This document shows, in pieces, positions 1 to 64,000 of a stretch of 64,000 bases of DNA. Made by a program: the position numbers and the translations under genes. Position 1 is the stretch's first letter. Each line of letters begins with the position of its first letter. The DNA is taken from NCBI GenBank assembly GCA_004022145.1, contig RCNU01000010.1. The stretch is one strand, 5' to 3'. A model generated the notes under the pieces. The model saw only the letters and a list, made by a program, of their open reading frames with translations. It was not told the origin of the DNA and searched no databases. This DNA is from Paecilomyces variotii (taxonomy: Eukaryota).

Positions 1-163
1 TCGCCAAGGATGGCAAGGGTTACTTCGAGGACCGAAGACCTGCCAGTAACGCTGATCCTTACCAGATTACCGGTATTATTGTTGAGACTGTGAGTTTGCC
101 CTCGAATCGACTTTCCTAGAGCCGTGATCGCTGACTTCTCTTCAGCTGTGTGGTGGTGTCTAA
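1..163 (+). CDS. glnA: Glutamine synthetase, 3' end (partial; intron 90-145)
   Basis: Manual translation gives [41 protein letters not shown]-x-SN-x-DPY is the GS type II C-terminal motif. The intron is GTGAGT...CAG with a CTGAC branch site. Confidence 0.95.
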
Positions 164-198
164 ATTTGTGGAACCTTCTGGCTTAGCTCTTGTATACC

Positions 199-338
199 CT
201 CCGGCGTCAACCGGGAGTCGAATAGAGCGGCACGGCAGCGGGTGAAAAAGATGTTATAGTCCTTTTTCTTTTGTTGACGATAGCCTTATTAGTTATGGGT
301 TTGTTGACCCGCTCGCCGCAGCCGGTTCTATCACTCTC
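199..338 (+). promoter_or_regulatory. Structured RNA element in glutamine synthetase 3'UTR
   Basis: Nested complementary segments: 213-218/333-338, 222-228/325-331, 229-231/321-323, 233-236/315-318, 237-243/307-313 and inner hairpin 244-250/262-268. AATAAA lies downstream at ~442. Confidence 0.65.
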
Positions 339-754
339 TCCTTTGTCGTTCAGTTCCATTTTTCCTTTTAACTCATCCTCACGTCGGCCATGTCTGTTAC
401 GAGGAGCATAGATAGCTTGTTCTATCTGGATTGAATCATTGAATAAAAGAAGTTTCAACGGGAATCGTACGCGATCTGTCAGTATGACTACTGGCTATAT
501 ATAGGCTGCCCCATAGGATCATCCCGGACATTCCAAATGGGATTAGTTTGGATAATGGGCAGCCTTGGCAGTAGCTGGCACTCGATATAGGAAGAAATAC
601 CGTCTATACATCTGCGAGCTCATTCTGGCTTCACCCAGAGGTTGTTAGCAGGGTGATCCCTGTGAGTCAGGTGATCTAGTACTCACCAACCTCATTGATA
701 CTCCGCCTACGGTCAACTACGCTCTCTCGGTTTGCGCGCCCATTCCGTTAGCAC

Positions 755-822
755 AGCTGCTGAAGATACTTCATTGTCAACTAGCTAGCTATGTGGCTCT
801 AGCAAGGATCCTGCTGGTCGCC
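755..822. repeat. Degenerate direct repeat, copy 1 (copy 2 at 3326-3398)
   Basis: AGCTGCTGAAGAT (755-767 = 3326-3338) and TGGCTCTAGCAAGGATCCTG (794-813 = 3373-3392) occur in the same order and orientation. Confidence 0.8.
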
Positions 823-1025
823 CTGACCACGAGATGTCACATGATCTAGGCCAGGATAGGCCCGGCCTGCCTCCTAGCTATGTAGTAATCCAAGCAGCTT
901 CTCACCGCTTCCTTCAACTACTACTGGAGCCCCTAGGGGTACCAAAATGCTTCTTGTCTATGTGACTTGAAGCAAATCCAGCAATCGTTCTGCTCACTTC
1001 ACATACCGTACCATATGACTGGACC

Positions 1026-2677
1026 ATGCCAAAAACTAGACGTCTGCTACGTGGCGAAATCACGTACTCGGCCGCGAAGGACAAAGAAGTCAATATTCTT
1101 CATCGCTTGGAGTATTATAACCAGGAAATCCAGTTCTTCTCCCTTCTTGACAAAAGCCGCGACTGGATCCGCGCCGTTGTTTCTTATCACTTGAACCTGC
1201 GATCGTCGGACTATTGCCATGTAGCGGACGTATCGGACTGGTTGCATGGGAGCTTCAATGTATGTATACCAGTGACGATTGTTGATTGGAAAGGAAAACA
1301 ACAGTCAGGAGACCGTGTTCTTATCCGATTTCCTCTACCATATCGAGTCGGTGAAAGCTACCACCCTGGGAATGGAGATGAGAAACTCAGATGTGAGGCT
1401 GCTACCTATTCTTGGCTACAAGATAACTGTCCCGACGTGCCCATTCCACAATTATATGGCTTCGGGCTATCTACTGGTGAGACTGTATGGGTCGTTACTC
1501 TACATCTTTAAGGGCGATTTCAAAGACTAATATTATCCAGTTTACACAAGTCACGAATCTCCCTCTTTGGATGCGCTGCATACACTTTCTGAGACGGAAT
1601 ATCCTTACGTTGGTTGGCTACCCACTTCCGTCGCGATATGTACGTCGTCATGGCAGTGCGGTGGCGTCGGGTGATGGGCCGCTGCCCTTCGGTTACCTTT
1701 TGACTGAGTATATTGAGAGTACAAGGGGGGAAATGCTTTCAAAAACCTGGGGCATAAAGCGAGATGATCTTAGATTACGAACCAATTTCTTGCGTGATCT
1801 GAGTCGAATATTTCTGAGTTTGGCAAGACACCCACTTCCAAAAATTGGTTCTTTTACCATCGATAATAACGGAGTTTTGTCTCTCACAAATCGCCCCTTA
1901 CAACTTGAGATTCAGGACCTTGAGAATGAAAGAATTCCAACGGATATACCGCGGGACTACACATACTCAACCGTTGACTCATATGTGGCCGATATACTTC
2001 GTTACCATGATAGCCGCATACGCCACCAACCGAATGCTATAAATGATTCAGGGGACTACCTATATCAGATATCGGCTTTAACAGCCATGCGGGCAATATC
2101 TCCACTATTACTCCGACAAGATCTTCGCCGTGGCCCCTATATTTTTATGTTGACTGATATCCATCAAAGTAATATCTTTGTCAATAAGGATTGGAACATT
2201 ACTTCTCTTGTGGATTTAGAGTGGGCATGCTCTATACCAGTGGAGATGGTACAACCGCCTTACTGGCTTACAGACAAGGCCGTGGATCAGCTCGTGTCCG
2301 AAGAATATAACGAATCTCGCTTGGAATTTATGAATGTCCTCACTGAGGTTGAAAAAGAAACTTCCACTTCCCTCAGAGGTAAAAACCAGACCACTACCGC
2401 TTTCAAATTATCTGCCATCATGGAGGAGACTTGGCAGAAAGGCACTTTTTGGTTCACACTTGCCCTTTTCAGTCCGACTGGGCTTTTTTCAATCTTTGAA
2501 AAGCAAATCCAACCACTCTTCACGAAAAGTTGTCCCGATCATGATCCTTTTCATGAAATTATGCCATGGTACTGGTCGCTTGATATTGTTAGTACTCTCA
2601 AACTTAAGACAGCTGATAAAAAACAGTACGATAAAGACCTCCAGCAGGCATTTGAGAGTGGATGTCTTACTGATTAA
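1026..2677 (+). CDS. APH/phosphotransferase (protein-kinase-like) family protein; intron 1485-1540
   Basis: Motifs HGSFNVC, RFPLPY, EKLRCEAATY, VPIPQLYGFG, TDIHQSNIFV and SLVDLEW. The GT...AG intron joins ORFs 1026-1511 and 1487-2677 in frame. Confidence 0.85.
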
Positions 2678-2799
2678 TGAGAATCTTTACTTTCAATAAC
2701 AGGCTGAGCACTATGCGAGCCTGAGCCGGAGTTCGAAAAAAGTTACCAATTGTCGGGAAAGTTTTGTGACGCCATCTTGGCAGATGTTAGGACAGCGAC

Positions 2800-3116
2800 T
2801 GGAGAGGCTATGCTGCTCTATTCGGTCCAATACTTAGCAGCGTCAATAGCTTATGCTGCGTTGAGAGCAATCAACTGAACGGTGAGCAAATTAGAACCAT
2901 AAAAGTATCTGTCTCAGTGCAGAACAATTGGATAAGGGACTCTCTCTCGTAATGGTCCAACTCAGCATGGAAAATGTGCGCATCAATGCCGCGGAGATGG
3001 AGCGTAGCGCCGATGAAAAACTACTGTGCAGGATTAACGCACCATACGACAGACTTTTCGTAATATATAAGGACTTCATCACGAATGATTGGGAGGAGTG
3101 CCTAAAGCTTAGGGGA
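2800..3116 (-). pseudogene. SNF2-type helicase C-terminal (HELICc) fragment with in-frame TAG stops
   Basis: One minus-strand frame reads SPKL*ALLPIIRDEVLIYYEKSVVWCVNPAQ*FFIGATLHLRGIDAHIFHAELDHYERESLIQLFCTETDTFMVLICS. The pattern SPKL...K-x-VVW...ER..L...F...VLI resembles a SNF2 HELICc domain. It is absent from the ORF track. Confidence 0.6.
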
Positions 3117-3325
3117 TTATACAAGCCGCTTTGCAATGGACTTGTAAAACAGATCGTACTGTCGTTGTTCATCCATGCCAAGGAGAAAGAACGGCGGCCT
3201 GTCACAAGTCGGTGCTCGTAGCATGTATGTTTTGATTGCTTCGTTATTACCCTGTCGCGGCATAGTTCCTGTTCCTCTCTGCTCTCCTTCAAGTTCTTCG
3301 ATTGCCAATTTGTCTCGTTACTTGG

Positions 3326-3398
3326 AGCTGCTGAAGATTGTTTAAAAAGTTAATTGAGTTAACTACCTAAATTGGCTCTAGCAAGGATCCTGATCGCC
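3326..3398. repeat. Degenerate direct repeat, copy 2
   Basis: Matches the blocks in copy 1 at 755-822. Confidence 0.8.
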
Positions 3399-3574
3399 AC
3401 TGGAGGTCAGGATATCGAACGGTAATGTACTGTACATAATTGTTCCATTGAACCACTGTATTATTGTTTTGATTGCATGGGCCGATTGTTATTGTGTATT
3501 TGGATATGAAACTATTTTTTTTTTTTGAGTACCACACTCCCATTATTGAACGATGACCTTTAGATTTCCTTTAT

Positions 3575-4085
3575 ACTTACACTTTGATTGTGATGACAAG
3601 CTTAAACTGGAAATGATTGTGATTCCAACTACTATCGTGCATCTGTCGCTAGTCGTGGTAGAGATTCTGAATACCCAACTTCAAGAATAAAAGATGTGGT
3701 GGAAAAATTTGTTGTAGCCAAGGCTTTAATTCCCCATTGTTTATCAGGCTGTTTCTTATTCCCGTTCTAGATCTGCTCTGCTGTTCCCGCAGAAATCAAG
3801 GTAGCGAGGAGTTCTTCTTCCTCCATTTTGATGTGGAAGCCTTTGAATCAAGTTCCTAGATCTCAATTTTCCCGTTGAGAGATTTTAGAGTGAAACAAAT
3901 CTGAGAAAATGACAATTTCCGAGCAATAAAAGGAGGATATGATAACTTATCTCGGCGCGTGGGGAACAAACAGAGGTTTGAAAATCTAATATGATGTAGT
4001 TGTTCCATTTGGGAGGAGTCAATCCAGTTGTTATATCTGTCTCCTTTGTGGATTCTGGGAATTTGTTACTCGATTCTGTTGCCAT
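3575..4085 (-). pseudogene. Degenerate PD-(D/E)XK/Uma2-like fungal protein
   Basis: The minus strand reads KKQPDKQW...FILEVGYSESLPRLATDAR**LES...(frameshift)LVITIKV. This matches the fungal K-x-PD...LEVG-x-SES...L..DA-x-WWL pattern, with WW replaced by TAG TAG (3629-3634). Confidence 0.65.
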
Positions 4086-4849
4086 CCCGTAGACATTCGA
4101 TTAAGTAAGTATGTACCTACCTACCCATCCCACAGACTTGACCAGAAAATCGACTCTACCGTCAAGTTTCTTCCCCATCTGGGTGGGAGTAGGATATGCG
4201 TCTGGTTCCACAATGCGGTTCAAAATGCGTATATCCACGACGACTCTTCCCTTTGGGATCATTGTGCCCTTTGACTTCGACGTTAAGCCATATCAACGAA
4301 GACTACTGGGCATTTGTACAAAGTTCAGTGCGATCGCGGCCCTTAGTTGTCCTTTCCATGTTTCTATATTTGCAGCACTCAAATAAATCTTGAGCCTAGC
4401 CCAAAAAGGAATTTCATCGATCCCTCTGGTTCTTGTCAGAGGGCAAAGGGCAAAAAGTGACATTTGTCTACAGGGTCTTGCACCTTTTCGACTATACAAG
4501 CACCCCTGTCTCTCTCTTAAGACTGTAGGTTATCAGCATTTATCATAAAGGGATACAAGGCGTCTCAAAAAAAGAAAAGGTGAGAGATGATATAAAACAG
4601 CTCACTGTTCAGAGATATGGCCAAGTCATAATCTTGCAGAAGGGGTAAGATATGGTAAAAACTTACGGCGCTCTTCGCAGCCTCGGAGTACTAGTTTATA
4701 CTAAACTAAGTAGTCGAGACAGCCGCGCGGGACTCTCTGGCGTAAGTATGAGTAGTCGCGTATTCCATGCGTCCTTGTCGGCGAAGCTTGTCATATGTCT
4801 GGTCAACCACCTCACGGTCCTTGGGACCTAATAAGTATACCTAGCTTAG

Positions 4850-4990
4850 CATGCTTCAGAAAACTCGACTCCCGCCCCTGCTTGAATGGGATAGGCATCC
4901 ATTGATCTAGAGGGATGCTGGTTGACCCTCGGTCAGACCAGATGTCATACGACCTGACCATTTCTTCAAGTCGAGGTACCGTAAACTGTG
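4850..4990 (-). mobile_element. Possible Ty3/Gypsy pol fragment (segment upstream of RT)
   Basis: DIWSDRGSTSIPLDQWMPIPFK resembles the W-x-D-x-G...IP...WM-x-IPLK stretch that precedes RT in fungal Gypsy elements. No RT core is visible. Confidence 0.4.
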
Positions 4991-5077
4991 ACGCCAATGT
5001 CGAGTTTCCGTTCGAGACTATTGTCGCCTCGTGCCGCTAAACCCTTTGCTTGGCCTGAAATAGACTCACCAGTCCAT

Positions 5078-5172
5078 GTGCATGGCTACTTGGAGCATAA
5101 GGCAATGTATAAATCGCTCTCCAGTCACGATAGAAAGGTCTTGTGCCCGTGATGTGATCCATACTTTGTCAT
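5078..5172 (-). pseudogene. Fragment paralogous to the membrane-protein gene at 29211-30239
   Basis: 5081-5142 aligns to 29586-29647 with 56/62 identity. Peptides: IVTGERFIHCLMLQVAM vs IVTGERAIDRLMLQVAM. Confidence 0.85.
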
Positions 5173-5589
5173 ACAGTAGGTTCTTGTCAAATTCGTCTTC
5201 TAAGCGATTGGCCACAAGTACCTCCCTTGGGAAACTGAGTGCTTGCTGGATTTTGTTCTATTTCTATCCGACTGGTGAGACAGCAGTAAAATCCGAAAGT
5301 TTCTGAGTGGATTAAAGATAAAAATTCAGAATGGTTATAAGAGTTTTCGGCCGATATTAAGAGATATAATCCGTTTCTCTTTTCTAATGATCTCAGCCGG
5401 CTACCTATAGAAACAGTTAGTCTATCAGATTACGCAAAAGGGAGGATTGCCGGAACAAACTCCAGATCGGCTCAATGCACTCAGCATGTCATATAAAAAG
5501 GCTGGCTGTCTCAGAGTGAACAACCAAATGTAGTCAGTCAGCTCTAGAGAGAGCCGAAAGGACTTTCTGTAGTTGCTCTCGTTGTCGCT

Positions 5590-5797
5590 TGAAGATGACA
5601 AAAACGAGTGGGATGTGGAGCAAATGCTCGCATCGAGGCAACGTGCGAGGAAGACTGAATACCTCCGGCGATGGAAGGGATTCCCTCCTTCTGAGGATAC
5701 GTGGGAGCCAGAGGAACATCTCGAAAGGGCAAAGGAGCTTAATGAATTTAAAAATACAGAACGGGCTACACAGAGAAAACGCCAGCGGACTTATTGA
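5590..5797 (+). mobile_element. Isolated chromodomain, probably a chromovirus integrase C-terminal remnant
   Basis: EWDVEQMLASRQRARKTEYLRRWKGFPPSEDTWEPEEHL is a canonical chromodomain. There is no ATG upstream of the domain in its frame and no integrase core. Confidence 0.75.
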
Positions 5798-6409
5798 TTG
5801 CCGCGAAGAACCCCCGAAAAACAGACCAACCGAACGCCCGAGATAGACGCGAGCGCCATGGCCATGCTCGTTAAGCAGGCCCCGAACAGTGTGCCTGTCT
5901 CTGTTCTTCTATGTCGTCAATCGAGTCAAGAGTGTACGTGCCAAGGAACTCGTTGATATTGTCCACCTCGGGTTCCCACCCATGTTCTGCCAATATCGAG
6001 GCGGCATCCTGCAGAGCCCGGATGCATTTATCTTACTCCGCCTAAGTATGTTAGTAACGAACTTAAGTTAGATTACGATCTACTTACCTTATTACGCACA
6101 AAGTCTTCCGACTTCGTGTTTGCCATATGATTCCTTGCCCACCCTTCACGAAGCGTTCTGATCAAGCAGGCTTTGATGCGCCTGTACTGCTATATGGCGC
6201 CGGTAATATCACTTAGCTTTCTCAAGAGATTGCGGCTGCGACCGCTGTTGAGCACCCAGATCTTCTTAATATGACTATTGTCTTGGAATTGCGCCCGTGC
6301 CGTGATTCCGCCGAAGTTTGTATACGCCTGCAGTTTATCTTCCTGTAATAGAGTTAGTTAAGGACAATCTAACTTAAGTCAGATTGGGATTAAATACTCT
6401 AGGCGCAAG

Positions 6410-6810
6410 CCTGCCGACCATCTCATAGTAACGGCATGATTGAATTCGTTGCGACTATAGAATAGACCAACGTCGGGTTTGTCGTAAGTGCGGCGAACGA
6501 TTATTAGCATTTCCAAAGTCCGCTTTCAGTGGGATTCTATGGGCGCTCCATTGGCTGTTAATCGGTGCAGCTAACATGGCAAGATCTTGCAAAAGGGAAT
6601 CAAGGATATGTTCATGGCAGACTCGGATCTGTTGTATTGCGGCAAGTAGAATAGGGGTTGGTGTGCGCGCCATACCAACTGGAAACTCAGGAGGTGACTA
6701 ATGGCCAGAGGAGTGCAGTTTGAACATAAGGGTGATGTTGCATATATGCTCTTAATGAAGTCCATCTCATAGGGACATATTCTTGTATGTTTCCTGGCTT
6801 CGTCTATCAC
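6410..6810 (-). pseudogene. Frameshifted remnant of an unidentified fungal protein
   Basis: Overlapping ORFs join across a frameshift into SESAMNISLIP/LQDLAMLAAPINSQWSAHRIPLKADFG...EMVG, which looks protein-like. Family not identified. Confidence 0.3.
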
Positions 6811-7699
6811 CAGAAGAGCTCTCCTTTGTCACCAGTTGTCTTTCAGCTCTGGACTCTCTGTCAGGTCATTCAACAATTTGAAGTATTGAAAGCTAGTGTC
6901 CAACTTTCCAGTGGAGTAGCTGGCCAAATGATAGTATATACAGCCATCTGCGGTCTGCGCTGTGGCACGTATATAGCCTAGCTAGAGTTGATGGAGAGGA
7001 GGAGACGATCTGACGGAGGAAACAGACCGAACGATCGGGCTTTTACTAGCAGGGGTGCCTCTGATATATACGACCCTCGTGTGTTCGATACGTTCCCAAA
7101 GAGCAGCAACGATTTCCATCCGATCGAATATGAGGTTATCTCCTGAACAGTGTGGATAATCTATAACTCAGAGTATGAGCGGAGATGGAAAGCATAGTAA
7201 TAAACAGTTCTGACGAGGCAACAGCATCCTTGTGCATTGAGAGAGGATGAAGAGAGTCCGTGCAATTGCTCAAGGCATCATCTGAAGAATAATCGAACGT
7301 TCCATAGAAAGAAGGACACGGTACAGAGGAAGTGCCAAATTTCTAAAGCTGTGTGACGGGCCACGATATAATGCAAAGCCTCTTTACTGGGACGATGTAG
7401 CAGTTCCAACTAATGAGCTAACGATTAGGCATTTGGAAGAAAGAATGGATATATGATATTGGATTGTATCTTTTTGTTTATAACAGCAAAATCCTTAGCA
7501 GAGACAGTTCTTTGAAGGACTTTGCGGAAGGCGCATTTCTGTAGAGTCGTACTTGGGACTCACGGAAAATCCAGTATACTTACAACTTCTGTCAGTCTTC
7601 GTAACCTTCTAGGAAACCCGACTTTGGAAAGGCTCCCCCGGGAAACTCCCACGCGATAAGCAACAGACTATTCCATTGGCGTTGCGTAAATCGGCGGTT

Positions 7700-10600
7700 G
7701 TGATCGATTGCACCCTCATAATCGTTGGGTTTGGGCGGATGATATGCTTTTCCACAAGCTCGTCCCATGACCAGAGCAATGCTCGCTCGTTCTTCGTGGA
7801 TGGTACCTTCGCATCGCTGTCTGATATTTTATACTTCAGGGTGCAAAACTAGCGTGTAAGAATGTGATTTCGAATAATTAGAGCTGAAATTTTGAGTCAC
7901 AGGCCTTTTTTCCCGCACGAGGCCAGGGTATAAGAGCCTTGCCTCCCCTACTCTTCTACCGAAGGTCCATTGGGCGAAGTGGCAGACATAAGGTGTTCTC
8001 GATGTCACGACTTCACCAAAATAATTCAGTCTCTCGCTAGGTGCGATCGCAATTCCCAGAAGCTATACCGACTAGCAGAATGTTGATAAGCACTTCGCTC
8101 ATACGCAAATACGCTAAGTACATTGCCGCGGTGATCATCTACTGTGAATCCAATGTCGCCAAAATTTTCCGCCTGCGACACGACCCAGTCCAAAATGACC
8201 ACTTTTGCTTTGGTAATCGATAGTAGCGACTGTAGGTACAGCGTTGGAAGGAAGCCTGCCATCGGCAACGAGAGCGAAGAGACGCTGCCGATAGAAAAAA
8301 TTCTGTGCTTTGTAGGGACTAATGATGGTTATCTCGTCTGCACGATACGCCCCTGCCTGGTGGTTCCTGAGGATTATTTCCATGACCAGATCGATATGCG
8401 GAACGTTTAGCCTCGAATTTGTGGCTTTATCGATCTGACAATCAGAATGCCTGGGCTCATAACAAGATGGCCCATGTCCATTCTCGTAGCATCTTAATAG
8501 GCAGAAGTTCACCCAACATCGCAGACCATTTCTGGTTCACAGAAATGGAATTCGTACATAGGTGAGAACGCATCTTACCTGCATATACCCGTTCATTAAG
8601 CCAATCAACGAGACGCTTTTCGGTGAGCTGCAGCATATGACGTCCCAGATGAGCAGCGAAAGATGTCTCGACTTGGTTGCTTTATTGATCTGGCAATTGG
8701 AAACTGTCGGGCTGAGCAGAAGATATCCTATATCCATGCTCGCGGCGCTCTTGATAGGCAGAAGTCCACCCAATATTCGAGACCATTTCTTAGTTATAGA
8801 AACGAGAATTCGTATATAGGTAGGAACGCATCTCATCTGCATATACCCTTCGTTAAGCTAGTTAACGAGGCATTTTCGGTGAGCTGCAGCATAATATGTC
8901 CCGTTCTGACGAGACGAGCATCGAACGACGTCTCTAGCTGCAGATCAAACTCATTGAAACCTGGCTCTTCTTTTGCAGAGAGGACGGTTGGCTGTAGTTG
9001 CTTCAGATCTCCGCAAAGGATTACGCCTTGGATTTTGTCCGCGTGGCCCATCTTAGGTAGGGAGATCCAACTGCTAGGCTCAACCTCCTTTGGATCCTCA
9101 TCTCGAATGAGGATTATGCCGTTCGCACATTCGCCAAAGTGGCGTGTAGGAATTGACAGGCCAAGATAATCATTCGTGGATATGATGAGGAAAATACTGA
9201 AGAAGGCTGAGCTTATAATATATTGGCACACTTTCTTAAATGAAAGATCTGCCTTGCGACGGTCCTCCGCATCCCACGAACTCATTGGCTGCGTCTGCAT
9301 GAGCTGTAGGTACTTGCGAAACTCTGCAAAAATGTCTGCTTCTTCCCCTTTTTCGAAGCCCGCATCGTAGGCTTCCAGGCGTCCTCTCGTGGAACACCCC
9401 TCGATACAGCAATTTGTTCAAATTGCTGTTCCTCTGAAGTGTAGTTGCTGATGAGTTTTGTCCCTGTCACTTCTGCGTCAAGAGCAGCCTGGACAGCATG
9501 AGCTTCCAAAGACATGTGCGGGAGACCAGATCAGCGGTCTTTAAATCCCTTTCGGATAGACTGTGCGAACTCAAGCATCTAAAATCGTTCCTTGAGTGTA
9601 CTCTCGAGCTTTCAAGTTATTATTTTGAAGTTCATGTATAGCACTGTACTGTGGAGCATCAACGGAAGTCTTCAGGCATTGAAGAGAGGTTTGTTTGCAC
9701 GATTGGCCACCACTCGTCTCTCGGTAAGTTCTCAGAGGATCGATCTGAGACCCCCTGTCTCTGTTGAACTTTTCAATTGCCTCGCAAATGGCGTCGGCAG
9801 CGTAGTGAGTCGGGGCCGACAAGATGACGTGCATGCCAAAATATGGACATCTTCTTTATGACCCCCTCCTTAAGATCGGATACGTCTTAAGTTTTAGGAC
9901 AGGCGGACAGCTCTTGTTGTGGCCGATAATAAGTTCTGCTGTGACCTTCCCCGAGACTTCGTCACCGAATCTCAGAACCAGCGACCCCGTCACACTTTGA
10001 AAGTGACACGCTTCGAGTCGCTAATCGCCTTATCTCTGTGCTTCGTCGTATCGAAAACAACCGCATAGAAGGAGTCCCTCGGCAGAACAGACCCAACATT
10101 CCTCGTCATGGAGCTGGCAGGCAGTGAACCTGTTGGCCCCGAAAAGAGAGAGAACCGCCAACCCACTCCCCTAGCGAAGGGCCGCTTCGAGGCTAACAAT
10201 CAAACGCCGGAACTCATCTAGCAGACCGCGAAGCTGGCGCAGCAGCTCCTCGACGTCATTAGAATCAGAAGAGGCATCGGAGGGCACGACAATCGGGGCT
10301 ACATTCACCACGTCAGTAATGAACAACCCAACGGAAGAGCTCACTTACCACGAGGGCTCGAACCCGGGAGACCTTCAAGACATTAGCTCAGAATTCACTC
10401 GACCAGGACAGGAAGGAACTTACGACGCGGAGGCATCTTGATGAGGAGGTCTTGAGAATGTTCTTCTTGTTCTTGTTTCGCAGGGCCAACAGAAAGGTCC
10501 AGTCTCCACGAATTCGACCAATATGGCCAACATCGTTCTTCTTATTGGGGAATTGCCATCGCTGCGCAACGGCTGTGCTTGACCGTCTCTTTCCCAGGAG

Positions 10601-10941
10601 CCTGGAAGCTCATCCGCGCAAGATCGCTGATCTTCAAACAAAAAGCCTCTTGCAATTTCAATTTCGGTTCTGCGAACCTTGTGACAGCCAGGATTCTGTT
10701 ATATGCGACGTTAAGGAATCCCGGACAGCTCACAGCGGGAGGAACATGGCGGCGGTGCAGGCGGAGATCGACAAGAATTCCTAAAGTGCATGTAAGCCTC
10801 AATCATCGACATCCTTGTGCAATGTCCAAACTTACCACTTCGCTCTCGCTGGCAGAGTATATATAGAACGCGGTCTGGGGTACAGGGCGCTTAACTTCTT
10901 CAACCCACTGCGTGTAGGAGTCAGCATCCATCATAAGCATT
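7700..10941 (-). pseudogene. Decayed DNA2/NAM7 (Upf1-like, SF1) helicase
   Basis: Collinear SF1 motifs are spread across broken frames: VILSAPTHYAADAI (Ia), LCGDLKQLQPTV (III), ITIISPYKAQ and VATID (V region). There are many stops and frameshifts. Boundaries are approximate. Confidence 0.8.
8420..8937. repeat. Diverged ~257-bp tandem duplication inside the helicase pseudogene
   Basis: Paired blocks at a ~255-260 bp offset: GCTTTATCGATCTGACAAT/GCTTTATTGATCTGGCAAT, ATAGGCAGAAGT, GAATTCGTACATAGGT/GAATTCGTATATAGGT and TTTTCGGTGAGCTGCAGCATA. Confidence 0.85.
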
Positions 10942-12692
10942 CAGGGAGAGACCCAATATCTGATGAGCTCACCTTATAAAAATAATAACCTTTGACAATT
11001 CAGTCAGGAAACTTCTCGACATGTGGGAGGATACCAGGTTGCAACGAGAACTCCCAGAAGGTATATTCACATACGACCTGATCATGTATTCCGATACAAG
11101 TGATCTTCCATATTTATAAAGATACATCTAATCCAAGTCGATGCTACTAACAATGATAATTATATAAGTGTTGGAGATAGGGAGGAAGGAAGCCATGAGG
11201 CATCTGAAATGGAAATATATATTGTAGTAGAGGCTGCATGTGGTAGAAGACGCATGGAATAGATAGTCTTGATATACACGAAGGAGCACATGTGCTAGCT
11301 GAACAAAGGTTCCTCTGAGAGGACTGCTCAAAGAGCCTCGTATAAACAAAAGTATATCCGATATAGCAGAGGATAGTTGTTCCAGATGTTGGAAGGCATT
11401 CAACAAAAAGATGCTCAAAGGCGCGTGCTGCGGTCTTGTCCGCCGACAAATCAGGCATTCTGTCAAGAAGCAAGAGGTATTTAATTATATAATAAGAAAT
11501 CCAGCTACTCAGCATGACCGAAGAGAGTTGAAGAAATTGCGAAAGCACCTTAGACACCTCACTGAACAGTATCCATGTACTGCTGTGGTTGGTCATTTTC
11601 ATCTCTTACCTCGTACGGTGCTTTCACCCGGAAGGTCTTGGTTTTCTTGGAGATCGTTGTACGAAGTAGGACAGTATTGTCTTTGAAGATGGGCAAACCT
11701 GCTCTGTCTAGCTTATCGTAGGCCAGATCTGAGACAAACCCGAGCGGTACCGTAAGCAGATACTGGAGGCCCCCTTGGTAGCTGAGACAATTCCATCAAA
11801 TATAATCTATATTGATGAGGAACCTTCTGAAGAAAGAGATGGGGAGTGGAAAAGAAGAAGGAGAGCTACGGACCGAAGGACTGCTTAAATATCCAAGAAC
11901 GGGGACTCTCGAGAGGGGAAAAGAGGGGTTGTTGAACAATTCACCATCGAAAAGTTCTGAGATGTCGGAAAATGCATATTGATTGTAGTGAATCCTACAG
12001 CAGGAATCATTCCCCTTCATCACTTCCTGAAGGATATCCCCTATACATCGAATTCACATATTGCGGGGAAGGGGAAGGTAATGAATTATGAGGATATTAT
12101 CTAGGTCCAAGCGAAGCGAGATGCAAAAGAAGCTGCTGTAATCAAAGGCAAACAGGGTTGGAGTATTTTAATAAAAAACACCAGTGGCAGCGAAGGTTAA
12201 GAGGGTACGGAAGAGCGAGGTGGAAGTTGCGGAGGATGAGATTAAAGCATCAGGACGTGGGGAGCATTGCTCTGTTTTACAAATTTGACGGGGGGTTCCA
12301 ATTGCATAAAGTATTTAACGACGCGCAGATCTTCGTACAGGAGAATATAGAATCTGTGTCCGGCTTTCGCACGCGCTGCCCTTTTTGCGTATAGACTTCT
12401 TTTTGTATACATTTTAGCCAACCCCATCTCAAGGTAAGGCTAAGAAGCCTTATAGACAAGCGCAAATACTTCCAATCCTTACTAGAAAAAACAGCACATT
12501 TCAAGCTTACAGGAGGCTGCTTCCCTCTATACAAGCACCACCAAGTGTCTGCAGGTCTGATCGGGAGAACTTGACTCCGGCTGCGCTACGATACAACTCT
12601 TGCATTCAAGGCTGGTCTCGTCCTACTGATGCGCTTTTATCCTCATATGATCTCGCGACAAAAGCAAGGTCAACTTGCTGTAGACTTCCGGC

Positions 12693-13668
12693 ATGATGTT
12701 GCCCGAGATTCCTCCACCTCCGCTGTGAAGAGATGGTGCCCTCTTTTATCGGCCACCAGAGGTTGAACTGTGCGAAGACGCCGCGCGTAAAGGCGATCTA
12801 AAAAGGGTCAAAGAACTCGTCCAACAGCTCCTCCACAGCCATCGCCCATCGTATGAGACCATAAAGCCGCAGCCGGGGTGGTTGTACAGCTCGATCACCA
12901 CCGCCATCGAGCGCCATGACCTCGACATGGTGCAACTCCTCCTTGACGAGAACGTCACAACGCGCGACGCCCTCCTCCCCTTCGAGGACGCGGTACGTTG
13001 TCGAGCTTTCGAAGTATTGAAACTATTCTTACAGCGTGGATGGGATATCAATAAACCCCTACATCGGAACGAGCCGCCCGTGTTAAGGTAACTCACCCAT
13101 CTTAATCTCCATATTCCGCTAACGGTCTTTTCGTATTAGCATTCCTCTCTGTACCGGAGACAAAGAAATGGTCATCTGGCTACTGGACCACGGCGCCGAC
13201 CCTAATGCCCGCTGCGCCTGGGACTACACCCCGACATCGCAAGCCATGTTGGGCGCGCCGCTCGATCTCATAGACTACCTCTTCACCCGCGGCGCCGATG
13301 CACGACGTGGGGAATTGCTGCAGTATGCCGTCCTGAGAGACAAGCCTGATGCACTGGATGTCGTGCGGCGCGCCGTGGAGCACGGTGCCCCGATCAACAA
13401 GGTCAAGTACGAAGACGAGCCTAAGGTGTTCCGGGAGCGGGAGCCGTTTGGGTTGGGGACACCGCTGCATCGCGCGGCGGAGCTTGGGAGAGTGGAGATT
13501 GTGAAGTACTTGCTCGAGCAAGGAGCCGATCCATTGAAGTTGGATAGTAGAGGGAAAAAGCCGCGCTACTGGGCGGATATCAAGGGCCATCCGGCCGCGG
13601 GGATTGTGCTTATTCATGCAGAGGATCAGTGGAGTAATATGCGGCCAAAGGATATGAGCAATTTGTAG
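12693..13668 (+). pseudogene. Ankyrin-repeat protein with in-frame TGA at codon 12; intron 13088-13139
   Basis: Ankyrin motifs LLDHGADPN and GTPLHRAAELGRVEIVKYLLEQGADP. The frame from ATG 12693 is open apart from TGA at 12726-12728. Confidence 0.75.
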
Positions 13669-13999
13669 GTTGTAGGTGTGCAGTGACGTCCATTTGTAAA
13701 CAATAATCTCCTTGACAGCGAATAAAAGGAGAGTCTTGAAGAATATAGCTAGCCCCAATGTGGTAGGGGCTGCCAAGTAACCATATATATCATACCATGT
13801 GAAATCTGTTTTTGATGTCCTGGAGTTGCTTTGATCTGGAAATAGAATATATGGTTGACTTAATTGCCGATGTTTCACAAGGTAACATGTGATCTAACAT
13901 CTCCGATGAGTGACATCTGAGAGCATAATATCGTCTAAGTCGTTGTCTAATATAACTTCAGCGAAATATTGTCTTGTAGGCTGTGAAGCCAAACACATG

Positions 14000-16900
14000 T
14001 TACAGAGGCAGCTTCACCTCCCAGAATGGGACCAGCTCAACCTCCCCCACAAGGCCATATGGCTGTGGTCCATAGCTTGCCGCATACTGTGACTGCTCCC
14101 AACTCTGCGTATTATTAAACTCCAGCAGACGATTTCTCAACGTGCTGGACACTTCGATTCTAACTGTATTTGTCCCGTTTCTGAGAAATGGCGAGATATT
14201 AACTACCGGATCGTCGACGTCGATTGGGGCCGTTTGGTTCTCGTTGATATGTATCTGTGCGGTGTTGAAAATTGGACGTGGAAGAGAAAGGAGGACGCCG
14301 GCGCTGAACGAGCTGTTTCGAACGGGGAACACGGACCAGGAGAATTGTGTGGTGTAGGTCCCAATCCCGGACATGTAGAATAGGCTAGAAGAGATATTGT
14401 ACCAGGGAAAGAGGCGTGGTTGAAGGTCGTAGTAGTTGTGGTACTTGTAGATGGAAGTGTAGTTTTTCGTAGGGTTTGGACCAGGAAGCCATTCTTGAAT
14501 GGTGAGGTTCCATGGTCCCAGTATTGTAGCATCTCTAGGGAGAATATGACTGGGAGAAGATGGGACGTATCGTATATTGCCGTTGCTGAGTGTTATGGAG
14601 TGATCCCTGGCATCAAATATTCTCGCGACTATGCAATTTTCAGAAGAAGAATACGCCAGATGGTGTATATCTGTTCGAGTAACATGAACAGGAGGAATTG
14701 GCGTATCTGGAAAATATTCCTCTGGAGCGAATGCGAATATAGTTGATTGATTAGATCGAAGAGGGACCCAGAGGTTATACCGATTGTCGTCTGTGATACT
14801 GTAGTTGAGTACAGCTGTGATTTCGCCCGTCCATGCATTAAGCTGATACGGAATTCCGCCGTTCGCCTTGATAGATACTTCTGTTTCATGATCGTTATAT
14901 ATATCGGAATTATAGACCCAGAAGTAGTCTACCTTGTTATTTTCATCCCAGCGATGGACGTAAAGGATCGGAGAGGGGGAAATATTACGAGCCGCGGGGA
15001 ATATCTTCAGGTCTTGGAGAGCGGAAACGACTTCTGATTCGGATGAGACGTTTTTCACAGATGGGTATTGAAGTAGCTTCGTTACGGTTTCTTTAACGTA
15101 TTCGTCGCATGTTGGACAATAATACGGTGTCGATTCTGGGACGCCATTGATGAAGATTATGGGAAATCCTTCCTCGGCATATTCGATGAAACGGCTCGCT
15201 GCCTCAGATGTGAGATTCGTCGAGTTGTCGATAATGAACGCAGAAAATGCTGGGCCGTCTTTTGCGAGAACACCTTCGGTTATGATAGCATTGTCCTATA
15301 TCTGGCTTCAGTATGTAGAGACAATAGTTGGAAAGTCAATGCGGTTTCATACCAATTTGAGAAGAGAAGGACTAAGCGCGACATAACTGTACCCTGAGTT
15401 GGCCAAAGAAGGATCACCAAAGATATTCTCGGGAAGACCATAGTGTTTAATGTCAAGATCGATATATTTATGACGGTATATGGCAATATCAACCCGAGGC
15501 ACGCCGGTCTGGAGAATAAGCTGAGTTCGGGCAATCCAATCACCGAATACTCTTGAATATTGCCAGCCGGGCTGTCTGGGACCCCACATCTCAGAATAGA
15601 GCCATTCGAAAGTGGTAAATCCAGGCCATGAAGCGTCTGGACGATATCCAGAGTAGGGGTAACCGTGTAGCACGACACGGTTCACGCCACCAGCGTAGCT
15701 GATCTTGCAGTCATTCAGGATCACAGGCCAGGTAATAGCGTAGGCTTCGTAGCGATGAGCTCCTAGCTCCGAAGAGACGATTTGCCTTCTGCCGAGAAAG
15801 GCACCTCCAGAGAAAGCACGATTAGCATCGATAACTCCATCGAAATAGTTAGACTCTGTCTCAGGGGCGTCAATGTATGCTGCCGAAGCGGTTAGGTCCC
15901 ATGCAGGCGCGAGTATCGGCGCAGTGGCATACGGTTGTAGACTTCCTTGAAGGTCCCATTTAGAAGTCCAGGTAGATAGTCCTGTCAGATGATATTTCTC
16001 ATAGAGTTCCTGGAGTGTTTGTCTGTAATCATTGCGCAACTTTGCACTGATGTCTTTCCCTCCCTCGTCGTTGAAACCAAAGTAATAGTAGCTGTCCGGA
16101 AGAGTGCTCGGGGGTACATTCGTGGTTCCAAAATAGCTCGGGAGAGCAGCAATTGGTGAATAGTTCCTCGATTCTTGGAAGAAGTTGATAAAGTTGTCGG
16201 TCCAGAATAATGTGGCTCTGAATTCCGCTGAATCCTCCCAGGCATAGATTCCTAGTTCGCGGATAAGATCAGCGTTTTCACCGCTCATGACATACTGCTC
16301 AGTGAAAGATGTCCAAAGGTCTGTGCCTGCCTGGCTGAAGTGGTCCACTACATATGCGAACCATGAAGCTGGATTGTTCGGATTTGTCGCATTGTTGAAT
16401 GCACCTTGAGCTGCTAGATACCCGGTTCGACGTTGCCAGAAGGCAAAGAGAATATATTCTCCGCCGTCTGTTGGTGCCGTGTACCGGATGCTCCCGTTTG
16501 AAACCCGCGCAGTCACATCTTGTACACTATGATAGTCCAGTTGGACAACCCGAGGATCATCGGACGGAACTAAATACATATATCGTCAGCAGTGCTCAGG
16601 TCAAAAGGCCTCTTAGTCGTACTTTTACTCTTGCGTGCCACAATCGCAGAGACGAATTTGTTCGTGTAATTGACAAGAGGAGGGTAAAAGTCGGGCTTGT
16701 TCGCATATCCAGCATCGGTATTCTTTGGCTGAGGAAGCCATCCATCATATGTTTGGCCAGATGTTAAGTTGACTTGACCATATGCGAGTTCAGTATTCAT
16801 TCCCTTCGTGTCAGGGTCCAGAATTGGAATGGAGGCCCCCTGAGTAGGACCCAATGCGAAATCAGCTGTCATGTTGAGTGCTTTTATGGCATGCAATATA

Positions 16901-17238
16901 GTGTTGAATTTCTGATACCACCGTGCCCCTCCATATCCGTAAAGAGCAGGATCAACAACAGCATCTTCGATGCCGTAATTTTCGAGGCAAATGATTTCTG
17001 CACCTCCTGCACCGTGCTCCTTCATCTGCTTCAGGTCAAACTGCAGTACATTATCTTCAACATCCGCATCTGGAACCCAGTAACGAAAGTATGGTCGCGC
17101 CAGTCCAACGGGATTATCGAACTGTTGCGACACATTGTAAGTTATCCATGTTGCAGGACGCTGCCCAAAACCTGGAGGTTTTGCGTTGTTGGCAACAGCT
17201 ATACCAGCAAGGAGAGAAACAATCACCCATAAATGCAT
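14000..17238 (-). CDS. Secreted GH106 alpha-L-rhamnosidase-like protein (introns ~16570-16625 and 15296-15352)
   Basis: Signal peptide MHLWVIVSLLAGIAVA; motifs RPYFRYWVP, GAGGAE, DFALGP, SSELGA and GVNRVVLHGYPY; C-terminal GTNTVRIEVSSTLRN...YGLVGEVEL. The exons splice into one open frame. Confidence 0.85.
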
Positions 17239-17522
17239 TTTAACGTGCTTGCTTTGACAAACGCTACGTCTATTATTTACCCCTGGTGGAAACCGATTCT
17301 TTATCAACCTTTGGGAAATTCTATTCTACTCAATGATTTATCTTTCAGACAAGCTCCACTGTCAAATCTCGTTCATCTTTGTTCCTCCAAGCAGACTCCC
17401 GATAGGAGCAGGGATATCGGCAAGATTCAAGCCCATACTATGTGGGATTTGGGAGGTAAAATAACGCAAATATATGTCGGAAGTTGCCGAACTTTCGCCT
17501 ATAGTGCAGTGGTATATTTTGC

Positions 17523-17539
17523 CGGAAGTAATTTTCCCG
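17523..17539. promoter_or_regulatory. CGG-N11-CCG Zn2Cys6 site (RhaR/Gal4-type)
   Basis: CGG AAGTAATTTTC CCG lies in the GH106/GH28 divergent promoter. Confidence 0.55.
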
Positions 17540-17669
17540 CTGATAGTTCGAATATAGGAGTTCGCATCGCAGGTAGTATCGACTGAATGAAGACTAAGTG
17601 GGGGAATCTGCTGCAAGTGCGGAACAACGCCATAGAGACTGTATATTGCGTCTATCGACGGCTGACGAA

Positions 17670-17678
17670 TCCTCCAAT
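17670..17678 (+). promoter_or_regulatory. GARE galacturonic-acid response element (GaaR-type)
   Basis: TCCTCCAAT matches TCCNCCAAT, about 170 bp upstream of the GH28 ATG. Confidence 0.55.
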
Positions 17679-17848
17679 ACCAATCATATCTCTACATCTC
17701 AGGCTATTTACTTGAAACAGGAACAGGATTTTAAGTAAATTAAGTAGAATGACAAAAGGATCGGTCTACTCGTGAGCACTGTAAATTTCAAACTGCAAAG
17801 AGCTCTATCGGTTACTCTGTACGTTGTTTACTGCATCGGTTTCTCAAA

Positions 17849-19530
17849 ATGAAGAGTATAATATGGCTAGTTTCAATTATAATTTTTTGCACTGCCACCG
17901 CACTTGGTGCGAATCAAACATCCACGACGAAAACATGCGTTGTCCCAGCTCATGGCAACGGCGAAGATGACTCCCCATCGATCAAGGCAGCATTCAATAC
18001 CTGTAGACACAATGGACACGTTATATTCTCAGAGAACCAGACATATAGCATTCAACAGGTTCTCCAGCTGCACAACCTCAGCAACGTTCATATCGACTTG
18101 AGAGGTACTTTATTGGTATGGACACATATACCTTATAACAGAATATTGATTTACTCACATTTCACTAGTACTCGACGGATGTGCGCTACTGGATCCAGCA
18201 CGGGTCATACTATCCATTCCAAAACATATCAATTGCATTGGAGTTATCGGGAGATCACATCACTGTTGATGGACATAATACAGGCGTGATTGATGGCCAA
18301 GGCCAGGTCTGGTATGACTGTAAGTGACTCCAACTCACATATACAAAAATCGATCTCTGAGAACAAGAAGTGGCCCTTGGTGTGGGTGGATTGTTTGGAC
18401 GACCCATACCATTCTCTTTTCGCAATGCGCGAAACTCAATCGCTCGGAATTTCGCCATCAGACAATCTGGAAAATGGTAAGGAACTATGTATCGACTAAA
18501 CGATGAAACGCTAATCGCAAACCAAGGAATTTCGTCATTATCGAATCGAAGAATATCACAGTAGACAATATCAAGCTCACTGCACATTCTGATGATTATC
18601 AGGTATGAGGTATCAACGCGGAGAGACTTGCTATAGTTGACTGGTCTTCAGGCAAATCCTGGAAACCTTGGTAATACAGATGGTTTCGACACCCTTTACA
18701 GCGATGATGTTAGAATTTCAGTCAGTAATACAAGCCCCTCACATGATTGACAACTTTCTCATACGTTCATTAGAACAGCTACGTTGATACAGGAGATGAC
18801 TGTGTCAGTTTTAAGCCAGGTACGAACGGACGTGCTAAGACAAATAAATTCTCTCTAACAAAGTTAGGCTCAACCAATATTCATGTCAAGAACCTAACTT
18901 GCGTCCAAACGGCTGGAATCGCCATCGGAAGTCTTGGTCAGTATCAAGGCCAGTTTGACTTGGTAGAGAATATCACAGCTGAAGATATCACGGTAAGCTG
19001 CGAACTTGAGGAGGAATATTCCTATATTAACTTCGTATACAGCTCAAACACAGCCGGAATGGCGCCTATATCAAGACCTACAACGGCAAAAGTGTCTACT
19101 ATCCTCCTCAAGGCGGTGGTAACGGGACAGGTCTTGTGCGGAACGTTTGTAAGTAGAAAGACCTAAATTTATCACTCCAATACAGCTAATCACCGACAAA
19201 TTTTCAGTATTCGAAAACTTTCACATCGAGGATATCACAGCAGCGCCAGTCTTACTCCAGCAGTGTACCCATTGGGCTGGTTGGGGTGTGCCTCCATGCG
19301 CTGAGTACCCATCGGCGGGCTTCACATTCAACAATATAACCTGGCATAACTTTACTGGATATGCTAATGAAGCTATTGGTAATACGACTATCTCTCTGGA
19401 GTGCTCGACAAAATCTACGTGTACGAACTTTCGCTTTTCGGACATCAATGTTCGACCTGTAAACGGTTATGCATCAGCCAAGTGTACGAACGTGAGCGGT
19501 TTAGATGATCGATGTCGACCGTCTAGTTAA
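17849..19530 (+). CDS. Secreted GH28 exo-acting pectin hydrolase (Rgx/exo-rhamnogalacturonase-like), 8 introns
   Basis: Signal peptide, DDSPSI, NTDGFD, GDDCVSFKPG, GIAIGSLGQY, GAYIKT and YPPQGGGNGTG. Eight GT-AG introns splice in frame. Confidence 0.88.
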
Positions 19531-20062
19531 GCAGGAAGCAGCTCAATCGTTAGTGATATTGAGATTATCTATCTGTTTAAGTGTGTTGAGACAGGCAGCT
19601 CGAAAATACATAGATTCAAATGCAACCACAGGAAAAGGTTTTTATCTTCCTCTTTAGTGTGATATAGGAAATAGTCATAACACCAGATCAGAAGATCTAT
19701 CGGTTCTTAAGAGAATGAATATATAGCGGAGCAATGATCTTTTTGCCTCCCCGGTCAACTGGGATTGAGCTTGGTCGAGGAGAGCAGACCTCCAGACGGC
19801 CATGCGCTATAGCCCGGTTCGAAAATAATCCTTAACAGGAAGGTGAATTATCAAGTATTCTAGATCACTGATACTGGATAATAGTAAGTTGAGTATCTCA
19901 GAAGCGGGGCTGACTTTGGATCACGCAATTGCAAGGGCGTCTTGTGGGCCACGCGTTAGTTACAACCATTAGTTGAATCATGTTTTTGGTGGCCGACAGT
20001 TCATTACCCTGTCTATCTTTATTAGCCGGGGTTCTAAGCTCAAGCAACATGGAGATACATAA

Positions 20063-21873
<1,811 letters not shown>

Positions 21874-22103
21874 GATTATCCCCCTTTTTTTCTCTCTCTT
21901 TTTGATCGCTATCGAACTTTATTCGGAAACTAATTTTGGGTTTTTTCTTCATAGGAGAGAGGAGCTTGATCCAGATTATGTCCTTCCCAAGAAATAGAGA
22001 ACATATCAATGATAAAATGAACAATATTGCCGAAACAATTCGTTACATGCAATCGATAAAGCTCGCCATAGATCAACGAGTAACTAGCATGATAAGGTGC
22101 CTG

Positions 22104-22379
22104 TCACTCTCCCTCATAACCCCCTCCTTGATACGCATTAATCTCAAGACCCCCAATAATACGACTGGGCGGCGAAATCAACATCAACTGCTCGATATCA
22201 TCCATAACATCCTTGCCATGCTCTCGCGTCTTCCGAGGAAACATATCCAGAAATCCCGCAACCTCCTTTGAATTCAGGACTCGATAGCTCAGGACGGCGC
22301 CGTTTTTATCGAAGTTGCGCCACACACCGTCTTCGCCGAGGCCGGAGAAACCGTCAGGGTCTTGGCGTAGGGATTCCAT
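22104..22379 (-). CDS. Small hypothetical protein (5' end uncertain)
   Basis: DGFSGLGEDGVWRNFDKNGAVLSYRVL looks protein-like. A possible upstream acceptor lies near 22465. Confidence 0.4.
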   Translation of the reverse strand: MESLRQDPDGFSGLGEDGVWRNFDKNGAVLSYRVLNSKEVAGFLDMFPRKTREHGKDVMDDIEQLMLISPPSRIIGGLEINAYQGGGYEGE

Positions 22380-23860
22380 GATGCAGAGTAGGTGTAGTCG
22401 GGAGAACGGGATGGAGTACGAGGCTGTGAATGATGGGTAGGGGGAGGGGAGGGGTTCTTCGATCTATTGGTGGGAGAGGTGTGAGGTTAGTTTTGATGGA
22501 TCATCAGGTCTTGGGAAGCGGAGGGGTTTGTTTTACCATTATGTACGGTCCTTTGGGGGGCTTATAGTGGGGATATCGTTTTTGGTTTCTTGACCAGAGG
22601 AATGAATAACGAGGAGGAGCAGGAAATGTAGGCGCTCTATGGTAGATGGAGGAGAGGTGTGAAGGGGGAGAATTTAATGGATATTTCAGGCGGAGGTAAT
22701 GCATTTCATGGTTTCACAGACAACGTCATATTCGTACTACTATCTACATATTAGGGTCTCTGCTATAGTACTTTTGACCACCGTGTGACATCGGATCAGA
22801 ACAAAGCCAGTAGGGATCATTACGGAAGCAGCAGCAGCGCGGACTGCATAATTAAGGGCATCCTGCGAGGAGAAAATGCTAGCTGTAGTACAAATCAGGA
22901 GATGGATTATGTGGTGAATCCCTGGTTATTATTTTCAAGACTATTATTTTGGACATGCTGGAATGCTCGCTCACGCTGCATCAGGACTGGTCAGTCGTAT
23001 TGGGTGTATCGGGTATTGAGTACTAGAGCGAATCCTAAGGAGAACACCCCGGAGGACATGTCAGAGATACTCATGCACACTTTCCTTTGCTTCTGTTGAT
23101 GCACGTTCATAATACCCAAATCGCAGCTAAGCTGGAATTGTTGGCAAAACAGAGCTGAGGGTGCGTTCGTCCCGTTTCCGTTGTCTGTTTGACTACTATA
23201 CCTACATATGTACTTCACCGCTTCATGATTGGCTTTTTCTTCCTCCTCCACGTTATCCAATACGAATTCTGATTCGACAAACTATGCAAATAATATTGCA
23301 AATAGATTGCTATGTACACGTGGTTTACAATTCCCCGAGATCGTCAGCCAAGCATTGCTTATCACTCACTTGCATGAACTCCATAAGCTTATCTACTCTG
23401 CGGAATGCAGATCTACACGTGTGAATGAAAGCGCCGATAGTTTCCAGCCTAGGAGTGGTATTCGTTTTCATTACGGGACGAGCCGTGATCGAGCTAAAGA
23501 TACATACAATGACAAGGTAACTATGGGGTATAGACAATCCAGACATTAAAGACTCAATCATAATTTGGTAAGGCAAGCCATCGACCAGCCTAACCTGGAG
23601 AGAGTAGTCTCTGTCCGCAACGCGCAGATCGCAATGCAATCTGGTGCAGATGCGTAAAATGCTCGAGCAGCCCGCTGAGCTCCATAATGACTAGTTTAAT
23701 GCGGGCAAAGATGCACGTTAGAACCGAAACAGAGAGAAAAGAAAATAGATCAGCCAGCCAGTGTTCGAGCCAGCGGCTGTGACTGGAAACGGAAAGTCAA
23801 GTCATCACGTCGTGCAACGACTGCTCCCGCAGCCCTCATAATATAATCATGGCTGTCCAC

Positions 23861-25831
23861 TTAGGCGGACTGGTCGGGATCCTTGATGTGCTCGATATGA
23901 GCTTCACCGTTTTCCATGTGGTAGTCTGCGTTGGCATGGGACTTGTTGGTGATAATTCCCTTTTCGCCGGAAACATGACTAGCACGGCGCAAGTGATCTT
24001 CCGTCTCAGCGTAGTTGATGAGCAGTTCACCATTCTTGCCGTAGCGGCGAGGCTCATCCCGTGCAACCTTGACAAGGTCCCAGATAGAAGTGGTCTTGTG
24101 GAAGATGTTGTCCATCTCCTCCAGAGAACGGTAGGCAGTCTCCGGGTAGAAGAAGTAGACGACGGGGAAGATAAAAGCGTTACTGGAGAACAAGAGTCAA
24201 CAATTGTTCACCCAGCGCATCAGAAGACGGGCAACTACTCACATAACTGCGAAGATAATGTAGGTTCTGTATCCGATGGAGCTGAAAGCCACAGGAGTAA
24301 TCATGACGACCATGAAATTGAAGGCCCAGTTGGCGGAGGTGGACAGAGCGTTGGCGGGGGCACGGATACGCAGAGGGACCTGCACATCGAGAATTAGTAT
24401 ACCTATTTCATGGGAGAGAGACAATGCGGGGCTCTACGTACGATCTCAGCCGGGTACAGCCAGGTCATACCCAACCAACCCCAGGCGAAAAAGGTGTTGA
24501 AGACAAACAGGAAGACTGCTGCCACAATACCAGGCTTGGTCTGGCCCTCGAAGCTCGTAGTGATGGCCAGGACCACCATCGAGAGAGACATTCCCGCAGC
24601 GCCAACCAGCATCAGCGGTCGACGGCCAACCTTTTCGACGATTACGACGGGAAGCCACGAAGCCAAGAAGTACTCCGTTCCGTTGCAAGCAGCAAGGATA
24701 CGAGAGAGCATACCGCTGAGACCAATGCTGTTCTCGTAGATAACGGCCGCGTAGTAAGTGATGAGGTTGATACCGGAGATCTGTTGGAACATCTGGTTGA
24801 CGTAGGCCAGGACGACACGGTGGAAGTGCCTGTCTTCGTCCATGGTGAAAAGATCCTTGAAAGAGGAATCCTTGAGGGCCAAGACGGTGTCCTTGATTTC
24901 GGTGAACTCGGTGTGTATCAAGGGGTCATCAGCAGGCAGATCCATCAGAGCCGTGAGCACTGCAACGGCCTCCTCCTCTTTGCCCTTCATTATGAGCCAA
25001 CGAGGCGACTCGGGAAGAGGCAAGACAAAGAGGAGAATGATGATGGCGAACAAGATCTGGAAGGCAATGGGAAACCTCCACGAGACCGAGGATGGCTCGA
25101 GGAAGGAGAATCCAAAATCCAGCCAGTAACTGATACAGATACCACCTGTGATGAGAGCGCCTTCTATCATGACGAGCTGACCACGGCGATGTGACTTGGA
25201 GCACTCTGATTGCCACGTCGGGACGGTCGAGGTATTCAGGCCATTTCCAATTCCAGTTACGATACGGCCGACAATCAAGTGCGCGAGTTCGAAAGCGGTG
25301 CACTGCAGGACCGCACCGACCACCATGATTGCGGAGCCTATGAAGATAGTCTTCCGACGTCCGAGGCGATCACCAATGAAGATACATAGAATGGCACCAC
25401 AGAAACAGCCGACATTGTACGACGCAACAGCAATACCTGCACCATAGTGTCAGGTTTGGGGGGCCACATCAACAGATCTTTTGAGGGGTTCGAATTTACC
25501 TTGGATGGTTGAACGGTGGTTGACTTGGGACTGGGTGAGACCGGCCGTACCCTCCTTGGTAGTATCGATCGAAGGGAATGTTCTAACCCAAGAGCCCAGG
25601 GACAAAAGTCCTCCCATGACACCTCTGTATTTAACAATCAGTGACTGCTCCAATGGCACTCTTGATGCCAAAAGCTCTTACTGGTCATAACCGAAAAGCC
25701 TGGCAGACATGTTAGCACGTAGTCACCGTTGAAGGTTTAATGGATTCAGGGCCATACAAGAAATCCAGACCGGCGATGATGCCGATAGCGACGTTGAGCC
25801 TAGTGCCCTTAAGCCCCAGGTACCGACCCAT
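23861..25831 (-). CDS. MFS sugar-porter transporter (STL1-like), multiple introns
   Basis: MGRYLG...LFGYDQGVMGG, GDRLGRR, PTWQSE, PESPRWL, QQISGINLITYY, WLYPAE and PET...LEEMD. Confidence 0.93.
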
Positions 25832-28800
25832 GATGGCTCAATGGCTCGCGACCCCTTTCAGATCTCTTCAACAAAGGGTCAGGAAGAACAAACAGAGACA
25901 GATGACAGGCGTATCACCCCGGACCATACGCGGCGGATTGGCAGCGCGTCTCAAGATATCGCCGAAGATAGAATCTTGCGAGAAAGAAAAAGAGACCGGC
26001 CCGTGACCAGGGGACGCGAGGGTCTTTTTAAACACCTTTGAATCATCCGAGTACATGCTGCTGGGGGTTGACTATTCGGGCACTGGCCTTTGCGACCCCC
26101 GGCTTTTCGCCCGCAATTGACCATCTCCGGATCTGGAGGTGGACCTGATTAGTTGCGCTTCCCCAGCATCGGCCCCCGGGTTTTCTCCACCGAGTCTTCC
26201 CTGTGGCTGTTGGTTTGGAGGGGGAAGATCGGGCGACCAACGACTCCACTGTTACCGACTTGAAGCGCGAGGGTTGGTTGTCCGCCATCGGTTAGCCCTC
26301 TCAGACGACTTCAAGCGGCTCGGCGCAAACAGACGCCAGGACGACAAAGACGGCTATCCAGATGCTCCACCAGATGCCGTCATGGCGCATCCCAAGCCCT
26401 GGCCCTGCTTAACTTGTTTTGGCGAACCCGAGACACATCCCTGACGACGGAAACAGACTCATGGCATTGGATTCTAGCAAGCATCACTATCAACATCGTC
26501 TTCGTGCACGTGAGTTGCCGCCAGGCGCTCCGTTCTGTCCGCTCTCGCGGCGTGGTCGTTGCCCTCGCGTGGTGCCGAACCGCTAAATATGTTAATTTTT
26601 CCGGGGTTTGGGGAACTCCAGGTTTTGACTAAGTGGAGGTAAACCGGGGGAAGGGACTGAGCGGCGCTAGTTCTCCCAGCCCAGTGCCCGCCGGCTAAAA
26701 CTGAGTGCTGGGTGCTCGTGCGCAATCTTCATTTTTTTCTTCGATCCCGCCAGAAGGGATTTCACGAGTTCGATGGGTGGCTGACAGGACGTCGAGGCCT
26801 TCATGTCCCGACCTCCAACAAGAAACTCGGGATCGCGAGCGGCACCGTCTGGGCTGCCGTGTGATGATCGTACGGGACTTCACGTTTGTGCTTGGCCTTG
26901 TCCGTCCCGCGTTACAGTACGCACGGTGCTCTCAACTGGACAATATCCTGATGACGAGGATTGCGCAGGGCCGTCAGCTTCCCGAGGAAACGAGCCCCCT
27001 CAATGCTCGAATAACCATGCCAATCCGAAATCGTCACAACGCACAGTGGAGTGTCAGGCAGCGCTGGGCGAATCCCACGAGGGGCGATTTATTGCGCGCA
27101 GAGTCCACCTGAACAAATAATATCTATCCTTGCGCGGTTTTATTCGAAGCCGAAATGTAACTCGATACACCGTGACACTCGGTGCACCGTCCACTTCTCC
27201 ACCCCCAGCGGGGAGAGATTAAGTCTGAAGTTCGAGCCACTACGGCATCATTATTATTCAGCGATCTGTTCGGAGACGCCCGAAAGGGCCCGAGGCCGGT
27301 ATTCAGACTAACTTAGCATGCTCGTATAGAGAGTCTCTCTGTTGCAGCTGCTGTGGCTGCAAGGGGTGCCATGCGAGTCTTATCGTCAAGTGTCGATAAC
27401 TAAGTTAGTGGTTGGCCCACGGGGAATGCAGCCAGGGGTGTAATTCCAGAAGAAATCAAATGGTGAGAAAGTAGTTCAACGGAAGCAGAGGATGACCATC
27501 GTCGCTGCAGAAGGCCGATGCAGAAGTCCTGCCATCGGTAGCACACCCGTGACACGGGAAGTTGTACGGTGGAGTAATAATACCGCCTCAGTCACAAACT
27601 CTCAGACGATATACTTATTGCAGCCAATGATGGGTTCGCATTTCATCCTCGACTCGCTGAAACGTCCGCGGAATTGCCATTTGCAGAAGAGTTGCCAAGA
27701 ACTGCCGTCGTACCATACTCAACGTACCCAGGTAATTTACAGCCGTATACGAATCGGGACTGCAATGGTAGAGTATGTAAACATACAGTATATACTCTTA
27801 CCAAGAATCTTTTTCTGCGATGGTATCTACCTTTTGGGAAGCATCAGCTCTGTACACCATACTCGATCACTACGTACTCACTCTATGCCGTTGGGTGATG
27901 ATTGTCCGGAAAGCCGGGAAAATACAGAGTAATATCACCTCTGTACCAGGTTGTAATTATAGGATATTCTGCCCCACCCAAGATGGCTCTGCGGAACTGC
28001 CTCTTTGGGACAATCGGCCCAGAGCTGTCATACTCGAGAGAAGACAAACCATCCATCGTTTGCCGGACATGCAGATTTTGTGGAACACAAAGAATCACAT
28101 TCTCTCCAGAAACGCCTTCTAGAAGACTGTCTGCTGACACAGCTGCATTCAGTTAACCAACTAACCTACATTACATGAACTTCTTGACGAACGAAAACGG
28201 CTTTTCGGCATCGAACCGAGTACTATACATAACTCTTGTGACATGCGATATCATATCCATGTCTTTTTTGCATAGTTATCTCAGGAGTATTCTGTATTCC
28301 CTACTTCCGACTTCGAGGGGCTCTTTCACCTTCTACTGTTGGCTCGAGTTCTTACCAGCTCAAGTAATGTGGTTATACTTATTTCTTCCTCACGAGTACT
28401 CTACATCCATTGGGCTAATAATGGCTTTGATCGTCGCTCAGACCATGCGGTTGACAGGCCCATGTTGCGATGACAAGGCTGGGTAGCCACTTCCGTCATC
28501 GCCTGTCCCCCCTCTCTTTTGTTCCTTACTCATATTAGTGCAGCTTTTATCCATCCATTTCCTAGGACGTTTGTTTCTTTCTCCCGCCTTTTGGCCGGCA
28601 TTTACTGTAATCCAATCCCCATTCAAGCCAACTGATGCAAGAAACCTTCCACCATAGGCAGAAATCCGTTAGAATCTGATAATAATCATCGACGGCTCAA
28701 TGAAGTGGCTCGTGTTGCACAGCAGTCCAGTAGTTCAGTCCCTTGCCTGCCGAACTTACGTCTCCCGTCCCTTTGATTCGACTCGGCACCCTGCATGTAC

Positions 28801-29210
28801 TGTACATAGATGTTATCTCCTAGTCATACACGCGGACACTTGCACAGCAGCCAGCCATGATTGGACTTGGTTAGGTTAGACCTATTCTGTAGCCCATATC
28901 CCAGTTGTCCCTGGCTTTCAATTCGAGTAACAGTTCGGTTGATATCGGACCACAATGACCCGAGGGAGTAAATGCTTCTTCTTTTTCTTCTTCCCCCTGG
29001 ATTTATTTTTCCATCCTTTGCAATGGCTGCATTCATATCAAGTCTGCATGGTGTATTCTACGTACGGGTATCATATGAGCGAGCTATATGTCTTGAACAT
29101 GACTCTGCAAGCTGATAATCTATACTAGGATCGAACATGACGATTAGTATCAGCATTTATTCATGAAATCATTTCCCCCGATTGATAGTCATACAATATC
29201 GCGTCTCTGC

Positions 29211-30239
29211 CTAAGAAGTGTTATTAGGAACTGTCAAGCCTACAAAAACAACCAGAACAGCCGCGTAAGCAGCCGTGCTCGAAAGAACGTCCTTCAACCC
29301 TTCAATAAATAAGGCCATCATAAGACCAAATATAGACACGAACACCGATGTGGAAACCAGAGCGGTATAGAGTGTCCTGTGGAGGACCATCAGCCACATA
29401 GGTGCTATAAGCAAGATACCTCCTACAGCGGCTACCACCAATCGTTGCCGGAAACCCTTGACCCAGCTCTGCCGCAAGTTTCCGTCTCTTGTACCACCGA
29501 TAGGGGCTGGTCTTATGTTGAGCGCCTCCCACGAGAGAATAGACTTCTCCCAACGCAGCGGGTCTGCTTCATTCTCCTTGTTCCTCATGGCTACTTGGAG
29601 CATAAGGCGATCTATAGCTCGCTCTCCAGTCACGATAAAAGGGTCTTCTTTCCGTAATGCATATTTTGCCATATAATCATAATCTTGCAAAGCTTGAACT
29701 ATGACAGAGCTGCATCAGTGGGAAAGGAATCCGAATATATATAACTGATTCGAACCAATGGTAGACTCACCATACTGTCTCAAGTCCTCAGCCCAGCCTG
29801 AAGGTTCCATAGCGTCGTATCGTAGGTCAACTGCGTGATAGACTAACTTATGTTGGAGTTGTCGTAATCGTAAGCGTTGTAGCTCAGAGAGATCGATATT
29901 GTAACTCTCTTCGTTGCCTTTTAGCTCAGAATTAATTGCGCCGATTCCACATTGAAGGTGTTGATTGTTGTGTTCTGGTTGTCGTTCGTCTGGCATGATT
30001 TCGTGACCACGACTACTCAAACGCCGTTCTGACTTACGGTCTGAATCTTTATTCATCTTAGAGCGTTGTGTAAATATCATGCTAAACAGAGAGCCAACTG
30101 GTTTACAGATCTTTGTGATGAGATTAGGGCGATGGTGGTCGATGATCCAGGAAGGGTCCTCAAAGTCCAGAAAGGCGTGCCCATCATTTTCTCCGTGATT
30201 GCCTTCGAGATCAGGCTCGTGCTGGGCTCGGAAAAACAT
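29211..30239 (-). CDS. Hypothetical membrane protein with 3 C-terminal TM helices (DUF6594-like); intron 29699-29770
   Basis: Splicing gives LRQY|VQALQDYDY. The C-terminus is hydrophobic and ends in TAAYAAVLVVFVG. Confidence 0.75.
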
Positions 30240-32688
30240 AATATAATGATTTTGAGTGTCAATAGAACACCATATGCGAATACTCTATGGTGCAGAAATA
30301 GCGTGCAAGAACGCGCTTTCGAACGATTGGAGCTGAAATTTTGAGTGATAGGCCTATTTTCCGTTGTATAGCTGGCAAAAGGGGCCAGCATTCCCTACTG
30401 TGAGAAAGATTCCCACAGTGGGAGCAATGTCCCCGTTCTAAACTCCTATTATTATCTTTTCTTTTAGATATAATTTGGTTGTTAACATACTTTTTCCCTT
30501 TAAACAGGTAAAGGCGGCAAGCGAATAGTCTAGTGGCGCGATAAAGGTAGGAGTAGGATACGCACGCGTTTGGTCTTAAATAAAGAAATTAAAGATAGCT
30601 TAAGCGTTATTTGCTTAACTAAGTATCAGTAGTTATAAATCACTGGCCGTTTAGTTTGGCTTTCGAGCACTTTATGGTTCGTCTGGTCAGTTTAAGAGAC
30701 GAGAGAGAGGGGAAGTTGTCCGTCGAGGCGAGAGCCTAAGAGCCTTGCCGCCCCCACCCTCTTGCCCATTATTTGAAAAAAGAAACCATTACCATTCTGC
30801 GGCGGTGCAGCTCAGCTCCTGGGGCTGAGCTCGTCCTCAGCTGGGCTGAAGTGTATGCCCTGTCCCGCATTTTCGCCTGATCGTGGCTACCTCTATGCGC
30901 AAACGATCCTTCTAATATGGTCACTAAGTAGGGCTCGCCAAGTGCAGAATTGTTCCCTCTATTCACCTCTACCTTACTATCATACCTTACTCGATTGATG
31001 ACGGGATTTTACTCTGTTTACTACATACCTCAATAGTGTCTTTGAGGCGCCAGGTTTCCGGTTAAGCCAATCTCAATAGCGATTGAGTCAATGTCGTCTA
31101 AAATACTCATTTTAAACTCCATTCTCCAATAGCCGTATTCTCGTCGCTTTTTCATACCCGCCATTGGCCCACCGCTATAAAGAATATTTGGAGAGGCCTG
31201 AAAATGCCTACGACGACAAACATGAATGGGGAGTCATTATTTTGCAGAGACAGGTGGTGTCCATCGTCCTCCCCCCAGGCATAACCTTTGAGTCCCCAAG
31301 CGACTCTAAGGATGCCGTTCTGGTTTTCGAAGACGAAATGATGGCGGTAAATTGGGAAAAAAAAAAAAAAGATGATACTGTGGGAGAAGACTACGAAGCA
31401 CGAAGGTCCAAAGCGAAGCATTTCACGGTCATTTACAGTAGGGCAACTCACCGAAAAGTTGAGTCTACCAAGACAAACATATCCGCTTTACCACACGGAA
31501 CCGCTTTACCACATGCAGGCGGCAAGGCAACAAATAATGCCGAGTCCAAAACCATTTGGACAGTTTTCGGATTCATTTATAAGACAATTCAGGGAAGGGC
31601 AGAATTAGATAGCTTATGTTCTAGTTAGATATCAAAACTAGCACTTGCTTATCGTCTTCTCATATATGTATATTACCAAACCACAGCCCATAGAAAATGT
31701 TAGAGAGCCAAGCAAACCAACTAGGAATTCTCCTTTTTGGTTGTCTGGCAGAAAGCCGTCAGAAACCTTGATAATCTATTCGAGATAACTATGGACCGGG
31801 TCTCTGAGTAAGATTGTCACAAAGGGTATCCAGCATCGCAGGAGTTGCGCTTGGTGGCTCGAGTGCGGAGACTACTGGGTGGCTGCATGTATGTATTTTC
31901 GTATATTGGGGACAGAACGCTCGATACATTTGCTATCTAGTTGGCAATTCTGTAGATGGCCGCGCATCACACGGCCCTTATTATTGCTTACCTAGTTAAC
32001 CATGGTGTGTATTATATGTACAAGCCCTCCGCTTGATCGGACTGCCATGCTACTCCCCATATGCGATCACGGATGCGTTGTTTTTCAATCTCTCCTTCTG
32101 ACTTGCGTGAATTCGGGACAATACTTCGAAAAATTGAGCTGAGGGCCTCTTAGTCGCTGACATCACCCGGCATACCTAGGTACAATCGCCCGACTTCAAA
32201 GCGCGCTAGTAATTTAGGACAACCATACAATTTGGCCAACTACATCCCATGGAGAAGTCATTGGCAGTTTGCAACTGTGGTGCCAAACTATCGACGTGCC
32301 CACGTACTGTGTACTCAATTCTCCTGTTTATATGCACCAGATAATGCATATCCACGGCATCTTTCAATACTCAACTGGGTCCCGAAGGAGATACGCTAGG
32401 ATTCTCCATTATTACTACCTAGGCCAACCTGGATAGCAGTCACATTTTCAGAGATAACTTTTGGCTTTTTCTGGGCATATCTTCATCCCGTTTAGGGTGA
32501 CATGTCCGCTCTTCCACGTGGGGTGGATGAGCAGACGAAACACCACGGGAATGACTGCCAGATCGCAAATTGCATCATGAAAGGAGAGCTGATCACCGAC
32601 AACACCATCACCAAACTCTGCACTCGGCACACCGCTACAGAAGAATCATTCCATTGATGCCCCTGGTTGTCATGATCGGACCGAGCCT

Positions 32689-34897
32689 TTACCACTCTCC
32701 GGCACTGGCCGCCCAGCCGCCACCATTGCCAGCGTTGCCAGCATTGTCGGTGTTCTCCTCTCCAAAACCGCCAGCATCCTCGCCCAAGGGGACATCGGGA
32801 TCTCCTCCACCGAAGCCCGCGTACTCGTCGGTTTCGGCAGCAGGCTTCTGGCAACGCTTGGAGGTGTGTCCCACTTGCTACTCGTTAGAATTGTTTACCA
32901 TAGCCAGAAGCTAAAGAAAGTGCTTACTTTCACCGCAGTTGTTACACTTCACTTTGTCCCAATTCTTTTTCTCGGTGCAGTCGCGGCTGTAGTGACCAAC
33001 TGGCAATGGCCTAGTCAGAAGGGTCCTTGTATTTTGTCCCGGATGGGCTTCTCACCTTGATCACAGTTACGGCAGGTGACAGTGGAGACATCGCGAGGTT
33101 TGTCGCAGTCGCGCGCCATGTGGTCCTCAGATCTATAGACATTAGTGGTCACACTGGCCAGAAAACTTGTCTATACTTACCCGCAGTTACGGCAGGTTCG
33201 AGCTCCACCACCTTGTGGACAATCCTTCGCAAAATGACCGACTAGGTAGCGTTATCTGTCAATATTGGTTTTCTCTCATGGAAACGGCACCCCATACCTT
33301 CGTTGCATTTCTTGCACTCAACCCCTTCCGCAGAACGCGGCTCAGTGCATTCAGATGCTTTGTGCTCGGTGGAACTGCCCAATGTTAGTGATTGATCTAA
33401 AGACAGAGAACCTTCTCTATAGACTTACCCGCAGTTGCGGCAAGCAAACCGATCACGGCGCTTTTCAGTACAGTCTCGAGCACGATGGCCAACATTTCCA
33501 CAGTTGACACATTTGACCTCCACACGTTCGATGGTATTGCGTTCCTGCTTGCAGGCTTTCGAACCATGTCCCATTTCTACACAACCCCGTTAATATGGTG
33601 ATCATTTCGAGATTGTACACAGGGATTTACTTACCGCCACAGTTGGAGCACTTGGGGATCTGACGGTCATAGGGGAGCCCGGCGTCCGCGAGGCGCTCGA
33701 TATTCTCTTCGGGGTTTGATGGCCAGCGGTCCTTGAGGTTTGCACGCTGTGGCTTCGGGCGGAAGTAGAATCCCACCACATATTTGCAGTCAAGCTTTCC
33801 CTGAAGATTGATGAGACTTCTGCAGTCGCCGACCTCTTTCTCCTATTTGGCGGACAATCAGCTCTCAGTTCATTTGTACAGCCTGTAAGCATGGTGATAT
33901 TACCAGAGCAATGAGGAAAACTTTGAAGTCCTCCTCTCGCATCTTCTTTTCAATGTCCGCAAAAGTGGCCTGCGGGACCGCTTTGGAGTAAATCTTCATA
34001 CCCTACAGTCATGTCAGCTGCATTGAAAGCCGAATCTTCAGGAGAGCATCTTACCTCACGGAAGTCCTCGAGATCCTGTTCATCACTAGCTTTCTTGAGG
34101 ACAGCCCAAGCTTCTTCCGGGGTTTTATCAGGAATGTCGTTCAGGTCAAACTTGCGATGTTCAGTGCAGTCTTTGGCCAGATGTCCTATTACGAGATGAC
34201 ATCAGTATCTTCCACGACATATGCTTTGAAGGGTACTGTCACATTACCTTCTTTCTTGCAGTTCTTGCAAATATCAGCCGGTTTTTCCGGGCATTCGGAA
34301 GCAGGGTGACCTTCCTGGTTGCAAATACGGCAGGTCCCTTTAAAGACGCGAGGCTTGGTACATTCTGCCTTCGAGTGGCTGAATCATGTTTAGCACCGAT
34401 TGAGAAAATCCCGCATGGCTCCCCAAGGACTCACCCTTCTTCACCACAGTTGAAGCATGCTCCCATCTTACGAGGCTCAGGGCAATCGCGGACGAAATGA
34501 CCTTCTTGTCCACAGCTTTGCAGATGTGTCAGACTCTGTATGATCTTCGATTGACATCAACTTACTTGCGGCAGCTACCATCCTTCGCTGGACCATCTGC
34601 GTTGGGAGTCATTGGGTCCCAGTTCTCTTTACCACCCGCGGCTGGGCCTGCGGCAGGGTCCGCCGCGAAATCAGCATCCAGATTGCCATTTCCATAGCTG
34701 GTCTCTTTCAACGCCGCTATATATTATCAGACAGATTAGTTCTGATCAAGGTCTGCATTCTGTCTGAATGCGTGACACGAATGTCCGCTGTTGACACTCG
34801 AGACTTTCATCGATAACAAGAGCAGCAGATTATAGAGTGATCTCTACTTACCGTCACCATCATCCCAACCACCATCAGGAGCCCAATCACCCGCCAT
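32689..34897 (-). CDS. Multi-CCHC zinc-knuckle protein (CnjB/Byr3-like), many introns
   Basis: Repeated C-x2-C-x4-H-x4-C knuckles, e.g. CFNCGEEG, CRICNQEGHPASEC and CSNCG. The C-terminus is GHTSKRCQKP...ASAGEW*. Confidence 0.88.
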
Positions 34898-35813
34898 CTT
34901 GGATGAGACTGCTTGTCGAATCTATGTGGCACGAGTAAGCTCCACGATGTTTCACAGAGTGGGCTTCAAAACGCGTAAAGGCACGTCTGCATCTTCATGT
35001 ACAGTGAATCAAATACAGGAGGATGCAAGAGTGGAGTGCAAGATCAACGACAAAGAGGAATTGTCAAGGTCTCTTCACTGGAGGAGCCAGCAACACCAGC
35101 CAAAAGCAGGAGCCTCTGTCACCAGGAGAGGAGATGATGGAAAGGATAAAAAGCTGGAAAGCAAAGGGACTTACAAGGGTTCTTAGGATGGTATCAATTT
35201 GCTGGAATGGCAGTGTGGGATGTCGAGGAGGAACACCAAGTGAGGGGAGGAGTAGGCAGTGGCAGAAAAGGAAACAGACGCGTCCATGTACACGTTCTCT
35301 GGGTGACAGCACCACATCTGACCGGACGTGCACCCGTCCCTCTTTGGTCAAAGAAATTTTTGTTTGATGTGGCTCCCTTGCTCCCTTCTGCCAATATTCT
35401 GTGTCTTCTTATGGAGCTTTCCAACTACTCTTTGCATTAGTATTCTGTACCCTCAGCTACCCCTGAGAATCACAATTAGTCTCAGAATGCTCCATGAAAT
35501 ACAGTGTTAGGGAATCAGCAAAGATACATTAGATTATGTTTTATCAATTTCCTTCGTAGTAGGCTTAAAAATTCTTTGCTTTATATCGGGTACATGCATT
35601 GCTACTTGTAGAAAGCCTAGATGCAAACGCGACCCGTTTCAAATGCAGTCTATGATCAACAGATGCCTATTTCTGCTATTAGTCTACTTATTACTGAGTG
35701 TCTACGAGATTCAGAATCTTGATCGTTATTCGCATCAAATTAAGTCGCAACCTTGTCTCAAATTGGTTCTCGTTCACAGACAGTCTTCGCTAACAGCCAC
35801 GAGCACGAATGCC

Positions 35814-36907
35814 CTATGGGGTCTGGTTGAAATCATAGCTATTACCAAAACCACGATTCAGATAACTCGATAGCGCTTTTTCCCTCGAGATCCAGTCGAC
35901 CGGAACCTCCAACCCAGATTGTCCCTCGATGACTGTGCGAATTTCCTCAGCAAACTCCAGTCGCATGGGATTTCTATACCAGGGTGCAAAATGGACTAGA
36001 GGGAAGTCAGAGCTATTGAATTGAAGGCATATCATGGATTGAACTTACTCATTGCTAGCATGACTCTTGGATCTGGCGTATGATTGCCCTTCCCTGCATG
36101 CCATAGATGAAGGTCTCGTATGACAATTGATCCTTTCTTCACGAAAGGTTGAGAGGGCGGCCTTGTGGCCCTTCTCTCCTCCAAGAGGTGTGATTTTATC
36201 CTTCCACTCGCCCTTTCTCCGTGGCGACCATCTTGAGCGTCCAGATCCGCATTGTTTTGGGTTCCTAACCACACTTCCGTAGAACCGTTGTTTGGAGTCA
36301 TTGTGATCAATGGCACATTGATAACGAGGGCAAATGGATGAGCCGGATGCGCAAAGTCAGCGTCTGTATGCACTGGTTGCGACTGAGGAGGCGATTCTGG
36401 CGTCGGAGGCATTGCCGTATTCCCTGAGCAAAATGTCCATTTTGGGCGCGGTCCTAGGAACGTAGATGTGACTTGTGAAGTAACTGGGTCTGAAAGCTGT
36501 CAGCATCTATGTGAAATGTATACTGAAATAGACCCGGACTCACTCAAGAAGATGCTCCTGTGGAAATGTTCCAGTATCGGAGGAGGATCCTGCTGAATAT
36601 TCCCAGGGTTGTAGTTAAACGGACTGTCAGGTTTGTCTCGAAGAACGTATGCATCTCTTGTCATGACTTCGTTCAGGGCGTCCAAAGAGCCGTGATCGAC
36701 CACATCTTCTATCACAACTAAACCGTCCTTGTGTAGACTTCCGATAGCGGTCTCGAGATTCTGCGATGAAAGCTGTAAACGATCAACTTCATCTTTGGAA
36801 GGGGTTATGGTGATGGGAAGGGGATTGCCGCGCTGAAATGCATTCCCTGAAGCGAACCGCCGTTGTGGAAGGAAAATACTAGCATTTCGCAACAAGGGTT
36901 TCAACAT
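35814..36907 (-). CDS. PhyH-family Fe(II)/2-oxoglutarate dioxygenase, 2 introns, possible mitochondrial presequence
   Basis: HTDAD (HxD), NGSTEVW, KGSIVIRDLHLWHAG and N..R. The N-terminus MLKPLLRNASIFLPQRRFAS is basic with no acidic residues. Confidence 0.88.
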
Positions 36908-37283
36908 AATCTCGGATATCGGAAATGGTCAGGTAGCGTAGACAGTTATCTCAGTGCTTGCCGTGCGATGTTGGCTTTCGACATCTTGTTCGCGCGGGGA
37001 TATCCATGAGTTTATATATTGTGGACAAGTACTGTATAGTTATTGCGTACCTGTTTCTGACCAATAATGACAGCTTTCTTTCTTCTTTTTTTTGTTTCAT
37101 CATATTATAGACTAGCTGAAGAGGTCTAGCATCAATGATTTCCGGGCGTTCGTAAACTGCTACGGAGTGGAACCAACCCTTCGTTGGTCTCGTCTTTCGC
37201 CCGCAATATGCATCCCTCGTCTTTCCTCCCCCGCATTCTCGCAAAACTCGGTAAACGGAGTACATTATCGTCGAGCGCATAAT

Positions 37284-38996
37284 ATGCCTAGACCCAGACA
37301 AGAGAACCGTAAATGATAGATCCTAAGCATTGTTTCTACCCAGAACCCAAACACTGAGACTGCACCAGGCTGGTATGACTCGAAGCATGCGATGGTTCAG
37401 TACAATACGCTGACAGCCGACCCCCGATCAAACGTTCCAGTCAAACCTGTCGTCTTCGTAAAGTGAAATGTCTGTCTTACGTTGGATTAAGTTCCTTGCT
37501 CGAGGCTAATGCGATACTAACAGGCGACGGATCGTTTCCCATATGTCGCACTTGTCAAAGGAGTGGGCGAATCTGCGAAAGAGAGATTCCGAATCACTCG
37601 TCAAACCATCGATCGTCCACGCAAGATACCACAGAGAAAGGGTATAACAACTCACAGCGACAGAATCTGCAATTACTCGATCTCCCTACTCCAGAGTACC
37701 CACGCAGTTCCCTGAAGAATCGTCGTGTCTGTTCCATTTTCCAACATTACATCAAAAATCTGGCGTCGTGGTATGATCTAAATGACAGATTGCGACGGTT
37801 TGAGGACGTTGTCCCTCGACATGCTCTTGATGACTCTCTTCTATTCAGCGCCGTGATTGCTTTCTCGGCGATACACCTGAGCAGGCTTAACCATCAGACA
37901 GAATTCCAATACATTGCAGAGTTCTATCACCTGGAGAGCATTCGAAGGTTGATAGCAGTGACAAATAACGGTGAACGAATTCATAATGGAGCCACTCTAG
38001 CAGCTATGTGTCTGCTTCGCTCATACGAGATACTTGCTGGTAAGCTAGTGATATTACAACACACAGGAATAACCTCTACAGGGCTACAATGTCAATTTGA
38101 GATGCGGTTCTGACACTTTAACCAGAGAACGTTGGTACTCAAAGCCATCTTCACGGGTCGTCATCGCTCTTGGCAGGTCAGCAAATTCAAATAGGTGCAG
38201 ATTTGATAAGTGCAGGATTCTGGAATTATCTGCGAGAAGACATCACAGTTGCTCTGATGGAGAAACGCCCGTTGAAGATTGATCTATCGAACGTCTCGAT
38301 GCCGAACCCCATTGAAGATAACGACAGAGCGAACGCGATCAGTCAATTATTAGGGATCGTGATCAATCGCTGCCTAGGAAAAGACGCACCGGCTCTTGCT
38401 TTGTCTGAATGGACATCACTTCAGACAGACTTAGACCGATGGAAGGCAGATTTGCCTCGGACATTCGAGCCTGTCTCACTTTCGAGTCCTCGAAAGAGCA
38501 AGTTCCCGGAGCTTGTCATGTTCCACGGATGGCACAGTAAGTTGCATATTCAACGGATTTATAATATTCTTAACTAATTACTTTTCAGTTGCCGCTATGC
38601 AATACTATTATACAGCCGAGAGTATTCTCACTCTCGCTGCACCGACCTCCGCAGGCCAGAACGCGTGGCAGAAGACAGAGCATATCAATAACATGCGTCG
38701 AAAGTTGGCATCCAATGCCATCCAGCTCTGCAGCTTGGCCATATCAAATGAGTCCAATGCCGCTAGAGTCAACGCCTTTGGTCCCATTTGTTTCTGTGAG
38801 TTTCGAGTTTACAGACGATCAAAGTAGCAGGATCACGGACGCTAACTTTCAGTCTTTGTGTTTAGGCGGGCCCTGGATCACTGATGCAGAGCAGCGTATT
38901 GAACTTGTCGGCGCATTGAGGCTATGGCAAGATATAACCGCTTGGCCTGTCGATACGATTATACACACCCTCTCCACAGCGTGGCAAACAGAATGA
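37284..38996 (+). CDS. Zn(II)2Cys6 transcription factor with fungal TF domain, divergent from the PhyH gene
   Basis: The spliced N-terminus reads MPRPRQENRCQTCRLRKVKCDGSFPICRTCQRSGRIC; later motifs are LASWYD, LLRSYE and FWNYLREDI. The 5' model needs a 4-nt micro-exon. Confidence 0.82.
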
Positions 38997-39262
38997 CGCT
39001 CACGACTGACTTATGCGGAGCACATCCCTCTTGGAAGTATTAAAAATGAGAACGGCTCAACCGTGGTCAAATTTCGAAAGCATTGTATACTGCGCAAAAT
39101 TCCTGGACGTTACGCTACCAACTTGAAACTCAAAAGTTGAAGTACACATGGCATTGAAGCTAGAACAAAAAACACAACAGAAAGGGAACAAGCAGCCACG
39201 AGCCCTCGAGTACTTCATTCCAGGGTGCCGTGTCGAGAAGTTGCCATAACCGCACGTTAAAT

Positions 39263-40045
39263 TCATCTGAAGAGTCTGCTCAGCATTCCTCCGGCAAGGT
39301 TGCTCACGATGCCACCAGAAAATGCTCTGTTTGCCAAGTTGGACGCCTGGCTGAAACGGTCACATCGGGAGAATGCCACGGTGTTTGTGATAGTGAGAAC
39401 AAGGGCAATAGCTAGATATATGTTAGCTACTCGAATCTTGCAGGGACGTTGCCTAGTAGCGACCGCGCAACTTACCAACTAGACTAAGCCAGATAACATT
39501 GTTCAATCTCACGATCGCCAGGATCGCAAGTCCGATCCAGAGTGCCGGAGTCGCATACATGCTCAGCCAGAAAAACCTCTTGTCGGTAGCATTGATGGTG
39601 CGTGTGTTCGGATCCGAGCTCTCGAAGACCCAATGCGAATCGCCCGTTGCTGTATTAACTTCGTTCCACCAGCGCAAGCCGACTAATCGGCGACCAGCAA
39701 TATTCTTGAGATAGTAAAAATCGGCAGAGAGGAGAAGGAGAGTAATAATGAAGACCAGAATACTAAATGCGCAGCAGTTTGTCAGCATCCTAAGTATCCG
39801 CAGCCACTTAGGCAAGCATATATAGGAGCTCGCGGGAAACGTACAAGTTGTCGATGAAAAGAACACCGAATAGATACATGAGCAGACTTCCTACACATAG
39901 CGCATCACTATCAGCATTCATAGGCGGTATCGTAACTCCCACATGACAGGTTAGACAAACCGATCCTAAAGCCCAGAAAGAACAAGAGCGTAAGCGGATG
40001 CGCGCTCAGGCGCCAATTCAGCTCACCGATCTGTGGCTGATCCAT
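39263..40045 (-). CDS. TVP23: Golgi membrane protein Tvp23
   Basis: [33 protein letters not shown] and DKRFFW. Three introns. Confidence 0.93.
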
Positions 40046-40726
40046 GATGGGATGAACACCCTGCTGAAAACAGGAGTTCCGGAATTGAAACTTTTATTTC
40101 TCTCCTTCGACCGTGAGGTCACCGCAAGTTGTTCAGGCCAGGGACATTTGTCCGCATGTCAGAGGGAGACGTAGCCGTGTCAACGCGTGTACAGTTAGGG
40201 CGGTGAGGTGCGGCAGAATGTATGCCTACTACAGTACTTTAGGAGCCGATTACAACCTCGATACTATGACTCGATATGAAGCTGTTCGTAGGATCAATTC
40301 CTTCATTGTTCTTTTATATCCCGTTAATTTGCATGCTAGAAATGATACTGCTATTGCAACACCGGAACGCTCCTAACTGCAATATGTGATCCAGAAACAA
40401 TAAGGTGCCGCCACCGTTCAAGTGATACGCAACTAAGATAGAAGGAGGAGGGTATCGACCTGTGAAATACGAATCTAGAGAAGCCCAAACAAATCCGACA
40501 GGTCCATGAAAATAATATGTGGAGAGCTGGGATTCTATTCTTTTGCCGGCGACATACCACAGGAGTAGCTCGGCTAAGGTTAGTCCCGACTTAACTTAAT
40601 CGCCGAACGCTAAGAATGATAACCATCTCCCCGACATCCAGCATAACAGCTTCTGCTGGGCATTGTTGCGCTATAATCTCATTATCTGTTTTGATCCTGT
40701 GTGGTATATAAGTCGGTCATTTAGAA

Positions 40727-41898
40727 ATGGCCGCCAGAAATACCTTGCGACGAGCTCTGCTCTATGGTAAGTACCATCTGCTGAAGAGATCCTCGGGAGC
40801 TTTCCCCGCAACTGCTCTACAGCTTCCTCCGCTTCGAACTAGAGCATGGCCTGTCAAGCAAAGATAACAGAGAGTCCTAGACGCTAATAGCTTCTATAGT
40901 CCCCGGCTCATCACAGCGCTTTCTCGACAAATCACGTAGTCTAAAAGCCGACTGTGTCGCATATGATCTTGAGGACAGCGTCACTCCGCATAAGAAGGCG
41001 GAAGCGCGGAGCTTGGTGCGGAGAGCTCTCGATCAGCCCGCTCCGGCAAACATAAAAGAACGTGCAGTTCGAATCAATTCAGTCGATAGTGGTTTAGCTC
41101 TTGCAGACCTCACAGAAGTGGTGAGATATGCCGTATGCAGTTAAACAACCCGTATGGGTCATCTGGCTAATAATGTTTCGAATCAAACGGCAGCTTCAAT
41201 CACCCAACCTCACCACCCTCGTTATACCGAAAGTAAACTCAGCTTCAGATCTAACATTCGTGACTGACGTGATCACCCACACACTTTCAACATTGCCGCC
41301 AGAACAGCAAAACCCGAACAGACCCCCGATCTCTCTGCTCGCCCTCGTCGAATCCGCCAAGTCCATCACCAATCTCACGCAGATATGTTCTGCCAGCCCG
41401 CTTCTTCAAGGCCTCATCTTCGCCGCCGAAGACTTTGCTCTTGACCTCAGCATCACCCGTACCCCATCATTGACTGAGTTTCTCTTCGCGCGTTCCGCCA
41501 TCGCAACCGCCGCTCGTGCCGCCGAGCTCCCATCCACAATCGATCTTGTATGCACAGCATATAAGTCCAGCGATGGCTCCCCACCAGCAGTCTTGGAAGA
41601 AGAATGCCGTGGCGGCAAACGGCTTGGTTTCAACGGGAAGCAATGCATCCACCCCTCGCAGGTGGAAACAGTGCAGAGGATCTTCAGCCCAGAAACGGAC
41701 GAGGTAGAGTGGGCAGTGCGTGTCGTCATTGCAGATGAAAAAGCCGCGGCAGCAGGGCGCGGGGCCTGGACACTGGACGGCAAGATGATCGATGTCCCCG
41801 TGGCAGAAAAGGCAAAAGCGATCGTTCGGAGAGCCGACGCTTGTGGAATCAACATTGAGGAGATCCGGGAGAAGTGGAAGGGGCAGGAACCAGAGTAG
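40727..41898 (+). CDS. Citrate lyase beta-subunit-like (CitE/HpcH) protein; introns 40767-40899 and 41121-41193
   Basis: [42 protein letters not shown] and [10 protein letters not shown]. Confidence 0.92.
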
Positions 41899-42360
41899 AT
41901 TTGTGTAATGTCTTCAAGCAGAAGACGAAACCAAGAGGCTATAGTAGCTCATATTTATATCGAACCTTTCGATATTTTCACATATACGAGAAAGTACGTA
42001 CAAACGCACAATATTCTGTCTCTGATATTGAAGCATACATATATATCACCTTTATATAGAGTACAATTTCAATCCAAACAAGTCAATTTCCTCGAGTCAA
42101 GACTAGACTCTTGAAGTTACTATCCATCCAACACTGCCCCCTTTCCCTTCGCAGCTGGCTAGAGGTAGGTGTTTACTACATAGACCTAGGCCAGTGATTA
42201 AGTTCCAAAAGCTAGGTAGTTAGTTAACTACTCTTCATCTGGTCCCTCCGTACATACCATACAACCTCCTCCCTCAACGCAACCCACGTGATAACAAAGA
42301 ACACCCCCCTCCCCCCGACACTCCCCCCCAGTCACCAACACTCTATATATACCACAACAA

Positions 42361-42571
42361 AGGTTCACCCCCCAGTCAGGGAGTCCAGATGGTGTAGTGG
42401 TACAAAGCTAGTCCACCTCCATCTAGCTAGAGGTTTTCTGTTCGAACCTCGGAGAAGGCTCCTTGGATTTTCGAAGAAAAACCCTGCCCGCCAAAATAGC
42501 ATAGGCGGGGTTTTCGTAACACCCTCCATCTCTCGTCCTGTGGATGAGTGCCCGGGGGTGTGAGCTTTTTT
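42361..42571 (+). ncRNA. Putative RNA polymerase III-type structured ncRNA (or tRNA-derived SINE) with decayed tRNA-like head
   Basis: TATATA at ~42344, A-box TGGTGTAGTGG (42390-42400), B-box GTTCGAACC (42440-42448) and T6 terminator (42566-42571). It has several stems and 5'/3' terminal pairing but does not fold as a canonical cloverleaf. Confidence 0.65.
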
Positions 42572-42592
42572 GTATACAGTCCTTTGTTGTTG

Positions 42593-42643
<51 letters not shown>

Positions 42644-42644
42644 T
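42593..42644. repeat. (TTAT)13 microsatellite
   Basis: Perfect tetranucleotide repeat just downstream of the T6 run. Confidence 0.95.
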
Positions 42645-43533
42645 TGTTGGTATTGTGTTTGAGATTCTATGCGAAATTGTGAGAAGCCTTGAGCGTTCTG
42701 GATAACGAAGTGGTTGCGTTAAGGATATACTAAGTATTACTTCTTCTGCGAAGGGGTGCAATCGTTAGGAAGCATCTGTTCGAGTATTTTTGTAATTTTA
42801 ATCCAATTCTACTGCGACTTTCGGTTGTGTTTAGTAGGCTGTATTAATGGTTGTTATTTTGTCAATTTGATTTCTATGTACGGCTTCTACGCGAGTAAAT
42901 TATATATCCGAAGAGCCCCAGACCGAAAAGACGAATATTCTATCTGAATCTATAACAGAAATAGATTGTTACCAACCCCTCCTTAACCTTCATCGTCGCC
43001 TTCACTATACTGAGACCTGGATCCGAAAAGATAGAACATCCAAGAGTCATGATGCATATACCCATACGATACATGGCCACTTTATCTGTTAGGATCCTCT
43101 TGCCCAAGAAATCAATAGTGATGACGTAGACCAGCTGCAAGTCCCGAAAGAAGAGGATGGATCTCCCGTTGGAAGGACTGCTGATAGTGTCTCAGGACCC
43201 ATCATAGTGAACAGGATGGTATAAGTAAGGCGCTTAGAACGTCTACACTAAGGGGCAACCGGGCCGAGTTTTCGTTAGTCGACGCTCGTAACGAGTATCC
43301 AAGGGTGTCAGGAAGAGCAAGTCCGAGCCATAGGCGTTCTCAAAACTCCTATGATGTCAATTCACTTCTTTTATGGCGGTCTCTGGCAAACTGAGCAAGC
43401 AATAAAGACGAAAGCAGCAGCGAAATAAATGGGTATCCAGGTCGTCGGCTTTCGTTAAAATGTCAAATCAATTCCGATTGCTTGTTGAGAATCCCCGTGA
43501 GCCGTCGTCTCAGTTTATCAGTCGCTAGCAGGA

Positions 43534-45887
43534 CTATTCGGGCTTCTTAAGCGCGGCGTCCTCACGCTTCAGAAGCTGGACCTTCCCCATCGTTATGATA
43601 GGCGGGTCTCCGTCAGTCTCGGTATCATTCTTGGCACCTTCCTCGATCTCCCTAGCAAGACTCTTATCGTAGCTCGTGGGATCAATTCCCAAGACTCCAC
43701 CGACATATCCACCACGCTCACCGGGAACGCTGAATTCGCGGAAAACATACTTCCATTCGTTGAGCCAAATCTTAACGGCTTTTCCAACCTTATCCTTTCC
43801 ATTCTTCGAATGGTGGCCAGTTCCCGTGATGGCATACAGGACACGGCGGCCCTGTTTGGCGTGCTTGAGGAGGATCTTCTCGAGATACTCGACGGCTTCT
43901 TCGGGATGGAGACCATGCAGATCAACGTACAGCTCCTCAGTGGTGGGGTTAAGACCACTGTTTAGTAGATGTTTATTCCGCTCCTCGTAAAGATGGCGAG
44001 CTGCTTCGCGATGACATTTACGCATTGCCTCATTCTCTGCCTGGCCACGCAATGATAGGGCCTTAGCGGCTCGCGCATCATTACGATTCCAAGCTTGTGC
44101 GGCGCTAGAGGATAGGGTTTAGTGACGACCCATGAAGGAGTATAGGGACCTAGGAGTTGACTAGAGCATACCTTTGCAGAAACTTATTCCTGACGGTTCC
44201 ATGGCGGATGGCATCTGTGCGATATTTGATGTACTGTTGGTTGGCCCTGGCCCCTGTCTCTAGCCAGGGAATGTGCTTAGGGGCAGGTATTGCTTGTGCG
44301 GCCGCACTGTTTTCTCGGCTTTTGGGAGCTTCTTTGCTGTTTTTCGAGGAAGATTTACCCTTCCCAGGGCCAGGAGACGGAGACATGCGGACGACATCTG
44401 CAAGCGAGCTAGGCGTGCTTTCCTTGCTGAGGTTGCTCTCGCGAGTTTGATTTCCTCGTTTCCCTTTCTTTCCAGGATTTTTCGCACTCACCGCGGACAG
44501 GGTAGGGAAAGCATCGGGATCATCAACCGAAGGTGCTGTGGCGTTCACGTTCGAGTCCCTTTGCTGATGTCGACTAGTAGGTCGCGAATGGGGACGAGAG
44601 TTACTCCCATTTCTTCTTCCACCGCCAAATTGCCCTGGATACTTGTGCCCAGGGGGGGTAAGATTATTCGAATACTTGACATATGGGTTCATCCAGTGCT
44701 CTCCAGCGGCCGTCACAGGCTGCAAAGCAGGAAAAGCATCGTAGTTGTTGTCTATCTGGAAGGCCGGTTGTTGGCCTCCAGCTGATTGAGAATTCCCATC
44801 GCTCAAGCTCATGTTGCCGATAAGGGATGAGGGGTCATGTGAGAAAGGGCATCCATCTCCAGCAAGGCAGTTGCCCATCATCCAATACCTGCCCCGGCTG
44901 TTAGCTCTCATGGCTCTCTTGACTCTTCTATCTGTATCCTATTTGTACTTACTTGCAGACATGTGTAGTCAGATCGTGACTGAAACGACAGTCAGCTCGA
45001 AGGCACTGCCCTGTAGATAGCCAATACTTGCACACCACAGGACTTCTAGACTGGCCGGATGGGGTTGACGATCGCATATGCTCTACGCTCATGGACTTGC
45101 CTACCAAAATACGACCTTCCTCCGCTTGTTGGCTGGTGGAGTCAGAGCTCTGCTCCTGAGATAATGAAGCAATAGTGGCACCCAGGTCATAGCTATTGGC
45201 CTCCAGAGCGGCCTCGATCTCGTCGTTCGTTTTCTTGTCTCCCAGAACAGACCTTAATATATCATGAGGGCTCATATCGGGCACGAACTCCGGGGCTGCG
45301 GCGCTCAGCCCACCACCGGTCGAGCTAACTCCACCCACAGAAGACGTTGTACTGGCGGCATCATCCCCCACCAACCACTCGACATTGCTCTCGCTCCCAA
45401 AATCCCCATAGAAATCTGAGATCCCACTCTGGTCGGAGAACTCGTACGCATTCAGATTAGGCGAGTGTGGGATCGGTTGAGCAAGGGCCAGTCTAGGAGA
45501 AGGACGAGGAGAGGTGAAAGGAGAGGCTGTAGTAGAGCGTGGAGCGCGTGGAAAGCCACCGCGCGAAGGCGGGAGCCACGAGGAACTGGACGGGCTGGTG
45601 CCCATGTTTGGCGGCGAGGACAGAGGGGTCGAGGATCGTGCAATCTGCCATGGCGCAGGAGAAGAACGTCGGATGATCGTATGGCGTGCTGGAGGGAGCG
45701 AACCATCGGGCTGGGTGCTGTTTCTATGCCACCAGAGAACATCGAGGACGACATTCTCCAGTGAGCTGCCCGACAGTGACGTGTTTTCACGCAAGAACTC
45801 CTCCAGCTTCTCAACCTGCTCTTCTTCATCGATGTCCTTGTCCTGCAGGATGGGCAGACATTGCTCATAGATATCCTCCGCAACCAT
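43534..45887 (-). CDS. CCCH zinc-finger, DUF1771-like and Smr-domain protein; 2 introns
   Basis: CKYWLSTGQCLRADCRFSH and CKYWMMGNCLAGDGCPFSH fingers, a PAM2-like LSAAAPEFVP, and Smr motifs YVDLHGL and ITGTGHHS. Confidence 0.92.
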
Positions 45888-46649
45888 GTTGGGCGCGCAG
45901 TGATAGGCGTTAAAGGAGTATCGAAGCGGGGTCAGAATGGAGGAATGTGGCCCCTGGCGATGAGACACGAACGAGGACCAGCGTGATATTATATTATATC
46001 TCTGTCAAAGACCGGGATTCATGGCTTTCAAAAGCTGGACTCGTAAAAATAGAACGAAAGCACTGGGAAGATGGTAACTGGACCGGGGATAGGGCTCGTC
46101 CGGCAGCGGGCCGATCTCATCGCTGATCAGCAATCACAAAGAGACACAGGAACAATAGATCAAGCGCTGCAGCGGCCACGATCCACCTGCAGCACTGCTC
46201 AGTCTGTGTAGTGTGAGTCGAGGGATGATAAGCGATAGTAGATATCTATCTTTGAGGGGGGGCCAGGGTGATGAACGGGAGAGATGCAGCTTTAAGGGCG
46301 AGGTCGGGCGGAGGTCTAGGCGAACAACGAGCTCAGCAATGACCCAACCGGACAAAACAACGGGGTGATTAGTGCGCTAGATATAGCTGGCCATGAAGTG
46401 TCCTTTTGCGTACTGCTACAGTTGCTGTTCCCATTCCTGCAGCAGAAGTCCTTGACGCGAGCTGGCCTCTACAGACGGGGTAGAGCCAGCTGAGCCTACT
46501 CTGCCATCTCTCTCTTGGCGTACTTAGATACATGCTGGCTTGTCGCTGCTCAACCACGGGCAGAACCGGTCGGAATGGGGCGCCAGATGTGGGGGATCTG
46601 GATCTCTTGTCGCTACGGCGGTGGAGAGAGCCTCTGTTGCGCAGTTCTG

Positions 46650-46680
46650 GCGCTGAAGCAGCGCTGAAGCAGCGCTGAAG
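46650..46680. repeat. 11-bp tandem repeat (GCGCTGAAGCA) x~3
   Basis: Read directly. It lies in the divergent intergenic region between the Smr gene and TVP38. Confidence 0.9.
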
Positions 46681-47366
46681 GGTCGCTGTTGATAAAGCGA
46701 CTATCTAGTCTAGTAGAAACAATATCAGCAGGGGCAGGATGAGGAGATCGATCCTCCAGACCAGCACGGCGAGGATGAGAATTCCCTGGGGACTGTTAGT
46801 CTATCTATGGCGGGTTTACCATAGATACCTAGGTACCTGTGGATTTCCCCAGATGTAAAATATAGTTACAGTACCATACAGACGGATTACACCAAATACA
46901 CCCCTTGCGAGGCAGCAACATTTCGTAACGTGACCAGACCCTGACAGCCCTGTTGGTCGGGCGCTGTCGTTGCAGTTGCACCAGTGTCTGAGATGTTCGT
47001 GCATCAGACTCTCAACGTCGATCATCTATCCCAATACTCCCTTCTTACTAGATTCAATCTTCCTCATTTGAATAACATTCCCATCTGGTTCTGCACCTGC
47101 TTGGCCCCCATCAGCATTGCCTGTACTAAACACGTTAGTTGGATGCGCTGGGCTACCTAGGTTTCAGCTTACTGAGCCTCCCACAGCCACATCCTCATGT
47201 TCTGCCCATCCCCGGGGGCACCAGATAGCCCTCATCGTTAGACTTGATTTCAGAAATCTGCAAAAAGCTCGAATTTCCTTCCACTGGTTACATTTCAATA
47301 GCTTTCCCCCTCTTCACCAAGCCATCCATTCATCCTATCTCCGGACAACCTCCGGAGCGATTCGAC

Positions 47367-48756
47367 ATGCCGGCCGATTATCAGTCGACAGCTCGAGCTC
47401 TATTGCTTCCTCTTTCGCCCGCAGAATCCACATCGTCAACAATTGGTGCCGTTCGTCCACCATGGAGTCGCCCGGATGGCGACAGGCGGAATTCGATAGC
47501 TGCATCCCTCCAAGAAGCAGTTACTTTTCGCGACAAGCTCATAAGCTGGGCTGAAGGGACAGGTCGGCGCGTGTCAGAGACATGGAAGCGGATGAGCTTC
47601 TGGAAGAGAGTGGGAGCCGTTTGTGCTGCACTCGTCACGATTGCTATAGGCATAGCCTTCATGCTCCTCACTGGCAAGATATTCATCTGGGTAGGCCCGT
47701 TGGCAGAGAAATGGGAAAAGTCACCACTGGCATACTTTGTCCTCTGGTTACTCATCTTCGGAGTGTCCTTTCCTCCGCTTGTCGGATGGTCGACGCTAGG
47801 AACAATATGCGGTTTCGTATTTGGAATATGGAAAGGGTGCGCAATCACATCTACTTGGAAGATGCATATTGGCGCTGACATCTCTGCAGCTGGCTCATCT
47901 ACATGACAGCAACTGTCGTAGGCTCAACGTGCTCCTTCATAGTATCTAGAACAGTACTTTCGGGATTCGTGAAACGTCTGATGGAACATGACAAGCGATT
48001 TGCGGCCCTGGCTCTGACACTCAAGTACGATGGCCTGGCACTCCTCTGTATGATTCGACTCTGTCCTCTGCCATACTCCGTGTGCAACGGTGCCATATCA
48101 ACATTCCCGACAGTCCATCCTCTGATGTACGGGCTTGCTACGCTGATTATTTCCCCGAAGCTCCTGGTCCCTGCTTTCATTGGCAGCAGGTTGCGGATTC
48201 TGTCGGAGGAAAACGAAAAGATGGGCGCCGGCTCCAAAGCGGTCAACATTATCAGCATCATTGTTACAGTAGCAATCGGACTTTTTACAGGATTGTACAT
48301 ATATAGAAGGTATACCTACCGCAGCTGCAATCCTCGCCGTTTTGCGATATTCATGCTAACACATGCTCGTGAAATAGGACCTTGGCCCGGGCAGAGGAAC
48401 TCGAGGCTGAAGAGCGCGCTAACATCCGGAGTTCTTTACAAGCCGACCATGCTGCTCATCGGCCTCACCGTTCATTTTCAGATGACCCTGCGGTCGATGC
48501 TGCCGCGAAGACTCTCGCTCGTGATGAGGAAGAACGGATTGGCTTCCGTGATGATTTTGATGACGATGATGTTGACTTGGTTGTCGACGACAGTGACGAT
48601 GAAAATTCTCCTCATGCTCAGAAGCAAGGATTACCTAGTCCGTACCGTGATGAGTTTACTGATAACGACTCTGATGTCTTTGGCGCCGGAGATGGCGACG
48701 AACATGAGGCATATGGGTTACATACGCACGTGAGACGGGGCTCGGACATTTCTTAA
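47367..48756 (+). CDS. TVP38: Golgi membrane protein Tvp38 (SNARE-associated/DedA/VTT family); 2 introns
   Basis: [33 protein letters not shown] and SPKL, with an acidic C-terminal tail. Confidence 0.9.
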
Positions 48757-50380
48757 TTGTTATAGACATGGCATAATGGCCCGCTGGAGTTCTTATACTG
48801 GGTTGGAAAGGGACTATCGCATCTTGCATCAAATGACACGATATTCTTGGAATGTATTCGCTTTCTGGCTTCCTGGAGAAGTGCGAAAGAAAATATAGCT
48901 ATCAGGTAACATCCATAACAACGCTAGATCGAACGCACAAGACTAGACCGAAGATAGCCTAGGTACCTCTATTAGATCTTCGATGGCGTTTCTTTGTTAT
49001 ACATCTCGAGTTCGCTTATGTCCAAGGAAAGCCGTCGAAGTTCATTCGGCTTCATTCAAGTTAGCGCTGAGTGCCAAACGGGGTGCGACGGCCGGTCGTA
49101 GATTGCAGCTATACGACTCAGGGATTAGATAACTACTTAAAGAGTATAAGTCAGTAAAGAGATCGCATAGCTCGAGAAAGCAGTTCTCATTTTTTAGCAC
49201 TTACTCCTTGAAAGCCAGGGATCAATATGCTGGAAGGGTCTCCGTAGATGGAATCCATAAAACCCTTTCGCGGATGTATAAACAGACCCAGTGGACGTTA
49301 TGTACCTGTACGTAAGCGAATCTGTCTCATTTCAAGACATGAGAGAGTCTTGATGGCTCAATCGCGGTCGGTCAGTACGCATGACGGGACGGCAGTACCG
49401 CAATACAATTCAGATATACTACAACACAGCATCCCGTTCAAACCTAGAAAAATATCTTCACATCTGCGCATCATATCCATTACACCATAACGACGGCCTC
49501 GAGAGGGGAAAATATCGCGATCTCGGCATCGTTCCCTTCCGAAAGGAGTGTGGCGTGGCATGACGGCTCCCCTCTATATCCAATGTTCTGTGTTGGTCTC
49601 ATAGTCAGCCAAGTTAGCCGGAAGCATCAGGACTCGACATCAACTCGGCCCAAACGGGTAGGTGTCAAAGAAATCGTGGACTTGATTCATTGAACAATAA
49701 CATTCGAATTCCAACGTGGACGGGGTGAGGTCGAGTTCGAGTGCTGTAAGGTGCGGCTGCTCCCTTCTTCGGGCTGAGAAATACGCTAGCCCGGCTGAGG
49801 ATCCGTGAGTACATCCGAGAGGTAAAATAGAGGTTCAGTGCTCAAGCTTTTATCCAACTGCAAAGCCACGGCGGGATCCCCCCTCAAAGATGATGCACTG
49901 GCATTGAATGCGCCTTATTGTTCATTCGAAAGCTGAACCCGGGGGTTGTGGATGTCTCAGCGTCCCAACTAGTCCTGAATCGTCTCACATGTGTTCTAGA
50001 GACTGGTAAGCGTGTTCCCCCTCTTTTTCTTCTATATGCAAGCAACCCCACGAACCCCAACTGAGACTTTGTGTAAGACTCGAAAACATGATTGACGTAC
50101 ATATTTCTAATTCGTATACAGAGTACATTCGACATTGGGATCGGTCTGACGGCCACGCACTACCTATCATTGAGCAAATACGTGAAAAGTGGGCCCATCA
50201 TGGAGGTATCTGTCAACGTCTGATATCGCAGGCTACATCTGAAAGGCAATAATCAAGTTGTGTCCATAATCCAAGGGAAACACATATCCAGTGCTTGGGC
50301 GTGTGTATCAATCTCAACTTTTCAGTGCCTGGAACATTTCCTGGAGACATAGTCATCCCGCGAACCCCTTGCTGGCAAAT

Positions 50381-53300
50381 ATGGAAGCCTCTTCTACTCT
50401 CAAGACCCAGGGTCTTCAGGATCTGCCCGGTAGATCAGTGCCCTTGGCTGAATTCTTACCCAATAACCAAAGTGACATCAATGAAGCAGCTCCAGCTCCC
50501 TCCCACCATGCTCCGGTTCCTGATACAATTTTCGAGATGCCGCCTGCAAAGCGGCGTCGGAGGTCCGGACAGGGCGATTCCTTTAACGGCGCCGACGGTC
50601 TCTCAACTGATATTGGAAGTCCCTTTTCATATCCTCAGAGAGTAAACATCAAAGAAGAGATGGAAGGAGCGTCACAAAGCACAGGTCGTGCATCCCGCAG
50701 TACGGAACAGGACACGAGTCATCACACGCCAAGTGACTCGATGACATCGGCATCGATGTTTTCGCCCCATCCGCAGAACAAGTCGGCATCTCCTTTGACC
50801 TTTGTCCAGACCTCTTTTGAATCTGTTTCCTCAGTGAAGCGCACAGCGTCAAAATTGGACTTTGAGAAATACCGACCTCGGTCGTCCATACCCACAGGGC
50901 TTCCTGCTCCTGTCTATGCTCAACAATGTGTCGCTGCAGCATATGCATCAAGGTTAAATCCGTATGCTTTACATAAGAATGAGCAGGCATACTTGCAGGA
51001 TCAACTATGCCATATCCATGTTACGACTTATCTCAACATTCGAAATGGGATACTTCGTCTCTGGACTCGCAATCCAATGGTGAGCGTCACGAAAGAAGAA
51101 GCCCTTGGTTGCGCGAAGGATTACCGCTGGATGAATTTGGCCGCTTTCGCCTACGACTGGCTTGTGCGAAACGGGTACATCAACTTTGGCTGCGTAGAGA
51201 TCCCCAAAGCTCTAGTTCCGCCCAAACGAGGGCGCCGAAGAGAAGGACCAGTCATTGTTGTTGTTGGCGCTGGAATGTCAGGTCTCGGCTGCGCGAGACA
51301 GCTGGAAGGTCTTTTCAGTCAGTACAGGGATAGCTCTACCTCTCCCCGCGTGGTGGTGCTCGAGGGAAGACGAAGAATCGGAGGTCGTGTTTATTCTCAT
51401 CCTCTAAAGAGCCTCCAGAGTACCCTTCCGCAAGGTTTAAGATCTACAGCGGAAATGGGCGCGCAGATCGTTGTTGGCTTCGACCACGGCAACCCGATAG
51501 ACCCGATCCTTCGCGCGCAGTTGGCCTTGCGCTACCATCTCCTCCGCGATATATCGACCATATACGATATAGACGGGAGTCCGGTAGACGAAGTCAGGGA
51601 TGCGATGGATGAGAGGCTGTATAACGACATCCTCGACCGCTCTGGGCTGTATCGGCACAAGGCTGTCGTCCAGCCGACCGCTGAAGGTGATAGGGAGGCG
51701 ATCGATACTGGTCGGGACGTGTCTGCCGACGATGGAGTGACGGTAAAGCAGTACGAAGAAGCCAGAGCCGCAGGTACTATTGATTTATTGGTGCCTTCAA
51801 AACGCGTCCGACGCGGCGTTGGCCACAAAACTGCAGACATCAAGCCTGCTGGGCCACCTATGGCAGATTTGGGACCAACGGAAGAACAGCCAGCAGCATT
51901 CACGTGTCAGACCATGGGGTGGAAGTTAAGGGATGGTGTTTCGCAGAGAGACTCAATTAACCTAGATGCTATTGCCAAAGCGAGCAACCACCAGACGTTA
52001 GGAGAAGTCATGGATGAAGGAGTCAGGCAATACCAGCGCATGCTTCCGCTGACTCCAAAGGATATGAGACTACTCAATTGGCATTTTGCAAATCTTGAAT
52101 ACGCGAATGCTTGCAATGTTGGGAATCTCAGTCTTTCTGGGTGGGATCAGGATATTGGAAATGAATTCGAGGGAGAGCATGCGCAAGTGATTGGGGGATA
52201 TCAGCAAGTCCCGCAGGGAATATGGTCTTTTCCCAACAAACTCGATGTTCGCAGAAACAAAATAGTCACAAAGATATCCTACAGCCCTTCTGGAACTTCC
52301 AACCATAAGGCATTAGTGCACTGCGAGGATGGAGAGACCTTTGCAGCAGACAAAGTGGTCTTTACGGGTTCACTAGGTGTGCTGAAACACCAGACTGTGC
52401 AATTCGATCCCTCACTTCCTGATTGGAAGAAGGGTGCTATCGAACGTCTCGGTTTTGGTGTCATGAATAAGGTGATACTCGTGTTTGAGAAGCCATTCTG
52501 GGACCTCAGTAGAGACATGTTCGGGCTTCTCCGCGAACCCACCAACACTGACAGCATGGTTCAAGCGGACTACTCAGCCAACAGGGGTAGATCCTATCTC
52601 TTCTGGAACTGCATGAAGACGAGTGGTCTTCCAATGCTTGTTGCGCTGATGGCAGGTGATGCAGCATACCATGTTGAAAGGACCCCGGATTGTGAGATAA
52701 TTGCAGAGGTGACCTCACAGCTTCGAAATATTTTCAAGACCGTTAACGTCCCTGATCCTCTGGAGACAATCGTCACACGATGGGGAACAGACCGGTTCAC
52801 AAGAGGCAGTTATTCCTCTGTTGCTCCAGAGTCTTTGCCTGGTGACTACGATCTCATGGCGAAATCGGTCGGTAATCTATATTTCGCGGGTGAAGCAACC
52901 TGTGGCACTCATCCCGCGACTGTCCACGGTGCGTATATTTCTGGGCTCCGCGCTGCGTCCGAGATCATCGAGTCTATCATTGGACCTATTGAGGTGCCTA
53001 CTCCTCTGGTCCCTGAAAAGGGCAGACAGTCAGAAACAGGCACGCCTGTGCTAGCAGGGCAGAAAAGGAAGGAGTCAGCAGCACCCTCTACAACTGCTAT
53101 CCCAGCTACCACACATGCAGCACCTGCGGTATCTTCCATCCAAGCCCGGAGCAACAACTCCTTCCCATCAGAAGCAGCGCTCCGCCAGGCTTATGATGAG
53201 GCAATGTGGGTAGCCATCTACGGCGAGCTCGGCCACCCAGAACCTCGTCCCGCCAAAATGAGCCTGAATCCTTTCCTTCTGTATCAGAAAGACTACTGGC

Positions 53301-53752
53301 ATAAATGCAAGCAACAATGTGAAGACGCTCGACGGGCGAGTACCAAAAACTCCAATGCAAAAGTCTCCCGCGATGAGATCCGGCAAGCTCTGGGACTCAT
53401 GTGGCGTGAAGCCAGCGAGGAAGTGAAGAGGCCTTACCTGGACCAAATCGCTGCCAACAGGCGGATGAACACCGAGATATTCGATCAATGGAAGGAGAGG
53501 ATCCTTGAATGGGAAAGGAAGACATACGAAGTGAAAGATCGATGGGTTGCAGCGAATCCATTCGAGACATGGCAGCCTGGTCAGTCGAATGAAATGGTCC
53601 CGGCTCCTACTGAAGCCAATACGGCCACGAATGGAACCACAACTACACCACCTGTCCCTTCTGAAGACACCAACAAAGCGACCTCTGTGAACGGAGGAGA
53701 CATTAGCACATCAAAAGAAGGAGACACAGGTGATGAGAACAATACAGTATGA
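50381..53752 (+). CDS. lsd1: Lysine-specific histone demethylase LSD1/KDM1 (SWIRM + FAD amine oxidase + C-terminal HMG-like box); start uncertain
   Basis: YLNIRNGILRLW and LVRNGYINFG (SWIRM); GAGMSGL, GGR, GFGVMNKV, RGSYS and FAGEAT...VHGAYISG; LNPFLLY...LGLMW...KRPY (HMG-like). Confidence 0.93.
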   Translation: MEASSTLKTQGLQDLPGRSVPLAEFLPNNQSDINEAAPAPSHHAPVPDTIFEMPPAKRRRRSGQGDSFNGADGLSTDIGSPFSYPQRVNIKEEMEGASQSTGRASRSTEQDTSHHTPSDSMTSASMFSPHPQNKSASPLTFVQTSFESVSSVKRTASKLDFEKYRPRSSIPTGLPAPVYAQQCVAAAYASRLNPYALHKNEQAYLQDQLCHIHVTTYLNIRNGILRLWTRNPMVSVTKEEALGCAKDYRWMNLAAFAYDWLVRNGYINFGCVEIPKALVPPKRGRRREGPVIVVVGAGMSGLGCARQLEGLFSQYRDSSTSPRVVVLEGRRRIGGRVYSHPLKSLQSTLPQGLRSTAEMGAQIVVGFDHGNPIDPILRAQLALRYHLLRDISTIYDIDGSPVDEVRDAMDERLYNDILDRSGLYRHKAVVQPTAEGDREAIDTGRDVSADDGVTVKQYEEARAAGTIDLLVPSKRVRRGVGHKTADIKPAGPPMADLGPTEEQPAAFTCQTMGWKLRDGVSQRDSINLDAIAKASNHQTLGEVMDEGVRQYQRMLPLTPKDMRLLNWHFANLEYANACNVGNLSLSGWDQDIGNEFEGEHAQVIGGYQQVPQGIWSFPNKLDVRRNKIVTKISYSPSGTSNHKALVHCEDGETFAADKVVFTGSLGVLKHQTVQFDPSLPDWKKGAIERLGFGVMNKVILVFEKPFWDLSRDMFGLLREPTNTDSMVQADYSANRGRSYLFWNCMKTSGLPMLVALMAGDAAYHVERTPDCEIIAEVTSQLRNIFKTVNVPDPLETIVTRWGTDRFTRGSYSSVAPESLPGDYDLMAKSVGNLYFAGEATCGTHPATVHGAYISGLRAASEIIESIIGPIEVPTPLVPEKGRQSETGTPVLAGQKRKESAAPSTTAIPATTHAAPAVSSIQARSNNSFPSEAALRQAYDEAMWVAIYGELGHPEPRPAKMSLNPFLLYQKDYWHKCKQQCEDARRASTKNSNAKVSRDEIRQALGLMWREASEEVKRPYLDQIAANRRMNTEIFDQWKERILEWERKTYEVKDRWVAANPFETWQPGQSNEMVPAPTEANTATNGTTTTPPVPSEDTNKATSVNGGDISTSKEGDTGDENNTV

Positions 53753-53819
53753 TATTCATCCATAGCAGACTATTACTTATATGTACAATAAATCAAACTG
53801 GACAATGCTTACTTATTTC

Positions 53820-53842
53820 TTCTCTTCTCTTCTCTTCTCTTC
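53820..53842. repeat. (TTCTC)4+ pyrimidine repeat in the LSD1 3' region
   Basis: Read directly. Confidence 0.85.
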
Positions 53843-54596
53843 CCATTCTATGTTCTCTTCCTATATATACCTTGTATTCTACCTTGATATATGCACATAG
53901 TCAAGGCGTCAGCGCATAAAGCGAACGCCAGGTGATCTATCAATCATCCATTTGCAGCATGTCCTTTGAATCCTAAATATAGCATAGATCATCCCAGATT
54001 ACTCTAGATTACTAGATTCTTTGTATACCCTATAGAGATAAATATTTATCTGAGGAAATACCCTGCTATTTAGGCTAAATAGTGCGCGAAACCTCGCTTA
54101 TTATATAACATGTTCTTTTAAATTGTGATTATTTCTCTAAATCTCTAAATCTTAAGGTTATCTCCTCTTTGCCATTCTGCGACGTAGAAGGGTGAGCAAG
54201 AGCAGAGTGTGTTCTTTGTTCAGAGAGAAAGAAGTCTATCGTAGGAAGAGGAATGGATAAAGAAATGAAAAGGAAAGAAAGAGTTTGTAGAAGTGATCTA
54301 TATAGTGAAATAGAGACAAGGTCATTAGATTTGGGATCTAGTACGTGAAAGAGCCAAAACAAGACATGACATGACAAGAGCGAAGATAAAAAGTCGCTCA
54401 GCAAGGATATGATCTAATGTCTAACGTAAATATGATGAGCGTATTGAGATGCATCCATCCGGTTGGGAATAAAGACCGGTGCAGAGATAGATGGCGTGGT
54501 ATAGGTCGATCGAGAGATGTATCCATATGGATGAAAAAAAAAGGTGAGGGTAACGCCAATATCCGTTGTTATTTTGTCCCATCCGTTGGCATGCAT

Positions 54597-55908
54597 CTAC
54601 AGCAGCGGGTTCTGACGGTACTCGGGCACAGTGCCTTCGGCTCCCTTCTTAGACTCCCCAGTGGGCTCCTGGGCGGCCGGCTCGATCTTGGAGTTTCCGG
54701 CAGCTGTGCCGGCAGCGGGGGTTTCTCCCACATCCTCGACTTCCGCAAGGAACTTCTCAGCTTCCAGGGCGGCAATGCAGCCAGATCCTATGGCGTATTA
54801 GTATCTTGCCTGATTCTGTGATATGAAAAGGAAATTTCATCGGGTTTATGCTTACCTGCACTGGTGATGGCCTGTCGGTATCGCTTGTCCTGGACGTCTC
54901 CAGCAGCAAAGACACCCTCAACACTGGTGTAGCTAGTTCCGGGCTTAGTGAGAATGTAGCCGTCCTCATCAAGCTGGACCTGGCCCTTGACCAGGGCAGT
55001 GGCGGGGTCGTGACCGACGGCATAGAACAGGCCGTTGGCCTCAACGACCTCCTCCTTGCCGGTAGTGACATCCTTGATCTTCAGGTGGGTCATCAGACCA
55101 CGGGGCTTGTTCTCACCCTGGACCTCGGTTGCGACAGTGTTGAAGCGGACAGTGACCTTGGGGTTCGACAGCAGGCGCTTGGCCATGGCCTTGCTAGCAC
55201 GTAGCTTGTCCTTGCGGACGAGGACGGTAACGTGGCTACCGTACTTGGTCAGGAACATGGCCTCCTCGGCCGCAGAGTCACCACCACCGATCACGTAGAG
55301 GGGCTTGTTGCGGAAGATGGGCACGGCTCCGTCACAGACAGCGCAAGCACTGATTCCGTTCTGCCAGTAGGTCTCCTCTCCGGGCAGGTTGAGACGGCGG
55401 GCATTGGCACCAGTGGCGATGATGACAGCATCCGCAGTGCGCGCAGGGGCATCCTCAGGGCCATCAGACCACTCCGTCCACAGCTTGAAAGGTCGCTGCG
55501 ACAGGTCGATTCTGGAGATGGTCTCGGTGATGATCTCGGTTCCGAAGCGGGCCGATTGCTTGCGCATGTTGTCCATCAGCTCGGAGCCGCCAATGCCGCT
55601 GGGAAAACCGGGGAAGTTCTCAATGTCGGTGGTGGTGGTGAGCTGGCCACCGGCAGCAGTACCGTTTGCCAGCATACCCTCGTACATGACCGGCTTGAGC
55701 TCTGCTCGGGATAGATAGATGGCAGCCGTGTGGGCCGCGGGGCCGGAGCCGATGACTGCATAGAGGAAAACAGCACGTCAGTATATAGAACCACAATGTA
55801 AGTCATATTCCAATGGCTGTAAATCCATTTTCCCAGTAAAGGCGAAGCAAGGGGAGAAGTCTCACGACCTCAAGGGGACGACGTACTGACTACCTTGGAG
55901 TGCGCCAT
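54597..55908 (-). CDS. TRR1: Thioredoxin reductase (low-Mr type), AUG-initiated form; 2 introns
   Basis: [52 protein letters not shown] and the C-terminus YRQNPLL*. Confidence 0.96.
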
Positions 55909-56076
55909 CCTGAAGGTGGGGGAGCTCGAACTGACGCGCAACGGCGTCGACGAAAACGAAAAGGTCGCGGGCGGTGGAGAGGTCTTCTGCTGGACAGATG
56001 CAGCAGCAGCAGCAGAGAAGGATAAGGAGGAGCGAAGAGAGGAGAAGGGGAAACGGCGAAAGGCTGAGGAAAACAC
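55909..56076 (-). other. In-frame GUG-initiated N-terminal extension of thioredoxin reductase (predicted mitochondrial presequence)
   Basis: CAAA-GTG context. The 56 codons are rich in S/R/F with no D/E. An in-frame stop lies at 56155-56157 and the leader has no ATG. Confidence 0.7.
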
Positions 56077-56199
56077 TTTGGTGGTGGTGGAGGGGAAGAC
56101 GGGGGAAAAGGAAGAGAGGATATAGAGGGCGGGGTGGGTAATTATGCAAGCACGCTAGAGACGGCCAGACGCTGGAGAGAGAGCGAGAAGACTCGTCGG

Positions 56200-56206
56200 T
56201 TAGTCA
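56200..56206. promoter_or_regulatory. Yap1/AP-1-like response element upstream of thioredoxin reductase
   Basis: TTAGTCA, which reads TGACTAA on the gene strand. Confidence 0.5.
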
Positions 56207-56749
56207 GTTGGAGGAATTGATTAGTTACGGGAGAAGTCGACAAGAGGGCCAATATCATAAACGCAGCTGGTCTTATCTGATCTCGATCCGCTCTTCTTAG
56301 GAATCAAAGCCTTTCGAGACCCCGTCACGTGCGCCTGCTTAGAAAGCGAGATCGGCCTCGAACCTTCACGGGATTTGCAGAAGTCTCGCCGAGAAAGCGC
56401 CGGAGAGCAGAGAATATCGTTATGATCATCATCATTAGAATTCTTATATGTGATGTTCTACGCTTACTCGCTGGTTAGATCATTTCACGGTCTAGATCCG
56501 AAGCCCTTAGAACTCCAGCCACAGTACGACAGAGAGAGGTCATGATGTAATCACCAGGTACGCCATCCCAAGTATTCAAAGTAGATCCTTACAACAGTCC
56601 ATAAATCGAAGATCATCAGTCGTTTATCAGTCGTTGCCAAAACCTAGGTACATAACTACAAGCATTAGGGTATATTATTAGTCATGAATCGTCCTCACAT
56701 CCGGCCACCACCACCACCACCATCACCACCATTTCCCCAACATGCCACC

Positions 56750-59700
56750 TCAACCCCGAGTAAACCACTTCCTCCTCCGCGGCTGGTTGGTCTCCTCAAC
56801 GCCTTCATCACTGTAGTCATCTTCCTCAGTGACGTCTCCAGAAGTATCCATACTATGCGCTCGCCCGGTTCTCATAGGCAGCGCCCCCGGTGATGGCGGG
56901 CGGTCGTCTTCGCTACCAGAGTACCCATCGTATCCATCCTCCGTGTCGCTGGCAGCTCCATGGTCCAGGTACCTGGTCTCTTTCTTCTTACCAATGCCCA
57001 GCCATTTCTTCCATCCCTTGGCGACCCGTGTGGGACGCGGATCGTAGCCGCCTTCATACCACAGAGCGGGCACCAGCAGCTTGTATGGCCGGGTGATACC
57101 CGCTGGGTCCATGGGGCTGACCTCCATGTGCAGCGTGATATCCAGGCCGCCCTCGAGATTCACATAGCCCCCAGCACCATCCTCAGCCTCTAAGGCTTCT
57201 TTACGAGCCTTTTCACTCAAGTTCGTAGGGCGACGATGGAAATTGCTTGGGCGAGGTTTCTGGCCTTGGGAGAAGTAGCCATCGCCCGACTCGAAAGGTC
57301 GCTCCGGGATATCCATACTTGCGCTCCGGCCACCGGAGTTACCCAGGTTGAATTCTTTCGTGGGCGGACGACTCCCGCGGGAGGAAAGTCGCCGCATCAA
57401 GCCCGTGGGCCCGCTGGTACCCCGCGTTAAGGAGAGCGTTCTCTTCAGTTTGCCCGGAGGAGATGGGGACGCGGGGGGCGTGGCCGGTTCAGGAGTTGCG
57501 GGCGGAGTAGATCCTGCTATATGTCAGAGAAACTGTCTGAGATACAGGTGATTCGTCTCGATCACACTTACCGGGTTGATATTCGCGGATGGCGCACCAG
57601 TTGCGCCGGGGCAGCAGCCTTTTGTTGTTCCGCGGCTTGTCGTCTACGTCGTGGGTAAAGATGGGAATCATGGATTCATCAGTATTAGAATCCATGTGAT
57701 GGATCTTGTTCCGCTTGTTCAGCATGTCTGCTACCATGTCTGGCGGAGGCGTGTTGACAATGGCGGATGAAATAATGTTGGGCATATAGCGATAGTCCTT
57801 GTCCTTGGCCAGGTTCAGTCGCGGATTCGAGTAGAACTGGCCAATTGCTCCCAGATGAACGTCTCCACTAGAATCCTCATTAGCCAGGCACTCTCGTAGT
57901 AGACGGGGTTCTGTTGTCTTACCTCAGAATGGTGACCCGGACGGACTTCTCAGCAGCAAGGTCCTGAAGGTCCTCGACCAACCAGGTACGTTCCAGCTTG
58001 TGGTGTTTCGCCGTCCAGTGATCATCGAGATCATCCAGGACCTCGACGCTGCCGTCGAACTTGTTGACGAAGTGGCCAAACATTCCTGCTCTCCCCAGTG
58101 CTTTCACCGGGTCCATAACCCGGCTAGTTAATATATTCTCGAGCCAGACCTATCGTGCCAGAGTCAGGATCCTCACGTCTTGATATGCAGCTCGGCATAG
58201 ACTTACCAGTCTAGGGTACGCAATTGGAACGCCCAAAAGAACAATAAGATGTTTTGTATCCCCTTTGACGATCTCACGGTGACAGCGGTCCCAAATAAGA
58301 TCGTATGTCTGCTCACTAAGGATATCCCCTCTCTGTTCAAGCCGTAGTCAGTAAAGTTCTATCCGCTGCAACTCTCTCGAGGACAACCTACCATGCGTTC
58401 AGTACGACAATCCAAGCCTAAAAAGGCCGTCCCCTTGCCGAGGAACATGAATACGCTTCGGCTCCTCTCCTTGATATAGGGGCCCGGCTCTGCACCCAGA
58501 ATCCAGCTGGGTTCATCCGCCTCGGTTTCTTCCGGCACGCTCTGGTGTTGGAAGAGCATATAGTATTTGTATGCAACGTTTCCAAGGCCAGAGAAAACCG
58601 GTGTTCTCATGAAGTGGTCCGGATACGAGCCAAAGCCGTCAATAATATCATGGTCATCCCAGATGTTGATCATTGGTATCTGGCAATTTGCCAGGCTGAA
58701 CAGCCCCTGAGAGAACCACATGCAATACCGTTCCAGGAAGAATGTCTCCAGTTCGGCCTTCATCTCCGGACTGAACGGTGCATGATGTTTGTCGTGAGGA
58801 TTCTTGATGTGGGTCCATTCTTGGAAGTGTTTTGTCTCCAGCATGACTATGTCATTGTAGATCTGGTCACCTCCTCCGATCATCACATGGAAGGGTCGCG
58901 TCTGATGCTCATTGAGTACGTCTCTCCAGAGAGGATCTGGCCCGCAGAATTTATTCGGATCCACAGATAAACTGAAGCCATTGCAAGTGTGGAACATGAC
59001 GTTCATCGACTGGCCCCTTGCAGGAACCCAGAACCCAATGGCAGGACCCTGGTTAATGCGGTATGCAATCCGCTGCTGCTTGTCACCGAGTTCTACTTCG
59101 ATACTGAATCTCCAGAACGTGACATCTCGGGCCGAATCCGCATACAGTCGGATACCTTGGATTTCTCGGTACCGCCCAGTCGTCTCTCCGTCCATCGGGT
59201 GGATTCTGTTGCTAGGAACTGGCGGACTCTGTCCGTCGTAGTCAATCGGACTTCGAGTCTCCTCAAAGAGCCCGTCTTCACTCTCAACAGTCGACAAGTC
59301 GACACCTTCTTCAATGTGCTCGACAGGCTTGACATACAGTACTCTTCCATCTCTCCCGACTTTTGTGAGACCAGCTGTGGGATCAACGTATTCAGGAGCA
59401 AGCTTTATGCCATCCTCGCTGTTGATTTCCACTGGAGGCGGAGGAAGCAGGTCCATTGGCTGTGAGAAAAGCCGTAATGTAGGAGCCGGGTTATAAGAGG
59501 ACAGGGAATCCTTGGTGACTATCATCACACTTCCTCTCCAGGTCTCCAGATCAATCTGACCCTCGGGTCCGTCGATCTTGTCTCGTCTCATCCCTGTATA
59601 CCGCAGCAATGGTCCACACTTCAAAAAGAGAAGAGGGTCGAACCGGTTGTTTTCTAAAGGAAGCCAAGTCAGTCAATCGTCACCCACAACAGGAACCTCT

Positions 59701-61388
59701 TTCAATATAGCATTGTGAAAAGTCCACCTATATCACTGCAAGCTACCAGGGACTGACGTACCATTGGCCTTCGGCACAGGCTTTTGATAATCACTGGGAA
59801 GTGCTCTACTCCGTCTGCGGTTTGTATTACCACCACGTTCCCACCATGCTTTACCTTTATCAGCGTCGAAGGTCTGGAACTCCATGTCCGCGGCCGAGAG
59901 CATGGCTACAGGCGCTTGCTTCCATTCCGACAATGGGGGAGGGGTAGGAGGCGGCATATCGAATTGCACAGTTTGTTTCTTCTGCTTGGGTTTCGCGACT
60001 TCCTCGACAGAACTATCGTGATGCTCTACTAGTTGCTCTTCTTGTTGTTGTTGATCTTGTTGATTATCCGTCTCCGGCGCCAACGTATACTCCATTGGTG
60101 CGGGATCCCCCTCCGCGGGTCCACGATCCATGGTAGGCCTCTCATCTTGATGTTCATCGTACGTAGCGCGATGGTAGTAGTTCTGCGGTGGGACCTTTTG
60201 TAGTCTATTGCTGTTGGACGTCTGGGACCCCGTGTCGCCAGGAGGAAAGTAAGAATCATCTGGCGCAGCGTGGTGATGCGTCTCTGGCTGCCATGAAAAT
60301 CGTTCGTTTTCGGTGCTGTCTGCTCGGCCTGGATACGGCATCGGAGACTTCTGGCTTTTACTGGCAGGCTCCAAACTGCGGCCCTTCTCTGAAGAGTATT
60401 GGGGCTGGCGTGTACGCTGAACCTCCGCGCGCCGAACATTTGAAGATACCCCTGAGCGTGATACGGTACTGGGCCGCGCTGAGTATTGTAACTCCGTGTA
60501 CCCAGTCAGCGACTCTGTTGGAGAGTCCAATTCCCAGGTGCTCAGACTCCTGGCGTATGATGGTGTCCTCTTGTGCTGGCTGCTTGAGCCTATGGCTGAC
60601 GGAGCCTCACCGGTGGCCACTGGTGTAGCTGTTGACCCTTGGCGGGAGTGTACTCTCTCGGATGATGAGGTATGATTATGGTCACTGGCTGTCTTTTTCT
60701 CCTGTTCCTGTCGCGCCAGTCGTTCCTTCAGCCGGAGTTCTGCTTCCAAGACTCTTGCCCTCTTTTCCTCCTTGCTGATATCGTTCAGCTTGACCTCCAG
60801 TCGTTGTAGAGGAGACCTGTCTGGAGCCCAGTCACGTTTCTGGCCCTTTGCAGAACGAGTCGTACTCGATCTAGTGAGCGGTGTCGCCTGGCCCCCTTCT
60901 CGAGTAGAGACAGTATCTGATCGTTTCAATGAATATTGCGCTTGGTTAGGGGAATCGGTATGGGGTATAGACACGGATAGACCACTCGTGGAAAAGTGAC
61001 GCCCGGGGGCCTGTCGTGCAGGATCAGTTCGCGCATTTGCGAGTTTCTGACCTTGGACCATAGCTTGATTCTGGAAGGCCCCTTGCGATCCTTCTGGCCC
61101 CCATTCAGGAGGTACTTCTCCTGTCCTGGCGGAAAATGAACGATGTCCGTCGCGGCGGTATCCTGAGCCGGACCCGTTTCGATACGGGACGGAAGGGTAT
61201 TGAGGGGGAACTGAAGTAGCGGGGACATATTCTCGTTTTTCCTCGTTACCCACTGGGAACCCGTTGGCACCGGAACTTGGACGATGTCTCTTCGACGAAG
61301 TGTGTCCTATGCCATTTACTGGTACCTCTTGGTAGGGTACAGAATTGCCGTTGGTAAAACCCGCAGGCCGCGAAGTTGCCGTCGCCAT
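56750..61388 (-). CDS. PhoD-like metallophosphatase domain protein with long low-complexity N-terminus; multiple introns
   Basis: CGPLLRY, FHTCNGFS, GGGDQIYND, WDDHDIIDGFGSY, DCRTER, DDLDDHW and SGDVH. Confidence 0.88.
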
Positions 61389-62945
61389 GATGAACCACCT
61401 TGGATCCCCTGTCTTCAAGTCAAGGTGCGCTCGACCGTTCTTATCCAGACCAATGTTTCGTGATCGCAATTAGCAAGGCGTGGATCGAAGGAGTCTGCGA
61501 TAAAGTAACTGCGCAACAGGCGTTAACATCAGTTCTAGAAAAGGGCATGTATATCATCAAAGCTCACCACAAAGAACAAGCTGGTGAATACCGCTGAAGG
61601 GGTAAGTTGTACTGTACGCCTGCGACGGAGATAGATTCGATCTTTGCGCCTGAAACCCTGGCGCACTTGTTGAGCTTCGATCTGTATAGTACTATGTCCA
61701 GCAATTACAGCGACAGTTCAATCGAAGCATCCAACTGTCACTGCTCAAAATCCAGTTATCATAACGATAAGCGCAGACAGCAGATTCCTGGAAGGATCTG
61801 TAGGTGGAACCAAAGCTGCGTTGTGTTGGTTCTTATCGAGCTCCAATCAATCGCTCCGCGGCCGACGAGTATATACAATTTGCGGGTGATCACTCGCAGG
61901 TAAAGGAATCGCAAGAGCGCAACAGATCGCATTAAGGTATCCAGAAATGGAGCACAATAGAGAAAAAAAAAAGGCTACAGAAGAGAAGGAAAAAGCACTG
62001 CCAACGATGGAGCGGTCTAAAGAAAGCCAACAGCAGCAGCTTGTTCTGCAGCTCCCAGCCGTTCGAACAGTTTATCCTGGTGGCTGGTCGGGAAGAAGTC
62101 AGGGCGGGCGTTGGTCGGAGAGGGGCTGCACACCAGTCACAAACCGGTCGGAGAGCTTCGCCCTGTTACATTCGAGAGAAAGATCATTGCATGCTAGAGG
62201 AGTCTATCTACTATCTAGTCTATTATTTGATTCTGGTGATAGGGAGAACTAAACTCCATATCATTCATTCCCTACTCCCTATACATCACCCCGGGGAACA
62301 CCAGCACAACGGCCCGCCAAAAGCTTCACCTGGAACCATGGACGACGAGGAGTCAGCATTATTCTTCGAGAATTGGTTGCTAGACCACGTATTACTCCTT
62401 CGTAAGACGTCTTAGTTAAGTTAGTTAATTACCCGCCACAACCCGTACAACAAAGGGATCCACGAATCCTCGTCGTGGCAAGCTGAGCTGCCCTTGAAAC
62501 GTGGTCTCTAGCTTTGGAACAATCCAGTGGCAGACCGCAGATTGTGATATATCCCTCCTGATTATTATTATTCTACTATTAGTTACTTTGTGTCTGTCTT
62601 ATTGCCTTGCCGAAGATCGACGCCCGGCCGAAGCCAACAACGGCACGCCCTGAGACTCGCGGCCCGCCAAGTGATTAATCAATGCTCTAAGCTCTCCGCA
62701 AAAAGTCCAGTTAAGGACAACTCTGCTTCTCCATAATCTGCCACGGCAACATCTGGGAGCAGTGACAAGGGCTCACGCTGCCATCCCGAAACAGTTGCAT
62801 TTTCCATCGACACGTTCCGTCGACTGTTCATCTTGCCATCGCCGGTCTGGGATCGTTCATGGCAAGCGCTCCGTGGCCCTAATCTGGTCGCCTCACAAGG
62901 GCGTCTCCCCGATATAACGCCCTTGCCATTATCGCTCATTTCAAC

Positions 62946-64000
62946 ATGCGATTCCTTCGCGCAGCAGCGCTTGCAGCGTTCTGTTATACAGCAACGGCCG
63001 ATCTACTTCCTCGGACATATGATACCCACGACTTTATAGCTCTGCATCTCGATTCTTCAGTCTCCCCCGAACATATCGCGCGCGTGCTCGGTGCCCGTCA
63101 CGAGGGCCAGATTGGTGAATTAGACGGCCATCATCGATTCTCACTACCCAAGGAGAAAAGCACAGAGACAGATGCACTACTGGAGGATCTCCGACAGAGA
63201 AGGATACAACGTCGACGGTCGCTCGACAATGGTGCAGCTTTGGCTAAGAGGAACGACGGTCTGGATGGGGTTCTCTGGTCCCAGAAGCTGGCGTTGAAGC
63301 AGCGCCTGCAGAAGAGGATACCGCCTCCTCTGGAGCGCCGTGGCCCCTCTGTTCGGGTTGAGAGAAGTGCGCAGGCGGATCCCATTGCCCTTCAGACTCA
63401 GAGAGATATCGCCACTACTCTCGGGATCACTGACCCCATCTTTCAGGATCAGTGGCATCTCTACAATCCTGTCCAGCTTGGCCACGATCTCAATGTCACC
63501 GGAGTCTGGCTCGAGGGCGTAACGGGACAAGGAGTCACCACGGCGATCGTTGACGATGGCTTGGACATGTACAGCGACGACCTCAGACCCAACTACTATC
63601 CTGGAGGTTCGTGGGACTACAATGATGGCACCAACGAACCGAGACCTAGACTCTTGGATGACAAGCATGGCACCAGGTGTGCGGGAGAAGTGGCTGCAGC
63701 CAAGAATAATGTGTGTGGAGTCGGAATGGCGTACGACAGCAAGGTGGCCGGAATCCGCATTCTGTCTAAACCCATCAGCGATGCGGATGAGGCAGCTGCT
63801 GTCAACTACGGCTATCAGAGCAATGACATCTACTCCTGCTCCTGGGGCCCGCCCGACGACGGCCAAACGATGGACGCGCCGGGAATACTGATCAAGAAAG
63901 CTATGGTCAATGGAGTTCAGCAAGGCCGTCATGGGAAAGGTTCTATCTTCGTCTTCGCTGCTGGTAACGGTGCGGCCAGTGATGATAATTGCAACTTTGA
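62946..64000 (+). CDS. kexB: Kexin (S8B proprotein convertase), 5' part, truncated by window end
   Basis: Signal peptide MRFLRAAALAAF, propeptide ending LQKR, QWHL, IVDDGLD, HGTRCAGE, YSCSWGP and FVFAAGNG. Confidence 0.95.
   Translation, partial: MRFLRAAALAAFCYTATADLLPRTYDTHDFIALHLDSSVSPEHIARVLGARHEGQIGELDGHHRFSLPKEKSTETDALLEDLRQRRIQRRRSLDNGAALAKRNDGLDGVLWSQKLALKQRLQKRIPPPLERRGPSVRVERSAQADPIALQTQRDIATTLGITDPIFQDQWHLYNPVQLGHDLNVTGVWLEGVTGQGVTTAIVDDGLDMYSDDLRPNYYPGGSWDYNDGTNEPRPRLLDDKHGTRCAGEVAAAKNNVCGVGMAYDSKVAGIRILSKPISDADEAAAVNYGYQSNDIYSCSWGPPDDGQTMDAPGILIKKAMVNGVQQGRHGKGSIFVFAAGNGAASDDNCNF

Follow-up and report, generated by a model that had tools for sequence, protein, structure and literature searches.

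Bacterial glutamine riboswitches, which comprise the glnA RNA and Downstream-peptide motifs, are structured RNAs associated with genes of nitrogen and glutamine metabolism and proposed to contain a pseudoknot. A sequence-only reading of the window (here, the whole 64-kb stretch of DNA that was analysed) had proposed an RNA of this kind, with a long stem, a multiloop and a possible pseudoknot, at positions 199-338, shortly behind the stop codon of a glutamine synthetase (GS) gene. The element resembles the bacterial RNAs in these respects, but it lies in the 3'UTR of a eukaryotic mRNA, has no match in Rfam and has a fold that is not kept in orthologues, and in place of a compact junction its main stem forms a long, near-perfect inverted repeat.

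Three other described systems come close to this locus. In Aspergillus nidulans, the 3'UTR of areA holds a conserved region of 218 nt that is bound by RrmA and confers glutamine-signalled decay (PMC4282371). The locus described here has in common with areA that a nitrogen-metabolism gene of a filamentous ascomycete carries a highly conserved non-coding block in its 3'UTR; the areA region measures 218 nt as against about 60 nt for the GS block, and the likeness is one of description. Neither glnA nor glutamine synthetase is mentioned in the main text of that article. A functional RNA element in a glutamine synthetase 3'UTR is described from enterobacteria, where GlnZ is a small RNA derived from the 3'UTR of glnA (bioRxiv 10.1101/2022.04.01.486790); this bacterial sRNA is released from the mRNA by processing, and the GS element, which is known from its fold and from contigs, is likened to it by description. 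In the Pezizomycotina, the rps0 motif (Li and Breaker 2017) consists of 3'UTR hairpins of housekeeping genes (PMC5640933). Fungal motifs of the rps0 type are defined by cross-species conservation and covariation, whereas the GS stem is not found in the two orthologues that can be aligned. In two genome-wide surveys of fungal structured RNAs, PMC8216456 (with Aspergillus fumigatus among its species) and PMC5640933, the main texts name neither glutamine synthetase nor GLN1 nor glnA, and a literature search for a fungal GS 3'UTR element found no description of the block.

Gene structure and the mature GS mRNA

All features given below lie on the plus strand unless stated otherwise. The window opens inside the penultimate coding exon of a type II (eukaryotic-type) glutamine synthetase gene (3-89, cut by the window start, identified by translation), which is followed by a GT..AG intron of 56 nt (90-145), missing from an RNA contig (run X17, record 23) that runs from 89 straight to 146, and by the last coding exon (146-162), which by sequence and splice joint encodes LCGGV and ends in the stop codon TAA (160-162). 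The 29 residues encoded by 3-89 are identical to the corresponding stretch of an open reading frame at the metagenome locus L107, and the final 125 residues of that frame match solved eukaryotic-type glutamine synthetases (3fky_A, E = 1.4e-51, chain residues 232-355 of 370); therefore the gene is a glutamine synthetase, as had been read from the letters alone. Pfam gave no match for the 29-aa GS fragment or for the 125-aa fragment of L107. The window sequence occurs in food-fermentation metagenomes and metatranscriptomes, and its protein and introns mark it as that of a filamentous ascomycete.

The GS C-terminus reads ..GIIVETLCGGL* at L107, with no intron, and ..LCGAS* at a second metagenome locus, L097. 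The window carries an intron after ..IVETV, and reading frames suggest one at the fungal loci L016, L031, L042, L054 and L112; L107 and L097 have none. The stop-proximal intron at 90-145 thus appears to have been gained or lost among fungi, and the two intronless loci are, among the matches listed, the ones with the closest UTRs.

The 3'UTR of the GS mRNA is about 305 nt long (163-467). The X17 metatranscriptome contig (record 23) consists of 5-89 joined to 146-307, without 90-145, and so leads from coding sequence over the splice joint into the element, and another contig of X17 ends with 13 A directly behind 467, with an AATAAA polyadenylation signal (442-447) 20 nt upstream of this polyA site. 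Because the spliced contig reaches 307, the 13-A end follows 467 and AATAAA stands at 442-447, the whole element is inside the 3'UTR of a spliced, polyadenylated GS mRNA, between its stop codon and its polyA site. The sequence-only reading had named a polyA site upstream of about 338 as an argument against itself, and none was found. The expression evidence consists of contigs from one study (run X17). Run X15, although labelled as RNA, was rejected as evidence of transcription, one of its contigs (2998 nt) holding the intron unspliced. A 13-A end is also found on a further X17 contig, behind 602, and may mark a minor, more distal polyA site.

Predicted fold of positions 199-338

By direct sequence check, all 14 segments from which the fold had been built were found where they had been placed: CTCCGG (starting at 199), CGTCAAC (205), CCGGGAG (211), GGGAGT (213), ATAGAGC (222), CGGC (233), AGCGGGT (237), GAAAAAG (244), CTTTTTC (262), GTTGACG (273), ACCCGCT (307), GCCG (315), GTTCTAT (325) and ACTCTC (333). 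The MFE of the RNA 199-338 was -52.3 kcal/mol, compared with a mean of -38.56 (sd 3.47) for 200 dinucleotide shuffles (z = -3.96), and none of the 200 folded as well; the fold is better than its shuffled controls, as the proposal needed it to be.

In the MFE structure, the main stem (215-243/307-336) is interrupted and has 26 bp, only one of them G-U, in six helices (215-218/333-336, 220-221/331-332, 223-228/325-330, 229-231/321-323, 233-236/315-318 and 237-243/307-313), close to the roughly 27 bp of nested pairing that had been claimed. The claimed multiloop with a GAAAAAG/CTTTTTC hairpin was likewise recovered, as an apical hairpin (244-268) of 7 bp plus 2 (pairs 244-252/259-268), and the multiloop has a second, weak hairpin (278-306) with 11 pairs, 5 of them G-U (278-289/295-306). 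The 5' arm of the long stem (213-243) lies with positions 213-232 in a conserved block, described below, and with 233-243 outside it, and the 3' arm (307-338) cannot be aligned to L107 or L097; the arms of this inverted repeat, 213-243 and 307-338, are 63 nt apart. The small 5' hairpin (199-217, MFE pairs 201-204/211-214, loop CGTCAA) lies inside the conserved block and starts 37 nt after the TAA at 160-162, and the long stem starts about 51-53 nt after it. A competition between the small hairpin and the base of the long stem had been proposed, and both predicted folds do use bases 213-217. The long stem also forms in a 301-nt context (160-460), the full-UTR ensemble (163-467) gives its core pairs probabilities of 0.88-1.0, and pair 203-212 of the small hairpin has a probability of 0.68 in the UTR context.

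The reverse strand of 199-338 folds equally well (-49.2 kcal/mol, z = -4.46). With both strands folding equally well and the main stem nearly pure Watson-Crick (one G-U in 26), the element is an imperfect inverted repeat at the DNA level, and nothing in a comparison of the strands suggests that the RNA was selected. Over the whole 301-nt context, z was only -0.99, and 13 of 100 shuffles were as good. We further scanned the 64 kb in 140-nt pieces (step 20, both strands, 6388 folds, energy regressed on G+C), and 19 of the 6388 pieces, at 13 other distinct places, lay at least as far below their GC-expected energy as the element (-2.71 sd), so that comparable folds occur at about one place per 5 kb. 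The fold is thus genuine and beats its shuffled controls, yet it is less unusual than its z-score suggests, because the reverse strand equals it, 13 other places match it and the z of the longer context is so low. Places folding as far or further below the GC expectation included 53061-53260, 54921-55060 and 46581-46740, with 10 others. When the best 140-nt fold downstream of GS was taken at 14 fungal loci among the matches listed, it ranged from -0.59 to -2.18 sd relative to the GC-expected energy, compared with -2.82 in the window.

Conservation in orthologous 3'UTRs

Metagenome contigs were scanned with a pattern back-translated from an 11-residue GS peptide, which gave at least 118 loci, at least 14 of them with fungal-type GS C-termini; among the matches listed, two (L107 and L097) had orthologous UTRs that could be aligned with that of the window. 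By local alignment, the three GS 3'UTRs have in common a sequence-conserved block (170-232), the core of which (194-212, ATACCCTCCGGCGTCAACC) is a 19-mer identical in L107. For window positions 163-232, the alignment score was 64 with L107 (shuffle null 15.4 +/- 1.8) and 28 with L097 (15.4 +/- 1.9), and third codon positions differed from the window at 7 of 20 in L107 and 6 of 20 in L097. The block lies 30-45 nt past the stop in the window, L107 and L097, and it thus shows what is expected of a conserved 3'UTR sequence motif, namely conservation beyond the neutral background at the same position. As the fold shared by the three blocks is negligible (RNAalifold consensus of only -2.38 kcal/mol, 8 pairs), the block is conserved as sequence and not as structure, well beyond the synonymous background.

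Conservation ends inside the 5' arm, at about 232. No alignment to the orthologues was obtained for 233-338 (score 24, null 16.8 +/- 2.4 with a maximum of 27) or for 300-470 (score 21, null 18.4 +/- 2.2). In the window, the best duplex of the 5' arm with the downstream UTR has -41.3 kcal/mol (z = -4.9), the best of 200 shuffles reaching -34.7; a downstream partner for the homologous 5' arm was sought in L107 (-27.2 kcal/mol, z = +0.5) and L097 (-11.0 kcal/mol, z = +2.1), and none was found. The sequence-only reading had looked to orthologous UTRs for a conserved structure, and in this it was disappointed: L107 and L097 lack both the interior and the 3' arm and keep only 170-232, as sequence. 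An nhmmer profile of the block matched, among the 14 fungal loci (matches listed), only its own training rows L107 and L097; more distant fungi seem either to lack the block or to carry it in too diverged a form.

Several other readings of the block and of its matches were tried and rejected. Scanning genome and viral contigs with the 19-mer (3 positions open) returned 79 and 11 loci, respectively, which were set aside as chance matches because none of the 90 carries the EDRRPAS or RRPASN peptide in any frame, and a back-translated NADPYQITG pattern gave 0 and 0 matches in the genome and viral contig collections. The block as coding sequence was rejected, the YPPAST frame differing between the window and L107 relative to the GS stop and 1-nt indels occurring inside the block. 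A Zn-cluster-type DNA site (CCG-N8-CGG) in the block was rejected as well, its left CCG being absent in L097.

Variation among close relatives

Four runs with near-identical relatives (X10, X12, X15 and X17, at least 80% likeness) were compared, and only two differences were listed over 146-459, G273T and A330T. G273T occurs in X15, X17 and X12 and removes the pair C211-G273 of the proposed pseudoknot; A330T, listed for X15, X17 and X10, leaves a T-T mismatch in place of the stem pair T223-A330, since no difference is listed at 223. Because A330T costs only 0.5 kcal/mol in the predicted fold, these variants weigh little against the structure: uncompensated as they are, they give weak evidence against it and none for it.

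In X12, the intron has 9 differences in 56 nt as against 2 listed in the 305 nt of the UTR (Fisher p = 1e-6; p = 1e-4 in the worst case, with all 5 unlisted differences assigned to the UTR), and the 293 nt downstream of the UTR have 14 listed differences plus indels. To judge from these counts, the UTR is constrained in the clade of close relatives. The element is not the best preserved part of it: leaving aside position 460, close to the polyA site, both of the variants listed for the UTR fall within the element. Since the whole UTR is far less variable than the intron, the hairpin region does not evolve freely and could be functional in this clade. Just past the polyA site, at 482-483, relatives carry a 15-nt insertion in two versions, one in X12 and one in X15 and X17.

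The proposed pseudoknot

A pseudoknot between 205-211 and 273-279 had been proposed, and one part of the proposal stands, GTTGACG (273-279) being the exact complement of the 7-nt loop 205-211. The other part does not, as no GTTGACG-like partner was found in L107 or L097, although the loop is conserved there, and G273T occurs in three of the four relatives. The chance that the complement of that particular 7-mer occurs in a shuffled 218-338 is 0.006, for a pair that was picked after the fact, and at least one 7-nt complementary pair is present in 26% of shuffled 140-mers. The pseudoknot is, on these sequences, not supported. The string TTGTTGAC occurs twice, at 271-278 and 301-308, 30 nt apart, and the loop GTCAAC (206-211) therefore has two possible 6-nt partners.

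The region between GS and the next gene

Further downstream, 662-728 and 882-948 were matched by extra contigs in the genome-scale runs X12, X10 and X15, some of them at higher depth, and inverted repeats (755-774/880-899 and 780-797/869-886) flank the area. The minus strand of 841-980 was among the best-folding pieces of the 64-kb scan. One X15 contig has 751-895 replaced by 1666 other letters, which represents an intergenic structural variant among the relatives. The intergenic region between GS and the next gene may hold a small dispersed repeat or a MITE (miniature inverted-repeat transposable element). The next plus-strand ORFs (1026-2677; 161 aa and 396 aa) are probably one gene, with an intron or a frameshift at about 1487-1511, and Pfam gave no match for either at E 0.01.

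Origin of the element and alternative explanations

The element is probably an inverted repeat restricted to this clade that was added to an older 3'UTR block conserved in sequence, and of the two the block is the better candidate for a regulatory site. The block (170-232, about 60 nt) is the older part, with the 5' arm of the long stem as its tail. Since the interior and the 3' arm are not shared by L107 and L097, the long stem is probably a recent addition, and because its arms are nearly pure Watson-Crick complements (26 bp, one G-U), the 3' arm could have arisen most simply as an inverted copy of the 5' arm, e.g. in a template-switch event. The actual cis-acting site would be the older, linear block, to which most likely a protein binds that sets the fate of the GS mRNA, and the young hairpin would be neutral, or else passive in that it buries the 3' half of the block (213-232) and adds stable structure to the UTR. 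Both the origin by inverted duplication and the protein-binding role of the block are what we infer from this arrangement.

The same fold might instead be a functional structural switch specific to this clade, one that exposes the conserved block to a protein or hides it and so tunes the stability or translation of the GS mRNA with nitrogen status. Such a switch would fit the competition of the long stem and the small 5' hairpin for 213-217, the burial of 213-232 of the block in the long stem, the low number of UTR differences among close relatives as compared with the intron and the presence of the element in an mRNA seen in food metatranscriptome contigs; we nevertheless hold it to be unlikely, as the stem shows no covariation, the single variant seen in it (A330T, in three of the four runs) breaking T223-A330 with no difference given for 223, as it is absent in L107 and L097, as both UTR variants listed for 163-459 fall inside the element, which is thus not the best-conserved part of the UTR, and as folds just as good occur at 13 other places in the 64 kb. 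Those 13 places, at least as far below the GC expectation, together with the z of only -0.99 in the 301-nt context, would also be expected if the arms were complementary by chance, with neither a common origin nor a function. That account is a still less likely one: not one of the 200 shuffles reached the MFE, and the duplex of the arm with the downstream UTR (z = -4.9) was stronger, at -41.3 kcal/mol, than the best of 200 shuffles at -34.7. A relic of a MITE inserted in the UTR would have inverted arms like the present ones (about 31 nt, around a 63-nt interior) and would fold equally well on both strands. We hold this origin to be very improbable, as the window contains no second copy of the element and a region matching 199-338 (80% likeness) was present in only one contig each of X12, X10 and X15, where 662-728 and 882-948 drew more, with the proviso that contigs cannot prove absence. 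The many copies expected of a MITE or other small transposon, with terminal inverted repeats and target-site duplication, were thus not seen within the 64 kb and the contigs of these three runs, and the insertion of a complete element would not explain a 5' arm that lies in a block conserved in orthologues without the 3' arm.

A riboswitch that senses glutamine or another metabolite in the GS 3'UTR, as the sequence-only reading had envisaged, is of all these explanations the one we find hardest to credit. It would draw on a stable multi-helix fold beside a gene of glutamine metabolism and on a single 7-nt complement between a loop and the multiloop (P = 0.006 for that specific 7-mer), but 26% of the shuffled 140-mers have at least one such pair, G273T removes a pair of the pseudoknot in three of the four runs, and the multiloop, the 3' arm and the pseudoknot partner are not kept in L107 or L097. 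No Rfam family was matched in the search that had been called for: when 1-1200 was searched with cmscan at E up to 10, the sole rows were ctRNA_p42d (16.2 bits, E = 3.2) and an lncRNA fragment, both at chance level, and the whole 64-kb window gave 0 matches at the gathering score, with the glutamine and TPP riboswitch models included. By covariance model the element thus belongs neither to the glutamine nor to the TPP riboswitches, and an aptamer fold conserved with compensatory pairs, by which riboswitches in general may be known, was not found in the two alignable orthologues and four close relatives. That glutamine synthetase does not appear in the main texts of the fungal structured-RNA screens (PMC8216456, PMC5640933) also counts against it, within the compass of those texts. 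We conclude that the element is not an aptamer. The riboswitch-like fold, its multiloop and its pseudoknot found no comparative support in L107, L097, Rfam or the variants; of the wider claim of a cis-regulatory RNA, a role for the UTR is plausible, given the conserved block and the few UTR differences, and the riboswitch-like structure is what falls away.

Implications

A glutamine-sensing RNA in a eukaryote, if true, would be a major find, and the present candidate lacks the comparative signature of one. A young, strong hairpin on top of an older UTR motif is the kind of feature that makes fold scans of single genomes over-call riboswitches. A bolder possibility, which goes beyond our preferred reading of a recent inverted repeat on an older block and which we regard as doubtful, more so than the switch or chance complementarity, is that the block (core ATACCCTCCGGCGTCAACC) is an undescribed site of post-transcriptional control of the GS mRNA in Eurotiales-like moulds, and that the new complementary arm turns it into a masking switch that responds to nitrogen status. 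The block itself, conserved in three moulds and placed just past the GS stop, is a testable candidate for the post-transcriptional control of a central enzyme of nitrogen metabolism.

Follow-up and report, generated by a model that had tools for sequence, protein, structure and literature searches.

Genomic context and promoter layout

In the 64-kb stretch of DNA that was analysed as a whole (hereafter the window) and that looks like nuclear DNA of a fungus, a short element bearing the signals of a type-2 RNA polymerase III (Pol III) gene lies between two convergent protein-coding genes. The features of the locus are listed below, together with the corresponding letters of a second copy that is described in the next section.

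ends at 41898, + strand: 5' neighbour, an ORF with HpcH_HpaI and C-C_Bond_Lyase domains (CitE-like)
42236-42301, + strand: upstream block, 75% identical to positions 586-648 of the second copy; carries ATCTGGTC and ACCCACGTGATAACAAAGAA
42344-42351, + strand: TATA box TATATATA, found by pattern; present in the second copy as ATATATAT
A42374, + strand: transcription start as predicted from spacing, with a conserved CA at 42373-4; CAGTCAGGG also occurs in the second copy
42390-42400, + strand: A box TGGTGTAGTGG, found by pattern; TGGCACAGTGG in the second copy
42440-42448, + strand: B-box core GTTCGAACC, with the same letters in the second copy; 50 nt from the A box, start to start
42566-42571, + strand: T6 run, a Pol III-type terminator; the homology of the family stops 2 nt beyond it
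42593-42645, + strand: (TTAT)13.2 microsatellite, part of the local flank and outside the family unit
ends at 43534, - strand: 3' neighbour, a convergent ORF with DUF1771 and Smr domains

The earlier note had described a TATA box, an A box, a B box and a T6 run in this order between the CitE-like and Smr genes, and all of them were found where it had placed them. When TATA, A box, B box and a run of at least five T were searched for in order, this was the one site in the window (with two overlapping TATA starts), whereas not one of 300 windows simulated with a first-order Markov model contained the same ordered set; 3 of these 300 had the A and B boxes alone. Taken singly, the boxes occur at chance level, with 8 matches to the A-box pattern in the window versus 3.6 expected. 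A stricter B-box pattern (GTTCGANNCC) has four matches elsewhere in the window and none at the element, because the element carries a T at B-box position 62, while its B box has an unaltered core (G53 to C61). The departures from consensus consist of a T instead of a C in the A box of the window copy and of two outer positions in the B box, and the A box of the second copy is nearer than that of the window to TRGCNNAGTGG, the A-box consensus as we know it. The type-2 Pol III layout, namely A and B boxes at tRNA-like spacing followed by a T run, is present in full, and all of it is found in the second copy too.

A second copy and further variants of the element

A metagenome scan with a degenerate pattern of the B-box region returned a single locus (L001), whose positions 669-892 match window positions 42345-42573 with 90.8% identity (BLASTN, E 5e-85). 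Beyond the shared unit, the flanks of the two copies are unrelated, and no CitE-like coding sequence was detected upstream of the second copy by tblastx. BLASTN of the element against the 64-kb window gave no further copy (the remaining matches were of at most 18 nt or had E>0.5), and pattern scans of prokaryotic genome contigs and of viral contigs gave 0 matches, as expected for a fungal element.

Contigs from four public runs (X9, X13, X15 and X16) were then compared with the window over positions 41800-43300. They break or diverge at 42345 and at 42571/2, several of them cover the element with differing flanks, and one 233-nt contig from X13 spans exactly 42344-42572. Variants near 85% identity occur in contigs of X9 and X15, giving at least three sequence types of the element among the run contigs, and the 30 letters of a loose end in X9 and X15 recur as the upstream flank of L001. 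Run X9, which is labelled as a single organism, contains the window-type flank, the L001-type flank and the variants of about 85% identity; since both flank types are found in it, this run speaks for paralogues within a single genome. That one genome has several copies is likely rather than proven, because X9 has about twice as many contig letters as other single-organism runs and X15 is a metatranscriptome. Depth, which is given per contig and summed over organisms, was left out of the reasoning on copy number and expression. At positions 42434, 42436 and 42437, the window strain shows three clustered T where all contigs of all four runs have C.

Graded conservation of a shared DNA unit

Alignment of the window with the second copy reveals a homology that extends about 110 nt 5' of the TATA box, past an unalignable C-rich spacer, and that changes in strength along the unit as follows.

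42186-42235: 59% identity
42236-42301 (upstream block): 75% identity
42302-42344 (spacer): 38% identity
TATA box to predicted start: 79% identity
42374-42465, + strand (5' head with the internal promoter): 89% identity
42466-42565, + strand (3' domain, the best conserved part): 95% identity (95 of 100 alignment columns)
3' of the T6 run: chance level

The local alignment of the upstream block scored 42 against a shuffle mean of 16.9 (z 11.2), a value reached in 0 of 500 shuffles, and the block includes an E-box-like motif that reads CACGTG in the window and CACGTC in the second copy; it is probably upstream promoter DNA. Outside the shared unit, similarity falls to chance, with z 0.7 further upstream and z -0.8 downstream. 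In the transcribed part 177 of 192 columns are identical, versus 97 of 163 upstream of it (Fisher p 1.6e-13).

The shared DNA unit, which includes sequence 5' of the predicted start, thus measures about 340-390 bp. Since the TATA box and the DNA 5' of it lie outside any Pol III transcript, the two copies arose as DNA, and the graded conservation that ends at the terminator resembles that of paralogous small-RNA genes under selection.

Known RNA families and coding potential

No tRNA gene was predicted by ARAGORN in the window or in the second copy, and a search of the whole window against Rfam 15 at gathering score gave 0 matches. Sub-searches of 700, 206 and 111 nt from both copies at E<=10 returned unrelated noise only, at 12-15 bits against gathering scores of 43-90. 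The models without a match in Rfam 15 include U6, 5S, SRP, RNase P/MRP, vault, Y and 7SK RNA as well as the Afu_* families, which bears out the earlier note in seeing no U6, 5S, SRP, RNase P or MRP RNA here; the Afu families, which it had singled out for comparison, also give no match. The tRNA model (RF00005) gave no cmscan match at E<=10 either, even when the 111-nt head was searched alone. Because ARAGORN and cmscan both returned nothing even for the head by itself, the tRNA-like head that had been proposed has to be reduced to two promoter boxes.

The element is non-coding, since the copies differ by frame-breaking indels of 1, 1, 1 and 2 nt and contain no ATG-led frame, and a coding sequence was ruled out on these grounds. 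A snoRNA was ruled out as well, as no C, D, H or ACA boxes were seen by eye in the 3' domain. An inverted repeat around the window copy (ACCACAACAAAGG / CCTTTGTTGTTGT) had hinted at a miniature inverted-repeat transposable element (MITE), which was rejected because the repeat is absent from the 3' flank of the second copy.

Literature searches with terms and with four 16-17-nt strings, a scope outside which Repbase and the supplement of PMC2377427 fall, returned no description of the element. The covered part of PMC5640933 holds nothing on it, and the search terms have 0 occurrences in the main text of PMC2377427; the supplement of that paper may contain RNA sequences of A. fumigatus that are relevant to novelty.

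Predicted secondary structure

The predicted fold is more stable than those of shuffled sequences (z -3.3 over 42361-42572, z -3.5 over 42374-42571; none of 200 shuffles did equally well), but it gives no information on the strand because the minus strand also reaches z -3.1. Its predicted parts are as follows.

42374-42465, + strand: head, in which an acceptor-like stem, the long H2 hairpin and a variable hairpin at the B box meet in a junction
42377-83, + strand: 5' strand of the acceptor-like stem, CAGGGAG, with three competing 3' partners across predictions
42387-42424, + strand: hairpin H2, AGATGG..GTGG / CCAC..CCATCT, with stems invariant in the second copy
42478-42514, + strand: hairpin H4, AAAACCCTGCC / GGCGGGGTTTT, with an invariant stem and a loop 2 nt shorter in the second copy; also returned by the inverted-repeat search
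42519-42561, + strand: hairpin H5, with outer stem ACACCC / GGGTGT and inner stem CTCGTCC (42532-38) / GGATGAG (42542-48)

Hairpins H2, H4 and H5 were predicted every time and in both copies, and the closing stem of the head is ambiguous among its three partners. The differences within H2 in the second copy (TGT to CAC and a 1-nt deletion) are confined to internal loops. In a third, more diverged copy, the inner stem of H5 reads CTCCTC / GAGGAG, a G.U to C-G replacement in which both sides have changed; this reading was made by eye on the 30-letter consensus of a loose end in X9 beyond 42522. In a 30-letter loose end, the 5' strand of H4 of a copy other than the window's has A to G, C to T and C to T changes, for which pairing would hold only if the 3' strand is unchanged.

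Differences between the two full-length copies tend to avoid predicted pairs, although the counts are modest in size. With the minimum free energy (MFE) fold of the window copy alone, 5 of 124 paired positions differ versus 10 of 73 unpaired ones (p 0.023), and with that of the second copy alone the numbers are 3 of 128 and 7 of 64 (p 0.017). The consensus fold gives 3 of 126 paired versus 12 of 66 unpaired columns, a count that is circular because the fold was derived from these same two sequences; all three changes within its pairs are U.G to C-G. None of the 66 pairs of the consensus fold from the two full-length sequences is changed on both sides, which, with two sequences, does not amount to a true covariation test.

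All helices listed in the earlier note can be read in the window sequence, and two of them are not kept in the second copy. The clamp proposed to join the 5' and 3' ends has CCCCC replaced by TTCAT and GGGGG by GCGGG, and GAGGTT/AACCTC has become GAGGCT/AACCTT with a C.A mismatch. The clamp also meets a difficulty of position, as it probably lies partly upstream of the transcription start: if transcription begins at A42374, its 5' strand AGGTTCACCCCC would sit upstream of the RNA.

Evidence of transcription

The predicted start at A42374 lies 30 nt 3' of the T that opens the TATA box, and the A box comes 16 nt later, following spacing rules that come from yeast and S. pombe Pol III genes. An RNA that starts there and ends in the U's of the terminator would be about 195 nt long.

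In the RNA run X16, a 211-nt contig spans 42388-42571 on the + strand and continues with A16. Ahead of 42388 it carries 10 letters unlike those of the window, it departs from the window at 3 other letters and 1 gap, and it joins the head and the 3' domain in one sequence. This contig might be a chimera, a sequence from a relative or a 5'-truncated, A-tailed retrocopy, and assembled contigs show neither starts, strand nor expression level. X16 has no contigs over 42004-42360 and 42616-42717, to which we attach no evidential weight; its contig for the neighbouring CitE-like mRNA stops with a poly(A) run at 41980. By eye, the last 30 nt up to 42571 are rich in G+C and lack an A-rich poly(A) signal, and a 3' end of this kind agrees better with Pol III termination and subsequent adenylation than with a normal poly(A) site.

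Nature and origin of the element

We lean, with somewhat more than even confidence, towards reading this sequence as a gene of an expressed, lineage-specific family of type-2 Pol III small-RNA genes. On this best reading the family is small and belongs to a filamentous fungus, and its members each combine a TATA box ahead of the gene with a certain amount of conserved DNA on the 5' side. Which polymerase reads the gene, where transcription starts, how the RNA folds and what it might do are inferred. Between the two possibilities offered by the earlier note, an orphan Pol III non-coding RNA and a tRNA-derived SINE, the non-coding RNA is the better, except that it is no lone gene, given one further full copy and the variants of about 85% identity.

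The tRNA-derived SINE, or more generally a set of retroposed copies of a Pol III transcript that are or were once mobile and have no function of their own, seems to us rather improbable. Several copies in differing flanks together with an internal A/B promoter would fit it, as would the A16-ending contig of X16, which resembles a 5'-truncated copy, the microsatellite close to the 3' side of the window copy, and the precedent of AfuSINE2 in A. fumigatus, a low-copy, tRNA-related element with degenerate boxes and no cloverleaf according to the covered part of PMC5063351. Yet homology covers the TATA box plus some 110 nt 5' of it, DNA that no Pol III transcript can contain, and copies of the SINE2 type would start at the Pol III start after an unrelated upstream flank. 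Nor do the copies have a common 3' tail with a terminator beyond it: the unit stops at a T6 run inside itself, and the (TTAT)13 tract that had been compared with a SINE tail has no counterpart in L001, where T13 stands instead. Dispersed copies with target-site duplications had been named as the mark of a SINE, and no such duplication was found at either full copy, whether by a direct-repeat search of the window over 42150-42760 or by eye in L001; in the former, no direct repeat flanks the element because all four repeat families in the interval have a copy inside it. Conservation is moreover graded rather than uniform, and no 8- or 9-mer that was tried occurs in the AfuSINE sequences printed in the covered part of PMC5063351. 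Upstream homology without a target-site duplication or a common tail thus agrees with gene duplicates under selection rather than with a retroposed SINE. The shared unit of about 340-390 bp with sequence 5' of the start could also be imagined as a solo LTR or another DNA-level repeat with a tRNA-type promoter, comparable to Helenus-type TRIMp3, and LTRs of Helenus with tRNA-like boxes do occur in fungi (PMC10886601, covered part). The window copy does show a repeat of 4 out of 5 bases at one of its possible boundaries (ATAGA / ATACA, by eye), but L001 has no 5-bp duplication (TCATA vs GGTAA, by eye), TG...CA ends are absent by eye (a weak test, as the homology boundaries are fuzzy), conservation is non-uniform, and Helenus is known only from Pucciniales and a few Agaricomycetes in the covered part of PMC10886601; such a repeat is very unlikely here.

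That the element is a neutral relic, that is, a decayed tRNA gene or fragment that was segmentally duplicated and makes no functional RNA, would agree with the failure of all tRNA and Rfam models to fit, with the cluster of T at 42434, 42436 and 42437 in the window strain and with the imperfect A box. We regard it as unlikely because identity is 89-95% in the transcribed part, compared with 38-75% immediately 5' of it and none on its 3' side, because both boxes, the TATA box and the terminator are present in L001, because changes avoid paired positions, and because a contig from an RNA library stops at the terminator. One might also suspect a short non-coding transcript made by Pol II and polyadenylated, in which the A and B boxes would be incidental, from the TATA box 30 nt ahead of a CA initiator, the conserved upstream block with its E-box-like CACGTG and the A16 tail of the RNA contig. 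Both Pol III boxes are nevertheless conserved at tRNA-like spacing, the unit stops exactly at T6, the sequence before the A tail is G+C-rich without an A-rich signal (by eye), and nuclear surveillance is known to adenylate Pol III transcripts, so that we give this possibility little credence. That the models have overlooked a divergent member of some known RNA family is again very improbable: nothing speaks positively for it except that covariance models often cover fungal RNAs poorly, and against it stand the Rfam 15 result on the window, the noise in the sub-searches at E<=10, and a size and set of helices that, by reading, are unlike those of U6, 5S, SRP, RNase P/MRP, vault and Y RNA.

If the element is indeed a Pol III small-RNA gene, TFIIIC would bind the internal A and B boxes and TFIIIB would be placed on the TATA box 30 nt ahead of the start, and Pol III might then initiate near A42374 and stop in the T6 run, releasing a transcript about 195 nt long whose 3' end is rich in U. 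This RNA could fold into a 5' head, made of H2 and the acceptor-like stem and containing the promoter boxes, followed by a 3' module formed by the two hairpins H4 and H5. The 3' module may be the working part, as it is the most conserved one, and would make the product a protein-binding small RNA of a lineage-specific RNP, while the head might serve mainly as promoter and perhaps also as a signal for processing or stability. A bolder version, which we think improbable, would have a fungus-specific family whose tRNA-mimicking head acts both as promoter and as a processing handle for RNase P or tRNase Z, so that cleavage frees the highly conserved two-hairpin 3' RNA, which would be the active molecule. 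If true, the tRNA-linked small-RNA logic of TMERs and of MALAT1/mascRNA would here have been invented within the cellular genome of filamentous fungi, and moulds would possess a stable RNP RNA that is new.

To our knowledge, the fungal Pol III transcriptome is held to be small and universal, comprising tRNAs, 5S, U6, the RNAs of RNase P and SRP, and some peculiarities of yeast. A conserved and structured Pol III RNA family confined to one lineage, in a mould that appears in RNA libraries of food fermentations, would add a new player to this set, and its promoter and terminator would also form a natural Pol III cassette of compact size for these fungi. Should the element turn out to be a silent repeat, it would still be relevant to annotation, as screens for SINEs and tRNA pseudogenes mislabel such a sequence.

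Comparison with known systems

The nearest described fungal objects, judging from the covered part of PMC5063351, are the AfuSINE2 elements of Aspergillus fumigatus, which are of low copy number, 140-493 bp long and provided with A and B boxes, lack a cloverleaf and are in some cases transcribed. The present element shares with them a fungal host, an apparently low copy number, the boxes and the absence of a cloverleaf. AfuSINE2 is defined by target-site duplications of 4-14 bp and by tails (PMC5063351, covered part), whereas both are absent here and homology runs 5' of the promoter. Helenus and TRIMp3, as described in the covered part of PMC10886601, likewise are DNA-level repeated units with A and B boxes in fungi, but the element differs from them in having neither LTR ends nor 5-bp duplications and in its graded conservation, and Helenus is reported there in Basidiomycota only.

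Among cellular Pol III genes, the position of the boxes in a less conserved 5' part, followed by a 3' part that may be the functional RNA, recalls RPR1 and SNR52 of yeast, which have leader-type Pol III promoters. The 3' part of the element is, however, neither RNase P RNA nor a C/D snoRNA (no boxes by eye and no Rfam match), and its head is still joined to the 3' domain in the RNA contig. In the TMERs of gammaherpesvirus 68 and in MALAT1 mascRNA, a tRNA-like head and hairpins are combined in one Pol III or processed transcript, and the boxed head, the two hairpins, the T run and a total length near 200 nt are common to them and the element. Unlike in those systems, the head is not a recognisable tRNA and the gene is cellular and fungal, and H4, with about 13 bp, is too short for a usual Dicer substrate.

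Lineage-specific Pol III RNAs with tRNA-type internal promoters include rodent BC1, the 4.5S RNAs and the vault RNAs, and we know of none of this kind from filamentous fungi. The element has no sequence or model similarity to them in Rfam, but it is alike in its length (about 100-200 nt in these RNAs), its internal A and B boxes, its probably helpful upstream elements and its T-run terminator, as well as in apparently having few copies, in its likely restriction to one lineage and in a predicted fold other than a cloverleaf. By analogy with these RNAs, the product of the element might act as a small RNP scaffold.

Sequence features within and around the element

In the head of the element (a predicted Pol III-type small-RNA gene), the window carries T at three clustered sites, 42434, 42436, and 42437 (GAGGTTTTCT), and C is present at all of these positions (GAGGCTCCCT) in L001, a metagenome contig with a second full copy of the element in unrelated flanks, as well as in every covering contig from all four public sequencing runs compared with the window. 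The T cluster may be a strain-specific group of C-to-T transitions, by which, according to the consensus fold, C-G pairs would become U.G pairs. Within the RNA, CCTCCATCT occurs twice, at 42416-42424 (predicted hairpin H2) and 42523-42531 (predicted hairpin H5). Because AGATGG at 42387-42392 is a possible pairing partner for either copy, the element RNA could adopt alternative folds.

An exact 11-nt direct repeat, CCCCCCAGTCA, was observed at 42324-42334 and 42368-42378 (spacing 44 nt), the first copy lying upstream of the TATA box and the second across the predicted start. In L001 the upstream copy is missing and the alignment shows a 23-nt gap at its place, a pattern suggestive of local duplication within the lineage of the window. 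Just upstream of the TATA box lies a long C-rich tract, CACCCCCCTCCCCCCGACACTCCCCCCC (42300-42330); a C-rich stretch is also present at the corresponding place in L001, shorter than that of the window. The element is also flanked by a 13-nt inverted repeat (12/13 complementary), whose arms are located just inside the TATA box (42351-42363) and just past the terminator (42581-42593). This repeat is absent from the 3' flank of L001 and is thus probably a local or chance feature.

Neighbouring genes

On the side of the convergent Smr gene, one contig from the metatranscriptome X15 skips 54 nt at window 42787-42842 (ends TT..TG), in a stretch that appears to belong to the 3' untranslated region of this gene; the skip stems from an indel variant, or else from a small intron in a relative. 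For the CitE-like gene, an RNA-library contig stops at ~41980, about 80 nt past the stop codon, and continues into a poly(A) run, and this position looks like the polyadenylation site of the gene.
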